A program made the position numbers and the translations under genes. From the NCBI GenBank assembly GCA_043811375.1, contig JBDRNJ010000040.1, positions 1 to 59,670 on the forward strand: a stretch of DNA of 59,670 nucleotides, written 5' to 3'. A model generated the notes under the pieces. The model saw only the letters and a list, made by a program, of their open reading frames with translations. It made no database searches and was not told the origin of the DNA. Numbering within the stretch: position 1 is the first letter of the stretch; every line of letters begins with the position of its first letter. Below, piece after piece: positions 1 through 59,670 of the stretch. This DNA is from a bacterium. Lineage in GTDB: Bacteria; Zixibacteria; MSB-5A5; GN15; FEB-12.

Positions 1-56
1 TAACGAATTACAAACTTCATCCGTTGATCCATTGTACAGGTCTCTTTCCACGGCAC
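1..56 (-). CDS. IS481-family transposase, N-terminal fragment (runs off window)
   Basis: GTG start after AAGGAGGT. It translates MPWKETCTMDQRMKFVIR, matching the MPWKE..M..R..FV N-terminus of IS481-type transposases. Not in the ORF track. Confidence 0.7.
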   Translation of the reverse strand, partial: MPWKETCTMDQRMKFVIR

Positions 57-144
57 TGAACACCTCCTTGGGTCGTACCGTAAGTTAACCTGTTACCTAT
101 GTTTACGGTCTAGTCTGTTACCTATGTTCCCGGTTTATACCACA
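1..144 (-). mobile_element. Left end of a probable IS481-family insertion sequence (continues beyond window start)
   Basis: Subterminal direct repeats CTGTTACCTATGTT at 90-103 and 115-128, then an AAGGAGGT RBS and a transposase-like start on the minus strand. Confidence 0.7.
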
Positions 145-170
145 TTGATACAGACTGGTAACCGTCAGAA

Positions 171-256
171 GCAGTTTGAAGCCCCCACAGTTTCGACGAC
201 AGTGCCCTACAGCAACTCTATCTTCTGCCGGTGATGGCGCACCGTCGTGGTGACGT
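171..256. repeat. Degenerate direct-repeat copy of the 3' end and downstream flank of the nucleotide-sugar dehydrogenase gene (partner 2757-2841)
   Basis: Core 204-243 equals 2789-2828 (40 bp, 1 mismatch). Weaker similarity extends over about 85 bp. Confidence 0.9.
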
Positions 257-260
257 CCTG

Positions 261-1577
261 CTAACCTTTCACTGCCCAGCGAACCAGATCCACCAACCGC
301 GGCGGCTTTCCCTGCATCAATATGCCCACGCGGAAGATACGTCCGCTGATCCAGACCACACCAATCGCGAAAGCCAGTACTCCCAACAACCCCACCCACG
401 GTTGCCAGGACGGAATCGACATCGGAGTGGCCAATCTGACCAACATCAAAGTAGGTGTAAAGGGTGGAATAAAAGAAAGCCAGGTTGCAAAATCTGCCAG
501 CGGTGTTTTGGCTACCGGGATCATAACAAACATGGGAAGCATCACCGGGAACATGGACGGAAACATCAGGTTCTGTGCATCCTTCGGATCTGAACACAGA
601 GCACCCAAAGCGGATGAGAAGGCGCCGAACATGAACACTGCCAGTAGCATATAGACGTAGAACCAGGGCAGGACAGTAACAGGAATGTAGTGCAGGAATC
701 CCATATATACCGCGGATACTATAACTACAACGACATAAAATGTCGATACCGTAAGCGCCACCGCCACTCCTCCCAAAACTTTGCCCATCATCAATTCGAA
801 CGGTGTGACTGAACCTAACAACACTTCTGCGATTCGTTGTGATTTCTCTTCCATGACGGCACTCAAAAGCGGCGTTACACCGAACATTATCATAACGAAC
901 ATCAGAATCATGAAGGCGGCCGGAAGGCCAATTGTCTCCAATTTGCTACTTTCCCTGGCCTGCCGCACCTCGCCTGTTGCCGGATCGATATCCACCAGCC
1001 CCAGCTTTTCCACGCCTATCCACATCAAAGCTTCTTCGATTGTAGAATCATTCACTCCAGCTTCATTCAATCGCAATATCCTCAAATGGCTGTTGACCTG
1101 TGACTCCAGCCAGCCGGGGATCTTATCTAACACAGCTCTCCTGGCATGATAGGCAATCCGAACGTGAGCAGAGTCTTCACCCGGATGCAGCACATCAGAA
1201 CCAATTTCAACGAAGGCATAATACTGACCATCCCGAACTTTATTGGATAACTCCAGCCTCTGTCCGGCCGGGTTGGACGTGTTCGGTTTGATTATCTCAA
1301 ACAGAAACGCCGGTCGGATTTTCTTACCGGTAGTTTTATCATGTACTCGCTCCTGGTTGCGTTCTTCGGCCAGTTCAATGAGCTTCTCGCTCATAACGCC
1401 GGAATAATCGACAACAGCCACTCTCTGGTCGGTAGTATCAGTTCTATCCCCAATTAGCCTCATTGCAATCAGACTTCCACACATAAGTACCGGCATGATT
1501 ACGAGTCCGATAATGAACCCCTTGGTTCGGACCATCATCTTGTATTCTCTGGCAATCAGGCGCAGAACTCTATGCAT
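261..1577 (-). CDS. ABC-2 type transporter permease (NatB/YhaP-like)
   Basis: N-terminal TM, large extracytoplasmic loop, EEKSQRIAEVLL and GKVLG motifs, multiple C-terminal TMs. Overlaps the ATPase gene. Confidence 0.9.
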   Translation of the reverse strand: MHRVLRLIAREYKMMVRTKGFIIGLVIMPVLMCGSLIAMRLIGDRTDTTDQRVAVVDYSGVMSEKLIELAEERNQERVHDKTTGKKIRPAFLFEIIKPNTSNPAGQRLELSNKVRDGQYYAFVEIGSDVLHPGEDSAHVRIAYHARRAVLDKIPGWLESQVNSHLRILRLNEAGVNDSTIEEALMWIGVEKLGLVDIDPATGEVRQARESSKLETIGLPAAFMILMFVMIMFGVTPLLSAVMEEKSQRIAEVLLGSVTPFELMMGKVLGGVAVALTVSTFYVVVVIVSAVYMGFLHYIPVTVLPWFYVYMLLAVFMFGAFSSALGALCSDPKDAQNLMFPSMFPVMLPMFVMIPVAKTPLADFATWLSFIPPFTPTLMLVRLATPMSIPSWQPWVGLLGVLAFAIGVVWISGRIFRVGILMQGKPPRLVDLVRWAVKG

Positions 1578-2481
1578 GGTCCACCTCCTCGGCTTCCGGG
1601 TTGGCGATACGAACGAAAATGTTATGGAGAGACGGACGGGCTATCTCGAAACTCCGCACCCGGGTGCGCGACATCAGCGTGGCCACAATCTGCTGAGGAT
1701 CGACATCATCGGTGATGCGCAACTCCTGCAGCTTACCAAAATCCCGGATTCTGTCCACCCCGGGCAGGTTTTCCAGAACTTTCGGTCCGTCCTCACAGAT
1801 GACTCGAAGGGTGTCATGACCGTAACTGCCCTGAATGGATTTCAAGGTTCCGTCCAGCACTTTCTTTCCCTTGTAAATCATGAAGATGAAGTCACACATA
1901 GTCTCAGCGACGTTCATATCATGAGTGCTGAAAATCACCGTTGTCCCTCCAGCGTTGAGCTCCAAAACCGCCTCGCGTATCACATCCAGGTTCACCGGAT
2001 CGAGACCGGTAAATGGCTCATCCAGTATCACCAGTTCCGGTTTTGCAACTACCGTACTAATGAACTGCACTTTCTGGCTCATACCCTTGCTGAGAGCCTC
2101 CACTTTGGCGTCGGCCCACTGCATCAGATCAAGTTTTTCCAACCAGAAATCTACTTCCTTGTTGACCGACTGACCGGCTTTTAATCCGCCATAGAAACGG
2201 AGAACATCACGCACTTTCATTTTCCGGTACAGCCCGCGTTCCTCCGGCAAATAGCCAATTCGTTCGTTGCGAGCACCCCGAAGACTCTTGCCGAATACGT
2301 TGATCGAACCCCGGTCCGGGTAGAAAATGCCCATTATCATCCGAATGGTCGTGGTCTTGCCCGACCCGTTGGGACCGATAAATCCGTAAATGCTTCCCTT
2401 TGGAACCGACAGGGTGATGTCATCTACGGCAGTATGCTCATTAAAAGTCTTGGTGACGTCTCGTATCTCAACAATATCCAT
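1570..2481 (-). CDS. ABC transporter ATP-binding protein (NatA/YhaQ-like)
   Basis: Walker A GPNGSGKTT, signature LSKGM, Walker B ILDEP, H-loop STH. The start may be 2481 or up to 2505. Confidence 0.93.
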   Translation of the reverse strand: MDIVEIRDVTKTFNEHTAVDDITLSVPKGSIYGFIGPNGSGKTTTIRMIMGIFYPDRGSINVFGKSLRGARNERIGYLPEERGLYRKMKVRDVLRFYGGLKAGQSVNKEVDFWLEKLDLMQWADAKVEALSKGMSQKVQFISTVVAKPELVILDEPFTGLDPVNLDVIREAVLELNAGGTTVIFSTHDMNVAETMCDFIFMIYKGKKVLDGTLKSIQGSYGHDTLRVICEDGPKVLENLPGVDRIRDFGKLQELRITDDVDPQQIVATLMSRTRVRSFEIARPSLHNIFVRIANPEAEEVDHA

Positions 2482-2756
2482 AAGCGTCCCCATTATAGTT
2501 GCCAATCGGTTGAATGTACTTTATGGACTATTAAGGGTAGTGTCAAGAATTGCTTGTCTCCACTCCCCCACCACCAGATTCCATACACACTTTGTACTGC
2601 TCACTGCCCCGAACACTATTATAGATGGTGTACTATACCCGTTTTATGAGATGCCGACGGTGATCCGGCACTGGCGAAAAAACTTATTTTACGAAACAAA
2701 CCCATTTGCGGCAAACAGCACTTGTATAGACAGGGCAGATAGGTGATGAAGTTGAA

Positions 2757-2841
2757 GTAGTTCGCACCCCCGCGGTTTCGACTATAACGCCCTACAGCAA
2801 CTCTATCTTCTGCCGGTGGTGGCGCACCTTCTTGGTGGCGT
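2757..2841. repeat. Direct repeat partner of 171-256, covering the dehydrogenase stop codon
   Basis: Direct alignment with 171-256, offset about 2585 bp. Confidence 0.9.
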
Positions 2842-4132
2842 TGCGGGTATCGAAGATCGCCTGCGCGTGCTCGACAATCCACTCGTAGTCGTACGGCGAG
2901 TGATCGGTCAGAATTACCGTGACATCGGCCTTAGCCAACAGCGCTTTGGTCAGTTTGCGTGATTTGTGTTTGGAGTGGTTCCAGTCGATCTCGGGCACAA
3001 AGGGGTCGTTGTAGACGATACGGGCGCCTTTGTCTTCCAGCAGCTTAATGACATCCAGCGCTGGTGACTCACGGGTGTCCTTGATATCGCGTTTGTAGGC
3101 CACGCCCAGGACCAGCACGGTAGTTTTGTTCAGAGCTTTGGCAGAACGGCGGTTGAGCATGCTGCCGATGCGATCGACCACGTATTCCGGCATGTGGCTG
3201 TTGATGTCGCCGGCCAGTTCGATAAAGCGAGCGTAGTAGTTCAGAGATTTGAGTTTCCACGACAGGTAATGCGGATCGATAGGGATGCAGTGCCCGCCCA
3301 GGCCGGGACCCGGATAAAACGGCATAAAACCGAACGGCTTGGTGGCGGCGGCATCGATTATCTCCCAGACATCCAGCCCCAGCCGGTCACACATAAGAGC
3401 CACCTCGTTGACCAGACCGATATTGACCGAGCGGAAAGTGTTCTCCAGCAGCTTGACCATCTCGGCGGCTTTAGTCGATGACACGGCATGGATATTGGGC
3501 AGTGACTGTTCGTAGAGCGTCTTGGCCACACGAGTGCAGGCAGGGGTTATACCACCCACCACGCGGGGAGTGTTGCTGGTAGTGTACTCGGCATTACCGG
3601 GGTCGACTCTTTCCGGCGAAAACGCCAGGAAGAAATCCCGCCCGACCTTCCTGCCCTTATCCTCCAGCAGCGGCAGTATCAAATCTTCAGTTGTGCCGGG
3701 ATAGGTGGTTGACTCAAGCACCACCAGAGTCCCCTTCTTCATGTTCTGTTTGATCCGGTTGACGGCGTCGAGAATATAACTGACATCGGGGTCCTTGGTT
3801 TTCGACAACGGCGTCGGCACACAGATAGACACCGTGTCCATACGAGCCGCCTGGCTGAAATCATCAGTGGCTTTGAAGCGCCCGGCCTTGATCATGCTTG
3901 AAACGATTTCGTCGGGGATGTCGTCAATATCGGAACGACCACTATTAAGCAGCTTAATCTTGGGTTTGGATATGTCAAAGCCGGTTACTTTGAAGCCGGC
4001 TTTGGCCAGCTCCATCGACAGCGGCAGCCCGACATAACCGAGGCCGACCACACCAACACGGGCGGTGCGGTCCTTTATCCTGGCAATCAATTGACTGCCG
4101 GCCTTGCTTCCGGGACGATTCTTTTGTGCCAT
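2792..4132 (-). CDS. Nucleotide-sugar dehydrogenase (UDP-GlcNAc 6-dehydrogenase, WbpA/WecC family)
   Basis: GLGYVG Rossmann motif, ICVPTP, LESTTYPG, SPERVDPG, catalytic GGHCIPIDP. Confidence 0.93.
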   Translation of the reverse strand: MAQKNRPGSKAGSQLIARIKDRTARVGVVGLGYVGLPLSMELAKAGFKVTGFDISKPKIKLLNSGRSDIDDIPDEIVSSMIKAGRFKATDDFSQAARMDTVSICVPTPLSKTKDPDVSYILDAVNRIKQNMKKGTLVVLESTTYPGTTEDLILPLLEDKGRKVGRDFFLAFSPERVDPGNAEYTTSNTPRVVGGITPACTRVAKTLYEQSLPNIHAVSSTKAAEMVKLLENTFRSVNIGLVNEVALMCDRLGLDVWEIIDAAATKPFGFMPFYPGPGLGGHCIPIDPHYLSWKLKSLNYYARFIELAGDINSHMPEYVVDRIGSMLNRRSAKALNKTTVLVLGVAYKRDIKDTRESPALDVIKLLEDKGARIVYNDPFVPEIDWNHSKHKSRKLTKALLAKADVTVILTDHSPYDYEWIVEHAQAIFDTRNATKKVRHHRQKIELL

Positions 4133-4133
4133 G

Positions 4134-5126
4134 TTATATACCTCCCGTCCGAGCGGCTGCCGCCGGGGGGAGTTTGCTTCTCCAGTACTCTAAAGTATCT
4201 TTAAGGGTTGTCTTCAGACTATATCGGGGTTTGAAGCCGAGTTCTTGAACCGCCCGCCGGTTGCTCCCCCGCAGAACGGGAATCTCGTTCTTTCTCAGAC
4301 GTGATTTATCGATTGTCACCTTGATTTTCCTGCTGGAAAATCTCAGCAGACTGTCCAGAACCGTCTCGATAGCCACCGCCCGGCCCGAACAGAGGTGGTA
4401 AGTCCGCCCTAGTCGCCCCTTTTCGGCAATCAGTTGGTAACCGCGGACGATATCCCGGACATCGGACAAGTCTCTTCTGGCGGTCAGATCGCCGACTGAT
4501 ATGAGCGGTTTTTTAAGCCCGGCCTCAATAGCCGCAACTTGTCGGGCAAAATCGGGTATCACAAAACCTTCGGTCTGCCGGGGGCCACTGTGGTTGAAGG
4601 GACGGGCCACAACCACCGGCAGGTTGTGCTGACGCCAGTAGTAGAGGCTGATTCGATCGGCAGCTGCCTTGGAGATACCGTAGGGTGAAACGGGATTGAA
4701 GGGGTGATCCTCGGTGAGCGTTTTGTTCTTCGGGCGGAAGATGCCGAAGCAGTCGGGAGAGCCGACGAATACCAGGCGCTTCAGGTTGCGCACTTTCATC
4801 GCTGCCTGCAGGATATTGAGAGTGCCTTCGAAATTCACCCGAAATGTCAACTGCTCGTTTGTAAACGAATTGCCCACCGAGGCCAGCGCCGCCAGGTGGA
4901 AGATGAAATGTGGTTTGAAAGTAGACAGGGCATCGCGGCAGCCGGCAGCATCGAGTATGTCCAGTTCCGTTAGGGATATGTCATCCAGAATATCCGTCAG
5001 GTTGGTAGTCGATTCCCCCGGGAAGAGAGTCCCGCTGACACGGTAGCCCGCTGCCAACAATTGTTCGGCCAGGTAGGAGCCGGCGAAACCGGCTATGCCG
5101 GTGATAAAAGCGGTGCGTGCAGCCAT
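4134..5126 (-). CDS. rmd: Extended SDR, probable GDP-4-keto-6-deoxy-D-mannose reductase
   Basis: TGIAGFAG, YGISK, RPFNHSGPRQ, RDLSDVRD. Adjacent to gmd. Confidence 0.65.
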   Translation of the reverse strand: MAARTAFITGIAGFAGSYLAEQLLAAGYRVSGTLFPGESTTNLTDILDDISLTELDILDAAGCRDALSTFKPHFIFHLAALASVGNSFTNEQLTFRVNFEGTLNILQAAMKVRNLKRLVFVGSPDCFGIFRPKNKTLTEDHPFNPVSPYGISKAAADRISLYYWRQHNLPVVVARPFNHSGPRQTEGFVIPDFARQVAAIEAGLKKPLISVGDLTARRDLSDVRDIVRGYQLIAEKGRLGRTYHLCSGRAVAIETVLDSLLRFSSRKIKVTIDKSRLRKNEIPVLRGSNRRAVQELGFKPRYSLKTTLKDTLEYWRSKLPPAAAARTGGI

Positions 5127-5130
5127 TGAT

Positions 5131-6129
<999 letters not shown>

Positions 6130-6309
6130 TCACAGCAGGGAAAGTCCCTATGGCTATGACACAGTATTCCCGAACGATATTGTATCAGAGGTTGAATATA
6201 ACAGCCTTGAACCCGCCGGTCAAATGGAATTGGCCGGAGGGTAGAACACTTCCGGTTTGCCTCACATCACCCGACTGCTTATATTCCCCTTAAACCGCAA
6301 GGAGGGTTT

Positions 6310-7290
6310 ATGCGAACAGGAGCCGTACTGGGAGCACTGTTGATATGCTTCTGTGCTTCCCGGGCGATTGAGGTTCAGCAGAAAGGAAAAGATGTGACCG
6401 CCGATAACATGACCGCCGATTCACTCCTGCAGCAGGCCGACGCCACTTTTCAGTCGCGCGATTACCCGGCCGCCCTGAAGCAATACCTGGCCGTGGTGGA
6501 TAAAGCACGGGTTGAGTTCAACCGCTCCGTAGAAGTGGAAGGACTTTCGCAGGTGGCGCGGATGAAATTGATTCTGGATGACAAGAAAGATGGCCGCGGG
6601 TGGCTGGAGAAGGCCACTGAAAAAGCGACCGACAGCGACCCGATGGGCTGGTCACGGTACCTGGGTGTGCGCGGACGATTCGAGTGGAAAGATAACGATC
6701 TGCCGACAGCCCGGGAGACTTTTCTGGGGATGTACGAATATTGCAACGCCAACTCGCTATGGGGGCGGGCGGTCGATGCCGCTCACATGATTGCCATCGT
6801 AGTTGAGTCACCTGAGGAACAGATCGAATGGGGTCGGCGGGGAATCGAGGCTGCCGAGGCCGGCGACGTCGGCAATTGGCTGGGGCCGCTGTGGAACAAC
6901 CTGGCCGGCACCTACTACGAACTGAAGCAGTTTGATTCGACTCTTCAATGTTATCTCAAGGCGCGCGAGTATCACTGGCGCCACTCAGGTGAGGCGGCCA
7001 AACTGTTTGCGGATTATCATGTCGGCATGACCTACCGTCTGCTGGAAAAATACGATGAAGCCGGTCACTGGCTGCGGCCGGTATTAGCCTGGGCCGAGAG
7101 GATCGACAATCATGCCGCTATCGGTCAGGCATGTGAAGATCTCGGTGAGATCGAAATTGCCCGGGGACGAAAAGCTGCCGGGCTGGAACTGTTGAAACGC
7201 GCTCGCTCAGAGTACAAGTTGGAAGGATATGACAAGTCCTGGACGGAGATATTCGAGCACATTAATAACAGGATAAAAGAGGTCGAGTAA
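6310..7290 (+). CDS. Secreted TPR-like alpha-helical repeat protein
   Basis: AAGGAGG RBS, signal peptide, TPR-like motifs (WNNLAGTYY, CEDLGEI). Confidence 0.75.
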   Translation: MRTGAVLGALLICFCASRAIEVQQKGKDVTADNMTADSLLQQADATFQSRDYPAALKQYLAVVDKARVEFNRSVEVEGLSQVARMKLILDDKKDGRGWLEKATEKATDSDPMGWSRYLGVRGRFEWKDNDLPTARETFLGMYEYCNANSLWGRAVDAAHMIAIVVESPEEQIEWGRRGIEAAEAGDVGNWLGPLWNNLAGTYYELKQFDSTLQCYLKAREYHWRHSGEAAKLFADYHVGMTYRLLEKYDEAGHWLRPVLAWAERIDNHAAIGQACEDLGEIEIARGRKAAGLELLKRARSEYKLEGYDKSWTEIFEHINNRIKEVE

Positions 7291-7313
7291 TCGACGCCGT
7301 CACATCGGCTACA

Positions 7314-7350
7314 AACAACGGGCAGGTCAACTACTGACCTGCCCGTTGTT
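7314..7350. terminator. Hairpin between convergent genes, probably a bidirectional terminator
   Basis: AACAACGGGCAGGTCA / TGACCTGCCCGTTGTT perfect 16-bp stem. Confidence 0.75.
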
Positions 7351-7403
7351 ATTATCTAAAGCAGCCGTCGGATTCGTCGTGACGGCTGATATTGCTTGCT
7401 TTC

Positions 7404-9281
7404 TCAGCGTCCGCCGGAATTGGTGGATAGTAAAGTGCCGTCTGTTCCTACTACCCAGCCCTTGCCGGCATCCAGGAAATTCACACCCAGCAGCGTACCA
7501 CTGGCCCCACTGGATAGAACACTCCAGCTATCGCCGCCGTTAGTCGTATGAAGGATGACCCCTTCAGCTCCGACAACCCAGCCGGTGTTGTTGTCGATAA
7601 AAGTGACGGCAGACAGGTGCTCGATAGTAGTGGTGGTGTCATGCAGCCAGGTAGTACCGGCATCGACCGTACGCGTGATAGTGCCGTCACGCCCGACCAC
7701 CCAGCAGCGCAGGGAATCAGTTGCGGCCAGAGCGTACAAGTGCGGCGTATACAGAGTATCCAGGTACTGGCTGGTCCAGCTGGCGCCGCCGTCAAAGGTG
7801 CGCAGGATGGTAGTGGAGCGGCCGACTGCCCAGCCGTTGAGTGAATCAACAAAAGCAACATCTTCCAGTTGATTCATGGTCGGGATTATCAGTGTATCCC
7901 AGTTAAGCCCACCATCGGTAGTCTTCAGTGCGATCCCATTCATATTGGGCACATCCCAGTCACCGCCGACCGCCCAGCCGGTGACTGAGTCTATGAAGTC
8001 AACTCCATAGTACCACTCGGTCGAATCATCAACCCGGGTTTCCCAGTTTCTGCCGCCGTCTGTCGTGCGCAGCAGGAAGCCGGCATATTTGTTGCCGCCG
8101 ACAGCCCAGCCGTTGAGACTGTCAGCAAAGGTAATATCGGACAGCCACTCATCGGTGGGAGTGGAAAGCTCTCCACGCCGTTGGTATTCCCAGGTGGTAC
8201 CGCCGTCGGTGGTTTTCATGATGGCGCCGGCATAGCCGACCGCCCAACCATAATCATCGTCGACGAAAGTGATCTCCTGCAAAGTCGCGTAAGGAGCCGT
8301 TCCGGATGGTCTGGCCTCCCAGCTATCGCCTCCGTTGAGCGTTTTCAGGATGCTCAGCGGACCCACCGCCCAGACGGTGCTCTGACTGGAGTAGCAGACA
8401 CCCATCAGGTCGTGGTAACTGCCGGTTGGATGCAGCGTCCAGGTAGCACCGGCATCGCCGGTGACCAGCGCCAGGCCATCGTGACCGACCGCCATACCGA
8501 CTGACGTGGTAACGAAAGCCACATCGGTCAGGGTCAGATTGGTGTCACTATCCTGAGCTGTCCAGGTCTGGCCGCTGTCGGTAGTCGCCCAGATGGCGCC
8601 GCTGTCGCCGACCGCCCAGCCGGTGGCGGCGTCCACCAGTGTCACTGCTTTCAGATTATAGCTACTAATACTGGTTACCGACCAGTCGGACCAGTCGATA
8701 GTCTTAATAGAACGCAATACTGTGCCGCCATCCCCGACTGCCAGTGCCACACTATCAGCTACCGCAACATCACGCAGGGTCTGGATGGACCCACTGCTGG
8801 TGTCAACTGTCCACCTGCGACCACCGTCATCGGTATACAGAACCAGACCGTCCTCACCTACCGCCCAGGCCTTGCGGCCATTTTCAACAGCAACTCCGTA
8901 CACATCCTGCAGGAGAGTGTCAAACAGCGTTTTCCTCCAGGTGTTGCCGGCGTTATTGGTACGCAGAAGTTTGCCGTTGGCACCTACCGCGTAACCGGTG
9001 TCGTTATCGTAGAAAGCAACGTCCATAAGATTCGAGTTAATGCCGCTGGCCTGGTAATACCAGCTACCGCCACCATTGGAGGTGTGCAGAATAACACCCT
9101 CGACGCCGACGATCCAGCCGAGACTCTGACCGGAAAATGTCACCGTGTTGAGTTGGTTGCCTTCCAGCACCGGCCAGTGGCGGTCCCAGGCTCCACTACC
9201 GGAGGTTATCACACTTTCTTCATCATCTTCACACCCGGCGAACGCAAACAAGATCAGCGCCAGCAGGGTTGCCGTTTTCAT
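7404..9281 (-). CDS. YCF48/Hcf136-like beta-propeller lipoprotein (BNR/Asp-box repeats)
   Basis: Start MKTATLL with lipobox FAGC. Many GWAVG..G.I..T.DGG.TW repeats. Confidence 0.85.
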   Translation of the reverse strand: MKTATLLALILFAFAGCEDDEESVITSGSGAWDRHWPVLEGNQLNTVTFSGQSLGWIVGVEGVILHTSNGGGSWYYQASGINSNLMDVAFYDNDTGYAVGANGKLLRTNNAGNTWRKTLFDTLLQDVYGVAVENGRKAWAVGEDGLVLYTDDGGRRWTVDTSSGSIQTLRDVAVADSVALAVGDGGTVLRSIKTIDWSDWSVTSISSYNLKAVTLVDAATGWAVGDSGAIWATTDSGQTWTAQDSDTNLTLTDVAFVTTSVGMAVGHDGLALVTGDAGATWTLHPTGSYHDLMGVCYSSQSTVWAVGPLSILKTLNGGDSWEARPSGTAPYATLQEITFVDDDYGWAVGYAGAIMKTTDGGTTWEYQRRGELSTPTDEWLSDITFADSLNGWAVGGNKYAGFLLRTTDGGRNWETRVDDSTEWYYGVDFIDSVTGWAVGGDWDVPNMNGIALKTTDGGLNWDTLIIPTMNQLEDVAFVDSLNGWAVGRSTTILRTFDGGASWTSQYLDTLYTPHLYALAATDSLRCWVVGRDGTITRTVDAGTTWLHDTTTTIEHLSAVTFIDNNTGWVVGAEGVILHTTNGGDSWSVLSSGASGTLLGVNFLDAGKGWVVGTDGTLLSTNSGGR

Positions 9282-9471
9282 TATGGCTTTCAATCCGAAC
9301 AAAACTCTCTTCTCCAAAATGCACCTTCCTGCAAACTGTTCTGAATCCAATACAATTCGGTAAAAACTATGTAAGGGAATGACGGATGTCAAACGAAATT
9401 GTGCATTTCAAATGCTACGGTAGTAACACCGGCAGAGATAATGACGACCGTAAGTCCCCGGGACATCGTCG

Positions 9472-9531
9472 TCGCCCTTCGACTCCGCTCAGGTTGACGA
9501 CATTCGCTGCCTTGTGAAACATACTTATGGG
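9472..9531. repeat. REP-like intergenic repeat (CCCTTCGACTCCGCTCAGG.TGAC family)
   Basis: 60 bp nearly identical (3 mismatches) to 36935-36994. A related inverted copy starts at 28311. Confidence 0.85.
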
Positions 9532-9949
9532 GCAAACTCCGGACATCTGCCTGTCACAAGGATGGAACATCGAGATCGCCACGTACAAAAGGGGTTTACC
9601 CCTTCGCGATTGACGTGAAGCGCAGGTTTTTCAACAAACCCACAGCTAATTACCACCGTTTTTCCGGCCGGGCCGCTCTGAGAGAACGGATTTTCCTACA
9701 TTTCTGCCATTGGGTCCTGTCATATGAAGCCTGTGGCTGCTGACTGATCGACCTTTCCGGTGCAGAATGTCGAAAAATACTTGCAGCCGATTACACAGGG
9801 ATGAAATCAATAGCACACTTCGCCGGCCCGTCCGGGACCGGTCTGTGTCCGTTCAATGACTCCGAGTAAGCTTGCACCGGGGGAGTAACTTGCTGATATG
9901 TCATAAGATAACATTTCCATGCTATACTCGGCCCCATCTTTCTCGATAG

Positions 9950-9965
9950 TGGCATGGCCTCTGCT
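9950..9965 (+). promoter_or_regulatory. Putative sigma54 -24/-12 promoter
   Basis: TGGCATGGCCTCTGCT, GG-N10-GC spacing, about 35 bp upstream of the ORF at 10000. Confidence 0.55.
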
Positions 9966-9999
9966 GTTAGAGGCAGTGAAGGCTTAAGGAGATATTAAA

Positions 10000-10629
10000 A
10001 TGACTATGATATTGGACAACAGATACCATCGCGGATTTGCTTTGCAGAGACTTGAGTCCAACCAGGAGCCCAGGATTCGCAGTGACGATCGTGGTCATTA
10101 CATTATGTCTCTGTCGGAGAATACCAAAGTCTATTTTAATGACTATTACGGCTTTCTGGAGAAGACGTTCGTCAAAGCCAAAGCTGAGCGGCAACTCCTG
10201 GCTCGGAAGATCGCTGAGACTCCCCCTGGCAGGACCGAAACCCTATCGTTTTATCGAGCTCGCGGGGTGGTAGTGGATTTGCTCCTGAGAACCATAATCA
10301 AGTTCTATTCGGATGGCTCCAATCTCGGTATCATTATGAGCCCCTGGTGTTTTGGGACAGTGATGCTGGAAAAAATCGAAGTTTACCGTGATCGGCTGAG
10401 CAAGGGGGAAGTAACGGATCGAAATGTGCCGGAATACCCCTACTACATCATCAAGTACCTGGATGAGGTTTACAAGGCCACGTTGCTGGAGCTGTTTGAT
10501 TTCCCCGAAAGGGCGTTCCTGATGCGCTGGCAATACTCGGAATTGCTTAAAAGATATTCACGGATTCTGACAGAAATAACCACTTCACTGCAATCGGTGC
10601 TGACCACCATAAAAAATAACGGTTCCTGA
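10000..10629 (+). CDS. Hypothetical protein (209 aa, soluble, helical)
   Basis: AAGGAG RBS, long ORF, followed by a terminator hairpin. No family recognised. Confidence 0.8.
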   Translation: MTMILDNRYHRGFALQRLESNQEPRIRSDDRGHYIMSLSENTKVYFNDYYGFLEKTFVKAKAERQLLARKIAETPPGRTETLSFYRARGVVVDLLLRTIIKFYSDGSNLGIIMSPWCFGTVMLEKIEVYRDRLSKGEVTDRNVPEYPYYIIKYLDEVYKATLLELFDFPERAFLMRWQYSELLKRYSRILTEITTSLQSVLTTIKNNGS

Positions 10630-10663
10630 AAGGGAGCCGTTTCTCCCAATATCCCTCCTACGG

Positions 10664-10692
10664 AACCCTCCGGTCCAGCCGGAGGGTTTATT
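10664..10692 (+). terminator. Intrinsic terminator
   Basis: AACCCTCCGG / CCGGAGGGTT stem followed by a T/A-rich tail. Confidence 0.6.
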
Positions 10693-10719
10693 AATCTGAG
10701 TGCCGGTTTCTGCCGATAA
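10691..10719 (+). promoter_or_regulatory. Possible sigma28 (FliA-type) promoter of the HD-GYP gene
   Basis: Exact GCCGATAA -10 at 10712-10719 with TAAT 16 nt upstream. Confidence 0.4.
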
Positions 10720-10764
10720 CAGCATAGATGGAGATTAACCGGTTGCGGTCGTCCCGCTGCCGGA

Positions 10765-11808
10765 ATGTCAGAAAAAGCGGCTTTGTCGCCTCGGCGGCAT
10801 GGCCACCTCGAAGGATCGCAACCGATGCTGTCAATATCCGCCAGGGCGCGAACCGAAAAGCCGTTTATTCCCGTCTACCTCGATTCACTTCGAATTGACA
10901 CTGTCCTGGGCTTCGATCTCTATCTGAATGTGGAGCGCCATATGGTGCTCTATCGATCAGCCGACCTGCCCTTTACCGACCGTACCCGGCAGAAGCTGAT
11001 GGACAACAAGGTGGAGCGGTTGTATGTCTCCAGCCAGAATCGCGATGCCTACCAGCATTACATGGAGAATAATCTGGCTGTGGTCCTGAAGGACCCGGAA
11101 GTGCCGGACGAAAAGAAAGCCGGTATCCTCTACGAAACCTCAACCAACCTGGTCAAGGATGTTCTGGCCAACCCGACTTACGGGGAAAACGTGCGCCGCA
11201 CCCAGGACCTTATCAGCAACACGGTAGACTACATTCTCAGAGGGCGCGATGCCTTCCATAACCTGTTGAAAATCACCTCCTTTGACTACTATACTTACAC
11301 CCACTCCGTCAACGTCTGCACGTTTGCGGTGGCACTGGCGCGACAGGCAGGTTTTGACAACGAACAGTCGCTCAATGAACTGGGCGTGGGGGCACTGTTG
11401 CACGACGTCGGCAAGTCACGAGTTTCCGATCGTATCATAAACAAGCACTCCGGTCTGAACCCGATCGAGTTCGAGATCATGAAAAAGCACCCCAAACTGG
11501 GCGTGGACATGCTCCGGGAGACCGACCGGTTGGCGGCCAGGTCCTATTACCCTGTCCTGCAGCACCACGAACGTGGCAATGGTCAGGGATACCCCAACGG
11601 CCTGACGCTGGAGGAGATGCACATCTTCTCCCGGATGGTGGCCATCGCCGACACCTTCGATGCCATGACCACCAAACGGGTTTACCAGAAAGCGGTCGAA
11701 TCATTCCCGGCTCTGAAGATTATGTTCTCTATGCGGGGAGCGTACGACGAAGCTCTTATGCAGGCGTTCGTGGAACTGATGGGCCCCACCGGCCTGGCCG
11801 ACGTGTAG
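10765..11808 (+). CDS. HD-GYP domain c-di-GMP phosphodiesterase
   Basis: YTYTHSVNV, LHDVGK, HHER..G.GYP, IADTFDAMT. The true start may be downstream (MLSIS...). Confidence 0.92.
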   Translation: MSEKAALSPRRHGHLEGSQPMLSISARARTEKPFIPVYLDSLRIDTVLGFDLYLNVERHMVLYRSADLPFTDRTRQKLMDNKVERLYVSSQNRDAYQHYMENNLAVVLKDPEVPDEKKAGILYETSTNLVKDVLANPTYGENVRRTQDLISNTVDYILRGRDAFHNLLKITSFDYYTYTHSVNVCTFAVALARQAGFDNEQSLNELGVGALLHDVGKSRVSDRIINKHSGLNPIEFEIMKKHPKLGVDMLRETDRLAARSYYPVLQHHERGNGQGYPNGLTLEEMHIFSRMVAIADTFDAMTTKRVYQKAVESFPALKIMFSMRGAYDEALMQAFVELMGPTGLADV

Positions 11809-11973
11809 CGGCGGTTGCTTTCACACCCTTCCGCTCATTTCAACAGCAACATCTTCCTCTCGAGGCTGGGTGGCATCCTCAAACTTGTTTGAGGATGATT
11901 GAAGTATTCACTCCCAAACGAGTTTGGGAGTGCCACCCGCCCATCTGCCGCCCACATGCTGCGGCACAGACAA

Positions 11974-14397
11974 TCAGGCTTCGCCTTCGCCGCCTGCCTC
12001 ACCCTCACAAAACGCCCGGAGTATTTCCAGGTTGTGAATTACCCCGGCATACGACTCAGGGAATTCGTCTCTGGTGTAGACTTTGAGCGCTTCGTCGAAA
12101 GCCTGTCTTGCTCGGCGGCAGTTTTCTCTCTTGTCCTCAACCTCCGCCAGCGTTTGGTGGGCGTTCCCCAGGTTGTTCTGCGTATCGGCATGCTGCATCG
12201 GGAAATCATCATAGGTGTACACCCGCAACGCCTGCTCAAACGCTGCAATCGCCAGCCGACTGTTATCTGCTTTGTCCTCAACCACCGCCAGCGTCTGGTA
12301 GGCGGTTCCAAGGTTGTACTGCGTCATGGCATAGTCCATCGGGAAGTCGTCATAGGTGCGAACCCGAAGCGCCTGCTCATACGCCGCAATCGCTTTGCGG
12401 CAGTTGTCTACTTTTCCCTCAACCTCCGCCAGCGTCTGGTAGGCGGCTCCCAGGTTGTTCTGTGTCATGGCATACTGCATCGGGAAGTCGTCATAGGTGC
12501 AAACCCGCAGCGACTGCTCATACGCCGCAATTGCCAGCCGGCAGTTATCTGCCTTCTCCTCAACCTCCGCCAGCGTCTGGTAAGCGGTCCCCAGGTTGTT
12601 CTGCGTGGTGGCATAATGTATCGGGAAGTCATCATAGGTGAACACACGCAACGCCTTTTCAAACGCTACAATCGCCAGCCGGCAGTTATCTGCTTTCTCC
12701 TCAACCTCCGCCAGCACCCCGCAGGCGTTCCCCAGGTTGTTCTGCGTGGCGGCATACTCCATAGGGAAGTCGTCATAAGTGTATACCCGAAGCGCCTGCT
12801 CATACGCTGCAATCGCCAACCGACAGTTGTCCGCTTTGTCCTCGATGTCCGCCAGCATCGAGCAGGCGGCCCCCAGGTTGTTCTGCGTCCCGGCATACTG
12901 CATCGGGAAGTCGTCATAGGTGAACACCCTAAGCGCCTGCTCAAACGCTGCAATCGCCTTTTGGCAGTTATTGTCTTTGTTCTCAATCTCCGCCAGCGTC
13001 CAGTAGGCATTCCCCAGGTTATTCTGCGTTATGGCGTAACCTAAGGGGAAGTTATCATTGGTGTACACACGCAACGCCTGCTCATACGCCGCAATTGCCA
13101 GCAGGCAGTTATCAGCTTTGTCCTCGACATCCGCAAGTGTCCTGTAGGCGATCCCCAAGGCGTTCTGCGCCCGGGCGTACTTCTCCCGATTCTCCTTTAT
13201 AGTCCATACCTCCAGTGCACTTTTCAGAGCCGCTGTACCGACCTTTGAGAAAGCCGCTTTCTGAAGATCAACCTGCGCTATATCATCAGCTCGATTGGCG
13301 ATGCCATACAGCGCTTCCGGATCACCGGTGAAGATTCCCGTCATCTGTTGCAGGTTGTCCAACGGGGTGAACTGATCTTCAATAACCGTCTCAAGATAGG
13401 TTTCCTCGGTGCGCACTTCTTTGTCGCCGACTCTTTCCAGAAAATTCAGGCCTGCCAGACTGTCGATATACCGATGCCACTGATGCCCGGCTGCCTTTAA
13501 GTCTTCTCTCGCCTCACAGACCCGCTTGAGCCGCTTAAGCGAAAAGACCTGACGGCCGGTCCAGATACCGGCCAGGAACATCCGCCTCATGGAGCGCAGG
13601 ATGCACTGTAGCTCGGTAGACGCTTCCTTGAAACGCTCACGCATAGTGTCCAGCGGCACAAAGAGGGAGCCGATATTGCCGTCAAAAGCGTCAGGGACGC
13701 TCGCGTCCAATTTTTTGGCAGCGTCCTGTGCCTTCTCTTTGGTCATCGTACCGATTGCCACCGGCGCGCCGAATATCGGAAGTTCTTTCTCCAGCAACCG
13801 CCCTAGCCGCTCATATTCCGGGCCGGAACGGCAGGTGGCTACAATGATGACTTTACGTCGACTAAACTCCCGCCACAGGTGGTTGAAGTTCTGCTTACCG
13901 ACGAATTTGTCAATATCATCCAGCAACAGTACTTTAGGCCGCCAGAATGCCAACCGGAGCGGGAAGTGGAAATCGGGAAGGCTGATATCAACCAGGTTGG
14001 GGATAGTGACACTGCACTTTTTCCTGCGGCGCAGCGCCTCGTAAACGGCCCTGGTTTTGCCAGCCAGCGGATTGCCCACCACGATCAGATGCTGACCGGC
14101 GGCCAGTTTGCCGTCTATCAGGTCATCTTCAGGTCGCCGGTGATACTGAGGACGGAAGCCGTGCTCTTTTTTGCCACGCCAGTCCAGCACTTCCTCCGGC
14201 GTCAGGCGGGAGCCTTTTTTCCAGATGACATCGAAGTAAGCCCGCAGCTTGCGATTGCGGTTCCAGTTATAACTGAATAGTACGATGAGTATGGGAACAA
14301 AAATAGCTACTGCAATGCCAATGATAGTCAAAGCGGTCTGAACCATCTGGGATAGTAAATCCTCCACTGCCTGCCCTCCTGTTGCCATGTCCGGCAT
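11974..14397 (-). CDS. Membrane-anchored P-loop NTPase with C-terminal 47-aa TPR array
   Basis: N-terminal TM, Walker A GNPLAGKT, Walker B LLLDD, IVATCR, then repeated YA.TQNNLG.AY..LAEVE.KADNC.LAIAAYEQALRV.TYDDFP units. Confidence 0.85.
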   Translation of the reverse strand: MPDMATGGQAVEDLLSQMVQTALTIIGIAVAIFVPILIVLFSYNWNRNRKLRAYFDVIWKKGSRLTPEEVLDWRGKKEHGFRPQYHRRPEDDLIDGKLAAGQHLIVVGNPLAGKTRAVYEALRRRKKCSVTIPNLVDISLPDFHFPLRLAFWRPKVLLLDDIDKFVGKQNFNHLWREFSRRKVIIVATCRSGPEYERLGRLLEKELPIFGAPVAIGTMTKEKAQDAAKKLDASVPDAFDGNIGSLFVPLDTMRERFKEASTELQCILRSMRRMFLAGIWTGRQVFSLKRLKRVCEAREDLKAAGHQWHRYIDSLAGLNFLERVGDKEVRTEETYLETVIEDQFTPLDNLQQMTGIFTGDPEALYGIANRADDIAQVDLQKAAFSKVGTAALKSALEVWTIKENREKYARAQNALGIAYRTLADVEDKADNCLLAIAAYEQALRVYTNDNFPLGYAITQNNLGNAYWTLAEIENKDNNCQKAIAAFEQALRVFTYDDFPMQYAGTQNNLGAACSMLADIEDKADNCRLAIAAYEQALRVYTYDDFPMEYAATQNNLGNACGVLAEVEEKADNCRLAIVAFEKALRVFTYDDFPIHYATTQNNLGTAYQTLAEVEEKADNCRLAIAAYEQSLRVCTYDDFPMQYAMTQNNLGAAYQTLAEVEGKVDNCRKAIAAYEQALRVRTYDDFPMDYAMTQYNLGTAYQTLAVVEDKADNSRLAIAAFEQALRVYTYDDFPMQHADTQNNLGNAHQTLAEVEDKRENCRRARQAFDEALKVYTRDEFPESYAGVIHNLEILRAFCEGEAGGEGEA
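12050..13170. repeat. Intragenic tandem repeat, 141-bp period, about 8 units
   Basis: CCCAGGTTGTTCTG recurs every 141 bp (e.g. near 12449, 12590, 12731, 12872). Confidence 0.9.
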
Positions 14398-14556
14398 GGT
14401 TTAGACTGGCACAATAGCCACCTGTAGCCGGATAGTCAAGAACTCCGTAGGAAATAGGTGTTCGGGGGTTGTTTCAATTGAAGCAAAAAGGGGACTTGTC
14501 CCCTGGCTTCTCTTCATCGGTGTTAATATATTCCCACAAACAGATTCGGAGACACG

Positions 14557-14934
14557 ATGAAAGAGATAATCAAGACCGATGGCGCACCGGCGGCTATCGG
14601 ACCATACTCACAGGCCGTGCGATGCGGCAACATGCTGTTCTGCTCCGGCCAGATTCCGCTCGACCCCAAGACAGGTGAGACTGTCGGAATAACCGCCGCT
14701 GAACAGGCGCGGCAGGTGCTGGATAATCTGAGCGCCGTCATCAGGCAGGCCGGCGGCAGTATGGCCAACGTGGTCAAGACAACCCTGTTCCTGGCTGACA
14801 TGGACGATTTCGCTGCTGTCAACGAAGTCTACGGAAGTTATTTCGATCAGGAACCGCCGGCAAGATCGACAGTCGAAGTGGCGCGGCTGCCCAAAGATGT
14901 CAAGGTGAAGATCGACGCTATCGCGGTACTGTGA
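14557..14934 (+). CDS. ridA: RidA/YjgF enamine-imine deaminase
   Basis: APAAIGPYSQA, SGQIPLDP, VVKTT.FL, PARSTVEV.RLPK. Confidence 0.92.
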   Translation: MKEIIKTDGAPAAIGPYSQAVRCGNMLFCSGQIPLDPKTGETVGITAAEQARQVLDNLSAVIRQAGGSMANVVKTTLFLADMDDFAAVNEVYGSYFDQEPPARSTVEVARLPKDVKVKIDAIAVL

Positions 14935-14985
14935 CTGCTGTGGGCGGCAAGTCTCAACCCCAAGTAGGCTTGATCTATTACTGAC

Positions 14986-15022
14986 GCTGGCGGGTTCGAA
15001 GACGGACCCGCCCTACTGGCTG
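14986..15022 (-). repeat. GTAG-type REP palindrome
   Basis: Exact 37-bp reverse complement of 42075-42111: CAGCCAGTAGGGCGGGTCCGTCTTCGAACCCGCCAGC. Confidence 0.85.
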
Positions 15023-15223
15023 TCTGCCCGCCGGGTGATGTTGCCGTCAGCCCCGACGGACAAGATAGGCCACAATCGGCAGCGGACCGGCGTAAACCTG
15101 AGGGGCAGATAATCCGGTTTCGGTAGGTTTGCGGCAGCCAAATACTCCTTGAGATAAAACACCTTAGGCACCCAAAAAACCCTTGACAATAGCACCCGAG
15201 GCCGTTTCTTGAGCCTTCAAACT

Positions 15224-15241
15224 TTGTGAAAACAGTCACAT
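15224..15241. promoter_or_regulatory. Rex/CRP-like palindromic operator upstream of nuoA
   Basis: TTGTGAAAACAGTCACAT (TGTGA-N6-TCACA), downstream of TTGACA at 15183-15188. Confidence 0.65.
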
Positions 15242-15266
15242 GGTGTGATTGGCTGAGGACGATTGG

Positions 15267-15629
15267 TTGACGAACGTGGCTGAGTATCTGTCAATCCTGC
15301 TTTTCATCGTGGCCGGGACCGGTATCGTCCTGATAACGTTCTTTATTGCCCGGTTGATTCGCCCCCATAATCCCTATCCCGAGAAAAACGTCAATTACGA
15401 GTGCGCCGAACTTCCGATCGGCAGTTCCTGGATTAAGTTCAACAACCGCTTCTATATCTTCGCGTTGATTTTTGTAATTTTCGATGTTGAGGTAATCTTC
15501 CTGTTTCCCTGGGCGGTGGCATTCGGCCATCTGGGTTTGTTTGCGCTGGTGGAGATGGTGATTTTTATCCTGATTCTCTTTTTCGGCCTGTTTTACGCCT
15601 GGCGAAAAGGGGCGCTTAAGTGGGTCTGA
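15267..15629 (+). CDS. nuoA: Complex I subunit A
   Basis: [26 protein letters not shown]. Start uncertain (15249/15267/15276). Confidence 0.93.
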
Positions 15630-16132
15630 TCAAGAAAGTCCCATTCTATACAGAGAAAATACCCGGCGGCGGCCTGATACTGACCTCGCTGGAGACGATA
15701 CTGCACCAGGCGCAGGCGAAATCACTGTGGTATCTGTTGTTTGGAACGGCCTGCTGCGCTATCGAGTTGATGTGCACCGGGGCGTCGCGTTATGACTTCG
15801 ACCGCTTAGGGATGATTTTCCGCCCGACACCGCGCCAGGCTGATCTTCTAATCGCGGCCGGCACTATTACCAAGAAGATGGCGCCCCGACTGCGACGGCT
15901 GTACGACCAGATGGCCGAACCGCGTTACGTGATTGCAATGGGCGGTTGTACCGTCCGGGGCGGCCCGTTCTACTATGACAGTTATTCCGTTGAAAAAGGG
16001 ATCGACCACATTATCCCGGTAGATATCTATATTCCCGGCTGTCCCCCGCGACCGGAGTCGTTGCTGGAGGGATGTATACACCTGCAGGAAAAGATCAAGA
16101 AGCAGCGACTTCTCGACTGGCAGGAGAAATAG
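15620..16132 (+). CDS. nuoB: Complex I subunit B
   Basis: [24 protein letters not shown]. Confidence 0.95.
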
Positions 16133-16133
16133 G

Positions 16134-16607
16134 ATGACGCGGGAAGAACTGGCCAGATACGTGACCGACAACTTCGACGGCAGGTTCAAACCGCTCGATA
16201 CCGGCCGTTACGACCCGCTGTTTGAAGTGGCGGCGGGTGATCTTCTCGAAGCCGCCCGCGCTCTCAAAGACGACGACAACCTCAGGTTTGACTACCTGTG
16301 CAACCTGGGCGGTGTCGACACCGGGGAGCATTTCGAGGTAGTGTATAATGTGGCCTCGATGACGAAAAACCTGCGGCTTGATTTCAAAGTCATCCTACCG
16401 TACGAGGGAGCCGAGATAGAGTCGGTGCAGGCGGTCTGGCCGGCTGCCAACTGGTACGAGCGCGAAGTGTGGGAACTGTACGGAATCAACGTGCATAACC
16501 ACGACAACCTCACGCGTTTCCTGCTGCCCGATGACTGGGACCAGGGGCATCCCATGCGCAAGGACTGGGACGCACCTGATTTTGTGCGTATGCCGGAGGA
16601 CCCGTAA
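16134..16607 (+). CDS. nuoC: Complex I subunit C
   Basis: ANWYEREVWELYGI, GHPMRKD. Confidence 0.93.
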   Translation: MTREELARYVTDNFDGRFKPLDTGRYDPLFEVAAGDLLEAARALKDDDNLRFDYLCNLGGVDTGEHFEVVYNVASMTKNLRLDFKVILPYEGAEIESVQAVWPAANWYEREVWELYGINVHNHDNLTRFLLPDDWDQGHPMRKDWDAPDFVRMPEDP

Positions 16608-17716
16608 TGGCCGAGTTGCGCACCGATGAATTCCAGGTCAATATGGGGCCACACCATCCGTCGACACACGGCGTCTGCCGCCTGCTGCTGACGATGGATG
16701 GCGAGAAGGTCATCAAGATTGAGCCATACATCGGTTACCTGCATCGAGCGCTGGAGAAAATCTGCGAGAACCGAACCTACGCGCAGTGCATCCCCGTTAT
16801 TGACCGGTTCGAGTATGTTACCGCCATGTCGTGCAACTATGTTTTTTCGCTGGCTGCGGAGCGTCTGGCCGGGATAGAAGTCCCCGAACGGGCCGAATAC
16901 CTGCGCGTTATCATGCTGGAGCTGAACCGGATCGCGTCGCATTTGTTGTTTTATGGCGTGACGGCCATGGATTTGGGAGCTTTAACTCCTTTCCTCTATG
17001 GTCTGCGCGAACGCGAACTGATCATGGACCTCTTTGAAATGACCTGCGGCCAGAGGCTGACCTATAACTACATTCGAGTCGGTGGTGTTTCGCGTGACAT
17101 TCCCAAAGAGTTTACGCCCAAGTGCCGTGAAGCGCTTAAGATAATCGGGGAAAAGCTTTCGGATTACACCGGCCTGCTCAACGAAAACCCGATCTGGCTG
17201 GAGCGAACTAAAGGTATCGCGGTGCTGCCGGCCGACCTGGCCATCGCCTACGGCGTTTCGGGTCCGGTGCTGCGGGCTTCGGGAGTTAAGTACGACCTTC
17301 GCCGTAACGACCCGTACTGCATCTACGATCGCTTCGACTTTGAGATACCCGTCAGACACAACGGTGACTGTTTCGACCGGTACATGCTGCGCATCGACGA
17401 AATTCAGCAGTCGATCAGGATCGTCACGCAGGCGCTGGACGGGTTGCCGGAGGGTGAAATCAGGCTCAAGAAGGTAAAGGATGCCACGTTCAAGCCGCCG
17501 GCCGGTGAGGCTTACGCTCGCATCGAAAATTCTCGCGGTGAACTGGGTGTCTACCTGGTCTCCGACGGCACCAAGAAGCCGTTGCGGGTGAAAATGCGGG
17601 GCGGCTCCTACAGTCAGTTGCAGGCGTTACCGCACTTTGGTACCGACATGCTGATCGCCGACCTGGTGGCCAATTTCGCCACCCTGGATATCATCATGCC
17701 GGAGGTTGACCGATGA
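16607..17716 (+). CDS. nuoD: Complex I subunit D
   Basis: NMGPHHPSTHGV, GYLHR, ELNRIASHL, C-terminal EVDR. No NiFe CxxC ligands. Confidence 0.95.
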   Translation: MAELRTDEFQVNMGPHHPSTHGVCRLLLTMDGEKVIKIEPYIGYLHRALEKICENRTYAQCIPVIDRFEYVTAMSCNYVFSLAAERLAGIEVPERAEYLRVIMLELNRIASHLLFYGVTAMDLGALTPFLYGLRERELIMDLFEMTCGQRLTYNYIRVGGVSRDIPKEFTPKCREALKIIGEKLSDYTGLLNENPIWLERTKGIAVLPADLAIAYGVSGPVLRASGVKYDLRRNDPYCIYDRFDFEIPVRHNGDCFDRYMLRIDEIQQSIRIVTQALDGLPEGEIRLKKVKDATFKPPAGEAYARIENSRGELGVYLVSDGTKKPLRVKMRGGSYSQLQALPHFGTDMLIADLVANFATLDIIMPEVDR

Positions 17717-18783
17717 ACGGCGTGACGACAGCAACTCTGGAGCTATACCCGGTCTTCAAGTGGCTGGGCGAGAGACTGGAGAGTGTCGGGCTGCCGGCAA
17801 GCTGGATTGCACCCATCAGTTACGGCGCATTAGGCGTCATGGTGTTTGGTGTCCTTTCGCTGATTGCCCTCTACCTGGTTTGGTGGGAGCGCAAAATCGC
17901 CGCCCATATGCAGCAGCGTTTCGGGCCGATGCGTCACGGCTGGCACGGCTGGTACCAGACTGTTGTGGACGCCGTCAAGCTGTTGCAAAAAGAGGATGTT
18001 CGAGTAGCCACGCGTGACAAACCGGTCTTCTTCTGGGCGCCGGTACTGTGCTTCGTGGCAGCATTTCTGGCCTACGTGGTGATGCCGTTCGGTGATCGCC
18101 TGATCGTGGCCGATCTGAATATCGGCATCCTGTATGTCATGGCCGTCACTACCTTCACGATAATTTCGCTGCTGATGGCTGGTTGGGGCTCCAACAACAA
18201 GTACGCCCTGCTGGGCGGTATGCGTTCGGCGGCCCAGGTGGTCAGTTATGAAGTGCCGATGGTCGCCTCGGTGTTAACGATTATTATTTTCGTCGGTTCG
18301 CTGTCGATGGTGGATATCGTCGAGTCCCAGTCCGGGCTGGTGTTTAACTGGTATATATTCAGGGTGCCGTTTGGCCCCCTGGCTTTTATTACCTATCTCA
18401 TCGCCGGCGTGGCCGAGTGCAACCGCACGCCGTTTGACATTCCCGAAGCGGAACAGGAACTGGTATCCGGTTACAATGTTGAGTATTCCGGGATGAAGTT
18501 CGCCATGTTCTTTCTGGCGGAGTTTATCAATATGTTTACCGTGTCGGCGATTGCGGTAACGCTGTTTTTTGGCGGATGGAACGGCTGGGACTTTATTCCC
18601 TCGTGGCTGTGGTTCTTGGGCAAGACATTGTTGATGGTACTGGTGCTGATGCTGTTTCGCTGGACCTATCCGCGCCTGCGGGTGGATCAACTGATGGAGT
18701 TCGCCTGGAAATTCCTGGTGCCGCTGACGTTTGCCAACCTCATTGTCGCCGGGATATTCAAATACCTTGGATGGTACTGGTAG
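17713..18783 (+). CDS. nuoH: Complex I subunit H
   Basis: ERKIAAHMQQR.GP, SNNKYALLGG.R, NRTPFDIPEAEQEL, PRLRVDQL. Confidence 0.95.
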   Translation: MNGVTTATLELYPVFKWLGERLESVGLPASWIAPISYGALGVMVFGVLSLIALYLVWWERKIAAHMQQRFGPMRHGWHGWYQTVVDAVKLLQKEDVRVATRDKPVFFWAPVLCFVAAFLAYVVMPFGDRLIVADLNIGILYVMAVTTFTIISLLMAGWGSNNKYALLGGMRSAAQVVSYEVPMVASVLTIIIFVGSLSMVDIVESQSGLVFNWYIFRVPFGPLAFITYLIAGVAECNRTPFDIPEAEQELVSGYNVEYSGMKFAMFFLAEFINMFTVSAIAVTLFFGGWNGWDFIPSWLWFLGKTLLMVLVLMLFRWTYPRLRVDQLMEFAWKFLVPLTFANLIVAGIFKYLGWYW

Positions 18784-18788
18784 GCTGA

Positions 18789-19439
18789 GTGATGAAGCTC
18801 ATTAAAGATATCAAGGCGCTGGTGACCGGCCTCGGAATTACCGGCAAACACCTGGGCCGACATGCCATCACGATCCAGTACCCGGAAGAGCGCTGGCCGA
18901 TGCCGGAACGCTCGCGCGGGATCGTGGTGCTGCTGTCGGACAAGGAAACCGGCCAACTCAACTGCACCGGCTGCCTGCTGTGCGAGAAAGCCTGCCCGAC
19001 TGCGGCTATACGGATCGAGGCTCCCCGTGACGAGAAAAAGAAGCGGCATCTCAAGAGCTTCGTGGTCGATCACGGGTTGTGCTGTTTCTGTGGTTTGTGC
19101 GAGGAAGCCTGCAACTTCGCGGCACTCAAGATGGCCACCAAGTACGAGTTCTCGACGGAGAACAAGGACGACCTGATCTGGGACATGAAAAAACTGCAGG
19201 AAGTTGGACTGGACGTACCGTACACGCCCAAACCGAAGAAGAAACCGGTCGCCAAACCGACGGCGCCCAAACCGCCGGAAGCTGAAAAGGACCAGACCGA
19301 AAATTCTTCCGACGACGACAAGCCCAAAGAAATACCATCAACCGAACAGAAACCACCGGAGTCGACCGGACCGATGCCTGCTGCTGACGAGAACGCTGCA
19401 TCTCCGGCTGAGCCCGAGGACAAGGAAGGACAGTCCTGA
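18789..19439 (+). CDS. nuoI: Complex I subunit I with Pro/Lys/acidic C-terminal extension
   Basis: TIQYPE, two CxxCxxCxxxC motifs. Confidence 0.93.
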   Translation: MMKLIKDIKALVTGLGITGKHLGRHAITIQYPEERWPMPERSRGIVVLLSDKETGQLNCTGCLLCEKACPTAAIRIEAPRDEKKKRHLKSFVVDHGLCCFCGLCEEACNFAALKMATKYEFSTENKDDLIWDMKKLQEVGLDVPYTPKPKKKPVAKPTAPKPPEAEKDQTENSSDDDKPKEIPSTEQKPPESTGPMPAADENAASPAEPEDKEGQS

Positions 19440-19441
19440 TC

Positions 19442-19951
19442 ATGGATCAACCACAGGTCGGCATAGTCTTCTGGATCCTGTCGTGTGTGATACTGGTTTC
19501 GGCTTTCATGGTGGTCAGCCTGAGGAATATATTCCACTGCGCCTTGTTTTTAATCCTCTGCCTGTTCGGTGTGGCGGGGATATTCATTCTGCTGGGGGCG
19601 GAGTTCCTGGCGGCGGCCCAGGTGCTTATCTACATCGGCGCCGTATCGATTCTTATCATATTCGCCATCATGCTGACGAGCAACCTGGCCCGCAAGAAGA
19701 TTACGCAGTCCAATGAAAACTCGATGGTGGCCTTTTTCGTCTGTCTGATTCTTGCATTCACCACCGTGCTGCTGATCGGCAACACCCGCGTCTGGCGTCT
19801 GACCACAGAGGAAGCTCCCGGTACCGACAACGTCCTGGAACTCGGACGATACCTGATGACGGATTTCATGCTGCCCTTTGAAGTCGTTTCGGTACTGCTG
19901 CTGGCGGCCATGATCGGCGCCATCGTACTGGCCCGAAAGGAGCGGTCGTGA
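19442..19951 (+). CDS. nuoJ: Complex I subunit J
   Basis: AEFLAAAQVLIYIGAV, LPFEVVSVLLLAAMIGA. Confidence 0.94.
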   Translation: MDQPQVGIVFWILSCVILVSAFMVVSLRNIFHCALFLILCLFGVAGIFILLGAEFLAAAQVLIYIGAVSILIIFAIMLTSNLARKKITQSNENSMVAFFVCLILAFTTVLLIGNTRVWRLTTEEAPGTDNVLELGRYLMTDFMLPFEVVSVLLLAAMIGAIVLARKERS

Positions 19952-20250
19952 TGTTTCACTTCCTGGCGCTGGCGGCGATTCTGTTTGCGGTCGGATTGTT
20001 TGGGGTCCTGACGCGGCGCAACGTGATCGGTATCCTGATGTCGCTGGAGCTGATGTTTAACGCCGTTAATATCAACTTCGTGACATTCAACAAGTATATC
20101 ATTAGCGACGGTCTGACGGGGCAGATTTTTGCGATCTTCATTATCGTAGTGGCGGCGGCGGAAGCGACGGTGGGGCTGGCCATCGTGTTGCTGATTTACC
20201 GCAATTGGCGCGGTATTGACATCGACCATATTAACATCATGAAGTGGTAG
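19948..20250 (+). CDS. nuoK: Complex I subunit K
   Basis: LMSLELMFN, AAAEATVGLAI. Confidence 0.95.
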   Translation: MMFHFLALAAILFAVGLFGVLTRRNVIGILMSLELMFNAVNINFVTFNKYIISDGLTGQIFAIFIIVVAAAEATVGLAIVLLIYRNWRGIDIDHINIMKW

Positions 20251-20260
20251 AGCGAGTGCC

Positions 20261-22348
20261 ATGACTGAAAATGCCTATCTGATTCCCCTCCTGCAGTTAC
20301 TTGCATTCGTGCTGATTGTATTCTGCCTGCGCTGGAAAGAGAAGGTCGCGGCCGGCTTTTCGATAGCCATGATCGTGATGGCCTGGGTGATGTCGATCAT
20401 CATTCTGGTTGAGACACTGGGTCGTGGTGGCGCCGCTTACGAGGCCTTTTATACGTTCGTCAGTTTCCGCGATATCAACCTTGAGATCGGTATCCTCATT
20501 GACGCCCTGACGGCGGTTATGCTGCTGGTCGTTACGACCGTCGGCGCCTGCGTGGTGATCTATTCAGTGGGCTACATGCATGGCGACCCGCGCTTCAGCC
20601 GGTTTTTCGCTTACCTGTCGCTGTTCTTGTTTTCCATGCTGGGCCTGGTAGTAGCCAACAACTTCTTCATGATCTTTATCTTCTGGGAGTTGGTGGGGCT
20701 GACCAGTTACCTGCTGATCGGCTTCTGGTTCGAAAAGAAATCGGCGGCCGATGCCTGCAAGAAAGCTTTCATCACTACCCGTATCGGCGACCTGGGCTTC
20801 CTGGTCGGATTGTTCATGATGGGGGTGTATATTGGAACGTTCAATTACGGTGGCGTTTTTGAGGCGGTCGGGTCGGGAATCATACCGGCCGGGATCGTCA
20901 CCGCTATAGCGATATTTGTTTTCTGCGGCGCCGTCGGCAAGTCGGCGCAATTCCCGCTGCACGTCTGGCTGCCCGATGCCATGGAGGGTCCCACGCCGGT
21001 TTCGGCGTTGATCCATGCCGCCACCATGGTTGCCGCAGGTGTCTACCTGGTGGCACGCTCGATGAACATCTTCGTGGGTTCGGAGGACGCCTCGCTGGTG
21101 GTGGCGATCATCGGTGTGGTGACGTCATTGATAGCAGCCTCGATTGCCCTGGTGCAGGTGGATATCAAACGAATTTTAGCCTACTCGACGGTCAGTCAAC
21201 TGGGCTACATGATAATGGCTCTGGGACTGTACGGTTACGACACGGCCAATCATCATCATTCCGCCGGCTATATGGCGGGAACCTTCCACCTGATGACGCA
21301 CGCTTTCTTCAAGGGGTTGTTGTTCCTCGGGGCGGGATCGGTGATTCACGCCGTACACACCAACGACATCCGTGAGATGGGCGGACTGGCGCGGAAGATG
21401 AAACTTACGGCACCGGCGTTCCTGATCGCTTCACTGTCAATTGCCGGCATCTTCCCCCTGTCCGGTTTCTGGTCCAAGGATGAAATTATCGCGACCACAT
21501 TGCATCACCCGGTCTTCCTGGTGCTGACACTGACAATAGCCTTTATGACCGCTTTTTACATGTGGCGACTCTGTTTCCTGACATTCTTCGGCGAGCCACG
21601 CGACCAGAAGCGGTTTGACCACGCCCACGAGTCGCCGCGGGTAATGACCTGGCCGCTGGTCTTTCTGGCGGTGCTTTCCGTGTGTGCCGGCTGGGTGGGA
21701 TTGCCGTGGCTGCGTCACGGGTTCTCATCGTTTGTGTACCATGGCCAGCCGCACCATGCCGAGCCGTCTTATATTCTGATGATCGTATCTAGCCTGGTCG
21801 CCCTGTCGGGGATTGGCCTGGCCTATCTTATCTACTACAAGAAGACATGGTCGGCGGAAAAGATCGGCAACACCTTCCGCCCGATCTACACGCTGCTGTT
21901 TAACAAATATTACTTTGATGAGATTTACCAGGCTGTGGTTTTGAACCCTACCATGGCGTTCGCCCGGTACATGTGGACATTTGACGCCCGGGTGATTGAT
22001 GGAGCCGTTAACGGCACCGCCTGGCTGATGATTCTGTGGTCGGATATAAAAGAATGGTTCGACACCTGGATTGTCGATGGCGCGGTTAACGGTGCGGGCT
22101 GGTTGGTATGTCAGTCCTCCCGGGTGCTGCGTTTCCTGCAGACGGGGAATGTGCAGTTCTATGCGCTTGTCATAGCGGTGTTAGTCGTGCTGTTTGGCCT
22201 GACCAAGATTGAATTTGCCGCGGTAGATTATTCCTGGCCGAAAATGACGGTTCTCTTCGCGGGCGGCCTGGTGTTGCTGGGCCTGGTCTCAAGAGCGATT
22301 GTCGTTCGGGAACGCTCCCGCCGGGAGACACAACAGGATAATAGTTAG
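20261..22348 (+). CDS. nuoL: Complex I subunit L
   Basis: GKSAQFPLHVWLPDAMEGPTPVSALIHAATMV, THAFFKG. Confidence 0.96.
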   Translation: MTENAYLIPLLQLLAFVLIVFCLRWKEKVAAGFSIAMIVMAWVMSIIILVETLGRGGAAYEAFYTFVSFRDINLEIGILIDALTAVMLLVVTTVGACVVIYSVGYMHGDPRFSRFFAYLSLFLFSMLGLVVANNFFMIFIFWELVGLTSYLLIGFWFEKKSAADACKKAFITTRIGDLGFLVGLFMMGVYIGTFNYGGVFEAVGSGIIPAGIVTAIAIFVFCGAVGKSAQFPLHVWLPDAMEGPTPVSALIHAATMVAAGVYLVARSMNIFVGSEDASLVVAIIGVVTSLIAASIALVQVDIKRILAYSTVSQLGYMIMALGLYGYDTANHHHSAGYMAGTFHLMTHAFFKGLLFLGAGSVIHAVHTNDIREMGGLARKMKLTAPAFLIASLSIAGIFPLSGFWSKDEIIATTLHHPVFLVLTLTIAFMTAFYMWRLCFLTFFGEPRDQKRFDHAHESPRVMTWPLVFLAVLSVCAGWVGLPWLRHGFSSFVYHGQPHHAEPSYILMIVSSLVALSGIGLAYLIYYKKTWSAEKIGNTFRPIYTLLFNKYYFDEIYQAVVLNPTMAFARYMWTFDARVIDGAVNGTAWLMILWSDIKEWFDTWIVDGAVNGAGWLVCQSSRVLRFLQTGNVQFYALVIAVLVVLFGLTKIEFAAVDYSWPKMTVLFAGGLVLLGLVSRAIVVRERSRRETQQDNS

Positions 22349-22372
22349 TGAGTTTGGAGGATAAATTATAGC

Positions 22373-23863
22373 ATGGATTTCCCCTGGTTAAGTTCACTGG
22401 TTTTTTTCCCCCTGGCGGGGATGATAGCGGTGATGCTGATTCCCAAACAGAACTTCGGCGCCATTCGCTGGACCGCCCTGATAGTTAGTGTATTTCCCAT
22501 GTTGGCGTCGTTCTGGCTGACCTGGGACTACTTCTTCAACTATTGCGGCACGTCGGCGATGGCTTATGTCGAGGGCCCTTACGCCTGGATCCCGTCGTTG
22601 AATATCCAGTACTATCTTGGCGTAGACGGCATCTCGATACCGATGTTGTTTCTGACCGGCCTGCTGTCGACGTTGTCTTTGCTGGCTTCCTTCAATATCG
22701 AGAAGCGGGTTAAAGAGTACTTCGCCTTTTTCCTGTTGCTGGAGGCGGGGATGATGGGTGTGTTCGTAGCACTGGACTTCTTCCTCTTCTACGTATTCTG
22801 GGAGATAATGCTGGTGCCGATGTATTTCCTCATCGGTGTCTGGGGCGGTCCGCGTAAGGAATATGCCGCAATCAAGTTCTTCCTGTATACCCTGTTCGGT
22901 TCGTTGTTCATGCTGGTGGCGATACTGATACTCTATTTCACCTCGGAACCGCACACCCTGAACCTGATGACACTGATCGAAACCGGTCCGACCATGTCGC
23001 ACACTTTGCAGATGGTCTGCTTCATCTTCTTCTTTATCGCTTTTGCCATCAAGGTCCCGGTATGGCCGTTTCACACCTGGCTTCCCGACGCTCACGTGGA
23101 GGCACCGACGGCGGTATCGGTCATCCTGGCCGGAGTACTGCTGAAAATGGGTACTTACGCCATGCTGCGCATTAGCTGGCCGATGTTCCCCGACGCCCTG
23201 CGGACGCTGTCGTTCTGGATTGCCGTGCTGGGGGTAATTGCCATCATCTACGGCGCCCTGGTGTCGATGGCGCAGAAAGACCTCAAAAAGCTGGTGGCCT
23301 ATTCATCGGTCTCGCACATGGGATTCTGCATTCTGGCGCTGGCGGCGTTTCCGTCCGTAACGGCCATTGCCGGGTGCATGTTCCAGATGGTATCGCACGG
23401 TCTGATCACCGGCGCGCTGTTCCTTTTGGTGGGCGTACTTTATGATCGCGCCCACACTCGCGAGATAGCCGCTTTCGGCGGACTGGGCGCCAAGTTGCCG
23501 ATTTACAGCGGTATCATGGTGCTGTTTTCGATGGCGGCGCTGGGGTTGCCGGGAATGTCCGGTTTTGTCTCGGAGTTCATGATTTTTGTCGGCGCCTTTT
23601 CAGCTCTCAACAAGGTGCTGGTAGGTCTGTCGGTGCTGGGTGTGGTCCTGGGTGCCACCTATATGCTCCGCATGGTGCAGAATGTCTTCCTGGGCGAGTT
23701 TGACAAGACACGCTGGGACGGGCTGACCGAGATCAATCTGCGCGAGATCATATCGGTAGCTCCACTGGCCGTGCTGACTATAGCTATCGGTGTTTATCCC
23801 AAACCGCTGGCAACCCTGATGTCGGCCACACTGGAGAACCTCGTAAGCTTGATGGCCAGGTAA
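22373..23863 (+). CDS. nuoM: Complex I subunit M
   Basis: FYVFWE, PFHTWLPDAHVEAP, LVAYSSVSHMG. Confidence 0.96.
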   Translation: MDFPWLSSLVFFPLAGMIAVMLIPKQNFGAIRWTALIVSVFPMLASFWLTWDYFFNYCGTSAMAYVEGPYAWIPSLNIQYYLGVDGISIPMLFLTGLLSTLSLLASFNIEKRVKEYFAFFLLLEAGMMGVFVALDFFLFYVFWEIMLVPMYFLIGVWGGPRKEYAAIKFFLYTLFGSLFMLVAILILYFTSEPHTLNLMTLIETGPTMSHTLQMVCFIFFFIAFAIKVPVWPFHTWLPDAHVEAPTAVSVILAGVLLKMGTYAMLRISWPMFPDALRTLSFWIAVLGVIAIIYGALVSMAQKDLKKLVAYSSVSHMGFCILALAAFPSVTAIAGCMFQMVSHGLITGALFLLVGVLYDRAHTREIAAFGGLGAKLPIYSGIMVLFSMAALGLPGMSGFVSEFMIFVGAFSALNKVLVGLSVLGVVLGATYMLRMVQNVFLGEFDKTRWDGLTEINLREIISVAPLAVLTIAIGVYPKPLATLMSATLENLVSLMAR

Positions 23864-23864
23864 G

Positions 23865-25373
23865 ATGGATTGGCAGTTGCCCGAATATAACCTGCGAATG
23901 ATGCTCCCGGAGATCTTCCTGTTTCTCTGGGCGCTGCTGGTAATCACGTTTGACCTGGTTACCCGCCGCAAGACCGGTGCGGCAGTGGGTTACCTGGCGC
24001 TGGTCGGGTTACTGGTGACCGGTTTTATCCTCAGTATCACCGGTTACGGACGTGGTTTCACTTCGATGTTCTTCAACGATCCGCTGTCTACCTTCTTTAA
24101 GATAATCTTTTTGGGGGCGGCCTTCATGGCTATCGGCAGTTCCTTTGGGATCACGGTACAGAAAATTGTCAACCACCGCGGGGAATACTTCGGGCTGATT
24201 CTGCTCTCCACGGTGGGAATGATGTTTCTGGCATCCTCCAATGAATTGCTGTCGCTGTATATCGGACTGGAACTGACCACCATCCCGTTGTTTGTTCTGG
24301 CGGCCTTCTTCAAAGATGACAAGCTCTCCGTTGAGGCCGGTATCAAGTATCTGATTATGGGAGCGTTGTCATCGGCGCTGCTGCTGTATGGCCTTTCATT
24401 TCTTTACGGCATGTCCGGAACCACCGACCTGGTTCAGATGAAGATCAATCTGGCTATGACCCACCTGACGTTTAAGAATATCGGTTTGATCTTGTCGCTG
24501 GCTATAGTGATGATCATTGCCGGTATCGGTTTCAAGCTGGCCTTACCGCCCTTTCACCAGTGGGCGCCGGACGTATACGAAGGGTCGCCGACACCGATAG
24601 CGGCGTTTTTGTCGGTGGGGTCGAAAGCAGCGGGGGTGGTGGCGTTCGCCAAGATTTTCCTCAATGGTCTATCTGCTTTCTATGGTCCGGAGATGGTGCC
24701 CAACGACTGGGGTATGCTGGCAGGTCTACTGGCTTGCCTGGCTCTGATTATCGGCAACGTGGCGGCCATCCGGCAGACCAATATCAAACGCATGTTGGCC
24801 TATTCCTCTATCGCCCACGCCGGGTACATCATGATCGGCATGGTGGCCGTCAATGAACTGGGGATCGCATCGGTCGGGTTCTATTTATTCGTGTACATGT
24901 TTGCCAATATGGGAGCGTTCGGGGCGGTGGCTATCTTTGAGGACAAGAGTGGATCGTGTCAGATTGCCAGCTATGCCGGGCTTTCGAAGACCTCACCGTT
25001 TTTTTCCATCTCCCTGACAGTGTTTCTGCTTTCCCTGGCCGGTATACCGCCGCTGGCCGGTTTTCTGGGCAAGTACTACATTTTTGCCGCCGCCATCAAA
25101 GCGGCCGGCAGCAATAGCTCTGCCAACTGGCTCTACTGGCTGGTGGGGATCGGTCTGCTGACCTCTGTTTTCTCGCTCTATTACTATGCCAACGTCATAA
25201 AGCAAATGTACTTTTCGGCCGAACCTTCTCCATATAGGATCAGTTTTTCGGTGCCGTCACTGTCGGTGATAATGATCGGGCTCATCGGTGTGGTGCTGTT
25301 TGGGCTCTATCCTGAACCGATCCTGCGACTCGCATCGGATATGTCGTTGGTGTTTGGCTTTATTCAGCCATAA
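23865..25373 (+). CDS. nuoN: Complex I subunit N
   Basis: EAGIKY, PFHQWAPDVYEG.PTP, KRMLAYSSIAHAGY, GIPPLAGF.GK. Confidence 0.96.
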   Translation: MDWQLPEYNLRMMLPEIFLFLWALLVITFDLVTRRKTGAAVGYLALVGLLVTGFILSITGYGRGFTSMFFNDPLSTFFKIIFLGAAFMAIGSSFGITVQKIVNHRGEYFGLILLSTVGMMFLASSNELLSLYIGLELTTIPLFVLAAFFKDDKLSVEAGIKYLIMGALSSALLLYGLSFLYGMSGTTDLVQMKINLAMTHLTFKNIGLILSLAIVMIIAGIGFKLALPPFHQWAPDVYEGSPTPIAAFLSVGSKAAGVVAFAKIFLNGLSAFYGPEMVPNDWGMLAGLLACLALIIGNVAAIRQTNIKRMLAYSSIAHAGYIMIGMVAVNELGIASVGFYLFVYMFANMGAFGAVAIFEDKSGSCQIASYAGLSKTSPFFSISLTVFLLSLAGIPPLAGFLGKYYIFAAAIKAAGSNSSANWLYWLVGIGLLTSVFSLYYYANVIKQMYFSAEPSPYRISFSVPSLSVIMIGLIGVVLFGLYPEPILRLASDMSLVFGFIQP

Positions 25374-25387
25374 CGGACCGGGGGAAC

Positions 25388-25416
25388 TTGATTTTTATGC
25401 CGATTGCCCGTACTAT
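25388..25416 (+). promoter_or_regulatory. Putative sigma70 promoter of the DUF502/PTS-CBS/CaCA genes
   Basis: TTGATT-N17-TACTAT. Confidence 0.5.
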
Positions 25417-25446
25417 CAGAAGGTGACCGCATGGCGGTATTCAATC

Positions 25447-26088
25447 ATGATGTCAAGTGCCAATAGCATAGTTGTTGCCATCAAACGGTATTTCCTCTCG
25501 GGCGTACTGGTAGTTGTTCCGATCATCCTGACATACATCGTTATAAAGTTCCTTTTTGAAGCGATCGACGGCATTTTGCAGCCGGTGCTCTTTCACATCC
25601 TCGGTTACTATGTTCCCGGGCTGGGTGTTCTTACAACGATTCTGGTGATTATTCTGGCCGGAGTGCTGACCCGCAACTTTGTCGGGGCACGTCTTTACGC
25701 CGTCGGTGACCGCTTACTGGCGAAGATGCCGATAATCAGACCGATCTACTCGGCTGCCAAGCAACTGCTGGAGGCGATCACGATGCCTTCCAGCAAATCG
25801 TTCAAGGAAGTGGTGCTGATCGAATATCCTCGTCGGGGTGCGTATGCGCTCTGTTTCATTTCCCGGCGGATGGAGATCGCGGTGAACGGTGAAATAAGAA
25901 AGTTCGTCACTGTCTTTGTGCCGTCAACACCGACACCGGTTTCGGGATTGGTGATAATGGTGCCGGCCGACGAAGTGATACCGGTCGATATGACTATGGA
26001 AGAGGGGATAAAGTTCCTGGTTTCCGGAGGGGTGGCTTCGCCGGAGATAATGAGCGCGGCCACACCCCGCGGAATCTCATCGGAGTGA
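25447..26088 (+). CDS. DUF502 membrane protein
   Basis: YFLSGVLVVVP, PIIRPIYS..KQ, VLIEYPR, FVPSTPTP.SG, SGG. Confidence 0.9.
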   Translation: MMSSANSIVVAIKRYFLSGVLVVVPIILTYIVIKFLFEAIDGILQPVLFHILGYYVPGLGVLTTILVIILAGVLTRNFVGARLYAVGDRLLAKMPIIRPIYSAAKQLLEAITMPSSKSFKEVVLIEYPRRGAYALCFISRRMEIAVNGEIRKFVTVFVPSTPTPVSGLVIMVPADEVIPVDMTMEEGIKFLVSGGVASPEIMSAATPRGISSE

Positions 26089-26096
26089 GGTAGAGC

Positions 26097-27002
26097 GTGA
26101 AACTTGCTAATCTATTGATGGAGCGCCGCATCAAGATCGAGCTTGAGGCCCGTACCAAGGCTGACGCGGTGCAGGAATTGCTGGAACTGGTCAGACGGGA
26201 AGGTGTCAGGATCGACTACGACGCCGTTCTGACGTCGATACGGGAACGGGAGGAAGTGGAGGATACGTCCTATGGACGAGGCGTGGCTTTCCCCCACGCC
26301 CGCACTGACGCCGTCGAGGAAATGTTCATCCTGATCGGCATCTCCAAAACCGGCCTTGAGGACAAGACTCCCGACAACGTGCCGGTGCACCTGGTCTGCC
26401 TGCTGCTGACGCCTTCGACCATTGCCAAACTGTACCTGCAAACGCTCTCGGGTCTGGCGGCTTTTGCCCGTGTGCCGGGGACTCTGGAAAAGCTGCTGAC
26501 CGTCAAGACCGAGCGCGATGTAATCAAGCTGATTTCCAGCGCCAATGTTACCGTCGACAAGGAATTGATGGTCAAGGACGTCATGCGACTCGACGTGGTT
26601 ACCGTAACTACCGATGATACCCTCAAAGACGTTGCCAACAAGATGTTTCGTCACCGCCTGTCGGCCCTGGCGGTAGTGGATGAAAACCGCAAACTGTTAG
26701 GTGTCATCAACGACCGCGACCTGATCAAGGCGGCGCTGCCCGACTACCAGGCGCTGATTTCCAATCTCAATTACTCACTTGATGTCGAGCCGTTTGAGGA
26801 ACTGCTGAAACAGGAAGACAAAATCAAGGTTTCGCAGTTGTTCCGGGAACATTACGAAGTCACTACTCCGGAAACACGGATTGTGGAAGTGGCGGCAATG
26901 ATGATTTTCAAGGATGTTGTGAGAGTTTTTGTCACTTCCGAAGACAACCTGGTCGGCGTTCTGTTGCGCAAGGACATCGTCAATATGATCATCCGGGGCT
27001 GA
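26097..27002 (+). CDS. PTS IIA (Ntr/Fru-type) domain fused to a CBS pair
   Basis: RE...T..GRGVAFPHAR containing the phospho-His. C-terminal VKDVM...VVD...LLGVI CBS repeats. Confidence 0.85.
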   Translation: MKLANLLMERRIKIELEARTKADAVQELLELVRREGVRIDYDAVLTSIREREEVEDTSYGRGVAFPHARTDAVEEMFILIGISKTGLEDKTPDNVPVHLVCLLLTPSTIAKLYLQTLSGLAAFARVPGTLEKLLTVKTERDVIKLISSANVTVDKELMVKDVMRLDVVTVTTDDTLKDVANKMFRHRLSALAVVDENRKLLGVINDRDLIKAALPDYQALISNLNYSLDVEPFEELLKQEDKIKVSQLFREHYEVTTPETRIVEVAAMMIFKDVVRVFVTSEDNLVGVLLRKDIVNMIIRG

Positions 27003-27054
27003 CAGGCAAGCCTGACTCATTTCTCATGGATAACGGAGCATATCGAAAGTTTTC

Positions 27055-28257
27055 ATGACACCCCCCTCCAAAAAGCACGACATTGATCCTTATCTTTACC
27101 TCATTCTGGCACTGGTCCCTTTGATTTGCCTGCCGGGGCTGGCGATCGGCCTGTTTTCAATTCACCTGGCGCCGCATCTGAGCGTGCTGGTGCTGGGATT
27201 CGGGATCTTTGGCGCTGCTTTCATTCTTTCGTGGGCGGCCGAGGCGGCCCAGATGGATATCTCCGAATCGCTGGCGGTGGCCATCCTGGCGCTGCTGGCG
27301 GTGTTGCCGGAGTATGCCGTTGATTTTGTATTTACGTGGAAGGCGGCTCACGACCCATCCCAGGCACATTATGCCATAGCCAACATGACCGGCTCCAACC
27401 GGTTGCTGGTCGGACTCGGCTGGCCGATGGTATTACTGCTATATATCTTGGCTAAAAAGAAAAAGCGTATCGTTCTGGATGAATCGCTACGCGTAGAGAT
27501 TTTTTACCTGATGATGGCTACCCTTTACTCGTTTACGATCCCCTTAAAGGGGAGCCTGACGCTGATTGATACCGTCATACTGGTCTTGCTTTTTGCCCTC
27601 TACGCCCGACGGGCGGCACAGATGGAGACTACCGAGCCGGAAATGGTGGGACCGGTGAAGATCATTGCCAATATGAGCAAGGTTTCCCGTCGGATTGTCA
27701 CGATTCTCATGTTTGCCTTTGCCGGATTGGTCATATTCTCTGTTGCCGAACCGTTTGCTGTGTCACTGGTGGAGATGGGACGGCGGTTTGGCATCGACGA
27801 ATTCCTGCTGGTGCAGTGGCTGGCGCCGATTGCATCGGAGTCACCGGAGTTCATTGTGGCTGCAACCTGGGCCATGCGGGGAGCAGCCGGGCCGGCGCTG
27901 AAGGTGCTGATATCGTCGAAAGTCAACCAGTGGACTCTCCTGGTCGGCACGATTCCGCTGGTTTTCGCTATCTCCGGGGGAGCCATCCGGCCGTTTGTGC
28001 TGGACAGTCTGCAGCAGCACGAGCTTTTTCTGACGGCGGCACAGTCGTTGTTTGGTGTGGCGGTTCTGGTCAATCTCAGGTTCAGTCGCAGCAACGGACT
28101 GCTGCTACTGGCTCTATTTACCAGCCAGTTGATCGTACAGCAGATCAGGATGGAGGTCGCCGTGCTCTATCTACTGCTGGCCGTAGTGTACGGTATCCTG
28201 CACCGCAAGTGCCTGCTGCCGGCGACGCTTATCGGCCTGGGATTGACGAAAAAGTAA
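27055..28257 (+). CDS. Cation:Ca2+ antiporter (CaCA / Na_Ca_ex family)
   Basis: Alpha repeats LAVLPEYAV...ANMTGSN and ASESPEF...LISSKVNQ. About 11 TMs. Confidence 0.85.
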   Translation: MTPPSKKHDIDPYLYLILALVPLICLPGLAIGLFSIHLAPHLSVLVLGFGIFGAAFILSWAAEAAQMDISESLAVAILALLAVLPEYAVDFVFTWKAAHDPSQAHYAIANMTGSNRLLVGLGWPMVLLLYILAKKKKRIVLDESLRVEIFYLMMATLYSFTIPLKGSLTLIDTVILVLLFALYARRAAQMETTEPEMVGPVKIIANMSKVSRRIVTILMFAFAGLVIFSVAEPFAVSLVEMGRRFGIDEFLLVQWLAPIASESPEFIVAATWAMRGAAGPALKVLISSKVNQWTLLVGTIPLVFAISGGAIRPFVLDSLQQHELFLTAAQSLFGVAVLVNLRFSRSNGLLLLALFTSQLIVQQIRMEVAVLYLLLAVVYGILHRKCLLPATLIGLGLTKK

Positions 28258-28310
28258 GTGTGCTCCAGCCGGACCGAAGTGGTCCCAAAAAGTAAGTTTC
28301 TTGAGAAAGT

Positions 28311-28522
28311 GAATGTCGTCACCCTGCGCGGAGTCGAAGGGCGAGTGGCAAGCCACCTCAATTTCAATCGCGTAGCGGGTGCCGAGAGCACATTTACGCA
28401 CGGTCAGGAATCCTTTCCTGACCGGTGGCATCGCCACTTTTATTGGCATTTCCACACATTCTCTTTTGCACAATGGATGTGAGACTGAAGTTGGAAACCT
28501 CATAAATCAGCCGAAGGCTGCC
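28311..28522. repeat. Composite REP-like element, inverted relative to 36830-36994, with an internal insertion
   Basis: Shared blocks GAATGTCGTCACCCTG..CGGAGTCGAAGGGCGAGTGGCA, ATGTGAGACTGA and CATAAATCAGCCGA.GGCTGCC. Confidence 0.8.
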
Positions 28523-28563
28523 GTCACGAAAGGATTCGTGACGGCGCAAGAAAAGACCGCAAG

Positions 28564-28596
28564 AAAAAAGCGGCAGATGCTGTGCACCTGCCGCTT
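28564..28596 (-). terminator. Intrinsic terminator of secDF
   Basis: AAGCGGCAG / CTGCCGCTT stem with a minus-strand U-tract. Confidence 0.65.
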
Positions 28597-28648
28597 GAAT
28601 CGTCATAGTTGTGACGGACGGGCTCGTCCGCCACGGTCGGTTCATTTT

Positions 28649-29575
28649 TTATTTGAACCGCTTGGGACGGCGAGCCTCCCACTCGACTACAATCGGGCTG
28701 GCCACAAAGATGGAACTGTAGGTTCCGACCACCACACCCAGGATGAGCGCCAGCGAGAAGTAGCGCAACACTTCACCGCCAAAGAAGAAGAGAGGACCTA
28801 CCACCAGGAGTACCGTCAGGGAAGTATTGAATGTTCTCGACAACACTTCATTGATGGAGGCATTGACGGCACCGGCAAATTCGCCCTTGGTGCGGTATTT
28901 TTTCAGGTTTTCCCTGATGCGGTCAAATACGACCACCGTGTCTGTTAATGAATAACCGGCCAGGGTCAGCAGGGCGGTGACGATCAGCAAGTCGAATTCC
29001 AGGTTCAGCAGGTAGAGGATTCCCATAACTGCCAAGACGTCGTGGAAAGTCGCGACGGTGGCGGCGATTCCAGAGCGGAAGTCGAAACGAATCCAGATGT
29101 AGAAAACAATACCGAACAACGACAGCAACACCGCCTTCTGGGCATCGCCACGGAGTGTTTCACCGACGGCCGGGCCGATGATGTGCTCGGATACTATGGT
29201 GAAGTTGTTGCCGGTGAACTTAGTCTCAATTATCTGCTTCAACATCACCAGTCGATCACGGCTTTCAGCTTCGGATTCGGGTCGCTTGGTCTTGATGATG
29301 AAAGCATTGGGTTCGGTGAAATCCTTGAGGTTGGTGATCTGAGCGTCGGGAAATTCCGTCGTCACAGCCGCCCGCAGATCATCGATAGTCACCGACTGAT
29401 CGAAATGACCGGTCACCATAACACCGCCGGCGAAATCGATTCCCAGATTGGCCTTGCCGGTGGCGATCATGACGAAGCCGACAACCCCGATTATGACCAG
29501 CGCTACCGACAGCACAAAGGCGTACTTGCGAAGGCCAATGAAGTTGATATTGGTCTTACCAATTATTCTGAACAT
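28649..29575 (-). CDS. secF: Protein translocase subunit SecF
   Basis: LGIDFAGG, HD, GYSLTDTVVVFDRIREN, GTYSSIFVA. Confidence 0.96.
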   Translation of the reverse strand: MFRIIGKTNINFIGLRKYAFVLSVALVIIGVVGFVMIATGKANLGIDFAGGVMVTGHFDQSVTIDDLRAAVTTEFPDAQITNLKDFTEPNAFIIKTKRPESEAESRDRLVMLKQIIETKFTGNNFTIVSEHIIGPAVGETLRGDAQKAVLLSLFGIVFYIWIRFDFRSGIAATVATFHDVLAVMGILYLLNLEFDLLIVTALLTLAGYSLTDTVVVFDRIRENLKKYRTKGEFAGAVNASINEVLSRTFNTSLTVLLVVGPLFFFGGEVLRYFSLALILGVVVGTYSSIFVASPIVVEWEARRPKRFK

Positions 29576-29595
29576 AGTCGCATTGTCTCCTCGTC

Positions 29596-31320
29596 TTAAA
29601 TGCTCAGGGTACGGTACCCTTTACGAATGTCAAATATCTGTTTGGTTATGATATAGGCCGTGTAAAGAGAGATGGTGACACCCCAGAAGAGGGTCACGGC
29701 AAACCCCTTGATCGGCCCCGATCCCAGCAAAAACAGAGCTGCGGCCGTGATCAGGGTAGTTACGTGCGAATCAAAGATAGCCACAAAAGCCCGTTGGTAG
29801 CCGGCGTCAATCGAGGCTCGGACCGTCTTGCCGGTGCGCAGTTCCTCGCGAATCCGTTCAAAAATCAGGATGTTGGCATCGACTGAAATACCTATGGTCA
29901 GGATTATACCGGCAATACCGGGCATCGTCAGCGTGGCGCCCAGGGCAGCCATAACCGCCAGCAGGAAAAAGATGTTAAACAGCAGGCCGACGTCGGCAAT
30001 GATACCCGACAGGCGGTAGTAGACACCTACAAACAGCAGCACCAGGCTCAGCCCCACCAGCGAGGAGAAAAACCCTTTGCTGATGGAGTCGATTCCCAGG
30101 GTAGCGCCGACGACGTTCTTTTCGATGATCTCCACCGGCGCCGGCAGAGCACCTGCCTTAAGGACGATCTCCAGGTTGCGGGCATCCGTTATGGCGGCGG
30201 AAGATCCCATGGTGATCTGGCCTCGGTTGCGAATCTTGGAATTGATAAACGGTGATGATTCGACCTTATTGTCGATGACAATCGCCAGCGGCTTGTCGAT
30301 GTTGGCGCCGGTCAACTGGGCAAAACGGGCGGCACCGTCACCGGAAAGGGAGAAATTCACCACGTAACCACCATAGCTGTCCTGGCCGAGGGCGATGTTT
30401 TCCAGAAACTTGCCCAAAAATTGCACCTTACGTTTGACCAGATAGAGGAGATAAACTTCTTTGTTGTTGCGTATCTCAGGCCGGGTGGACCAGGCAAACT
30501 GGACATCAATCGGGATAACTCTCTGCACTTCGGGCATGTTGAGCCAGCGGTCAATTATTTCCCGGTCCTTTTTTGATACGGCAAACCCGGGCCAGTTGGT
30601 GGTGTTACGATTGTTGTACAGAGCCGTCTCCAGCCGGGAAGTGAGCGGTCGTTCGTTTTCGTCAAGCCCCATATCATCATCGAACGCGAACATTTCAGTG
30701 GTGTCGATGGCGCTGTCGCCCATCAGCTCGGCCAGCATGTCGATCTCTTCGGCGGCCGTTGTGTCAACGATGTCGGCGACCGGTGTCTCAGCAGTAACCG
30801 AATCCTCAACAGTTGTCCCGGTTATCATTCTTTCGTACTCGTGGATCACGGAATCAACTTTGGTCAGTATCAGGGTTGCGTTGTCGAATGTTTCCAGCAG
30901 CTTGAACTCCAGCAGTGCCGTTTGACCGATCAGGTCCTCGGCCCGCTCGGCATCGGTATAACCGGGCAGGTCGACGATGATGCGGTCGGTGCCCTGTTTC
31001 TGGATTACCGGTTCGGCCACACCCAGGCCGTCGACGCGGTTACGAATGATCTGAATGGCGCGCTCGACAGCGTCCTCGCGGGCACCCGGGTCAAGCTCCT
31101 CCATTTTAACCCGCAAAACGACATGGATACCTCCCTGCAGATCCAGTCCCAGCCGGATGGCCTTCTGTTGCAGATTCAACAGAGCACCGGGATCTCGCTC
31201 CTGGAGCGACTCCCGGTCAGTATCGCTCATGGTCCATAGCTTGAAGGTATTCCAGAAGGCGATGCAGGCGAGGACGACCAGAATTGCGGTCAGTATAATT
31301 CGCCAGTTGTGTTTGGGCAT
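29596..31320 (-). CDS. secD: Protein translocase subunit SecD
   Basis: LGLDLQGG, RNRVDGLGVAEP, LKAGALPAP, VDANILIFERIREE. Confidence 0.96.
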   Translation of the reverse strand: MPKHNWRIILTAILVVLACIAFWNTFKLWTMSDTDRESLQERDPGALLNLQQKAIRLGLDLQGGIHVVLRVKMEELDPGAREDAVERAIQIIRNRVDGLGVAEPVIQKQGTDRIIVDLPGYTDAERAEDLIGQTALLEFKLLETFDNATLILTKVDSVIHEYERMITGTTVEDSVTAETPVADIVDTTAAEEIDMLAELMGDSAIDTTEMFAFDDDMGLDENERPLTSRLETALYNNRNTTNWPGFAVSKKDREIIDRWLNMPEVQRVIPIDVQFAWSTRPEIRNNKEVYLLYLVKRKVQFLGKFLENIALGQDSYGGYVVNFSLSGDGAARFAQLTGANIDKPLAIVIDNKVESSPFINSKIRNRGQITMGSSAAITDARNLEIVLKAGALPAPVEIIEKNVVGATLGIDSISKGFFSSLVGLSLVLLFVGVYYRLSGIIADVGLLFNIFFLLAVMAALGATLTMPGIAGIILTIGISVDANILIFERIREELRTGKTVRASIDAGYQRAFVAIFDSHVTTLITAAALFLLGSGPIKGFAVTLFWGVTISLYTAYIITKQIFDIRKGYRTLSI

Positions 31321-31423
31321 GAAATATCCCTTTCCAGTATTCTTAGATTATTGTCAGATTACCTGTCGGCACCCAGAAGCGCCCACGACTTGTCTCAATC
31401 CCGGCAAGGCGGGACTTCAGACG

Positions 31424-31876
31424 TCAGCCGGTGCCTGATGGCTTGCTGCCCACCAGAGTGAGGAGTTGCCCCAGGTCTGAGGAAATAAGGCTGGTTGATG
31501 TCAGGACTTCACGTTGCCGAACCTGTCGGTCGGAGAAAACAACAGTTGGACGCTTGAAAATACCCTGTTTCTTGAGACGTTTCTCGCTGTTGTCCGGCTT
31601 CAGGACGGGAGCCAGTAAGAAAGCGACCGACTGGCCGCCGCCCGGACGGCCATTGGTGGCCAAATTCTCCTGATCGCTGTCGGAGAGGAACCGGGCTGGT
31701 ATCCATTCCCGATTTTCCAGGGCCGCTTCGGACTGGCTGGTTGCAATCCCATCCGGAGACCACAGCCGACCCACGGCACTACTATCAGGTATGGTCAGGA
31801 CAGTAATGACGGTTACCGCCACCAGCCGGGTTACTGTAGTTGTGAACCGAATCGTTTTTTTATTCCAATGCTTCAT
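31424..31876 (-). CDS. Secreted hypothetical protein upstream of secD (candidate arrest-peptide leader)
   Basis: 150 aa from MKHWNKK with a signal-peptide-like N-terminus. TTGACT/TATATT promoter at 31890-31917. Ends 103 nt before secD. Confidence 0.65.
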   Translation of the reverse strand: MKHWNKKTIRFTTTVTRLVAVTVITVLTIPDSSAVGRLWSPDGIATSQSEAALENREWIPARFLSDSDQENLATNGRPGGGQSVAFLLAPVLKPDNSEKRLKKQGIFKRPTVVFSDRQVRQREVLTSTSLISSDLGQLLTLVGSKPSGTG

Positions 31877-32032
31877 TTCAAGTTTGGCGAATATAGCACT
31901 TTCTTTACCCAAGTCAACGCGCTTTTTCAGGTACGGTTGACAGACGCCTGCCGGGGATATAGCTTCCTTCATATTATCGTAAGTAACGGTATCGAGCTTG
32001 AATTGACAGATAAGCCACTCAAGGAGAAAGAA

Positions 32033-34801
32033 ATGACAGGGAGACGAATATCTGCAAAAACCTGGCTGCCGGTAATTCTGCTGGCGTTGTTACCGCTCCG
32101 GGCACCGGCGGAGACCGGCGGTACCACCCAGTACCGGCTGGACAACGGTATGGAAGTCATTCTCAAGGAAAACCACAGTTCGCCGATGGTAGCCGGCATT
32201 ATCTTCATCAGGTCCGGCAGTAAGTATGAGTCAACGTATGAAAATGGCATCACGCATTTCCTGGAACACCTGCTCTTTAATGGCACGGTGACTAGGACCA
32301 GGGAAGAGCTGGATGCCGCTATAGATAACCTGGGCGGCTATATCAATGCCTTTACGCGCAAAGAGTTGACGGCATTTTTTGTGTTGATGCCGAAGCAGTA
32401 TATCGAGTTCGGGATGACGGTCGAGGCGGATATGCTGTTTAATTCGATTTTCTCTGAAGAAGAAATGGCCAAAGAACGAAAAATAGTGATCGAGGAAATA
32501 AATCGTGATACCGATTCCCCCGGGGCGGCGGCTGACGCCTTTTTTATGGAGAAAGCATACGCCGGTACCGACTATAATCGCCCGGTGCTGGGGTATCGAG
32601 CTTTCATCGAGAATATCACGCGCCAGGCGGTTATCGATTACTGGCGTCGATTCTACCTGCCGCGAAACATGACGATGCTGGTTATCGGCGATTTCGAAAC
32701 GTCGGAGATGAAACAGACGGTATCAGGGATTTTTGGCGATATAGGCGACGGGACCGATGATTCTACCCGGGCAACCGACCCGTCCGAACGGGAATCGGCC
32801 GGGAGCACGACGGCAGAAACCGTCCTGACCGGGCAGAATATCTTCGACACCGTGGCCAACGTCACCTCCACCTATATCAACTTCTCGTTGGCGGCGCCCC
32901 ATCATTCTGACTCCGGGTACCTGGCGATGGATTTGTTGAGCCGGTTCCTGGGAATGGACGAAGTGTCACCACTGGTGATGGCTCTCACCGGCGGCGCCAA
33001 CCCGCTGGCCACGGAGGTTGGTATCGATCTGGCGACTTACAGCGAGTTCTCACGGCTGGAAATATATGTCATTACCGACAACCCGGACCATCGCGATACT
33101 ATCGTTTCGACGTTGCTGGAGCAAATGAAAGCTATCGAGCAGTATGAAGCTGATCCGGAGACAATCGCCGGTATCAGGACCAGTGTGCGCTGTAACGAGA
33201 TTTACAACAGCCAGAAACTACACTACTACGGTTTTTTGATATCGTCACGCATTATGTCGGTCGGCTGGGATTTCATTGAAAGCTACGGCGACCGACTGGC
33301 TGAGGTAACCTGGGATGATTGCCGTCAGACGGCCGAGCGCTGGCTGACCGAACCGCAGTACGTGGCTACCGTGGTCAGGCCGGCTGCCGACAGCGGTCAG
33401 GTTGCCTATCGACCACAAGGCCTCAGCGCCGATGAAGTGAAAGCTCATTTTGATACTGTTGTTTTCCCCCCGCAGGAACTGGTGGCCGGCCATGAAATAA
33501 CCTATCCGGAAACCGAGGGAGCGGCATTTAAGCTGGTCGACCCGGCTCAATACCACCGGGAGGTGCTGGCCAACGGTCTGACGGTTATCATTAAATCGGA
33601 TCCGGACTGTCGCGTTTTTGCCGCCAATGTACTGGGTCGCAATCGCACGGCCAATGAACTGCCGGGGAAGGCCGGTATCACCGATTTCGTCAACCGTTGC
33701 CTGGAGAAAGGCACCATTACATACAGCGCCGGGGAACTCCAGCACCAACTGTCGTTGATTGGAGCCAATACCGCGTTCTACGATAATCCGTGGATTCCCT
33801 ATGACGACCGTTACACGACGCGCCGGTACTCATTCCTGAAATTCGAAACAATTGATGAGTTCGCCGAGCAGGGACTGGAGCTTTTCGGCGATATGGTGCT
33901 GAATCCTGCCTTTGACTCAGCCGAGGTGGAGAATATTCGCCGGTCCATGTTCGGCATCCTGGCCCGCCATGGCGGCTCGCCAAGCAACGTGGCACGTGAT
34001 CTGTTCTATACTGCTCTTTTTGAGGGTGAGGCGTACGCCAAGAGCATTATGGGTACCAGGGGCACTATCGGTTCCATTACGGCAGCCGATCTGAAGGCGC
34101 ACCACGCCCGGCAGTACTCGCCCGAGAACATGATCCTGTCGATTGTGACCAGACGAAGCGTAGATGAAGTGCGCCGGTGGATAGCTGATTCTTTTGGTGC
34201 TGTTCCCGCTGTCGGTTTCGTTTCAACCCCGGCCGGGTGTCCGCAACCTTCGGATACAATGTTGCAGGCCCACAGTGATATGGAGAAAAAGCAAATTGCC
34301 CTGTACCGGGGCTGCCTGACGCCGGGCGCCGGCAGCGACGATGCGGTGTCTCTGACGGTGGCGTCATCGATTCTCTCACGACGACTCGGTCTCACCCTGA
34401 GAGAAAAGCAGGGTCTGGCCTATTCGGTGGGGGCGAGCACTCATCTTGACCGGGATTTCGGCTGGTTTTACACCACTATCGGCACCTCTCCCGAAAATTA
34501 CCAACAAGCCCTGGACGGCATAGCTTTTCAGATTGAGAAACTCCAGATGGACGGTCCCAGCCAGGTGGAATTGAACCGGGCGCGTAACGACCTGTGGGGA
34601 CGCCTGATGCGGGCCAAGCTGTCAGGCATCAACCAGGCTTATTATCTTGGTGTAAATGAGTACCTGGGACGCTCCATGGACTATGACAACGACTTGTTGC
34701 AGCAACTGACGGGAGTAACGGCTACATCTGTCAGAACCGCCGCTTCCCGGTATTTCAGAACCGATCGGGGCGTTCTGGTTAGTGCCGGAAAACGACCGTA
34801 A
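32033..34801 (+). CDS. Secreted M16 (pitrilysin/PqqL-like) zinc protease
   Basis: AAGGAG RBS, signal peptide, HFLEH motif, NAFT, LREKQGLAYSV in the C-terminal half. Confidence 0.93.
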   Translation: MTGRRISAKTWLPVILLALLPLRAPAETGGTTQYRLDNGMEVILKENHSSPMVAGIIFIRSGSKYESTYENGITHFLEHLLFNGTVTRTREELDAAIDNLGGYINAFTRKELTAFFVLMPKQYIEFGMTVEADMLFNSIFSEEEMAKERKIVIEEINRDTDSPGAAADAFFMEKAYAGTDYNRPVLGYRAFIENITRQAVIDYWRRFYLPRNMTMLVIGDFETSEMKQTVSGIFGDIGDGTDDSTRATDPSERESAGSTTAETVLTGQNIFDTVANVTSTYINFSLAAPHHSDSGYLAMDLLSRFLGMDEVSPLVMALTGGANPLATEVGIDLATYSEFSRLEIYVITDNPDHRDTIVSTLLEQMKAIEQYEADPETIAGIRTSVRCNEIYNSQKLHYYGFLISSRIMSVGWDFIESYGDRLAEVTWDDCRQTAERWLTEPQYVATVVRPAADSGQVAYRPQGLSADEVKAHFDTVVFPPQELVAGHEITYPETEGAAFKLVDPAQYHREVLANGLTVIIKSDPDCRVFAANVLGRNRTANELPGKAGITDFVNRCLEKGTITYSAGELQHQLSLIGANTAFYDNPWIPYDDRYTTRRYSFLKFETIDEFAEQGLELFGDMVLNPAFDSAEVENIRRSMFGILARHGGSPSNVARDLFYTALFEGEAYAKSIMGTRGTIGSITAADLKAHHARQYSPENMILSIVTRRSVDEVRRWIADSFGAVPAVGFVSTPAGCPQPSDTMLQAHSDMEKKQIALYRGCLTPGAGSDDAVSLTVASSILSRRLGLTLREKQGLAYSVGASTHLDRDFGWFYTTIGTSPENYQQALDGIAFQIEKLQMDGPSQVELNRARNDLWGRLMRAKLSGINQAYYLGVNEYLGRSMDYDNDLLQQLTGVTATSVRTAASRYFRTDRGVLVSAGKRP

Positions 34802-34898
34802 CCGGCAGGAATCGGTGGATTGGGCTTGACCGCGACTGAGCGGCCAGTATATTGGCGTCGATTTATGAATCCGGCTCCTACATCGAGAAAGGCGCAGC

Positions 34899-36020
34899 AT
34901 GTCTGATGGACCGTATTCTAATCGGTCAGTCAATTTGCTGACCGGACCGGTCGTCCAGTTGGTGCTCAAACTGGCAGGGATTGCCGCCCTGCTTTATCTT
35001 TTCCTTCTTTCCATCACGCTGCTGGGGGCTTCATTCAAGCTTCTGGGCGGCAGTTTTGTCGAAGCACTTGTTCAGGCGACTTCGAACCCGCTGGTTGGGC
35101 TCTGTATCGGTCTTCTCTCTACGGCGATTATTCAGTCTTCGTCTTCCACAACGACAATGATTGTTACTATGGTAGCCTCGGGAACGCTGTCGCTGCCAGC
35201 CGCCATCCCGATGGTGATGGGGGCCAATATCGGTACTTCCATTACCAATACGATTGTATCTATAGCCCACGTGTCCCGGAAAGATGAATTCAAGCGTGCC
35301 TTTGCCGGCTCGTTGGTGCACGACATTTTTAATATTTGCTCCGTCATCGTGTTGCTGCCGTTGCAGATAAAGTTCAATATCATCGGCTGGATGGTCGTTC
35401 AGGTGGAGCACCTGTTCGCCGGGTTTGGCGGCCTGAAGTTTTCATCGGTCAATGCCATCACCAAACCGGTGGCCAAAGAGATACTGCATCTCACGGGAGA
35501 CACGACCTGGCTGGGGATACTGATTGCACTGGTGCTGCTTTTTATCGCCTTGCGTTACATGGTGGTTGTCATCAAGTCGCTGGTGCTGGTCAGGGTGGAG
35601 AAATTCTTCGATCGCTTTATCTTCAGAACTCCGGCGCTGGGCTTCATACTGGGAGTATTCCTTACGGCGCTGGTGCAGTCCTCTTCGATTACGACTTCGA
35701 TTGTCATCCCGCTGATCGGAGCCGGAGTCATTACCATTCCTCAGGTTTTTCCGTATATGCTGGGAGCCAACGTGGGCACTACCATTACTGCCTTCCTGGC
35801 TTCGTTTGCGCTCGGTTCTCCGGCGGGGGTCGGGGTGGCGTTTGCGCATCTGATCTTTAACGTATATGGCATCGCCATCTTCTGGCCGCTCAAACAAATA
35901 CCCATCGGGCTGGCCAATGCGCTGGCGGCGGCTACTCAGAAGACAAGGTTGATACCGATACTTTATATAGCCGTGGTATTTTTTATTATACCGGGGTTAG
36001 TGTTGTTTCTGATGGATTAG
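34899..36020 (+). CDS. Na+/Pi cotransporter (NptA/PNaS family)
   Basis: Two QSSS repeats, each followed by GANIGT/GANVGT. Confidence 0.92.
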   Translation: MSDGPYSNRSVNLLTGPVVQLVLKLAGIAALLYLFLLSITLLGASFKLLGGSFVEALVQATSNPLVGLCIGLLSTAIIQSSSSTTTMIVTMVASGTLSLPAAIPMVMGANIGTSITNTIVSIAHVSRKDEFKRAFAGSLVHDIFNICSVIVLLPLQIKFNIIGWMVVQVEHLFAGFGGLKFSSVNAITKPVAKEILHLTGDTTWLGILIALVLLFIALRYMVVVIKSLVLVRVEKFFDRFIFRTPALGFILGVFLTALVQSSSITTSIVIPLIGAGVITIPQVFPYMLGANVGTTITAFLASFALGSPAGVGVAFAHLIFNVYGIAIFWPLKQIPIGLANALAAATQKTRLIPILYIAVVFFIIPGLVLFLMD

Positions 36021-36036
36021 CACGGGAGCGAGAAAT

Positions 36037-36720
36037 ATGTTCAAGAAATTCAGGGAGTTGTTCAGTTCTGAGAATCTGCTCGACACTGCCTATAACACGA
36101 CAGTGAAAATGCTTGAGTTTGACCACAAGATGTTCATGGCTGCCAGCGAAACGCTGCGGTTGAAGGATAACGCTGAACTGCCGTTTGATATCCGCAAAAC
36201 AGACCGCAAGATAAACAAGTACCAGCGGGAGGTGCGTCGTAACGTTCTGACCCACCTGACCATCGCCGGGACGCAGAACATCGTTCCCGGTCTGATGCTG
36301 GTATCGATAGTAATTGATGTTGAGCGGATTGGCGATTACACCAAGAACATCTCGGAGCTGGCCACCAGCCATCCGGAGCGGTTGAAAGCCGGGTACTGGG
36401 AGAAAGATCTGTGCGCGATTGAAGAAAAGATCCGCGATCATTTTCCCAAGGTCATAGAAGTCTTATCCCGGCAGGATAAGCAACTGGGACGCTCGATCAT
36501 GCAGCAGGAGAGAGAGACGTCCAGAATGAGCGACCAGATGGTGACTGAAATAATCGCCGGGGGCAGCAAGAACAGGTCGCTTTCAACCAGTGATGCTGTG
36601 GTGCTGGCCCTGTATGCTCGCTTTTTGAAAAGGACCAACTCTCATCTCAACAACATTGCCACTGCTGTTGTCAATCCTTTCCCGCGAATCGGTTACAGGG
36701 AAAAGAAGGAGAGCAAATAA
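36037..36720 (+). CDS. PhoU-domain protein
   Basis: D.KIN...E, DVERIGDY..NI repeat. Follows the Na/Pi transporter. Confidence 0.85.
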   Translation: MFKKFRELFSSENLLDTAYNTTVKMLEFDHKMFMAASETLRLKDNAELPFDIRKTDRKINKYQREVRRNVLTHLTIAGTQNIVPGLMLVSIVIDVERIGDYTKNISELATSHPERLKAGYWEKDLCAIEEKIRDHFPKVIEVLSRQDKQLGRSIMQQERETSRMSDQMVTEIIAGGSKNRSLSTSDAVVLALYARFLKRTNSHLNNIATAVVNPFPRIGYREKKESK

Positions 36721-36829
36721 GATCACAATGCAGTCGTTGTCGATGGCAGGCAGGATGAGTAGATCAACCGGCAGCCGGCGAGAGGCTGCCCCACAAGGTC
36801 CATAGATGCCGTTTCGGACGCCGGAGTGG

Positions 36830-36994
36830 TCATGCTGAGCGGAGTCGAAGCATGGCAGCCATCGGCTGATTTATGGGTTCCACGGTCCACCTCAGTCTCA
36901 CATTCATTGCTCGAAACTTGTGTGGCGATGCCACTCGCCCTTCGACTCCGTTCAGGGTGACGACATTCGTTGCCTTGTGAAACATACTTATGGG
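36830..36994. repeat. Composite REP-like element with two inverted REP units
   Basis: GTCATGCTGAGCGGAGTCGAAGCA ... CCCTTCGACTCCGTTCAGGGTGAC. Copies at 9472 and 28311. Confidence 0.85.
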
Positions 36995-37051
36995 TCAACC
37001 GGCGGCGCCGGGTGGGGGATTATCCGGAAGCGGCGATAATCTGTGACAGTA

Positions 37052-38728
37052 TCAATCGGAGGTAACGAACCATTCAGTGGCGAGCCGCTCGGTGGCAGCC
37101 ACTATCTCCCGGTCTTTTTCGCCCAGGGCGCCACGCTCTATCAGACTATTGACTGCCTTGTGCAGCAGCACCATCTTGTCGCGAACCGGGATCAGCGCCG
37201 GGTAATACTCATTATTGAAGAATATGCGGAATCGCTTCCGCATGCGTTTGTCGGTCAGCATCCGCCCGATCAACTGTTCGAGTTCTGAGCCGCTGAGGCT
37301 TTCCAGTTCATCCTTGGGTGATCGCATCAGGTCGGCGGTGCGTTTGACATCTCTTTTGCAGCGGAAGGTCATCTGCCAACACTGAACAATCCCCAGCGAG
37401 TTGACGGTCAGGACACTGACGCTGATTCGTTTGCTTTCGGGGTTGGCAACGACACCCTTCATCGGGGGCAGCAGGTAACAGTCGGTGATGGCTCCAAAGG
37501 CGCTGATGCCACCGGCGAAAGGATCATCAATGATGTCCTGGATAGTGAAATACGGTTTGCGTTCAAAACGGGCATCCTGGATGAGCATGAACTCTTCCTC
37601 GGTGAAGTGGAAGCGCTCTTTCCACTTGTCCTCGGGGCTGAGGTCTCTGCGCGTCAGCGATGACTGGCTGGTCAACATGCCCAGCGCCTGCCCGCCACGC
37701 CAGACCAAAGGCAGAACGCCGACGGCCCATTCGGCCGAGCCACCGATCTCGCCGATCATCGAACAGAGGCCACGCCCATCGGGGAAAGTCAGACCATCGG
37801 TGCCCAGCATCACCGCCGGGATAAGGTCTCCGTCTTTGTCAAACGGGGTGGCGACACCGGCGCCGTTAAGCTGGTCCATCGCCGGATAATGCCGGGAACG
37901 ATCCAGAAAGAAAGCGCTCAGATTCTCGACACCGGGAAAACCGAAGGATTCGGCAATGATCTCGGCAGCATCAACGAGGCTGACCTCACGGGGATTAAAC
38001 TCTTCGAAATAAGCGCCGCCCATCCAGCGCTGAATATAAATGTCGGGCAAGTGGCGCTTGATATTGGACTCGGTCACGAACAGACAGGTCAGGCTGGAGT
38101 GGATCGCCTTAATCGACTTGGTGGTGCCGTCGATAACGTCATTGCCCATCGACAGCAAAGCTACGTTCTCCGGCATACGCAGCCCGTACTGGGCCTGATG
38201 TTCCTGTTTGCCGAACACCGCTCCGACCGCGATGGTCGGGTTGCCGCCGATCTCTTTGCCCGGCTTGATGCGGACACCTTCGGTGATGGCCGATTCAATC
38301 AGCACGTCTTCGCCCACCGGCAGAGTTTCGGTCGTCGTCTGCAGCACTTCCGACATGACCTGTGCGGCGGTACGATCGTTGGCACGTTTGAGGCCATCGG
38401 CGGCTTTTTGGTTCCGCTGCTGTTCGGGCAGTTGATTGTAACTGCCACGACCGTGCAAACCGACCGACACCGCCGAGAGTGCCGCCGAAAGAATCACCGA
38501 CTGCCGCAACTGCCGATTGCGCAGAGCGCCCAGGTTCGACTTGTGGTTGATACGGTCGCAGAGAGTGATAATTTCGCATTCGTCCAATGCGATATCATAA
38601 TTGCCCAACACCGACATGTGGCGATGGTTGAACTCGATAATGCGGTCGCGGTTGAATGAAAAGCTCTTCTGCTGACCGCTGTATGTGAGCCGTTGATCGG
38701 CAATGTTATAGCGAAGATTGTTGCCCAT
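37052..38728 (-). CDS. Divergent, enlarged GlpX (class II fructose-1,6-bisphosphatase)-like protein
   Basis: Motifs in GlpX order: GRG, DVIDGT, LDRSRH, DGDL, IGGSAE, GAITD. Confidence 0.65.
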   Translation of the reverse strand: MGNNLRYNIADQRLTYSGQQKSFSFNRDRIIEFNHRHMSVLGNYDIALDECEIITLCDRINHKSNLGALRNRQLRQSVILSAALSAVSVGLHGRGSYNQLPEQQRNQKAADGLKRANDRTAAQVMSEVLQTTTETLPVGEDVLIESAITEGVRIKPGKEIGGNPTIAVGAVFGKQEHQAQYGLRMPENVALLSMGNDVIDGTTKSIKAIHSSLTCLFVTESNIKRHLPDIYIQRWMGGAYFEEFNPREVSLVDAAEIIAESFGFPGVENLSAFFLDRSRHYPAMDQLNGAGVATPFDKDGDLIPAVMLGTDGLTFPDGRGLCSMIGEIGGSAEWAVGVLPLVWRGGQALGMLTSQSSLTRRDLSPEDKWKERFHFTEEEFMLIQDARFERKPYFTIQDIIDDPFAGGISAFGAITDCYLLPPMKGVVANPESKRISVSVLTVNSLGIVQCWQMTFRCKRDVKRTADLMRSPKDELESLSGSELEQLIGRMLTDKRMRKRFRIFFNNEYYPALIPVRDKMVLLHKAVNSLIERGALGEKDREIVAATERLATEWFVTSD

Positions 38729-39036
38729 GTTACTTCATTCCGTTTAAGGTCGGTCCGGAAGTTTTTTCTCTAAGAGTATAGTACAACTAATTCTGTCATT
38801 TTCAAGTGTTAAGTTGACCGGCGGGCTTTACCCGATTTATTCTTGTGGTACAGTCACGCAGCAGCATTTGTAGGGAAGATCTCGGAGAGACCCGCCCATA
38901 CATTCTTTACAAGTCTCAACCCCTATCAAGTTTGTGGTTGCCAACTGATTTTGCGATTGCTCTACTCATCCCTTTGTAGTATATTGATATGGTAGTGAAA
39001 GTTCCCAATGTCTACTTTCCTGCAATGGGGTGTACC

Positions 39037-39804
39037 ATGTTGATAAGAACGATTTCGTTGATTCTCGCCATGTTGCTGCTATTGGTAGTAGCCATGTCGT
39101 GCGATAGTGACAGATGTGTGCAACCGGTGCCGTGCTGTAATGTCTGCGACGAAGATCGCACTGAAGCGGAACTCGCGGCTATCTGGCTCAGCGGCGAACT
39201 CGTCGCACCCGATTCGCTGTACCGACGACTTCTCTGGGGGTTTACAACTATGCGCGAAAAGTATGGCCAGCACATCGCAGAAGTAGCCATTCGTTTTCAG
39301 TTCCCCGTCAGACCCAGTGTGATTGATGTCAAACTCACTGACTCCGCTGCTCAGCAATTCCTCGACGGCTCTTATACTGAATGGGACTCTCTTAACAATC
39401 GATTCGGCTTGCGTCACTTAGACACTGGTGTGTGCTGTTTTGAACATTTCCATTATGTCCGACTGATGTTCGGCGGTCTACAACACCCAAATGTCATTGC
39501 TGGTGAGTATCGTGAACTTGAAGGGATTCAGAACTCCGGATCCAGTGAACATGCCGAGGGTGATTGGTCGAACATGTATCCCTGGATAGCCAACGGCAAA
39601 CTTACGTTCCTGCTGCGATCAGCCTGGGGTGACTGTCCTGCGGGTTGTATGTACAGCCGCTTCTGGTACTTTGTAGAGGAACAGGACGGTCTCATCCTTG
39701 TGGGCAAATGGGAAGATGTCGATATCCAAAGTCCCCCTCCCCCGGCTTGGTGGGATGAGGCTAGTGTCGCCTTCCACACTTACCTGTATCGGACATGGCC
39801 GTGA
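39037..39804 (+). CDS. Hypothetical Cys-rich lipoprotein
   Basis: MLIRTISLILAMLLLLVVAMSC lipobox, WGDCPAGC motif. Confidence 0.7.
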   Translation: MLIRTISLILAMLLLLVVAMSCDSDRCVQPVPCCNVCDEDRTEAELAAIWLSGELVAPDSLYRRLLWGFTTMREKYGQHIAEVAIRFQFPVRPSVIDVKLTDSAAQQFLDGSYTEWDSLNNRFGLRHLDTGVCCFEHFHYVRLMFGGLQHPNVIAGEYRELEGIQNSGSSEHAEGDWSNMYPWIANGKLTFLLRSAWGDCPAGCMYSRFWYFVEEQDGLILVGKWEDVDIQSPPPPAWWDEASVAFHTYLYRTWP

Positions 39805-39878
39805 GCCACCCGGATTCTACATCCTACAGACCGACAAGATCCCGTCGCCAGGTGCCGCCTGATCACTCCGGTATGCAT

Positions 39879-39974
39879 AAAAAAACGCCCGGCGCAGGGG
39901 GAGGGAAACGACGCCGGGCGGAAAAGGCGACACTGATGCAAGTCCTAAGAACTCAAAGCGGGTCGCCTTCTTAT
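39879..39974 (-). ncRNA. Candidate small RNA (two hairpins, intrinsic terminator)
   Basis: Orphan minus-strand terminator CGCCCGGCG/CGCCGGGCG + U7, upstream stem AAGGCGAC/GTCGCCTT, GATAAT -10-like element at 39981-39986. Confidence 0.45.
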
Positions 39975-40086
39975 GTGCACATTATCTTGTAACCGAACTT
40001 CGGCTAATCTGTTTCCAAAAATATCGAAATCAAGCTTTTTCTTCCCGATTCTGCCTCTTAATGGCACACTAACTACATTAACGAGC

Positions 40087-40122
40087 TTGACAAGACATCA
40101 TATTTGGCGATATTACCAAATA
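40087..40122 (+). promoter_or_regulatory. TTGACA -35 plus ArsR-type inverted-repeat operator
   Basis: TATTTGG-cgatatta-CCAAATA at 40101-40122, just upstream of the ArsR gene. Confidence 0.6.
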
Positions 40123-40147
40123 AACAATTCTGAAACCGGAGTTTTCT

Positions 40148-40468
40148 TTGAATAGACGAACCAGAACCCGTCTGCAGGCCCAGGCCAGAGTACTGCGGGC
40201 CATGGCTCATCCCACTCGATTACTGATTGTGCAGGAACTGGCGCAGCAGGAAAAATGCGTCCACGAGTTAACCGAAACGGCGGAGGTAGACATGTCGACC
40301 GTCTCCAGGCACCTGGCCCAATTGCGCAGCGTCGGTATCGTGGCCGATGAAAAGCGGAGCGCCAGAGTCTATTATCGTCTGAAAACACCCTGCGTGCTGA
40401 GATTCCTGGAGTGTGTCCAAACCGTTATAGAGTCCTCGGCACGCGACCAACTGAAGCTGATAAGGTAA
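40148..40468 (+). CDS. ArsR/SmtB family transcriptional repressor
   Basis: AMAHPTRL, CVHEL, STVSRHLAQL..VG. Confidence 0.92.
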   Translation: MNRRTRTRLQAQARVLRAMAHPTRLLIVQELAQQEKCVHELTETAEVDMSTVSRHLAQLRSVGIVADEKRSARVYYRLKTPCVLRFLECVQTVIESSARDQLKLIR

Positions 40469-40499
40469 GCAGAGTCACTGACCTCTGTGAGCAAACGGG

Positions 40500-41795
40500 A
40501 TGAACATCAAAGCTGAGATCAAGCCGCTGGCAGCAGTGATATTACTTTTTCTGGCCTGCTTTTTCCTTCCGGTGGGACACAACAGATTCGATTCGGCCGT
40601 TCTTGAGGCGCTGTTGCTGGTCAAATGGTACGCCCGGGAGCACTTGGTAATGTGTCTAATTCCGGCCTTTTTTATTGCCGGCGCCATCGGCACTTTTTTA
40701 AACCAATCATCGGTAATGAAGTATCTTGGTGAAGGCAGCAAGATTGTCGCTTACGGGGTGGCCTCGGTTTCGGGGACGATACTGGCTGTCTGCTCATGCA
40801 CGGTGTTGCCGTTGTTTGCCGGTATCTACCAGATGGGGGCCGGTCTGGGACCGGCATCGGCGTTTCTCTATTCCGGACCGGCAGTGAACGTTCTGGCCAT
40901 AATACTGACCGCCCGCATCCTGGGTCCCGAGTTGGGCCTGGCCCGAGCCGTGGGCGCGGTGGTATTCAGTATTATTATCGGTTTGCTGATGCACCTCATT
41001 TTTCGTCGTGACGAAACCCGGCGCTCGGCATCGTCGATGGCGATACCCGATCAACCGGCCGGTCGACCGTTGTGGCAAAACGCACTGTTCTTTGCCGCTT
41101 TGGTGACAATCCTTGTCTTTGCCAATCTCAGCGAATCCGGCACGGGCGGGAGGGTTTGGCAGGCACTTCAAGCGGTGCGATGGTCCATCACCGGCCTGGC
41201 CGGTCTCGGACTGGGAGCGATGCTGGTTTTCTGGTTCGGCATAAAATGGCAACCAACAGCAGCTATTGCCCTGGTTACAGTAATTCTGGCGACCCTGCTG
41301 GGAGACTACCCGATAGTTCCTTTTGCCTTCGCCACTGCCGGTCTGGCGGTGGTGACCGCACTTGATCGTGGCGAGGCGGGCGAATGGCTGGCTTCATCGT
41401 GGGGTTTCGCCAAACAGATTCTGCCGCTTCTGCTGGCCGGTGTATTTGTGGCCGGACTGCTGCTGGGACGACCCGGTCAGGAAGGGATAATACCCGGCAA
41501 TTGGATCAGCTCGGCCGTGGGCGGCAACTCGCTGGGGGCCAACCTGGCGGCGTCGGTCGCCGGTGCTTTCATGTACTTCGCCACACTGACCGAAATTCCA
41601 ATCCTGCAGGGGTTGCTGGGTAGTGGTATGGGCCAGGGTCCGGCCCTGGCGCTGCTATTGGCCGGTCCGGCACTGTCACTGCCGAACATGCTGGTAATCA
41701 GGTCGGTAGTGGGAACCAGGAAAACCGTTGTCTTTGTGACACTGGTTGTGGTAATGGCAACCTTAACCGGTGTTGTCTATGGTGCTTTTATCTGA
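40500..41795 (+). CDS. ArsP/DUF318 family permease
   Basis: AVCSCTVLPLFAG, FLYSGPAVN, YFATLTEIP, GPALSLP. Confidence 0.88.
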   Translation: MNIKAEIKPLAAVILLFLACFFLPVGHNRFDSAVLEALLLVKWYAREHLVMCLIPAFFIAGAIGTFLNQSSVMKYLGEGSKIVAYGVASVSGTILAVCSCTVLPLFAGIYQMGAGLGPASAFLYSGPAVNVLAIILTARILGPELGLARAVGAVVFSIIIGLLMHLIFRRDETRRSASSMAIPDQPAGRPLWQNALFFAALVTILVFANLSESGTGGRVWQALQAVRWSITGLAGLGLGAMLVFWFGIKWQPTAAIALVTVILATLLGDYPIVPFAFATAGLAVVTALDRGEAGEWLASSWGFAKQILPLLLAGVFVAGLLLGRPGQEGIIPGNWISSAVGGNSLGANLAASVAGAFMYFATLTEIPILQGLLGSGMGQGPALALLLAGPALSLPNMLVIRSVVGTRKTVVFVTLVVVMATLTGVVYGAFI

Positions 41796-41808
41796 TCGGA
41801 GACAGTCT

Positions 41809-42042
41809 ATGAAAAAGATTCAAATCCTCGGACCGGGCTGTGACAAATGTGTCCGGTTGTACGAAACCACGCAGGAAGCCATCAACGCTATCGGGCTTGA
41901 ATGCGAACTGGAAAAGGTTACTGACCTGCAGCAGATTCTTGCTTATGGCGTGATGATGACTCCCGCGCTGGTCGTCGATGGACAGGTGAAACTGGTGGGT
42001 AAGGTACCCGCCAGACAGGAAATCGAAAAACTACTGATGTAA
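41809..42042 (+). CDS. Small thioredoxin-like redox protein (MTH895/ArsE-like)
   Basis: ILGPGCDKC, YGVMMTPALVVDG. Confidence 0.88.
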   Translation: MKKIQILGPGCDKCVRLYETTQEAINAIGLECELEKVTDLQQILAYGVMMTPALVVDGQVKLVGKVPARQEIEKLLM

Positions 42043-42074
42043 GTATTAGTGACATCAGGCGAGAAGTCTGATCG

Positions 42075-42111
42075 CAGCCAGTAGGGCGGGTCCGTCTTCG
42101 AACCCGCCAGC
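42075..42111 (+). repeat. GTAG-type REP palindrome
   Basis: Identical (inverted) to 14986-15022. Confidence 0.85.
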
Positions 42112-42225
42112 TTTTCTCGTTATAAGATAAAAGCGACTTGCCGCCTTCGCGGGGATGACGAGTGTGATGGCAATTGAGTATGATAGAACTTTTTTTCAAC
42201 AACTTGTTAGAGGAGAAAACATGAT

Positions 42226-42732
42226 ATGAAACCGAAGTCAATTATCGTCGCCGTACTGCTGTTGTTCGTGGTGGTGAGCCTGGTTTATCTGGCCGTTAAA
42301 CAGTCCGGCAGTGAAACCATTTCGGATGAATCCGCGGTGGCGTCCCGAGATACCACCGTCGGGACAGACAGCTCGGAATCGGCAGCCGAGCATCAGGTTA
42401 TCGCCTACTACTTCCACGGCGAACGACGCTGTCCCACCTGCCTGAAGATCGAGGACCTGTCCAGGCGGACACTTGAATCCGGCTTTTTCGAAGAACTCAA
42501 GGACGATCGGCTGCAGTGGCAGGTGGTCAATTTCGAGGAAGCCGGCAACGAACATTATGCCGAACAGTTCCAGCTACATACTCAGACACTCATACTCGTT
42601 GACAAACGTCGTGGTCGGGTGGTCCGATGGCGCAACCTCGAAAGAGTCTGGGAATTGGTTCACGACGAACCGGCTTTTGAAAAATACGTGCAACGAATGA
42701 CGCGGTTATATGTTGAGGGCTTTGATGGATAG
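42226..42732 (+). CDS. Exported thioredoxin-fold protein (ArsF-like)
   Basis: N-terminal anchor, YYFHGERRCPTC..IE. Confidence 0.8.
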   Translation: MKPKSIIVAVLLLFVVVSLVYLAVKQSGSETISDESAVASRDTTVGTDSSESAAEHQVIAYYFHGERRCPTCLKIEDLSRRTLESGFFEELKDDRLQWQVVNFEEAGNEHYAEQFQLHTQTLILVDKRRGRVVRWRNLERVWELVHDEPAFEKYVQRMTRLYVEGFDG

Positions 42733-43414
42733 CTTTTCAGCAGGCGTGGCGACAGCCTTGTGGCTGGGTATTCTGACCTCAATCAGCCCCTGCCCGCTGG
42801 CAACCAACATTGCCGCGATTTCGTATATCGGTCGGCGGGTCGGCAGTCCGCGAGGTGTCTTCCTGTCCGGTCTGCTCTACACCGCCGGCCGGGCGCTGGT
42901 GTATATCATCATGGCAGCCGTTATCGTTACCGCTCTGCTCTCGGTCACCGAGGTTTCCCGGTGGCTTCAAAAACATATGAATCAGATCCTGGGACCGGTC
43001 CTTATTCTGGCCGGGATGGTTCTCACCGGACTTGTTCGACTACCGATGTTCGGCGGTGGCGTTTCTGAAAAAACCCGGCACCGGGCCGACTCTTTCGGTG
43101 TGCTGGGCGCCGGATTTCTCGGCATCGTCTTTGCTCTGTCGTTTTGTCCGGTATCGGCCGCCTTGTTTTTCGGCAGCCTGGTTCCGGTCTCGGTGCAGTG
43201 CCAGTCTACTATAACCGTACCGCTGGTCTACGGCATCGGCACCGCCCTGCCGGTTCTCGTGTTTGCCGGACTGATAGCTTTTGGCGCCAGATCAGTAGGC
43301 CGTGCCTACGACAGATTGTCGCAAATCGAAAGCTGGGCCAGGCGAATCACCGGTATGGTGTTTATCATCGTCGGTGTTTATCTCTGCCTTGTTTACGTGT
43401 TCGGCGTACTGTAA
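42725..43414 (+). CDS. ArsG-like / DsbD-CcdA-type transmembrane protein
   Basis: SISPCPLATNI and ALSFCPVS Cys motifs, about 6 TMs. Confidence 0.82.
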   Translation: MDSFSAGVATALWLGILTSISPCPLATNIAAISYIGRRVGSPRGVFLSGLLYTAGRALVYIIMAAVIVTALLSVTEVSRWLQKHMNQILGPVLILAGMVLTGLVRLPMFGGGVSEKTRHRADSFGVLGAGFLGIVFALSFCPVSAALFFGSLVPVSVQCQSTITVPLVYGIGTALPVLVFAGLIAFGARSVGRAYDRLSQIESWARRITGMVFIIVGVYLCLVYVFGVL

Positions 43415-43550
43415 CCACCGGGCATCATGTTTCTTTGGCGTGGCGTCAGGCGATAAGCTATATTGCCGGTCAGGTAACTATGGCGAATCTAAAATAAGCC
43501 GAGGAACAGGATAAACCGCCGGAACATAAATACGTAAGAGAGCAGCAAGT

Positions 43551-45245
43551 ATGAGCAAGGACGACGACTCGAAACCTTCACATTTTATCCGCGACATCAT
43601 TGAAGAGGACAACCGAACCGGCAAATACGAAAACCGCGTTCACACCCGGTTCCCCCCGGAACCCAACGGCTACCTGCATATCGGTCACGCCAAGTCTATC
43701 TGTCTGAATTTCGGACTGGCTAAGCAGTACGGCGGACTTTGCAATCTGCGCTTCGACGATACCAATCCCAGCAAGGAAGAAACGGAGTATGTCGATTCCA
43801 TCATGGAAGATATCCGCTGGCTGGGTTTCGATTGGAGTGACCGGTTGTTTTATGCCTCGGACTACTTTGAGCAGTTGTACCTGTGGGCGGTGCAGCTTAT
43901 AAAGCAGGGTCAGGCCTACGTCTGCGATCTCAGCGGCGACGAGATCAGGCAGTATCGTGGCACGTTGACCGAACCGGGCCGGGAAAGTCCTTACCGTAAC
44001 CGCTCGGTCGAGGAAAACCTGGGCCTGTTTGAGCGGATGCGCTCCGGCGAATTCGAGGATGGCTCGCGTGTCTTGCGGGCCAGGATCGACATGGCCGCCG
44101 GCAACCTGAACCTGCGCGATCCGGTAATGTACCGTATCCTGCACGCGCCGCACCATCGCACCGGTGACAAGTGGTGTATTTATCCGATGTATGACTGGGC
44201 GCACGGGCAGTCGGACTCTATCGAGAACATTACGCATTCACTTTGTTCCATCGAGTTCGAGGACCATCGGCCATTGTACAACTGGTTTCTGGAGGCGCTG
44301 GGTGTCTATCACCCCGAACAGACTGAGTTTGCGCGGCTGGACCTGACCTACAACGTTTTAAGCAAACGCAGGCTGCTGCAACTGGTAGAAGAAAACCACG
44401 TCAACGGCTGGGACGACCCCCGGATACCGACACTGTGCGGTTTGCGTCGTCGCGGCTATACGCCCGAGGCGGTACGCGACTTCGTTGACCGGGTCGGTAT
44501 GGCCAAGAAAAAGGGCAGTATCGCCGACATTGCCCTTCTGGAACACTGCCTGCGCGAAGACCTGAACAAACATGCCCGGCGGGTTATGGCGGTGCTGCAT
44601 TCACTCAAGGTGATCATCGACAACTACCCCGAAGACAAAGTGGAAGAGTTGGAGGCGGTCAACAACCCGGAAGACGAGTCGGCAGGAACGCGGCTGGTCC
44701 CGTTTTCACGCGAGTTATATATCGAGCGCGACGACTTCTGTGAGGACCCGCCTAAAAAGTTCTTCAGGCTGGCGCCAGGCCGCGAGGTGCGCCTTAAACA
44801 TGCCTATTTCATCAAGTGCGAACGGGTAGTCAAAGATGACAAAACCGGTGAGCCGGTTGAATTGCACTGCACTTATGACCCTGCTTCACGCGGGGGAGGG
44901 TCGCCGGACGGACGTAAAGTGAAGGGTACGCTGCAGTGGGTATCGGCGGCGCAAGCGGTCAGGGCCGAGGTTCGCCTTTACGATCATTTGTTCACGAAAG
45001 AAAACCCCAACGATGTAGACGAAGGCGGCAGTTTCACCGATTATCTTAATCCCAATTCACTTGAGACTCTGACCGATTGTATGGTTGAGCCATCACTGTG
45101 CGATGCCGCCCCCGGCAGTCGCTTTCAGTTTTTACGTCACGGTTACTTCTGTGTTGACACAGTTGACACCAAACCGGCGATGCCGGTCTTTAACCGCACC
45201 GTCTCCCTTCGCGACACCTGGGCCAAGATACAGAAAGGGAAGTAG
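43551..45245 (+). CDS. glnS: Glutaminyl-tRNA synthetase
   Basis: [32 protein letters not shown]. Confidence 0.97.
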
Positions 45246-45318
45246 GGGAATTCCCGCCATTAAAAATGCAGTGTTACAACTGCGACCAGAGATTTTCCGT
45301 TGCGTGGCGGACAAAGTT

Positions 45319-45362
45319 AGTGAATGGCAGAAGCCCTGGTGCTTCTGCCATTCACTTTATTT
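45319..45362. terminator. Terminator hairpin between glnS and the convergent gene
   Basis: AGTGAATGGCAGAAGC / GCTTCTGCCATTCACT 16-bp stem followed by TTATTT. Confidence 0.75.
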
Positions 45363-45379
45363 TGAAGGATTATCCATTC

Positions 45380-46264
45380 TCAGGGACACGGCGGTGGTGC
45401 CGGGCCGCCCTGGAACAGATACGCAACCAGATACGTCAAATCACCCACGTCGATAGCACCGCTGCCGTCGACATCACCCTCTTCCAGGCATGGTGGCGCC
45501 GGGCCACCCTGGAAGAGATATGCAACCAGGTAAGTCAGGTCACCAACGTCCAGACCCATAGAGTAGTCGGCGTCACCGCGGATGCCGTCATGGTTACAGC
45601 AGGGGCCGGTTATCACAAAGGCCAGATCAATCGCACCACCTGTAATGGGGTCTGCAATCGCCCACCAGAAAGGTGAGTACCAGAAGACAGCGGCATCGTT
45701 CCAATGCGGCTCAGATTCCTTCCAGCCAATAAACGGAAGAGGCCCGAAGTCGATCTCCAGCCAGTAGATAACACCATCCTGCTGAATGTGCGGCTGCGGG
45801 ATCTCTTCTATGTTGATCTGAAACCGGCGCATATGATTATCCGGCAGATAACCTCCCGAGGAAGGATCATACCAGCCCTGCAAATCAGGCTCCCATTCGA
45901 CAATTGTGATATCACTGGCAGTAAAAATGCGATCCCAGAGCAGGACGTTCGGCTGACTCCAGCCGAGTGGGCCGGAAGGGTTGTTCGACCAGATGCCGAT
46001 CCGTATGTCACCGATGGGCTGCACCATATCCTGATACCATGAAATCCAGAAGTGGATATCTGTCACTGGGCCTGTCTCCGTACATAGCCAATCGTCTGCC
46101 AGGCGTGAGGAGGCAAACTCGACATCCCAGCCGCCCGGCATGGGCGTTTGAGGAAAATGCATTTTGTGGTCGTCCCCTGGCCACCAGTCGGCCATCGCCG
46201 GCGCAACCGCCAAACAGACGACCAGCGCAATTGTAATGGGTACCATAGCAATCTTGCTTTTCAT
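45380..46264 (-). CDS. Secreted protein with HKMHFPQ..GWDV (DUF7901-like) domain and C-terminal dockerin-like module
   Basis: GAGGAG RBS, signal peptide, twin GD.D..G..DVGDLTYLVAYLF repeats. Confidence 0.8.
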   Translation of the reverse strand: MKSKIAMVPITIALVVCLAVAPAMADWWPGDDHKMHFPQTPMPGGWDVEFASSRLADDWLCTETGPVTDIHFWISWYQDMVQPIGDIRIGIWSNNPSGPLGWSQPNVLLWDRIFTASDITIVEWEPDLQGWYDPSSGGYLPDNHMRRFQINIEEIPQPHIQQDGVIYWLEIDFGPLPFIGWKESEPHWNDAAVFWYSPFWWAIADPITGGAIDLAFVITGPCCNHDGIRGDADYSMGLDVGDLTYLVAYLFQGGPAPPCLEEGDVDGSGAIDVGDLTYLVAYLFQGGPAPPPCP

Positions 46265-46791
46265 AGTTCTTCTCCTCAAACCGTCGTTAATTCGTTTAGA
46301 ATTGATGGGTCCAAAAAGCCAGTGAATTCGATACATTCACTCGGCCAGAAACAGCAACGGCGCTACCTAACCGCTCGACGTCTTTTCCATATGCTTTCCT
46401 CCCGACTTTTCATGCGATCACAACGTGATGTATCTGATAAGTTCAAAGAGCTATCCGATAACCCTTCTCCTGGCACTAAGTACATGCAGTTACAGATCCC
46501 CGTCTAGGCAAGGATAGTAAACCCATAGATGAGACGAGAACAGACTATAATCTAAAAGTACTACTTTGGTCGAATATGTCAAGTATTTTGTTGGACAACC
46601 CTTTGTCGGAAATTCTGTAAGCAAATCGGTAACAACTTACTTGACGGGTTTTTGAGACAGCCTCTCCACGTCTGCCCCACTACGACAGTTGTTGATACAA
46701 GGGCAGAACCCGCAGCGGTTCTGCCAACCAAGACAATGGCAGAAGCACCAGGGCTTCTGCCATTCACTTTATTTTGAAGGATTATCCTTTC

Positions 46792-47672
46792 TCAGGGACA
46801 TGGTGGCGGCGCCGGACCACTCTGGAACAGATACGCAACCTGATACGTCAAATCACCCACGTCGATAGCACCGCTGCCATCAACATCGCCTTCGTCCAGA
46901 CATGGTGGTGCCGGACCGCTCTGGAAGAGATATGCCACCAGGTAAGTCAGGTCACCAACATCCAGACCCATGGAGTAGTCGGCATCGCCGCGGATGCCGT
47001 CATGATTACAGCAGCCCGCAATCTCAAAACAGTGCGGTCCTGACCAGCCTGGGACAAAACTCGACCCTATGTCCTCAGTCCAGAGCCAGGGGTTTGTCGC
47101 CGGCGGCGGCGGCTGGAACGACGAGTCGATACACAGGGTATCGCCAACATTCGCCTGATAAACCTTGGTCTCGATCCACCAGACCGTAGCGTCAAAGGGC
47201 GCCGGGATGCCACTTCCCATCATAGCGTCACCGTTGATACCGGCCGTGTCGGCCCCCGAACCATTGGCGCTCCAATAGTTGATCGAAAGAATCAGGTCGA
47301 ACCTTGCCGGCCAACCATGGCTTACCGTATCGAGGACTATCGGCTGCCAGGTGGCGCCGTCAGGCGAGTAAACACGGAATCCGTTGGCAAATCTGTGAAT
47401 AGGCCGACCGGCCAAGTACTTCCACCGCATCATGAACTTGATGTCCTGTTCGGCAGTGAGCTTGCCATCCGAGTTCAAGCCATAAACAGTGTCCAGTACT
47501 ATGGCGCTGTCGGACTGTGAGGCAAACTCGACATCCCAGCCGCCCGGCATGGGCGTTTGAGGAAAATGCATTTTGTGGTCGTCCCCCGGCCACCAGTCGG
47601 ACATCGCCGGTGCAACCGCCAAACAGACGACCAGCGCAATTGTGAGGGTACAATAGCAATCTTACTTTTCAT
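46792..47672 (-). pseudogene. Frameshifted paralog with a different central domain and the same dockerin-like C-terminus
   Basis: 1-bp deletion near 47645 relative to copy 1 splits the signal peptide (ORFs 47499-47687 and 46792-47622). Confidence 0.75.
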
Positions 47673-48151
47673 AGTTCTTCTCCTCAAACCGTTGTCAATT
47701 TGTTTAGAATTAATGGGTTTAAAATCAATGAATTCGGCACATTCACCCGGCCGAAAACAGCAACAGCGCTACCTAAGCGCTTGTGTCTCTTCCATATTCT
47801 TTCCTCCCGACTTTTCATGCGATTACAACATGATGTATCTGATAAGTTCAAAGAGCTATCCGATAACCCTTCTCCTGACACTAAGTACATGCAGTTACAG
47901 ATCCCTGCCCTGACAAAGATCGTAAACCCATAGATGAGACGAGATCAGACTGTATTCTAAAAGTACTACTTTGGTCGAATATGTCAAGTGTTTTGTTGGA
48001 CAACCCTTTGTCGGAAATTCTGCAAGTGAATAGGTTGCAACATACTTGACAGATTTTTGAGACAGCCCCTCCACGTCTACGCCACTACGACAGTTATAGT
48101 AGGGCAGAACCCGCCGTGGTTCTGCGAGCCATAACGATCGCAGTAGCATCC

Positions 48152-49006
48152 CTACCCCTTGTCATCCCCCTCAAAATCGCGGCTGAGTTTGCCCTTGGCG
48201 ATCAGTTCTTTTTTCTTGTTGTTGATGACCGACTTGCGCACCTTCATCGTTTCCTCGCCAAAAAGCGCAAACCGTAACCACTGATAGGCGAACTTGAGCA
48301 ACTCGATATCGTCGGTCTTGATTTTCTCGACGGTGGCTTTGTCGATCTCGAACTTATCGAGAAAGCTGCTGTCAAACACAAAGCTGCGGAAACGGTCGAT
48401 ATCGTAGCAGCCTAAGAAAAACAACTCGACTTTCTGGGGCGGGAACGGCTCGTCATCACGGATGAACTTGTGCGTGGTCAGTTCCTTGAAGAACTCGCCC
48501 ATCCGGTTGTATTCGTCAATCCCCTGGTCGTCCAGCCATTTGCCGACGGTCCACTGCTTGTCCTCGTTGAACCCTTTACAGACATCCTCTTTGAGCAGAA
48601 AGTAGAACTCTTCTTCCAGTTCGTCGGAAGATTCACCGGGTGATGCCAGCCCCAGCGGGTACATGCGGCAGGCCCAGGGCCGGTCCTCATAGACACTGCA
48701 CCCGGCCTCCTTAACGAAGGGGCATTTCTTCTTTTCATCGCCGCCCATCTGCAGCATAATCACCGGGTACTTAAGATTCTGATCAAAGGGCAGGATAGTG
48801 TATTTCTTGAGGAACTCCGTCGATGTCATCCCGAGTTTATTTTTCAGCCGGATGATATCGTAAGGTGTCAGGAAGATATTGACATCCCCGCAGCAGTCAT
48901 TGAAGCAGGAGACACCCGGGTGGCAGCGGAAGTAGAAGGTAGCGTTCTTGTCCAGACGAGGGTACTGCTTGAGTATTTCGTTTTTCAGATTCTCGATTTC
49001 TCTCAT
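48152..49006 (-). CDS. YkgJ-family cysteine-cluster protein
   Basis: F.C..GVSCFNDCC, CPF....CSVYEDRPWACRMYP. Confidence 0.85.
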   Translation of the reverse strand: MREIENLKNEILKQYPRLDKNATFYFRCHPGVSCFNDCCGDVNIFLTPYDIIRLKNKLGMTSTEFLKKYTILPFDQNLKYPVIMLQMGGDEKKKCPFVKEAGCSVYEDRPWACRMYPLGLASPGESSDELEEEFYFLLKEDVCKGFNEDKQWTVGKWLDDQGIDEYNRMGEFFKELTTHKFIRDDEPFPPQKVELFFLGCYDIDRFRSFVFDSSFLDKFEIDKATVEKIKTDDIELLKFAYQWLRFALFGEETMKVRKSVINNKKKELIAKGKLSRDFEGDDKG

Positions 49007-49009
49007 GGT

Positions 49010-49288
49010 TTACTCCTCATCCTCGACAATACGGTCCCGGTGGGCCTGCGACGACCAGGCCGGGAGCGGCCCTTCTTCGTCGGTCACGGGGTCATAGCGA
49101 TGCCGGTAAGAAACATTCTGATCGTATTCTGATCGCATCCATTCCCAGCCCTTGACATAGTAGGGGCAATCATCATTGAAGCAGACGAAGTGCGGATGCA
49201 GACCCCAGTTGGCATCGACCGGCGGCTGCCACTTGAGCATTTTAATCCCGCAGTGGGGACACAATTCTTTTGATTCTTTGTCGCTCAT
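49010..49288 (-). CDS. Small zinc-ribbon-like hypothetical protein
   Basis: GGGGAG RBS, CPHC ... CFNDDCPYY, SYR.RYDP. Confidence 0.7.
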   Translation of the reverse strand: MSDKESKELCPHCGIKMLKWQPPVDANWGLHPHFVCFNDDCPYYVKGWEWMRSEYDQNVSYRHRYDPVTDEEGPLPAWSSQAHRDRIVEDEE

Positions 49289-49380
49289 AATCTCCCCGGG
49301 CACAAACCGACACTCCAGTAGTGTCAAGTAAATGCCGGAATTCGTGTTCCGGTTTTCAACCCGGTCACGAAAACCGGGTA

Positions 49381-49421
49381 AAAACTGAAAGTCCTCCGGG
49401 CAGGCCAGCCGCCCGGAGGAC
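49381..49421 (-). terminator. Terminator after aprA
   Basis: GTCCTCCGGGC / GCCCGGAGGAC stem with a minus-strand U-rich tail. Confidence 0.65.
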
Positions 49422-49454
49422 CATATTGTCAAACAACAAGTGCCGAAATCACCC

Positions 49455-51323
49455 CTACTTAAGAGGGAGAATATCGCGCTTGATCATCTCCCACTTATCG
49501 GAGGCGGGATCATACTTGCAGTTGGCGAAGACCTTCCAATCGTCCTTCATGGACGGGAAGTCGGCCCGGAAGTAGTAACCCGGCCAGCGAGTCTCCTCGC
49601 GGAAGAGGATAGTCCTGACGTGAGCTTCGGCCTGCCACATACGATGCACGTTTTCCCAGCAGCGCATCAACTCATGCAGATCCTGAGCCGCCAGCTTCTC
49701 ACTGTCTTCTTTGAGGAAGGCCAGAAGTTCCAGCCCCTTTTCCAGCAACGGCTTGCTGGTGGTGAACTGGGTGCTGACACCACCCGCGTACTCGTCCATG
49801 ATCTTCTGAAGACGGAACATGAACATCTTCGGCTTGATGTATTCGGGGTTGATGTCGGGATCGGAAGAGCCACCCTTGTGCTGCTCGAACAGGTCGATCG
49901 GCGCCAGGATGGTTTTCTTGAGTCCCTCAACTTTGGCCATGTCAACCTTGGGCTCACCGGAGTTATCCACGGCGTAACTCACAGCCGACTTGGCCGCAAT
50001 ACGACCTTCGGCGTGGGAACCGGAAGAGAACTTGTGGCTGGATGCGCCAGTGGCGTCACCGGCCCCAAACATACCCGGTACCGTGCACATGCCGGTGTAA
50101 CCCCAGTGGTACTCTGGCGGCGCCAGGTCTTCCGGACCGCTGACCCAGGCACCGGAAGCGCCGGAGTGGGAACCGATGAAGTACGGTTCACAGGCGGCGA
50201 TTTCCGAAGGTTTCTCTTCCGGAGCGGTGTTGGTGGCCGCCCAGAGGATAGCCTGCGAGATGGTCATATCAAGGAAGTCTTCCCAGGCCTCGGATTCGAG
50301 TTCTTTGAGCTTTTTCTTGCGCTCTTTCTCGTCCGTTACCTGTTCGGACAGCTTGGCAATAGCTTCTTCCGTCCGCATGAAGATCGGACCCTTGCCGTCC
50401 ATAACGTCCAGCATCATCAGCCAGTTACGCAGGTTGGCCGGCACCGGCTTGACCATGCCGTAGGGTTTCCATTTTTCCAGTTCGGGGCGGCGGGTTTCCA
50501 TGTAGTTCTCACCCAGGCCGTTAGTGGCACGGGACTTAAACAGCAGGAACCAGGCTCCGACCGGACCATAGGCATCCTTGAACCGTACCGGAATGAAACG
50601 CACTTCCTGGCAGGTCATCTCAGCGCCACCCTTGATGGTGAAGTAGGCGCTGGCGCCGGAGTTAAACGGCGGATACCAGGAACGTCCCAGACCTTCGCCG
50701 GAAGAACGCGGCTTGAAGACGTGGACTGCGCCACCCATGGCAACCACGGTAGCCTTGGCTTTGAAAACATAGAACTTGTTCTCACGAACACTGAAGCCGA
50801 CTGCACCGACACATTTTCCATCCTCGATCAACGGTTCAGTGATAAAAACGCGCTCGTAGATGTTGTCCATACCCAGAGCGTTCTTGGCGGCTTCCGCCAC
50901 GATCACTTTGTAGGACTCACCATTGATCATCAACTGCCAGCGTCCCTCATGGACGTAGTTACCCTCGGCGTCTTTCCAGATCGGCAGACCCCACTTCTCG
51001 AAGAGATGCACGCTGGAGTCAACGTGACGAGCGATGCTGGCCACCAAATCCTCGCGGGTGACGCCCATCAGGTCGTTACGCACGTAGCCAATGTAATCCT
51101 GGATCGTATTCTGGCCGTCTTTAACACCAACATACTGGTTGATGGCTGAAAGTCCCATAGCCACGGCGCCGGAACGGTCCATGGCAGCCTTGTCGACCAG
51201 GGTAACTTTCAGGTTGTTTTTCTTTGCCCAGTAGGACGCCTCGACGGCTGCCCCACAGGCTGCCATGCCACCACCGATAATTAGTACATCAGTGTTGACT
51301 TCAACTGTCTCGAATTTAGCCAT
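49455..51323 (-). CDS. aprA: Adenylyl-sulfate reductase alpha subunit
   Basis: GGGMAACG, RSGAVAMGLSAIN, WQLMINGESYK, RFKDAYGPVGAWFL, HKFSSGSHAEGR, ETRWPGYY. Confidence 0.97.
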   Translation of the reverse strand: MAKFETVEVNTDVLIIGGGMAACGAAVEASYWAKKNNLKVTLVDKAAMDRSGAVAMGLSAINQYVGVKDGQNTIQDYIGYVRNDLMGVTREDLVASIARHVDSSVHLFEKWGLPIWKDAEGNYVHEGRWQLMINGESYKVIVAEAAKNALGMDNIYERVFITEPLIEDGKCVGAVGFSVRENKFYVFKAKATVVAMGGAVHVFKPRSSGEGLGRSWYPPFNSGASAYFTIKGGAEMTCQEVRFIPVRFKDAYGPVGAWFLLFKSRATNGLGENYMETRRPELEKWKPYGMVKPVPANLRNWLMMLDVMDGKGPIFMRTEEAIAKLSEQVTDEKERKKKLKELESEAWEDFLDMTISQAILWAATNTAPEEKPSEIAACEPYFIGSHSGASGAWVSGPEDLAPPEYHWGYTGMCTVPGMFGAGDATGASSHKFSSGSHAEGRIAAKSAVSYAVDNSGEPKVDMAKVEGLKKTILAPIDLFEQHKGGSSDPDINPEYIKPKMFMFRLQKIMDEYAGGVSTQFTTSKPLLEKGLELLAFLKEDSEKLAAQDLHELMRCWENVHRMWQAEAHVRTILFREETRWPGYYFRADFPSMKDDWKVFANCKYDPASDKWEMIKRDILPLK

Positions 51324-51341
51324 ATTGTCAACATTCCTTTC

Positions 51342-51782
51342 TTACTTTGCCGGTGGAAGATTGGCCATACCGGTGGAGGCCGGTTCGGTGAACAGTATCG
51401 GGCTCTTCAGATCATCGGTTCCGGTTTCGAAGCCACCATCGGGAACCGCCTGACCCTCAGGAGTGGTACGGATGGGGAACTTGAAGCGCTTGAGCATACC
51501 ATTGCGGAACTTAACCGTCCACATGATGCTGTCGGTGCTCCTCAGAGGAGTCACGGAAGCACCCAGGGGACAGAAGTCAGCATAGCCGCGAACCTCGACA
51601 GCCTGTACCGGGCATATCTTAACACAGCTATAACACTCCCAGCACATCTCCGGAGCCTGGTTGTAGGCCTTCATCAGGTCCTTGTCCAGAACCATCAGAT
51701 CATTGGGGCAGATGAACTGACAGGCTGTTTTGTCCAGTGCCTTACACCCGTCACATTTGTCCGGGATGACAAAACTTGGCAT
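51342..51782 (-). CDS. aprB: Adenylyl-sulfate reductase beta subunit
   Basis: MPSFV..KCDGCK...CQFICP, CWECYSCVKICP, KRFKFPIRTTPEG. Confidence 0.97.
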   Translation of the reverse strand: MPSFVIPDKCDGCKALDKTACQFICPNDLMVLDKDLMKAYNQAPEMCWECYSCVKICPVQAVEVRGYADFCPLGASVTPLRSTDSIMWTVKFRNGMLKRFKFPIRTTPEGQAVPDGGFETGTDDLKSPILFTEPASTGMANLPPAK

Positions 51783-51853
51783 TGCATCCTCCTTATTCAA
51801 TCACTGTTGAACAGAAAACGTTTATGTTTCTAATTTTAATTTTCAATTTTCGT

Positions 51854-53071
51854 CTATTTCTTGGCCTCGCCGGTGGCATGACCATGCATTTTAACCTCAA
51901 CTTTGTCGGTTAAACCGGCATAGTACTCGCGCAGGACCTCGAGTACCTCGGGGCGGCTGAACTCGGCCGGTACATCACCACCCTCCGAAAGAGACTTGCG
52001 CAGAGCCGTACCGCTGAGGAACAAACGATCTTCCTTGCCATGGGGACAGGTTTTCATGGACGCCATGCCGCCGCACTTGTAGCACCAGAAGGTCCAGTCA
52101 ATCGGCAGCATCTTGCATTCCAGGGCGCCGTCCCAGAGCTTGAAGAAGATATCCTGGGCATCAAAGGGACCGTAGTAATCACCGACACCGGCGTGATCGC
52201 GACCGATAATCATGTGCGAACAGCCGAAGTTCTGGCGGAAGACCGCGTGCAGCAGGGCTTCGCGCGGGCCGGCATAGCGCATATCCAGCGGATACCCGCC
52301 GGTAACCACGCGACCCTTGTCGAAGTAATTCTCAACCAGCGTGTTGATGCACTTGACGCGGACGTCGGCTGGAATGTCGCCCGGTTTGAGCTTGCCGACC
52401 AACTGGTGGATATACAGCCCGTCACTCACCTCAGTGGCGATCTTGGCCAGGTACTCATGTGAACGATGCATCGGGTTGCGCAACTGCAGAGCTGCAATAG
52501 TCTTCCAGCCCTTTTCTTCGAATATCTTGCGGCTTTCTGCCGGACGCTGGTAGATGCCGGCAAATTCCTTCGGGAAATAGCTCTCCGAAAGAACCTTCAC
52601 CGGACCGGCCAGGTTGAAGTCCTTCTGCTCCATCACCATCTTGACGCCCGGATGAGCTTCATCGGTGGTAGTGTATACACTCTTGCACTCAAAGGCTTTG
52701 TCTATCTGGTACGACTCGGTCACCTTCATCGTTGCCATGATCTCATTCGTCTCGCCGGACAGCAAACAGATCTCGGTACCGGGGTCGATCTTCTTGTCGT
52801 GGGAAAGTGTCACCGGAATCGGCCAGAAGATGCCGTTGGTCATCTTCATCTCTTCACAGACGCCCTTCCAGTCATCTTTACCCATGAACCCTTCCAGCGG
52901 AGTGAATCCGCCGATACCCAACATAATGATATCGCCCGTTTCACGAGACGAGAGTGTTACCCTGGGAAGCGTCGCCGCTTTCTTCAGTTCGTTTTCCTTC
53001 TCCTTACCTTCCAGAAGAAGGATCTTCAGCGTGTCGCCGCCATGAGGAGAAATCAGCTTCGATTTACTCAT
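51854..53071 (-). CDS. sat: Sulfate adenylyltransferase (dissimilatory type)
   Basis: [41 protein letters not shown]. Confidence 0.97.
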
Positions 53072-53141
53072 AGTTTAACCCTGTTTATAGAGGAATTCAA
53101 GTGTTCCAAGTTCACAACCATAATCCAAATTACCCTCAAGA

Positions 53142-53159
53142 ATGTGATTTTTTTCACAA
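53142..53159. promoter_or_regulatory. Rex/CRP-like operator upstream of sat
   Basis: Minus strand TTGTGAAAAAAATCACAT. Confidence 0.7.
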
Positions 53160-53218
53160 TCCATTGACCACAAACCGGCCGTTTCAAATCACTGTTGCCG
53201 TTTGTCTACAGTGCAGTG

Positions 53219-53247
53219 ACTGTACCCTATTTCCCGGTAACTGTCAA
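53219..53247 (-). promoter_or_regulatory. Putative sigma70 promoter of sat-aprBA
   Basis: TTGACA-N17-TACAGT on the minus strand. Confidence 0.6.
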
Positions 53248-53648
53248 GGGAAATATCGCTATTTCCACACTTTTTTCGTTTATTCTCAACTACTTGAAGT
53301 CTTCAAACCGGTTCTGACTGGCTAAGTTACAGTAAATGCCGCACTTGCATCTGTATTACGGTCAAACCTGTCAGACTTGAGCCACCGTATTACCGGGTTA
53401 TATTGCTCTGGACAGTAACTCTGCATCCGAGGATTTTGAATAATGGAATGCCGTATCTTATAATCCGACAATTAGTTACAAGGCATCAATTATTGCGTGG
53501 GAGACTCTCGATGGTTGTCTATTCGGACCGGTGGGACCAATAGCGGTTCGGTGACATCGGTGATACGTTCTTCTGCCGGTGAGCACAATCGAGACATTGA
53601 TCATGACTGTGGCGCCTCAGCCCATTTTCCGGTGTTTCATAGGATACA

Positions 53649-53702
53649 TTGTGAAAACTGTAACGAAAAAGCCTTGACAGCGAAAGGAACCGCCAATATC
53701 AT
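53649..53702 (+). promoter_or_regulatory. Rex/CRP-like site plus sigma70 promoter of qmoC
   Basis: TTGTGAAAACTGTAACGA (53649-53666), then TTGACA-N17-TATCAT (53674-53702). Confidence 0.6.
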
Positions 53703-53780
53703 GGCGCCAGCAGAACTGGTCGGATTACACAGGTTACGGTCGGGTCAGATTTGTGGGTTTGAAGCATAAGGAGATTGTCG

Positions 53781-54956
53781 ATGGCCGGTGGACAACTGGC
53801 AGAACCAGATCTGAAACTCATTCGCGAAGTCCGCAAGACCGGTGGGGACAGCGTCAAAAAATGCTTCCAGTGCGCCACATGCTCTACGGTATGCAATCTC
53901 TCTCCGGCCGATAATCCGTTCCCACGCAAAGAGATGATCTGGGCTCAATGGGGCCAGACCGATCGGCTGGCGGCTGACCCTGATCTGTGGTTGTGTCACC
54001 AGTGCAATGACTGCAGCACTTATTGCCCGCGCGGAGCCAGGCCGGGTGATGTTCTGGCCGCACTCCGAACATACATTTACGGCCACTATGCGATCCCTTC
54101 GTTTATGGGCAAAGCTCTGGCCCGTCCGGCGGCACTGCCGATTCTGTTCCTGGTGCCGGTGGTGCTTCTATTGGCATCGATTCTACTCTTCGCACCGACT
54201 ACACCCGACGGCGGTTTCCAGTTTATGCAGAGCGACCAACCGATCGATTTCAACCTCTTCCTGCCGCACAGCGCCGTTGATGGCTTATTCGTATTCGGCA
54301 ACATCCTGATCTTCATATTCGCAGGCGTGGGGTTGTCCCGATTCTGGAAAGCGCTACAAGGTGACGGTGAGGTGAAACTGTCATTTATTTCAGGGTTGGT
54401 ACTGATGCTCAAGGAATTCCTCGGGCACGGCATGTTCAGAAAATGTGAGGCCAACCGTCCGCGAGCCACCGGTCACATGCTGCTCTTCTTTGGATTTCTG
54501 GGGGCGATGATCACTACCGGTTGTGTGTTTATTTTTATCTTTGTACCGCATTACCTGCAACTGCTGGGAGTGGAGAGCCTGAGCCCCTTCTTTGAGTTAC
54601 CGATTGAATTCCCGCACCCGGTAAAGATCCTGGGTGGTTTGAGCGGTCTGGCGTTGATAATCGGCGGCGGTATGCTGTTATGGCGGCGCTGGTCGAACAG
54701 CGACGGGGTGGGCGCCAACGGATACGCCGATCACCTGTTCCTATATATTTTGTCTCTGGTTGGCCTGACCGGGATGCTCTCCTGGCTGACTCGCCTGACC
54801 GAAGTAGCGATGCTGGCCTATGTCAATTATTTCATTCACCTGGTGTTTGTCTATGTGTTGCTGTGGTACATGCCCTATTCCAAATTTGCCCATATGATTT
54901 ACCGTACGCTGGCTCTGACGCACGCCAAACAGATCGGCCGCGCTGCGCGATCATAG
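53781..54956 (+). CDS. qmoC: Quinone-interacting membrane-bound oxidoreductase subunit C
   Basis: AAGGAG RBS, CFQCATCSTVC, FPRKEMIWAQWG, CHQCNDCS..CPRGA, heme-b TM domain ending PYSKFAH..YR. Confidence 0.93.
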   Translation: MAGGQLAEPDLKLIREVRKTGGDSVKKCFQCATCSTVCNLSPADNPFPRKEMIWAQWGQTDRLAADPDLWLCHQCNDCSTYCPRGARPGDVLAALRTYIYGHYAIPSFMGKALARPAALPILFLVPVVLLLASILLFAPTTPDGGFQFMQSDQPIDFNLFLPHSAVDGLFVFGNILIFIFAGVGLSRFWKALQGDGEVKLSFISGLVLMLKEFLGHGMFRKCEANRPRATGHMLLFFGFLGAMITTGCVFIFIFVPHYLQLLGVESLSPFFELPIEFPHPVKILGGLSGLALIIGGGMLLWRRWSNSDGVGANGYADHLFLYILSLVGLTGMLSWLTRLTEVAMLAYVNYFIHLVFVYVLLWYMPYSKFAHMIYRTLALTHAKQIGRAARS

Positions 54957-55193
54957 GTACATAAAAGCAGCCACGAACCTCATTGTAGTTGTGCGGTTCA
55001 AAGTATAACTGATTCCTCAGAGCATTCGCTTTCTTTCCTGGCGGTTTTACCAAAGCTCCCATTTCTCTTGTTGCTATGACAGGGCAACAGGCCTTAAATA
55101 TAGCTGACGACTCGCCGGCGCGAGAGCTGACCGGGGGTGATTTTTACGCCCTCTGGTGGGTAATCTCTGTGGGGGAAGGGAAGGAGCAGCTAT

Positions 55194-56522
55194 ATGAAAA
55201 ACGGTATCAGCACCCTGTGGAAAAACGAGGACTGGTGGGCGATCTGGTTCGCCTTCATAATTATTGCCGGTGCGCTGGCTCGAATCGTACCGAAAATACC
55301 TAAGATCGGCACATGGACCGGCAACCCGCTGGATGCCTTTCTGGTAATCAAGGACGGTGTAGCCAGTGGTAATATCCTGCTGCCGTTGCTGGGTCTGATG
55401 GTTTTCCTGGGAATATTGACGGCCATTGGCGTTAGCTTCATGAAGATCGAACGGATCGCCAAATACCTGGCCGGGTTTGCCGGGGTTTTTGTTCTGTCCT
55501 GTATCGCATACTGGATAGCGCACCAAACCAACGTCAAGTACTGGGGCCTGAGCTACGCCATGTGGGCACTGTTGGTGGGATTGCTGATCTCCAACACAAT
55601 CGGCACCCCCGGCTGGTTGCGTGCCGGCGCACGTACGGAGATGTTCATCAAAACGGGGCTGGTACTGCTGGGGGCTGAGATTCTGTTTAAGAAGATACTG
55701 TCACTGGGGGCGCCCGGCCTGATGGTGGCCTGGATCGTTACCCCCATCGTGGTCATCTTTATGTACAAGTACGCCACCAGATTTCTGAAGATGAAAAACA
55801 AGTCACTGGCGATAATCATTGCTTCGGCAACATCGGTATGCGGTGTTTCGGCTGCTATCGCCGCCGCTGCCGCCTGCCGCGCCAAAAAGGAAGACCTGAC
55901 CCTGGCGGTAGGTATGACACTAATCTTTACGGTGCTGATGATGTTTTTCATGCCAATCGGTATCAAAGCGATCGGGATGCATCACATTCTGGGCGCCGCC
56001 TGGATGGGTGGCACAATCGACTCCACCGGAGCGGTGGTTGCCGCCGGGTCGATGTTAGGACCGGAAGCGGAAAGAGTCGCTGCCGTCATCAAAATGATCC
56101 AGAACGTTCTCATCGGCGTGCTGGCATTTGGTATTGCCATCTACTGGGTGACCTCGGTTGAGCGCGTCCCGGGCGGCCCACGACCGAACCTGATGGAAAT
56201 CTGGTATCGCTTTCCCAAATTCGTCATTGGTTTTGTGGCGGCTTCGCTTCTGTTCTCGTTCATTGTTGTCCCGGCTATGCACGGCGATTTCAAGATGGTC
56301 GAGTCGACCTTCATCAAACCGATCACCAGGGTGTTACGGGGCTGGTTTTTCTGCCTGGCTTTTGTTTCGATTGGGTTGGAATCGAACTTTCGTGACCTGG
56401 CCAAACGCATGGAGGGAGGTAAGCCGATGAACCTGTATGTGGTAGGTCAGTCATTCAACCTGGTGCTGACACTGCTGGTGGCCTACCTGGCTTTCTTCGT
56501 CTTCTTTCCCAATGCTATCTAA
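55194..56522 (+). CDS. YeiH / putative sulfate exporter family transporter
   Basis: NEDWWAIW, IKTGLVLLGAE, SVCGVSAAIA, GGTIDSTGAVVAAG, RFPKFV.GF. Confidence 0.88.
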   Translation: MKNGISTLWKNEDWWAIWFAFIIIAGALARIVPKIPKIGTWTGNPLDAFLVIKDGVASGNILLPLLGLMVFLGILTAIGVSFMKIERIAKYLAGFAGVFVLSCIAYWIAHQTNVKYWGLSYAMWALLVGLLISNTIGTPGWLRAGARTEMFIKTGLVLLGAEILFKKILSLGAPGLMVAWIVTPIVVIFMYKYATRFLKMKNKSLAIIIASATSVCGVSAAIAAAAACRAKKEDLTLAVGMTLIFTVLMMFFMPIGIKAIGMHHILGAAWMGGTIDSTGAVVAAGSMLGPEAERVAAVIKMIQNVLIGVLAFGIAIYWVTSVERVPGGPRPNLMEIWYRFPKFVIGFVAASLLFSFIVVPAMHGDFKMVESTFIKPITRVLRGWFFCLAFVSIGLESNFRDLAKRMEGGKPMNLYVVGQSFNLVLTLLVAYLAFFVFFPNAI

Positions 56523-56531
56523 GGTGATAAG

Positions 56532-56837
56532 GTGAAACCAACCGGGCCACATGATCCTGCCGACACGATAGCCGGTACGCGCCTGAAAGACTGGCTGAAG
56601 TTCGCCGCCGGCCTGGTCACACTCCTGGCCCTGGCAGCTTTCTTTGCGTCAGGATATACACCACCGGGCGTGCTGGGTGAGGTGTTGCGGCACAACCAGG
56701 TATGCGACATCGATGCCTCGCCGTTGTTCTACTCCGAGGTGGAGAACATGTCCGAACTGGAAGATGGGGTGCGGCAGATGCGACAGCAGGCAAAAATGCG
56801 GCAGACCCCGCATGATACGGGGCCTGCCGAAAAATGA
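56532..56837 (+). CDS. Small single-TM hypothetical protein
   Basis: Starts 10 nt after the transporter. TM segment followed by DIDASPLFYSEVE. Confidence 0.65.
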   Translation: MKPTGPHDPADTIAGTRLKDWLKFAAGLVTLLALAAFFASGYTPPGVLGEVLRHNQVCDIDASPLFYSEVENMSELEDGVRQMRQQAKMRQTPHDTGPAEK

Positions 56838-59273
56838 TTACGGTCCGAATAGATATGTTACCAGAGCCGTTATGTCGCCGACGTTGATCTCGCCGCTGCC
56901 GTCCACGTCCGCCGTTTCCATAACCGGCGGTGGATCGCCGTCCTGGAACATATAAGCCACCAGGTAGGTGATGTCTCCAACGTTAATATCTCCACTAAAA
57001 TCAACATCACCCCGCAGCAAACCGGCAACAGTCACATCGCCAATGACGGCAAAAGGACTCAGGTCGTTGAATCCGCCACTCACCAGATAGTTGTGCAGAG
57101 ATGTATCGTACTGCGGTATATAGCCTTCGGTGAACTCCCCGGCGGAGAAGGTGATCTCCAATATGTCCCCGATGAATCCCGACCAGGCGGGGATAATCTG
57201 CACCGTCAACGGTGTTATGGTGCCGTTGATGAGGAGAGTTGATGTGTCAATATCACTGACGTCATAACCGGAAAAATCGCCAATGTAGACAGTGCCGATC
57301 AGAATATCCGGCAGGAAAGCCCAGTAGCTGGAAAAAGTATCGGGTACTATGACTGCCTGCGAGCCGGTAAAGCCCATAAGCACAATCGACTCCTCGATCC
57401 CGAGCAGGCCGTCATACGAGGCGTGAGCTTCTTCCAGCAGGCCGTCGCCGGTGTAGGTAATCAGAAATCCGGGTTCGAACACCGGGGCATGCATAACTGA
57501 AAAGTCTGGCGTGAGCAAAACCCGCGTGAAAGTGCTGTCATAAGCATTCGCCATTTGAAGACCGTTGACCAGGTTGGTCGGTTCGATCTCGCCACGGAAG
57601 ACCAGGTAGACCGCCGAAAGACTGTCCGGATAAGCAACCTCGACTATGCGGTTAGTCGCGTCCTGCGTAAACACGGCGGTGTCAAACGGCGCTCTGGGGA
57701 AAGGCATGGCGTCACCGACGATGTTTCGCCACAGGTAAACCAGATCGTCAAGCGTTAACAGCACAGCATCGGCATTGACATCGGTGTTCTGTGCTTGAAC
57801 CTCAGGATCAATCAAAAAAGCATCCAGCCCGTACATGAGGTAGTTGACAAAGACTACCCAATCAGCGATTTCGTACGCTATCCCATTGAGGTTGATGTCG
57901 CCACGGTCATCGATGGAATCGTGGCAGAGGACTTCAATGCCGCCATTGTAGTAATCAATCATCCGGACCGGGGGCGTTTTACCACCGGTGCTGTCGAGGC
58001 AGGTGTCCGGAGCGCCGTAGAAAGTGGGGAAGGGAGCATCCTGATCAATCCGGACATAGCCACCCTGATAGTCGTACACTTCGCGGGAAACGTACAGCGT
58101 CTCTCCGGTCAGGTTGCTGAAGCTGTTGTCGCCGCAATCAAACCAGATAGGTCGGATCGGCAGCAACAGGCAGTCCAGGGCGGAGTCGTTGGCCACCAGA
58201 AAACTCAGGCTGACCAGTTCTCCCAAGGTATCACCATAGCAACTCGGATGCGGCGTGCCGTTATTGAGGTCGGCCACTGCCACCACCCGCGCGATACCCG
58301 AAGGGCAAGCCGTGCCGCCGCAGTCGGCACCGGTTCCCTGACGGTACTCGAAATACTCCCACTGGCAATCGACCAGCATCTGGCCGGGATCGGCCGATAA
58401 CAGTGTGAGGGCCAGAGTATCGAAGCTAAACAGAAGGTCAAAACCGCCAATCTCAAAACCGGGATCGACGCTGAACCAGTTTATACCGACGTCAACCTGC
58501 TGGTCGATGTCACTCTCCGCAATTTCAAACACCACCGACGGCGGTTCGGAGCAGGAAATGTTGACGCCGCCATTATAAATATCAATCATCCGGACCGGCG
58601 GCGTTATACCACCGGGGCTGTCAATGCAGGTATCAGATGCGCCGAAGTAAGTTGGGAAGGTGGCATTCTGGTCGATCTGGACATAGTAGCCTTCCCAATC
58701 GTAAACATCACGGGAGACGTACAGCGTCTCGCCGGTCAAATTGCTGAAGCTGTTGTCGCCGCAATCAAACCAGATGCACCGGACAGGCAGGTACTGACAG
58801 TCAAGAATCTCCTCATCGGCAACCTGGAAACTCAGGTTGACCAGTTCACCTGAAGTGTCGCCGTAGCAACTCGGATGAGGTGTGCCGTTATTGAGGTCGG
58901 CCACCGCTACAACGCGGGCGATACCCGAAGGACAGACCGAGTCGCCGCAGTCGGTACCAGCTCCCTGACGCCATTCGAAATACTCCCACTTACAGTCAAC
59001 CAGCATCTGACCGGGATCAGCCGATAACAGTGTGAGGGCCAGAGTATCGAAGCTGAACAGAAGGTCAAAACCGCCAATCTCAAAACCGGGATCAATGTTG
59101 AACCAGTTTATACCGACATCAACCTGCTGGCCGATGTCACTCTCCACAATTTCAAACACCACCGACGGCTGGTCGGTTGGTTGTGCCCGGGCTGCCGGCG
59201 GCAGGGCAAACCAGGCACAGATCAGTATCAGGCTCAATGATGCCCGACAAATGAAAGCGCCACGTTCCGTCAT
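56838..59273 (-). CDS. Secreted protein with two tandem cohesin-like domains and two dockerin-like modules
   Basis: AAGGAAGGAG RBS, signal peptide, duplicated GGFDLLFSFD...WEYF domain, RGDINLNG and C-terminal RGDVDFSG/ADVDGSG motifs. Confidence 0.8.
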   Translation of the reverse strand: MTERGAFICRASLSLILICAWFALPPAARAQPTDQPSVVFEIVESDIGQQVDVGINWFNIDPGFEIGGFDLLFSFDTLALTLLSADPGQMLVDCKWEYFEWRQGAGTDCGDSVCPSGIARVVAVADLNNGTPHPSCYGDTSGELVNLSFQVADEEILDCQYLPVRCIWFDCGDNSFSNLTGETLYVSRDVYDWEGYYVQIDQNATFPTYFGASDTCIDSPGGITPPVRMIDIYNGGVNISCSEPPSVVFEIAESDIDQQVDVGINWFSVDPGFEIGGFDLLFSFDTLALTLLSADPGQMLVDCQWEYFEYRQGTGADCGGTACPSGIARVVAVADLNNGTPHPSCYGDTLGELVSLSFLVANDSALDCLLLPIRPIWFDCGDNSFSNLTGETLYVSREVYDYQGGYVRIDQDAPFPTFYGAPDTCLDSTGGKTPPVRMIDYYNGGIEVLCHDSIDDRGDINLNGIAYEIADWVVFVNYLMYGLDAFLIDPEVQAQNTDVNADAVLLTLDDLVYLWRNIVGDAMPFPRAPFDTAVFTQDATNRIVEVAYPDSLSAVYLVFRGEIEPTNLVNGLQMANAYDSTFTRVLLTPDFSVMHAPVFEPGFLITYTGDGLLEEAHASYDGLLGIEESIVLMGFTGSQAVIVPDTFSSYWAFLPDILIGTVYIGDFSGYDVSDIDTSTLLINGTITPLTVQIIPAWSGFIGDILEITFSAGEFTEGYIPQYDTSLHNYLVSGGFNDLSPFAVIGDVTVAGLLRGDVDFSGDINVGDITYLVAYMFQDGDPPPVMETADVDGSGEINVGDITALVTYLFGP
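57939..59168. repeat. Intragenic direct repeat, 627-bp period (57939-58541 and 58566-59168)
   Basis: Aligned anchors TTCAAACACCACCGACGG and ATCAATCATCCGGACCGG at a 627-bp offset. Confidence 0.92.
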
Positions 59274-59526
59274 GACTTCTCCTTCCTTTAAGGGTCGTCT
59301 TAGCAGGTCAAGAACTATAGCGCTGGTACGATCTGGTAACCTTATGCGATTCTATGTAGATATATTGCAGTAGCTATTATTCAGGCCTAAAAATAAGTGA
59401 TTCCCACTGCGATGTCAAGTGGTTTTTAGCGATTTTGAGAAATCACCCCGCCCAAATCCATTGACCTCTCAACCCATTATGGGTATATTGCGATGGTAGG
59501 GTATATGAAATGAATGGGGAGATTTT

Positions 59527-59637
59527 ATGAGAATCTTGATACTGGGCTGCGGCCTTATTCTCATTACTATCAGTTTCAACCCCGCCACTGTGTTCGTAGA
59601 TCAGTCCGGCGCAGTGCAGATGGTGGGGTGTGCGTGA
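59527..59637 (+). CDS. Small ORF (36 aa) with hydrophobic N-terminus, or truncated gene remnant
   Basis: TTGACC-N17-TATATT promoter (59461-59489), GGGGAG RBS, MRILILGCGLILITISFNPATVFVDQSGAVQMVGCA. Confidence 0.4.
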   Translation: MRILILGCGLILITISFNPATVFVDQSGAVQMVGCA

Positions 59638-59670
59638 GGTTGTGATAATGCAGTGTGATTGAGTAATGGA

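Follow-up and report, generated by a model that had tools for sequence, protein, structure and literature searches.

A candidate secretion-monitoring leader with a distinct C-terminal motif upstream of secDF in Zixibacteria

The leader gene and its surroundings

The window, as we call the whole 59,670-nt stretch of Zixibacteria DNA that was analyzed, carries secD (29596..31320, minus strand; 574 aa; Pfam PF21760, PF22599 and PF02355) and secF (28649..29575, minus strand; 308 aa; PF02355). secD's Shine-Dalgarno (SD) sequence, GGAAAGGGA (31327..31335, minus strand), was read from the sequence and is similar in relatives. Directly upstream lies a 150-aa ORF (31424..31876, minus strand), called the leader here, which ends DLGQLLTLVGSKPSGTG-TGA, also written LTLVGSKPSGTG-stop. 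It is separated from the secD ATG at 31320 by 103 nt. This arrangement, described in the first-pass annotation, was confirmed and is conserved in relatives.

The annotation had also given the leader its own promoter, and a sigma-70-type promoter, TTGACT-16-TATATT, was found at 31890..31917 (minus strand). The same pattern stands before 83 of 89 homologues, so it is no chance match. Since it is the only promoter match between that point and secD, it is likely the secDF promoter. The leader ATG of the window copy lies 13 nt past the -10 box and has no visible SD. An ATG is found within 40 nt of the promoter pattern in 83 of the 89 loci and lies 8-16 nt past the -10 box in 77 of those 83, which implies a 5' UTR of only a few bases. 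The start chosen by gene callers, ATG 31972 (182 aa), is upstream of the promoter, and the conserved start is 31876.

In all 38 leader-less Zixibacteria loci examined (9 from the first set and 29 of 30 taken from 50 matches), a promoter of this kind stands 33-129 nt ahead of secD. It thus seems that the leader was inserted between secD and the secD promoter. The earlier proposal that it occupies the slot of yajC did not survive, as these leader-less loci have the promoter there and yajC is on another contig (G000:C6:95544-95777). The YajC Pfam family, PF02699, had no match in the leader.

Two further features of the neighborhood were recorded. A TTGACA at 31937-31942 (plus strand), about 20 nt upstream of the leader promoter, points away from it and is likely the -35 element of a divergent M16 peptidase gene (32033-34801, plus strand); this back-to-back layout is seen again in many relatives. 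On the other side of secDF, 26097-28257 (plus strand) encodes a protein with PTS EIIA-like and CBS domains, followed by a Na/Ca exchanger-family gene.

Architecture and distribution of the leader

Charge and hydropathy heuristics predict a Sec signal at 31775..31876 (minus strand), with a basic n-region (residues 1-17), an h-region (LVAVTVITVLTI, residues 18-29) and a small-residue c-region to about A34. The n-region has a net charge of at least 1 in 82 of 83 members, in agreement with the basic N-terminus noted at first. The hydrophobic core had been called weak; its best 12-residue Kyte-Doolittle mean is 2.76, close to the family median of 2.9, and it is not weak. Members are 136-158 aa long, and 104-126 residues (median 119) separate the end of the h-region from the C-terminus (83 members). 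Most of this distance is a spacer rich in S, A and P and without a predicted fold (31460..31774, minus strand). Four spacer positions (31577-31663, minus strand), 50-78 residues before the C-terminus, are 71-88% conserved: 72 (M in 88%, L in the window copy), 78 (P), 84 (A) and 100 (R). They are a possible release element. The structure model of the leader (pTM 0.28) shows no fold, and its only confident helix is one at the N-terminus.

The conserved tail, TLVGSKPSGTG plus the stop codon (31424..31459, minus strand), is the candidate arrest motif. Across the family it reads (F)TLVG(A/S)(K/R)PSGT(S/G)-stop and is near-fixed. Pairwise identity averages 8-20% in residues 1-125, rises to 31% in 126-139 and reaches 81% in 140-150, so conservation is concentrated in the last 11 residues while the middle has diverged, as the annotation's view of the leader called for. 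A profile of the family matched 259 library proteins, and among the best 150 of these, 149 fitted the end pattern and the 150th had the same spacing. Pro at -5 and Gly at -3 were present in all 149 pattern-fitting proteins. The motif stands at a fixed distance from the stop across the family. Positions -3, -5, -8 and -10 are invariant, the final residue can be S, G, M or I, and conservation has faded out by around position -25. The stop codon itself varies (TAA 49, TAG 27, TGA 13), and its usage is not clearly unlike that of secD and secF.

At the DNA level, third codon positions in the tail are free to vary (entropy 1.1-2.0 bits), the first two positions are mostly fixed, and all four codons are used for both P(-5) and G(-3). 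The pN/pS ratio is 0.23 in the tail vs 0.86 in the middle, values to be read only as a contrast because synonymous sites are near saturation. Judged on this codon pattern, the tail is conserved as protein.

In a first survey, secD was collected from 60 relatives, and 59 genomes, including the window's own, had a usable secD start; none was obtained from G044 and G049. All 50 loci of three families (f1 37/37, f4 9/9, f2 4/4) carried the leader directly upstream of secD, and none of the 9 loci of the sister family f3 did. The synteny with secD that the annotation had expected is thus borne out. Searching with the single protein returned only two relatives, one of which, labelled Zixibacteria, shares the tail. 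In a wider survey, a 48-row profile was run against 285 genomes of the phylum and matched 104/107 genomes of f1 (one weakly), 30/33 of f4, 4/5 of f2 and 0/14 of f3. Outside these families there were matches in 5/125 genomes, all with E above 6e-4 and without the tail. Five non-matches were checked: four also lacked a secD start, and in the fifth the secD start is 107 nt from a contig end. Among 40 further hand-picked matches, secD is directly downstream in 39, and the 40th is at a contig end. Altogether, secD lies downstream of the leader in all 89 loci with enough flank, and nearly all matches have one copy per genome.

A GTDB-wide search with the tail as a DNA pattern gave about 121 matches, of which 119 were evaluated. 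secD was downstream in 92, and 3 were at contig ends. The other 24 had no secD in 300-700 nt, 13 of them ending in TGG and not a stop; judged on their reading frames alone, these 24 were treated as chance. The secD-linked records are mostly titled Zixibacteria, with two titled candidate division GN15 and some other labels, and a clade-type SecD start was seen in 6 of 7 of the other-labelled records looked at. A quick SecD tree of 41 rows, from which an extraction filter had dropped 3 of the 9 f3 rows, set f1, f2 and f4 together apart from the other rows, by a branch of support 100. This would fit a single gain of the leader if the root lies among other orders.

Several loci depart from the common form. 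In L003 (G010:C8, about 27845-28290), an in-frame TAA follows the promoter-proximal TTG by about ten codons and cuts these off, and a later ATG with an SD-like AAGAGG retains the hydrophobic core and an intact tail; an assembly error or a re-start variant could explain this. The single-contig genome G118:C1 has two leader-secD copies, L103 and L104, both with the full tail. The f2 leaders L044, L046, L047 and L050 are 137-195 aa long, end in KPSGVS and lie 166-260 nt from secD, and in three of them 80-89 nt separate the ATG and the promoter pattern.

No known family accounts for the leader. Pfam had no match in 48 members, NCBIfam gave one weak FtsX match in 1 of the 48, PDB sequences gave nothing below E 0.27, Rfam had no match in 10 loci, and the ESM Atlas returned nothing useful. 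The statement that the leader has no known folded domain holds in these searches and in the model.

RNA between the leader and secD

The first-pass annotation had proposed an mRNA stem, GGCACC/GGTGCC, that uses the last leader codons. The arms are complementary as written, but their ensemble pair probability is 0.0, the fold of the region is no more stable than those of shuffled sequences (z -0.22), and neither arm covers the secD SD (31335-31327). The complement is present in only 2 of 89 loci, and we set this stem aside. Two other candidate elements were also rejected: a conserved intrinsic terminator, found in only 10/89 loci, and a hairpin internal to the tail, in which one pair is broken in 71/89 (alifold energy -0.25). 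Pairing of the post-stop tract with mid-intergenic RNA was borderline (48/89, p 0.033).

The intergenic RNA was then folded with and without ribosome cover, as the annotation had suggested, by covering the leader plus 12 nt in 120 nt of leader context; only equilibrium folding was considered. The 85 loci used leave out the four long f2 gaps. The cost of opening the ribosome-binding site (RBS) went from 7.00 to 6.95 kcal/mol, with drops of over 1 kcal/mol in 20 of the 85 loci and rises of over 1 in 21. With the same test, the E. coli secM control went from 8.07 to 3.80 kcal/mol. Since the secM drop is large (4.3 kcal/mol) only with 120 nt of context and 0.7 kcal/mol with 60 nt, the 120-nt test is fair and tests with 60 nt are weak. 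Tract-SD and leader-SD pairs from the same locus were no stronger than swapped pairs. RBS access was equal in length-matched leader and leader-less loci (p 0.41), and an apparent difference (7.0 for leader vs 5.2 for leader-less loci) vanished after this matching. A conserved SD-unmasking switch of the SecM/VemP/MifM type was thus not found across the family.

Just after the leader stop, the family has a C/U-rich, G-poor tract, a candidate Rho loading site, whose position in the window is 31399..31423 (minus strand). C, U and G make up about 36%, 35% and 15% of the first 20 nt. Pyrimidines account for a fraction of 0.67 vs 0.49 in 207 own-genome controls, C exceeds G in 43/50 tracts vs 80/207 controls, and tract pyrimidines exceed those after secF in 21 of 25 genomes; the loci are kin and not independent, so that p-values for these comparisons overstate. 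In 39 further loci the fraction is 0.70, and the window copy is weak at 0.56. The first 25 nt after E. coli tnaC, a single comparison, have the same make-up (36% C, 32% U, 16% G). Of 61 genomes, 59 have Rho, which also occurs in the leader-less f3, so its presence does not discriminate. At about 20-25 nt, the tract is shorter than the usual 60-80 nt of Rho sites. Its base composition, whatever the order of the bases, raises the cost of SD opening by about 0.7 kcal/mol. Weak, non-specific masking of the SD by the tract is therefore an alternative to a Rho step.

An export-sensing arrest peptide and its alternatives

We propose that the leader is an export-sensing arrest peptide. Taken together, export, arrest, release of the stall by pulling and a feedback to secDF make a probable reading of the locus; because the motif resembles no tested arrest motif that we found, the function is argued from layout alone. 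The N-terminus of the leader would engage SecYEG while the tail sits in the exit tunnel. The tail would then block termination while its final residue occupies the P site, or else cause an elongation arrest one or two codons earlier. If the leader arrests at all, the stop codon is the slightly favored site, because the motif-to-stop spacing is fixed and stop-dependent secDF leaders have been described in the available text of PMC10987492. Pulling by export would free the stalled chain, so that stall time would report export capacity and a long stall would raise SecDF output. As to how the stall could reach secD, the stalled ribosome may cover the post-stop tract and keep Rho from ending transcription before secD, as with TnaC. 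This Rho gating is our leading guess, though somewhat short of an even chance, and the weakest step. The complete combination of new motif, stop-codon stall, TnaC-like Rho attenuation in place of SD unmasking and near-leaderless mRNA is, as a whole, rather unlikely.

Slightly less likely still is an arrest peptide that melts a hairpin masking the secD SD, the classic SecM/MifM/VemP way. SD unmasking is the mechanism of the characterized monitors, as far as the available parts of the LudP preprint (bioRxiv 10.64898/2026.10.26.761930) and of PMC10987492 describe them. The C/U tract can pair with the purine-rich SD, tract replacement raises SD access by more than 1 kcal/mol in 29 of 85 loci, and swap and shuffle tests are weak against composition-driven pairing. 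Against this stand the near-absent shift in RBS opening, compared with the large shift of the secM control, the swapped pairs that did as well as the own pairs, and the equal access in length-matched leader-less loci.

Two other readings dispense with stalling. In one, the peptide is exported and its free C-terminus, once released, serves as a ligand or protease signal for SecDF or for a partner in the periplasm; this would also explain the fixed motif-to-stop distance, and an exported-type M16 peptidase is encoded divergently from the leader. However, the very last residue is the one that varies, conservation is confined to a tunnel length, a similar divergent peptidase gene adjoins secD in leader-less f3 loci, and the leader is nearly always single-copy with secD next to it at every flanked locus; we regard this reading as improbable. 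Far less probable is an incidental ORF whose tail is conserved for a role of the RNA or DNA (a hairpin, riboswitch or binding site). The tail is somewhat rich in C-ending codons and its folding is slightly stronger than that of synonymous recodings (mean z -0.48), but the free third codon positions, the broken pair in the candidate hairpin and the lack of Rfam matches in 10 loci speak for the protein.

The arrest-peptide reading agrees with published sequence criteria, which we took from the available text of PMC10987492. All four of its sequence features for Sec/YidC monitors are seen in the leader: a small upstream ORF of unknown function directly before a sec gene, an N-terminal signal or TM segment (here by charge and hydropathy heuristics), a C-terminal stretch that homologues conserve, and a spacer of over 30 residues. 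The layout of signal, spacer and C-terminal motif is that of SecM, ApdA, ApdP and the RQH family. In contrast to these, the tail has no RAPP/RAGP/RGPP-like motif and reads (K/R)PSG with one Pro; the RAPP/RAGP-like motifs near the C-terminus of SecM, ApdA/ApdP, ApcA and the RQH family are absent from it, so the annotation's view that the motif is of another type stands.

Vibrio VemP is also an exported-type leader directly before secDF (secD2-secF2) with a long spacer. Spacer medians are 119 residues for the leader, 133 for VemP and 131.5 for long SecM, the latter two as given in the available part of PMC10987492. The Arg at position 100 (72%) recalls VemP Arg-85 in what could be consulted of PMC7793623, an analogy that we infer. 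VemP differs in that it arrests in elongation and acts by SD unmasking; the leader shows no such switch and no family match. The secDF leaders of PMC10987492, whose arrest, according to the text available, needs the stop codon, also lie upstream of secDF and have a motif fixed to the stop. They differ in motif and come from Bacteroidota and Firmicutes, whereas the leader has its invariant Pro at -5 and a variable last residue. LudP, the subject of a structural preprint (bioRxiv 10.64898/2026.10.26.761930), is described in the accessible portion as a 147-aa protein with a signal peptide, immediately upstream of secDF in a narrow clade, with an arrest element of about 15 residues. It differs in having IHNSDGEKE ten residues before the end, in arresting during elongation and in belonging to Clostridia. 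The NAP-stop, DGMK-stop and IHxSDGEKE motifs of uDF_NAP-stop, uDF_DGMK-stop and LudP, as those sources give them in the parts available, are absent from the tail. For the coupling step, the model is E. coli TnaC, in which, according to the available text of 10.1101/2021.03.31.437805, the ribosome stalls with the stop codon in the A site and masks the rut site that immediately follows this codon and otherwise loads Rho. TnaC differs in being 24 aa long, in sensing tryptophan, in having no export signal and in ending in Pro.

Neither 'zixi' nor 'PSGT' was found in the main text of PMC10987492 or in the available text of the LudP preprint, and neither KPSGT nor RPSGT was found in the PMC10987492 supplements, the large tables of which were covered in part. 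Since the genome list of that study, in the part available, includes at least 17 Zixibacteria, 7 of them of order GN15, the raw leader ORF may sit unclassified in its tables. A literature search on arrest peptides upstream of secDF returned only the known set, one on Zixibacteria and secDF returned nothing, and one on Zixibacteria and arrest peptides only unrelated work. No published mention of the tail motif strings was found, in a coverage that leaves most subscription papers outside. By its sequence, the leader is not a member of the SecM, VemP, RQH, NAP-stop, DGMK-stop or LudP families; most likely it stands for a family of secretion-monitoring arrest peptides with a new motif of its own.

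Homology searches cannot find arrest motifs, and every additional motif is another way to jam the ribosome; here, the 259 library representatives already rank the residues for mutation. If the complete combination described above is true, a force-sensing input would be joined to a transcription-termination output, and if the Rho step holds, secretion monitors would have a second output mode. As an arrest peptide, the leader would also mean that an uncultured phylum gained feedback on secDF independently.
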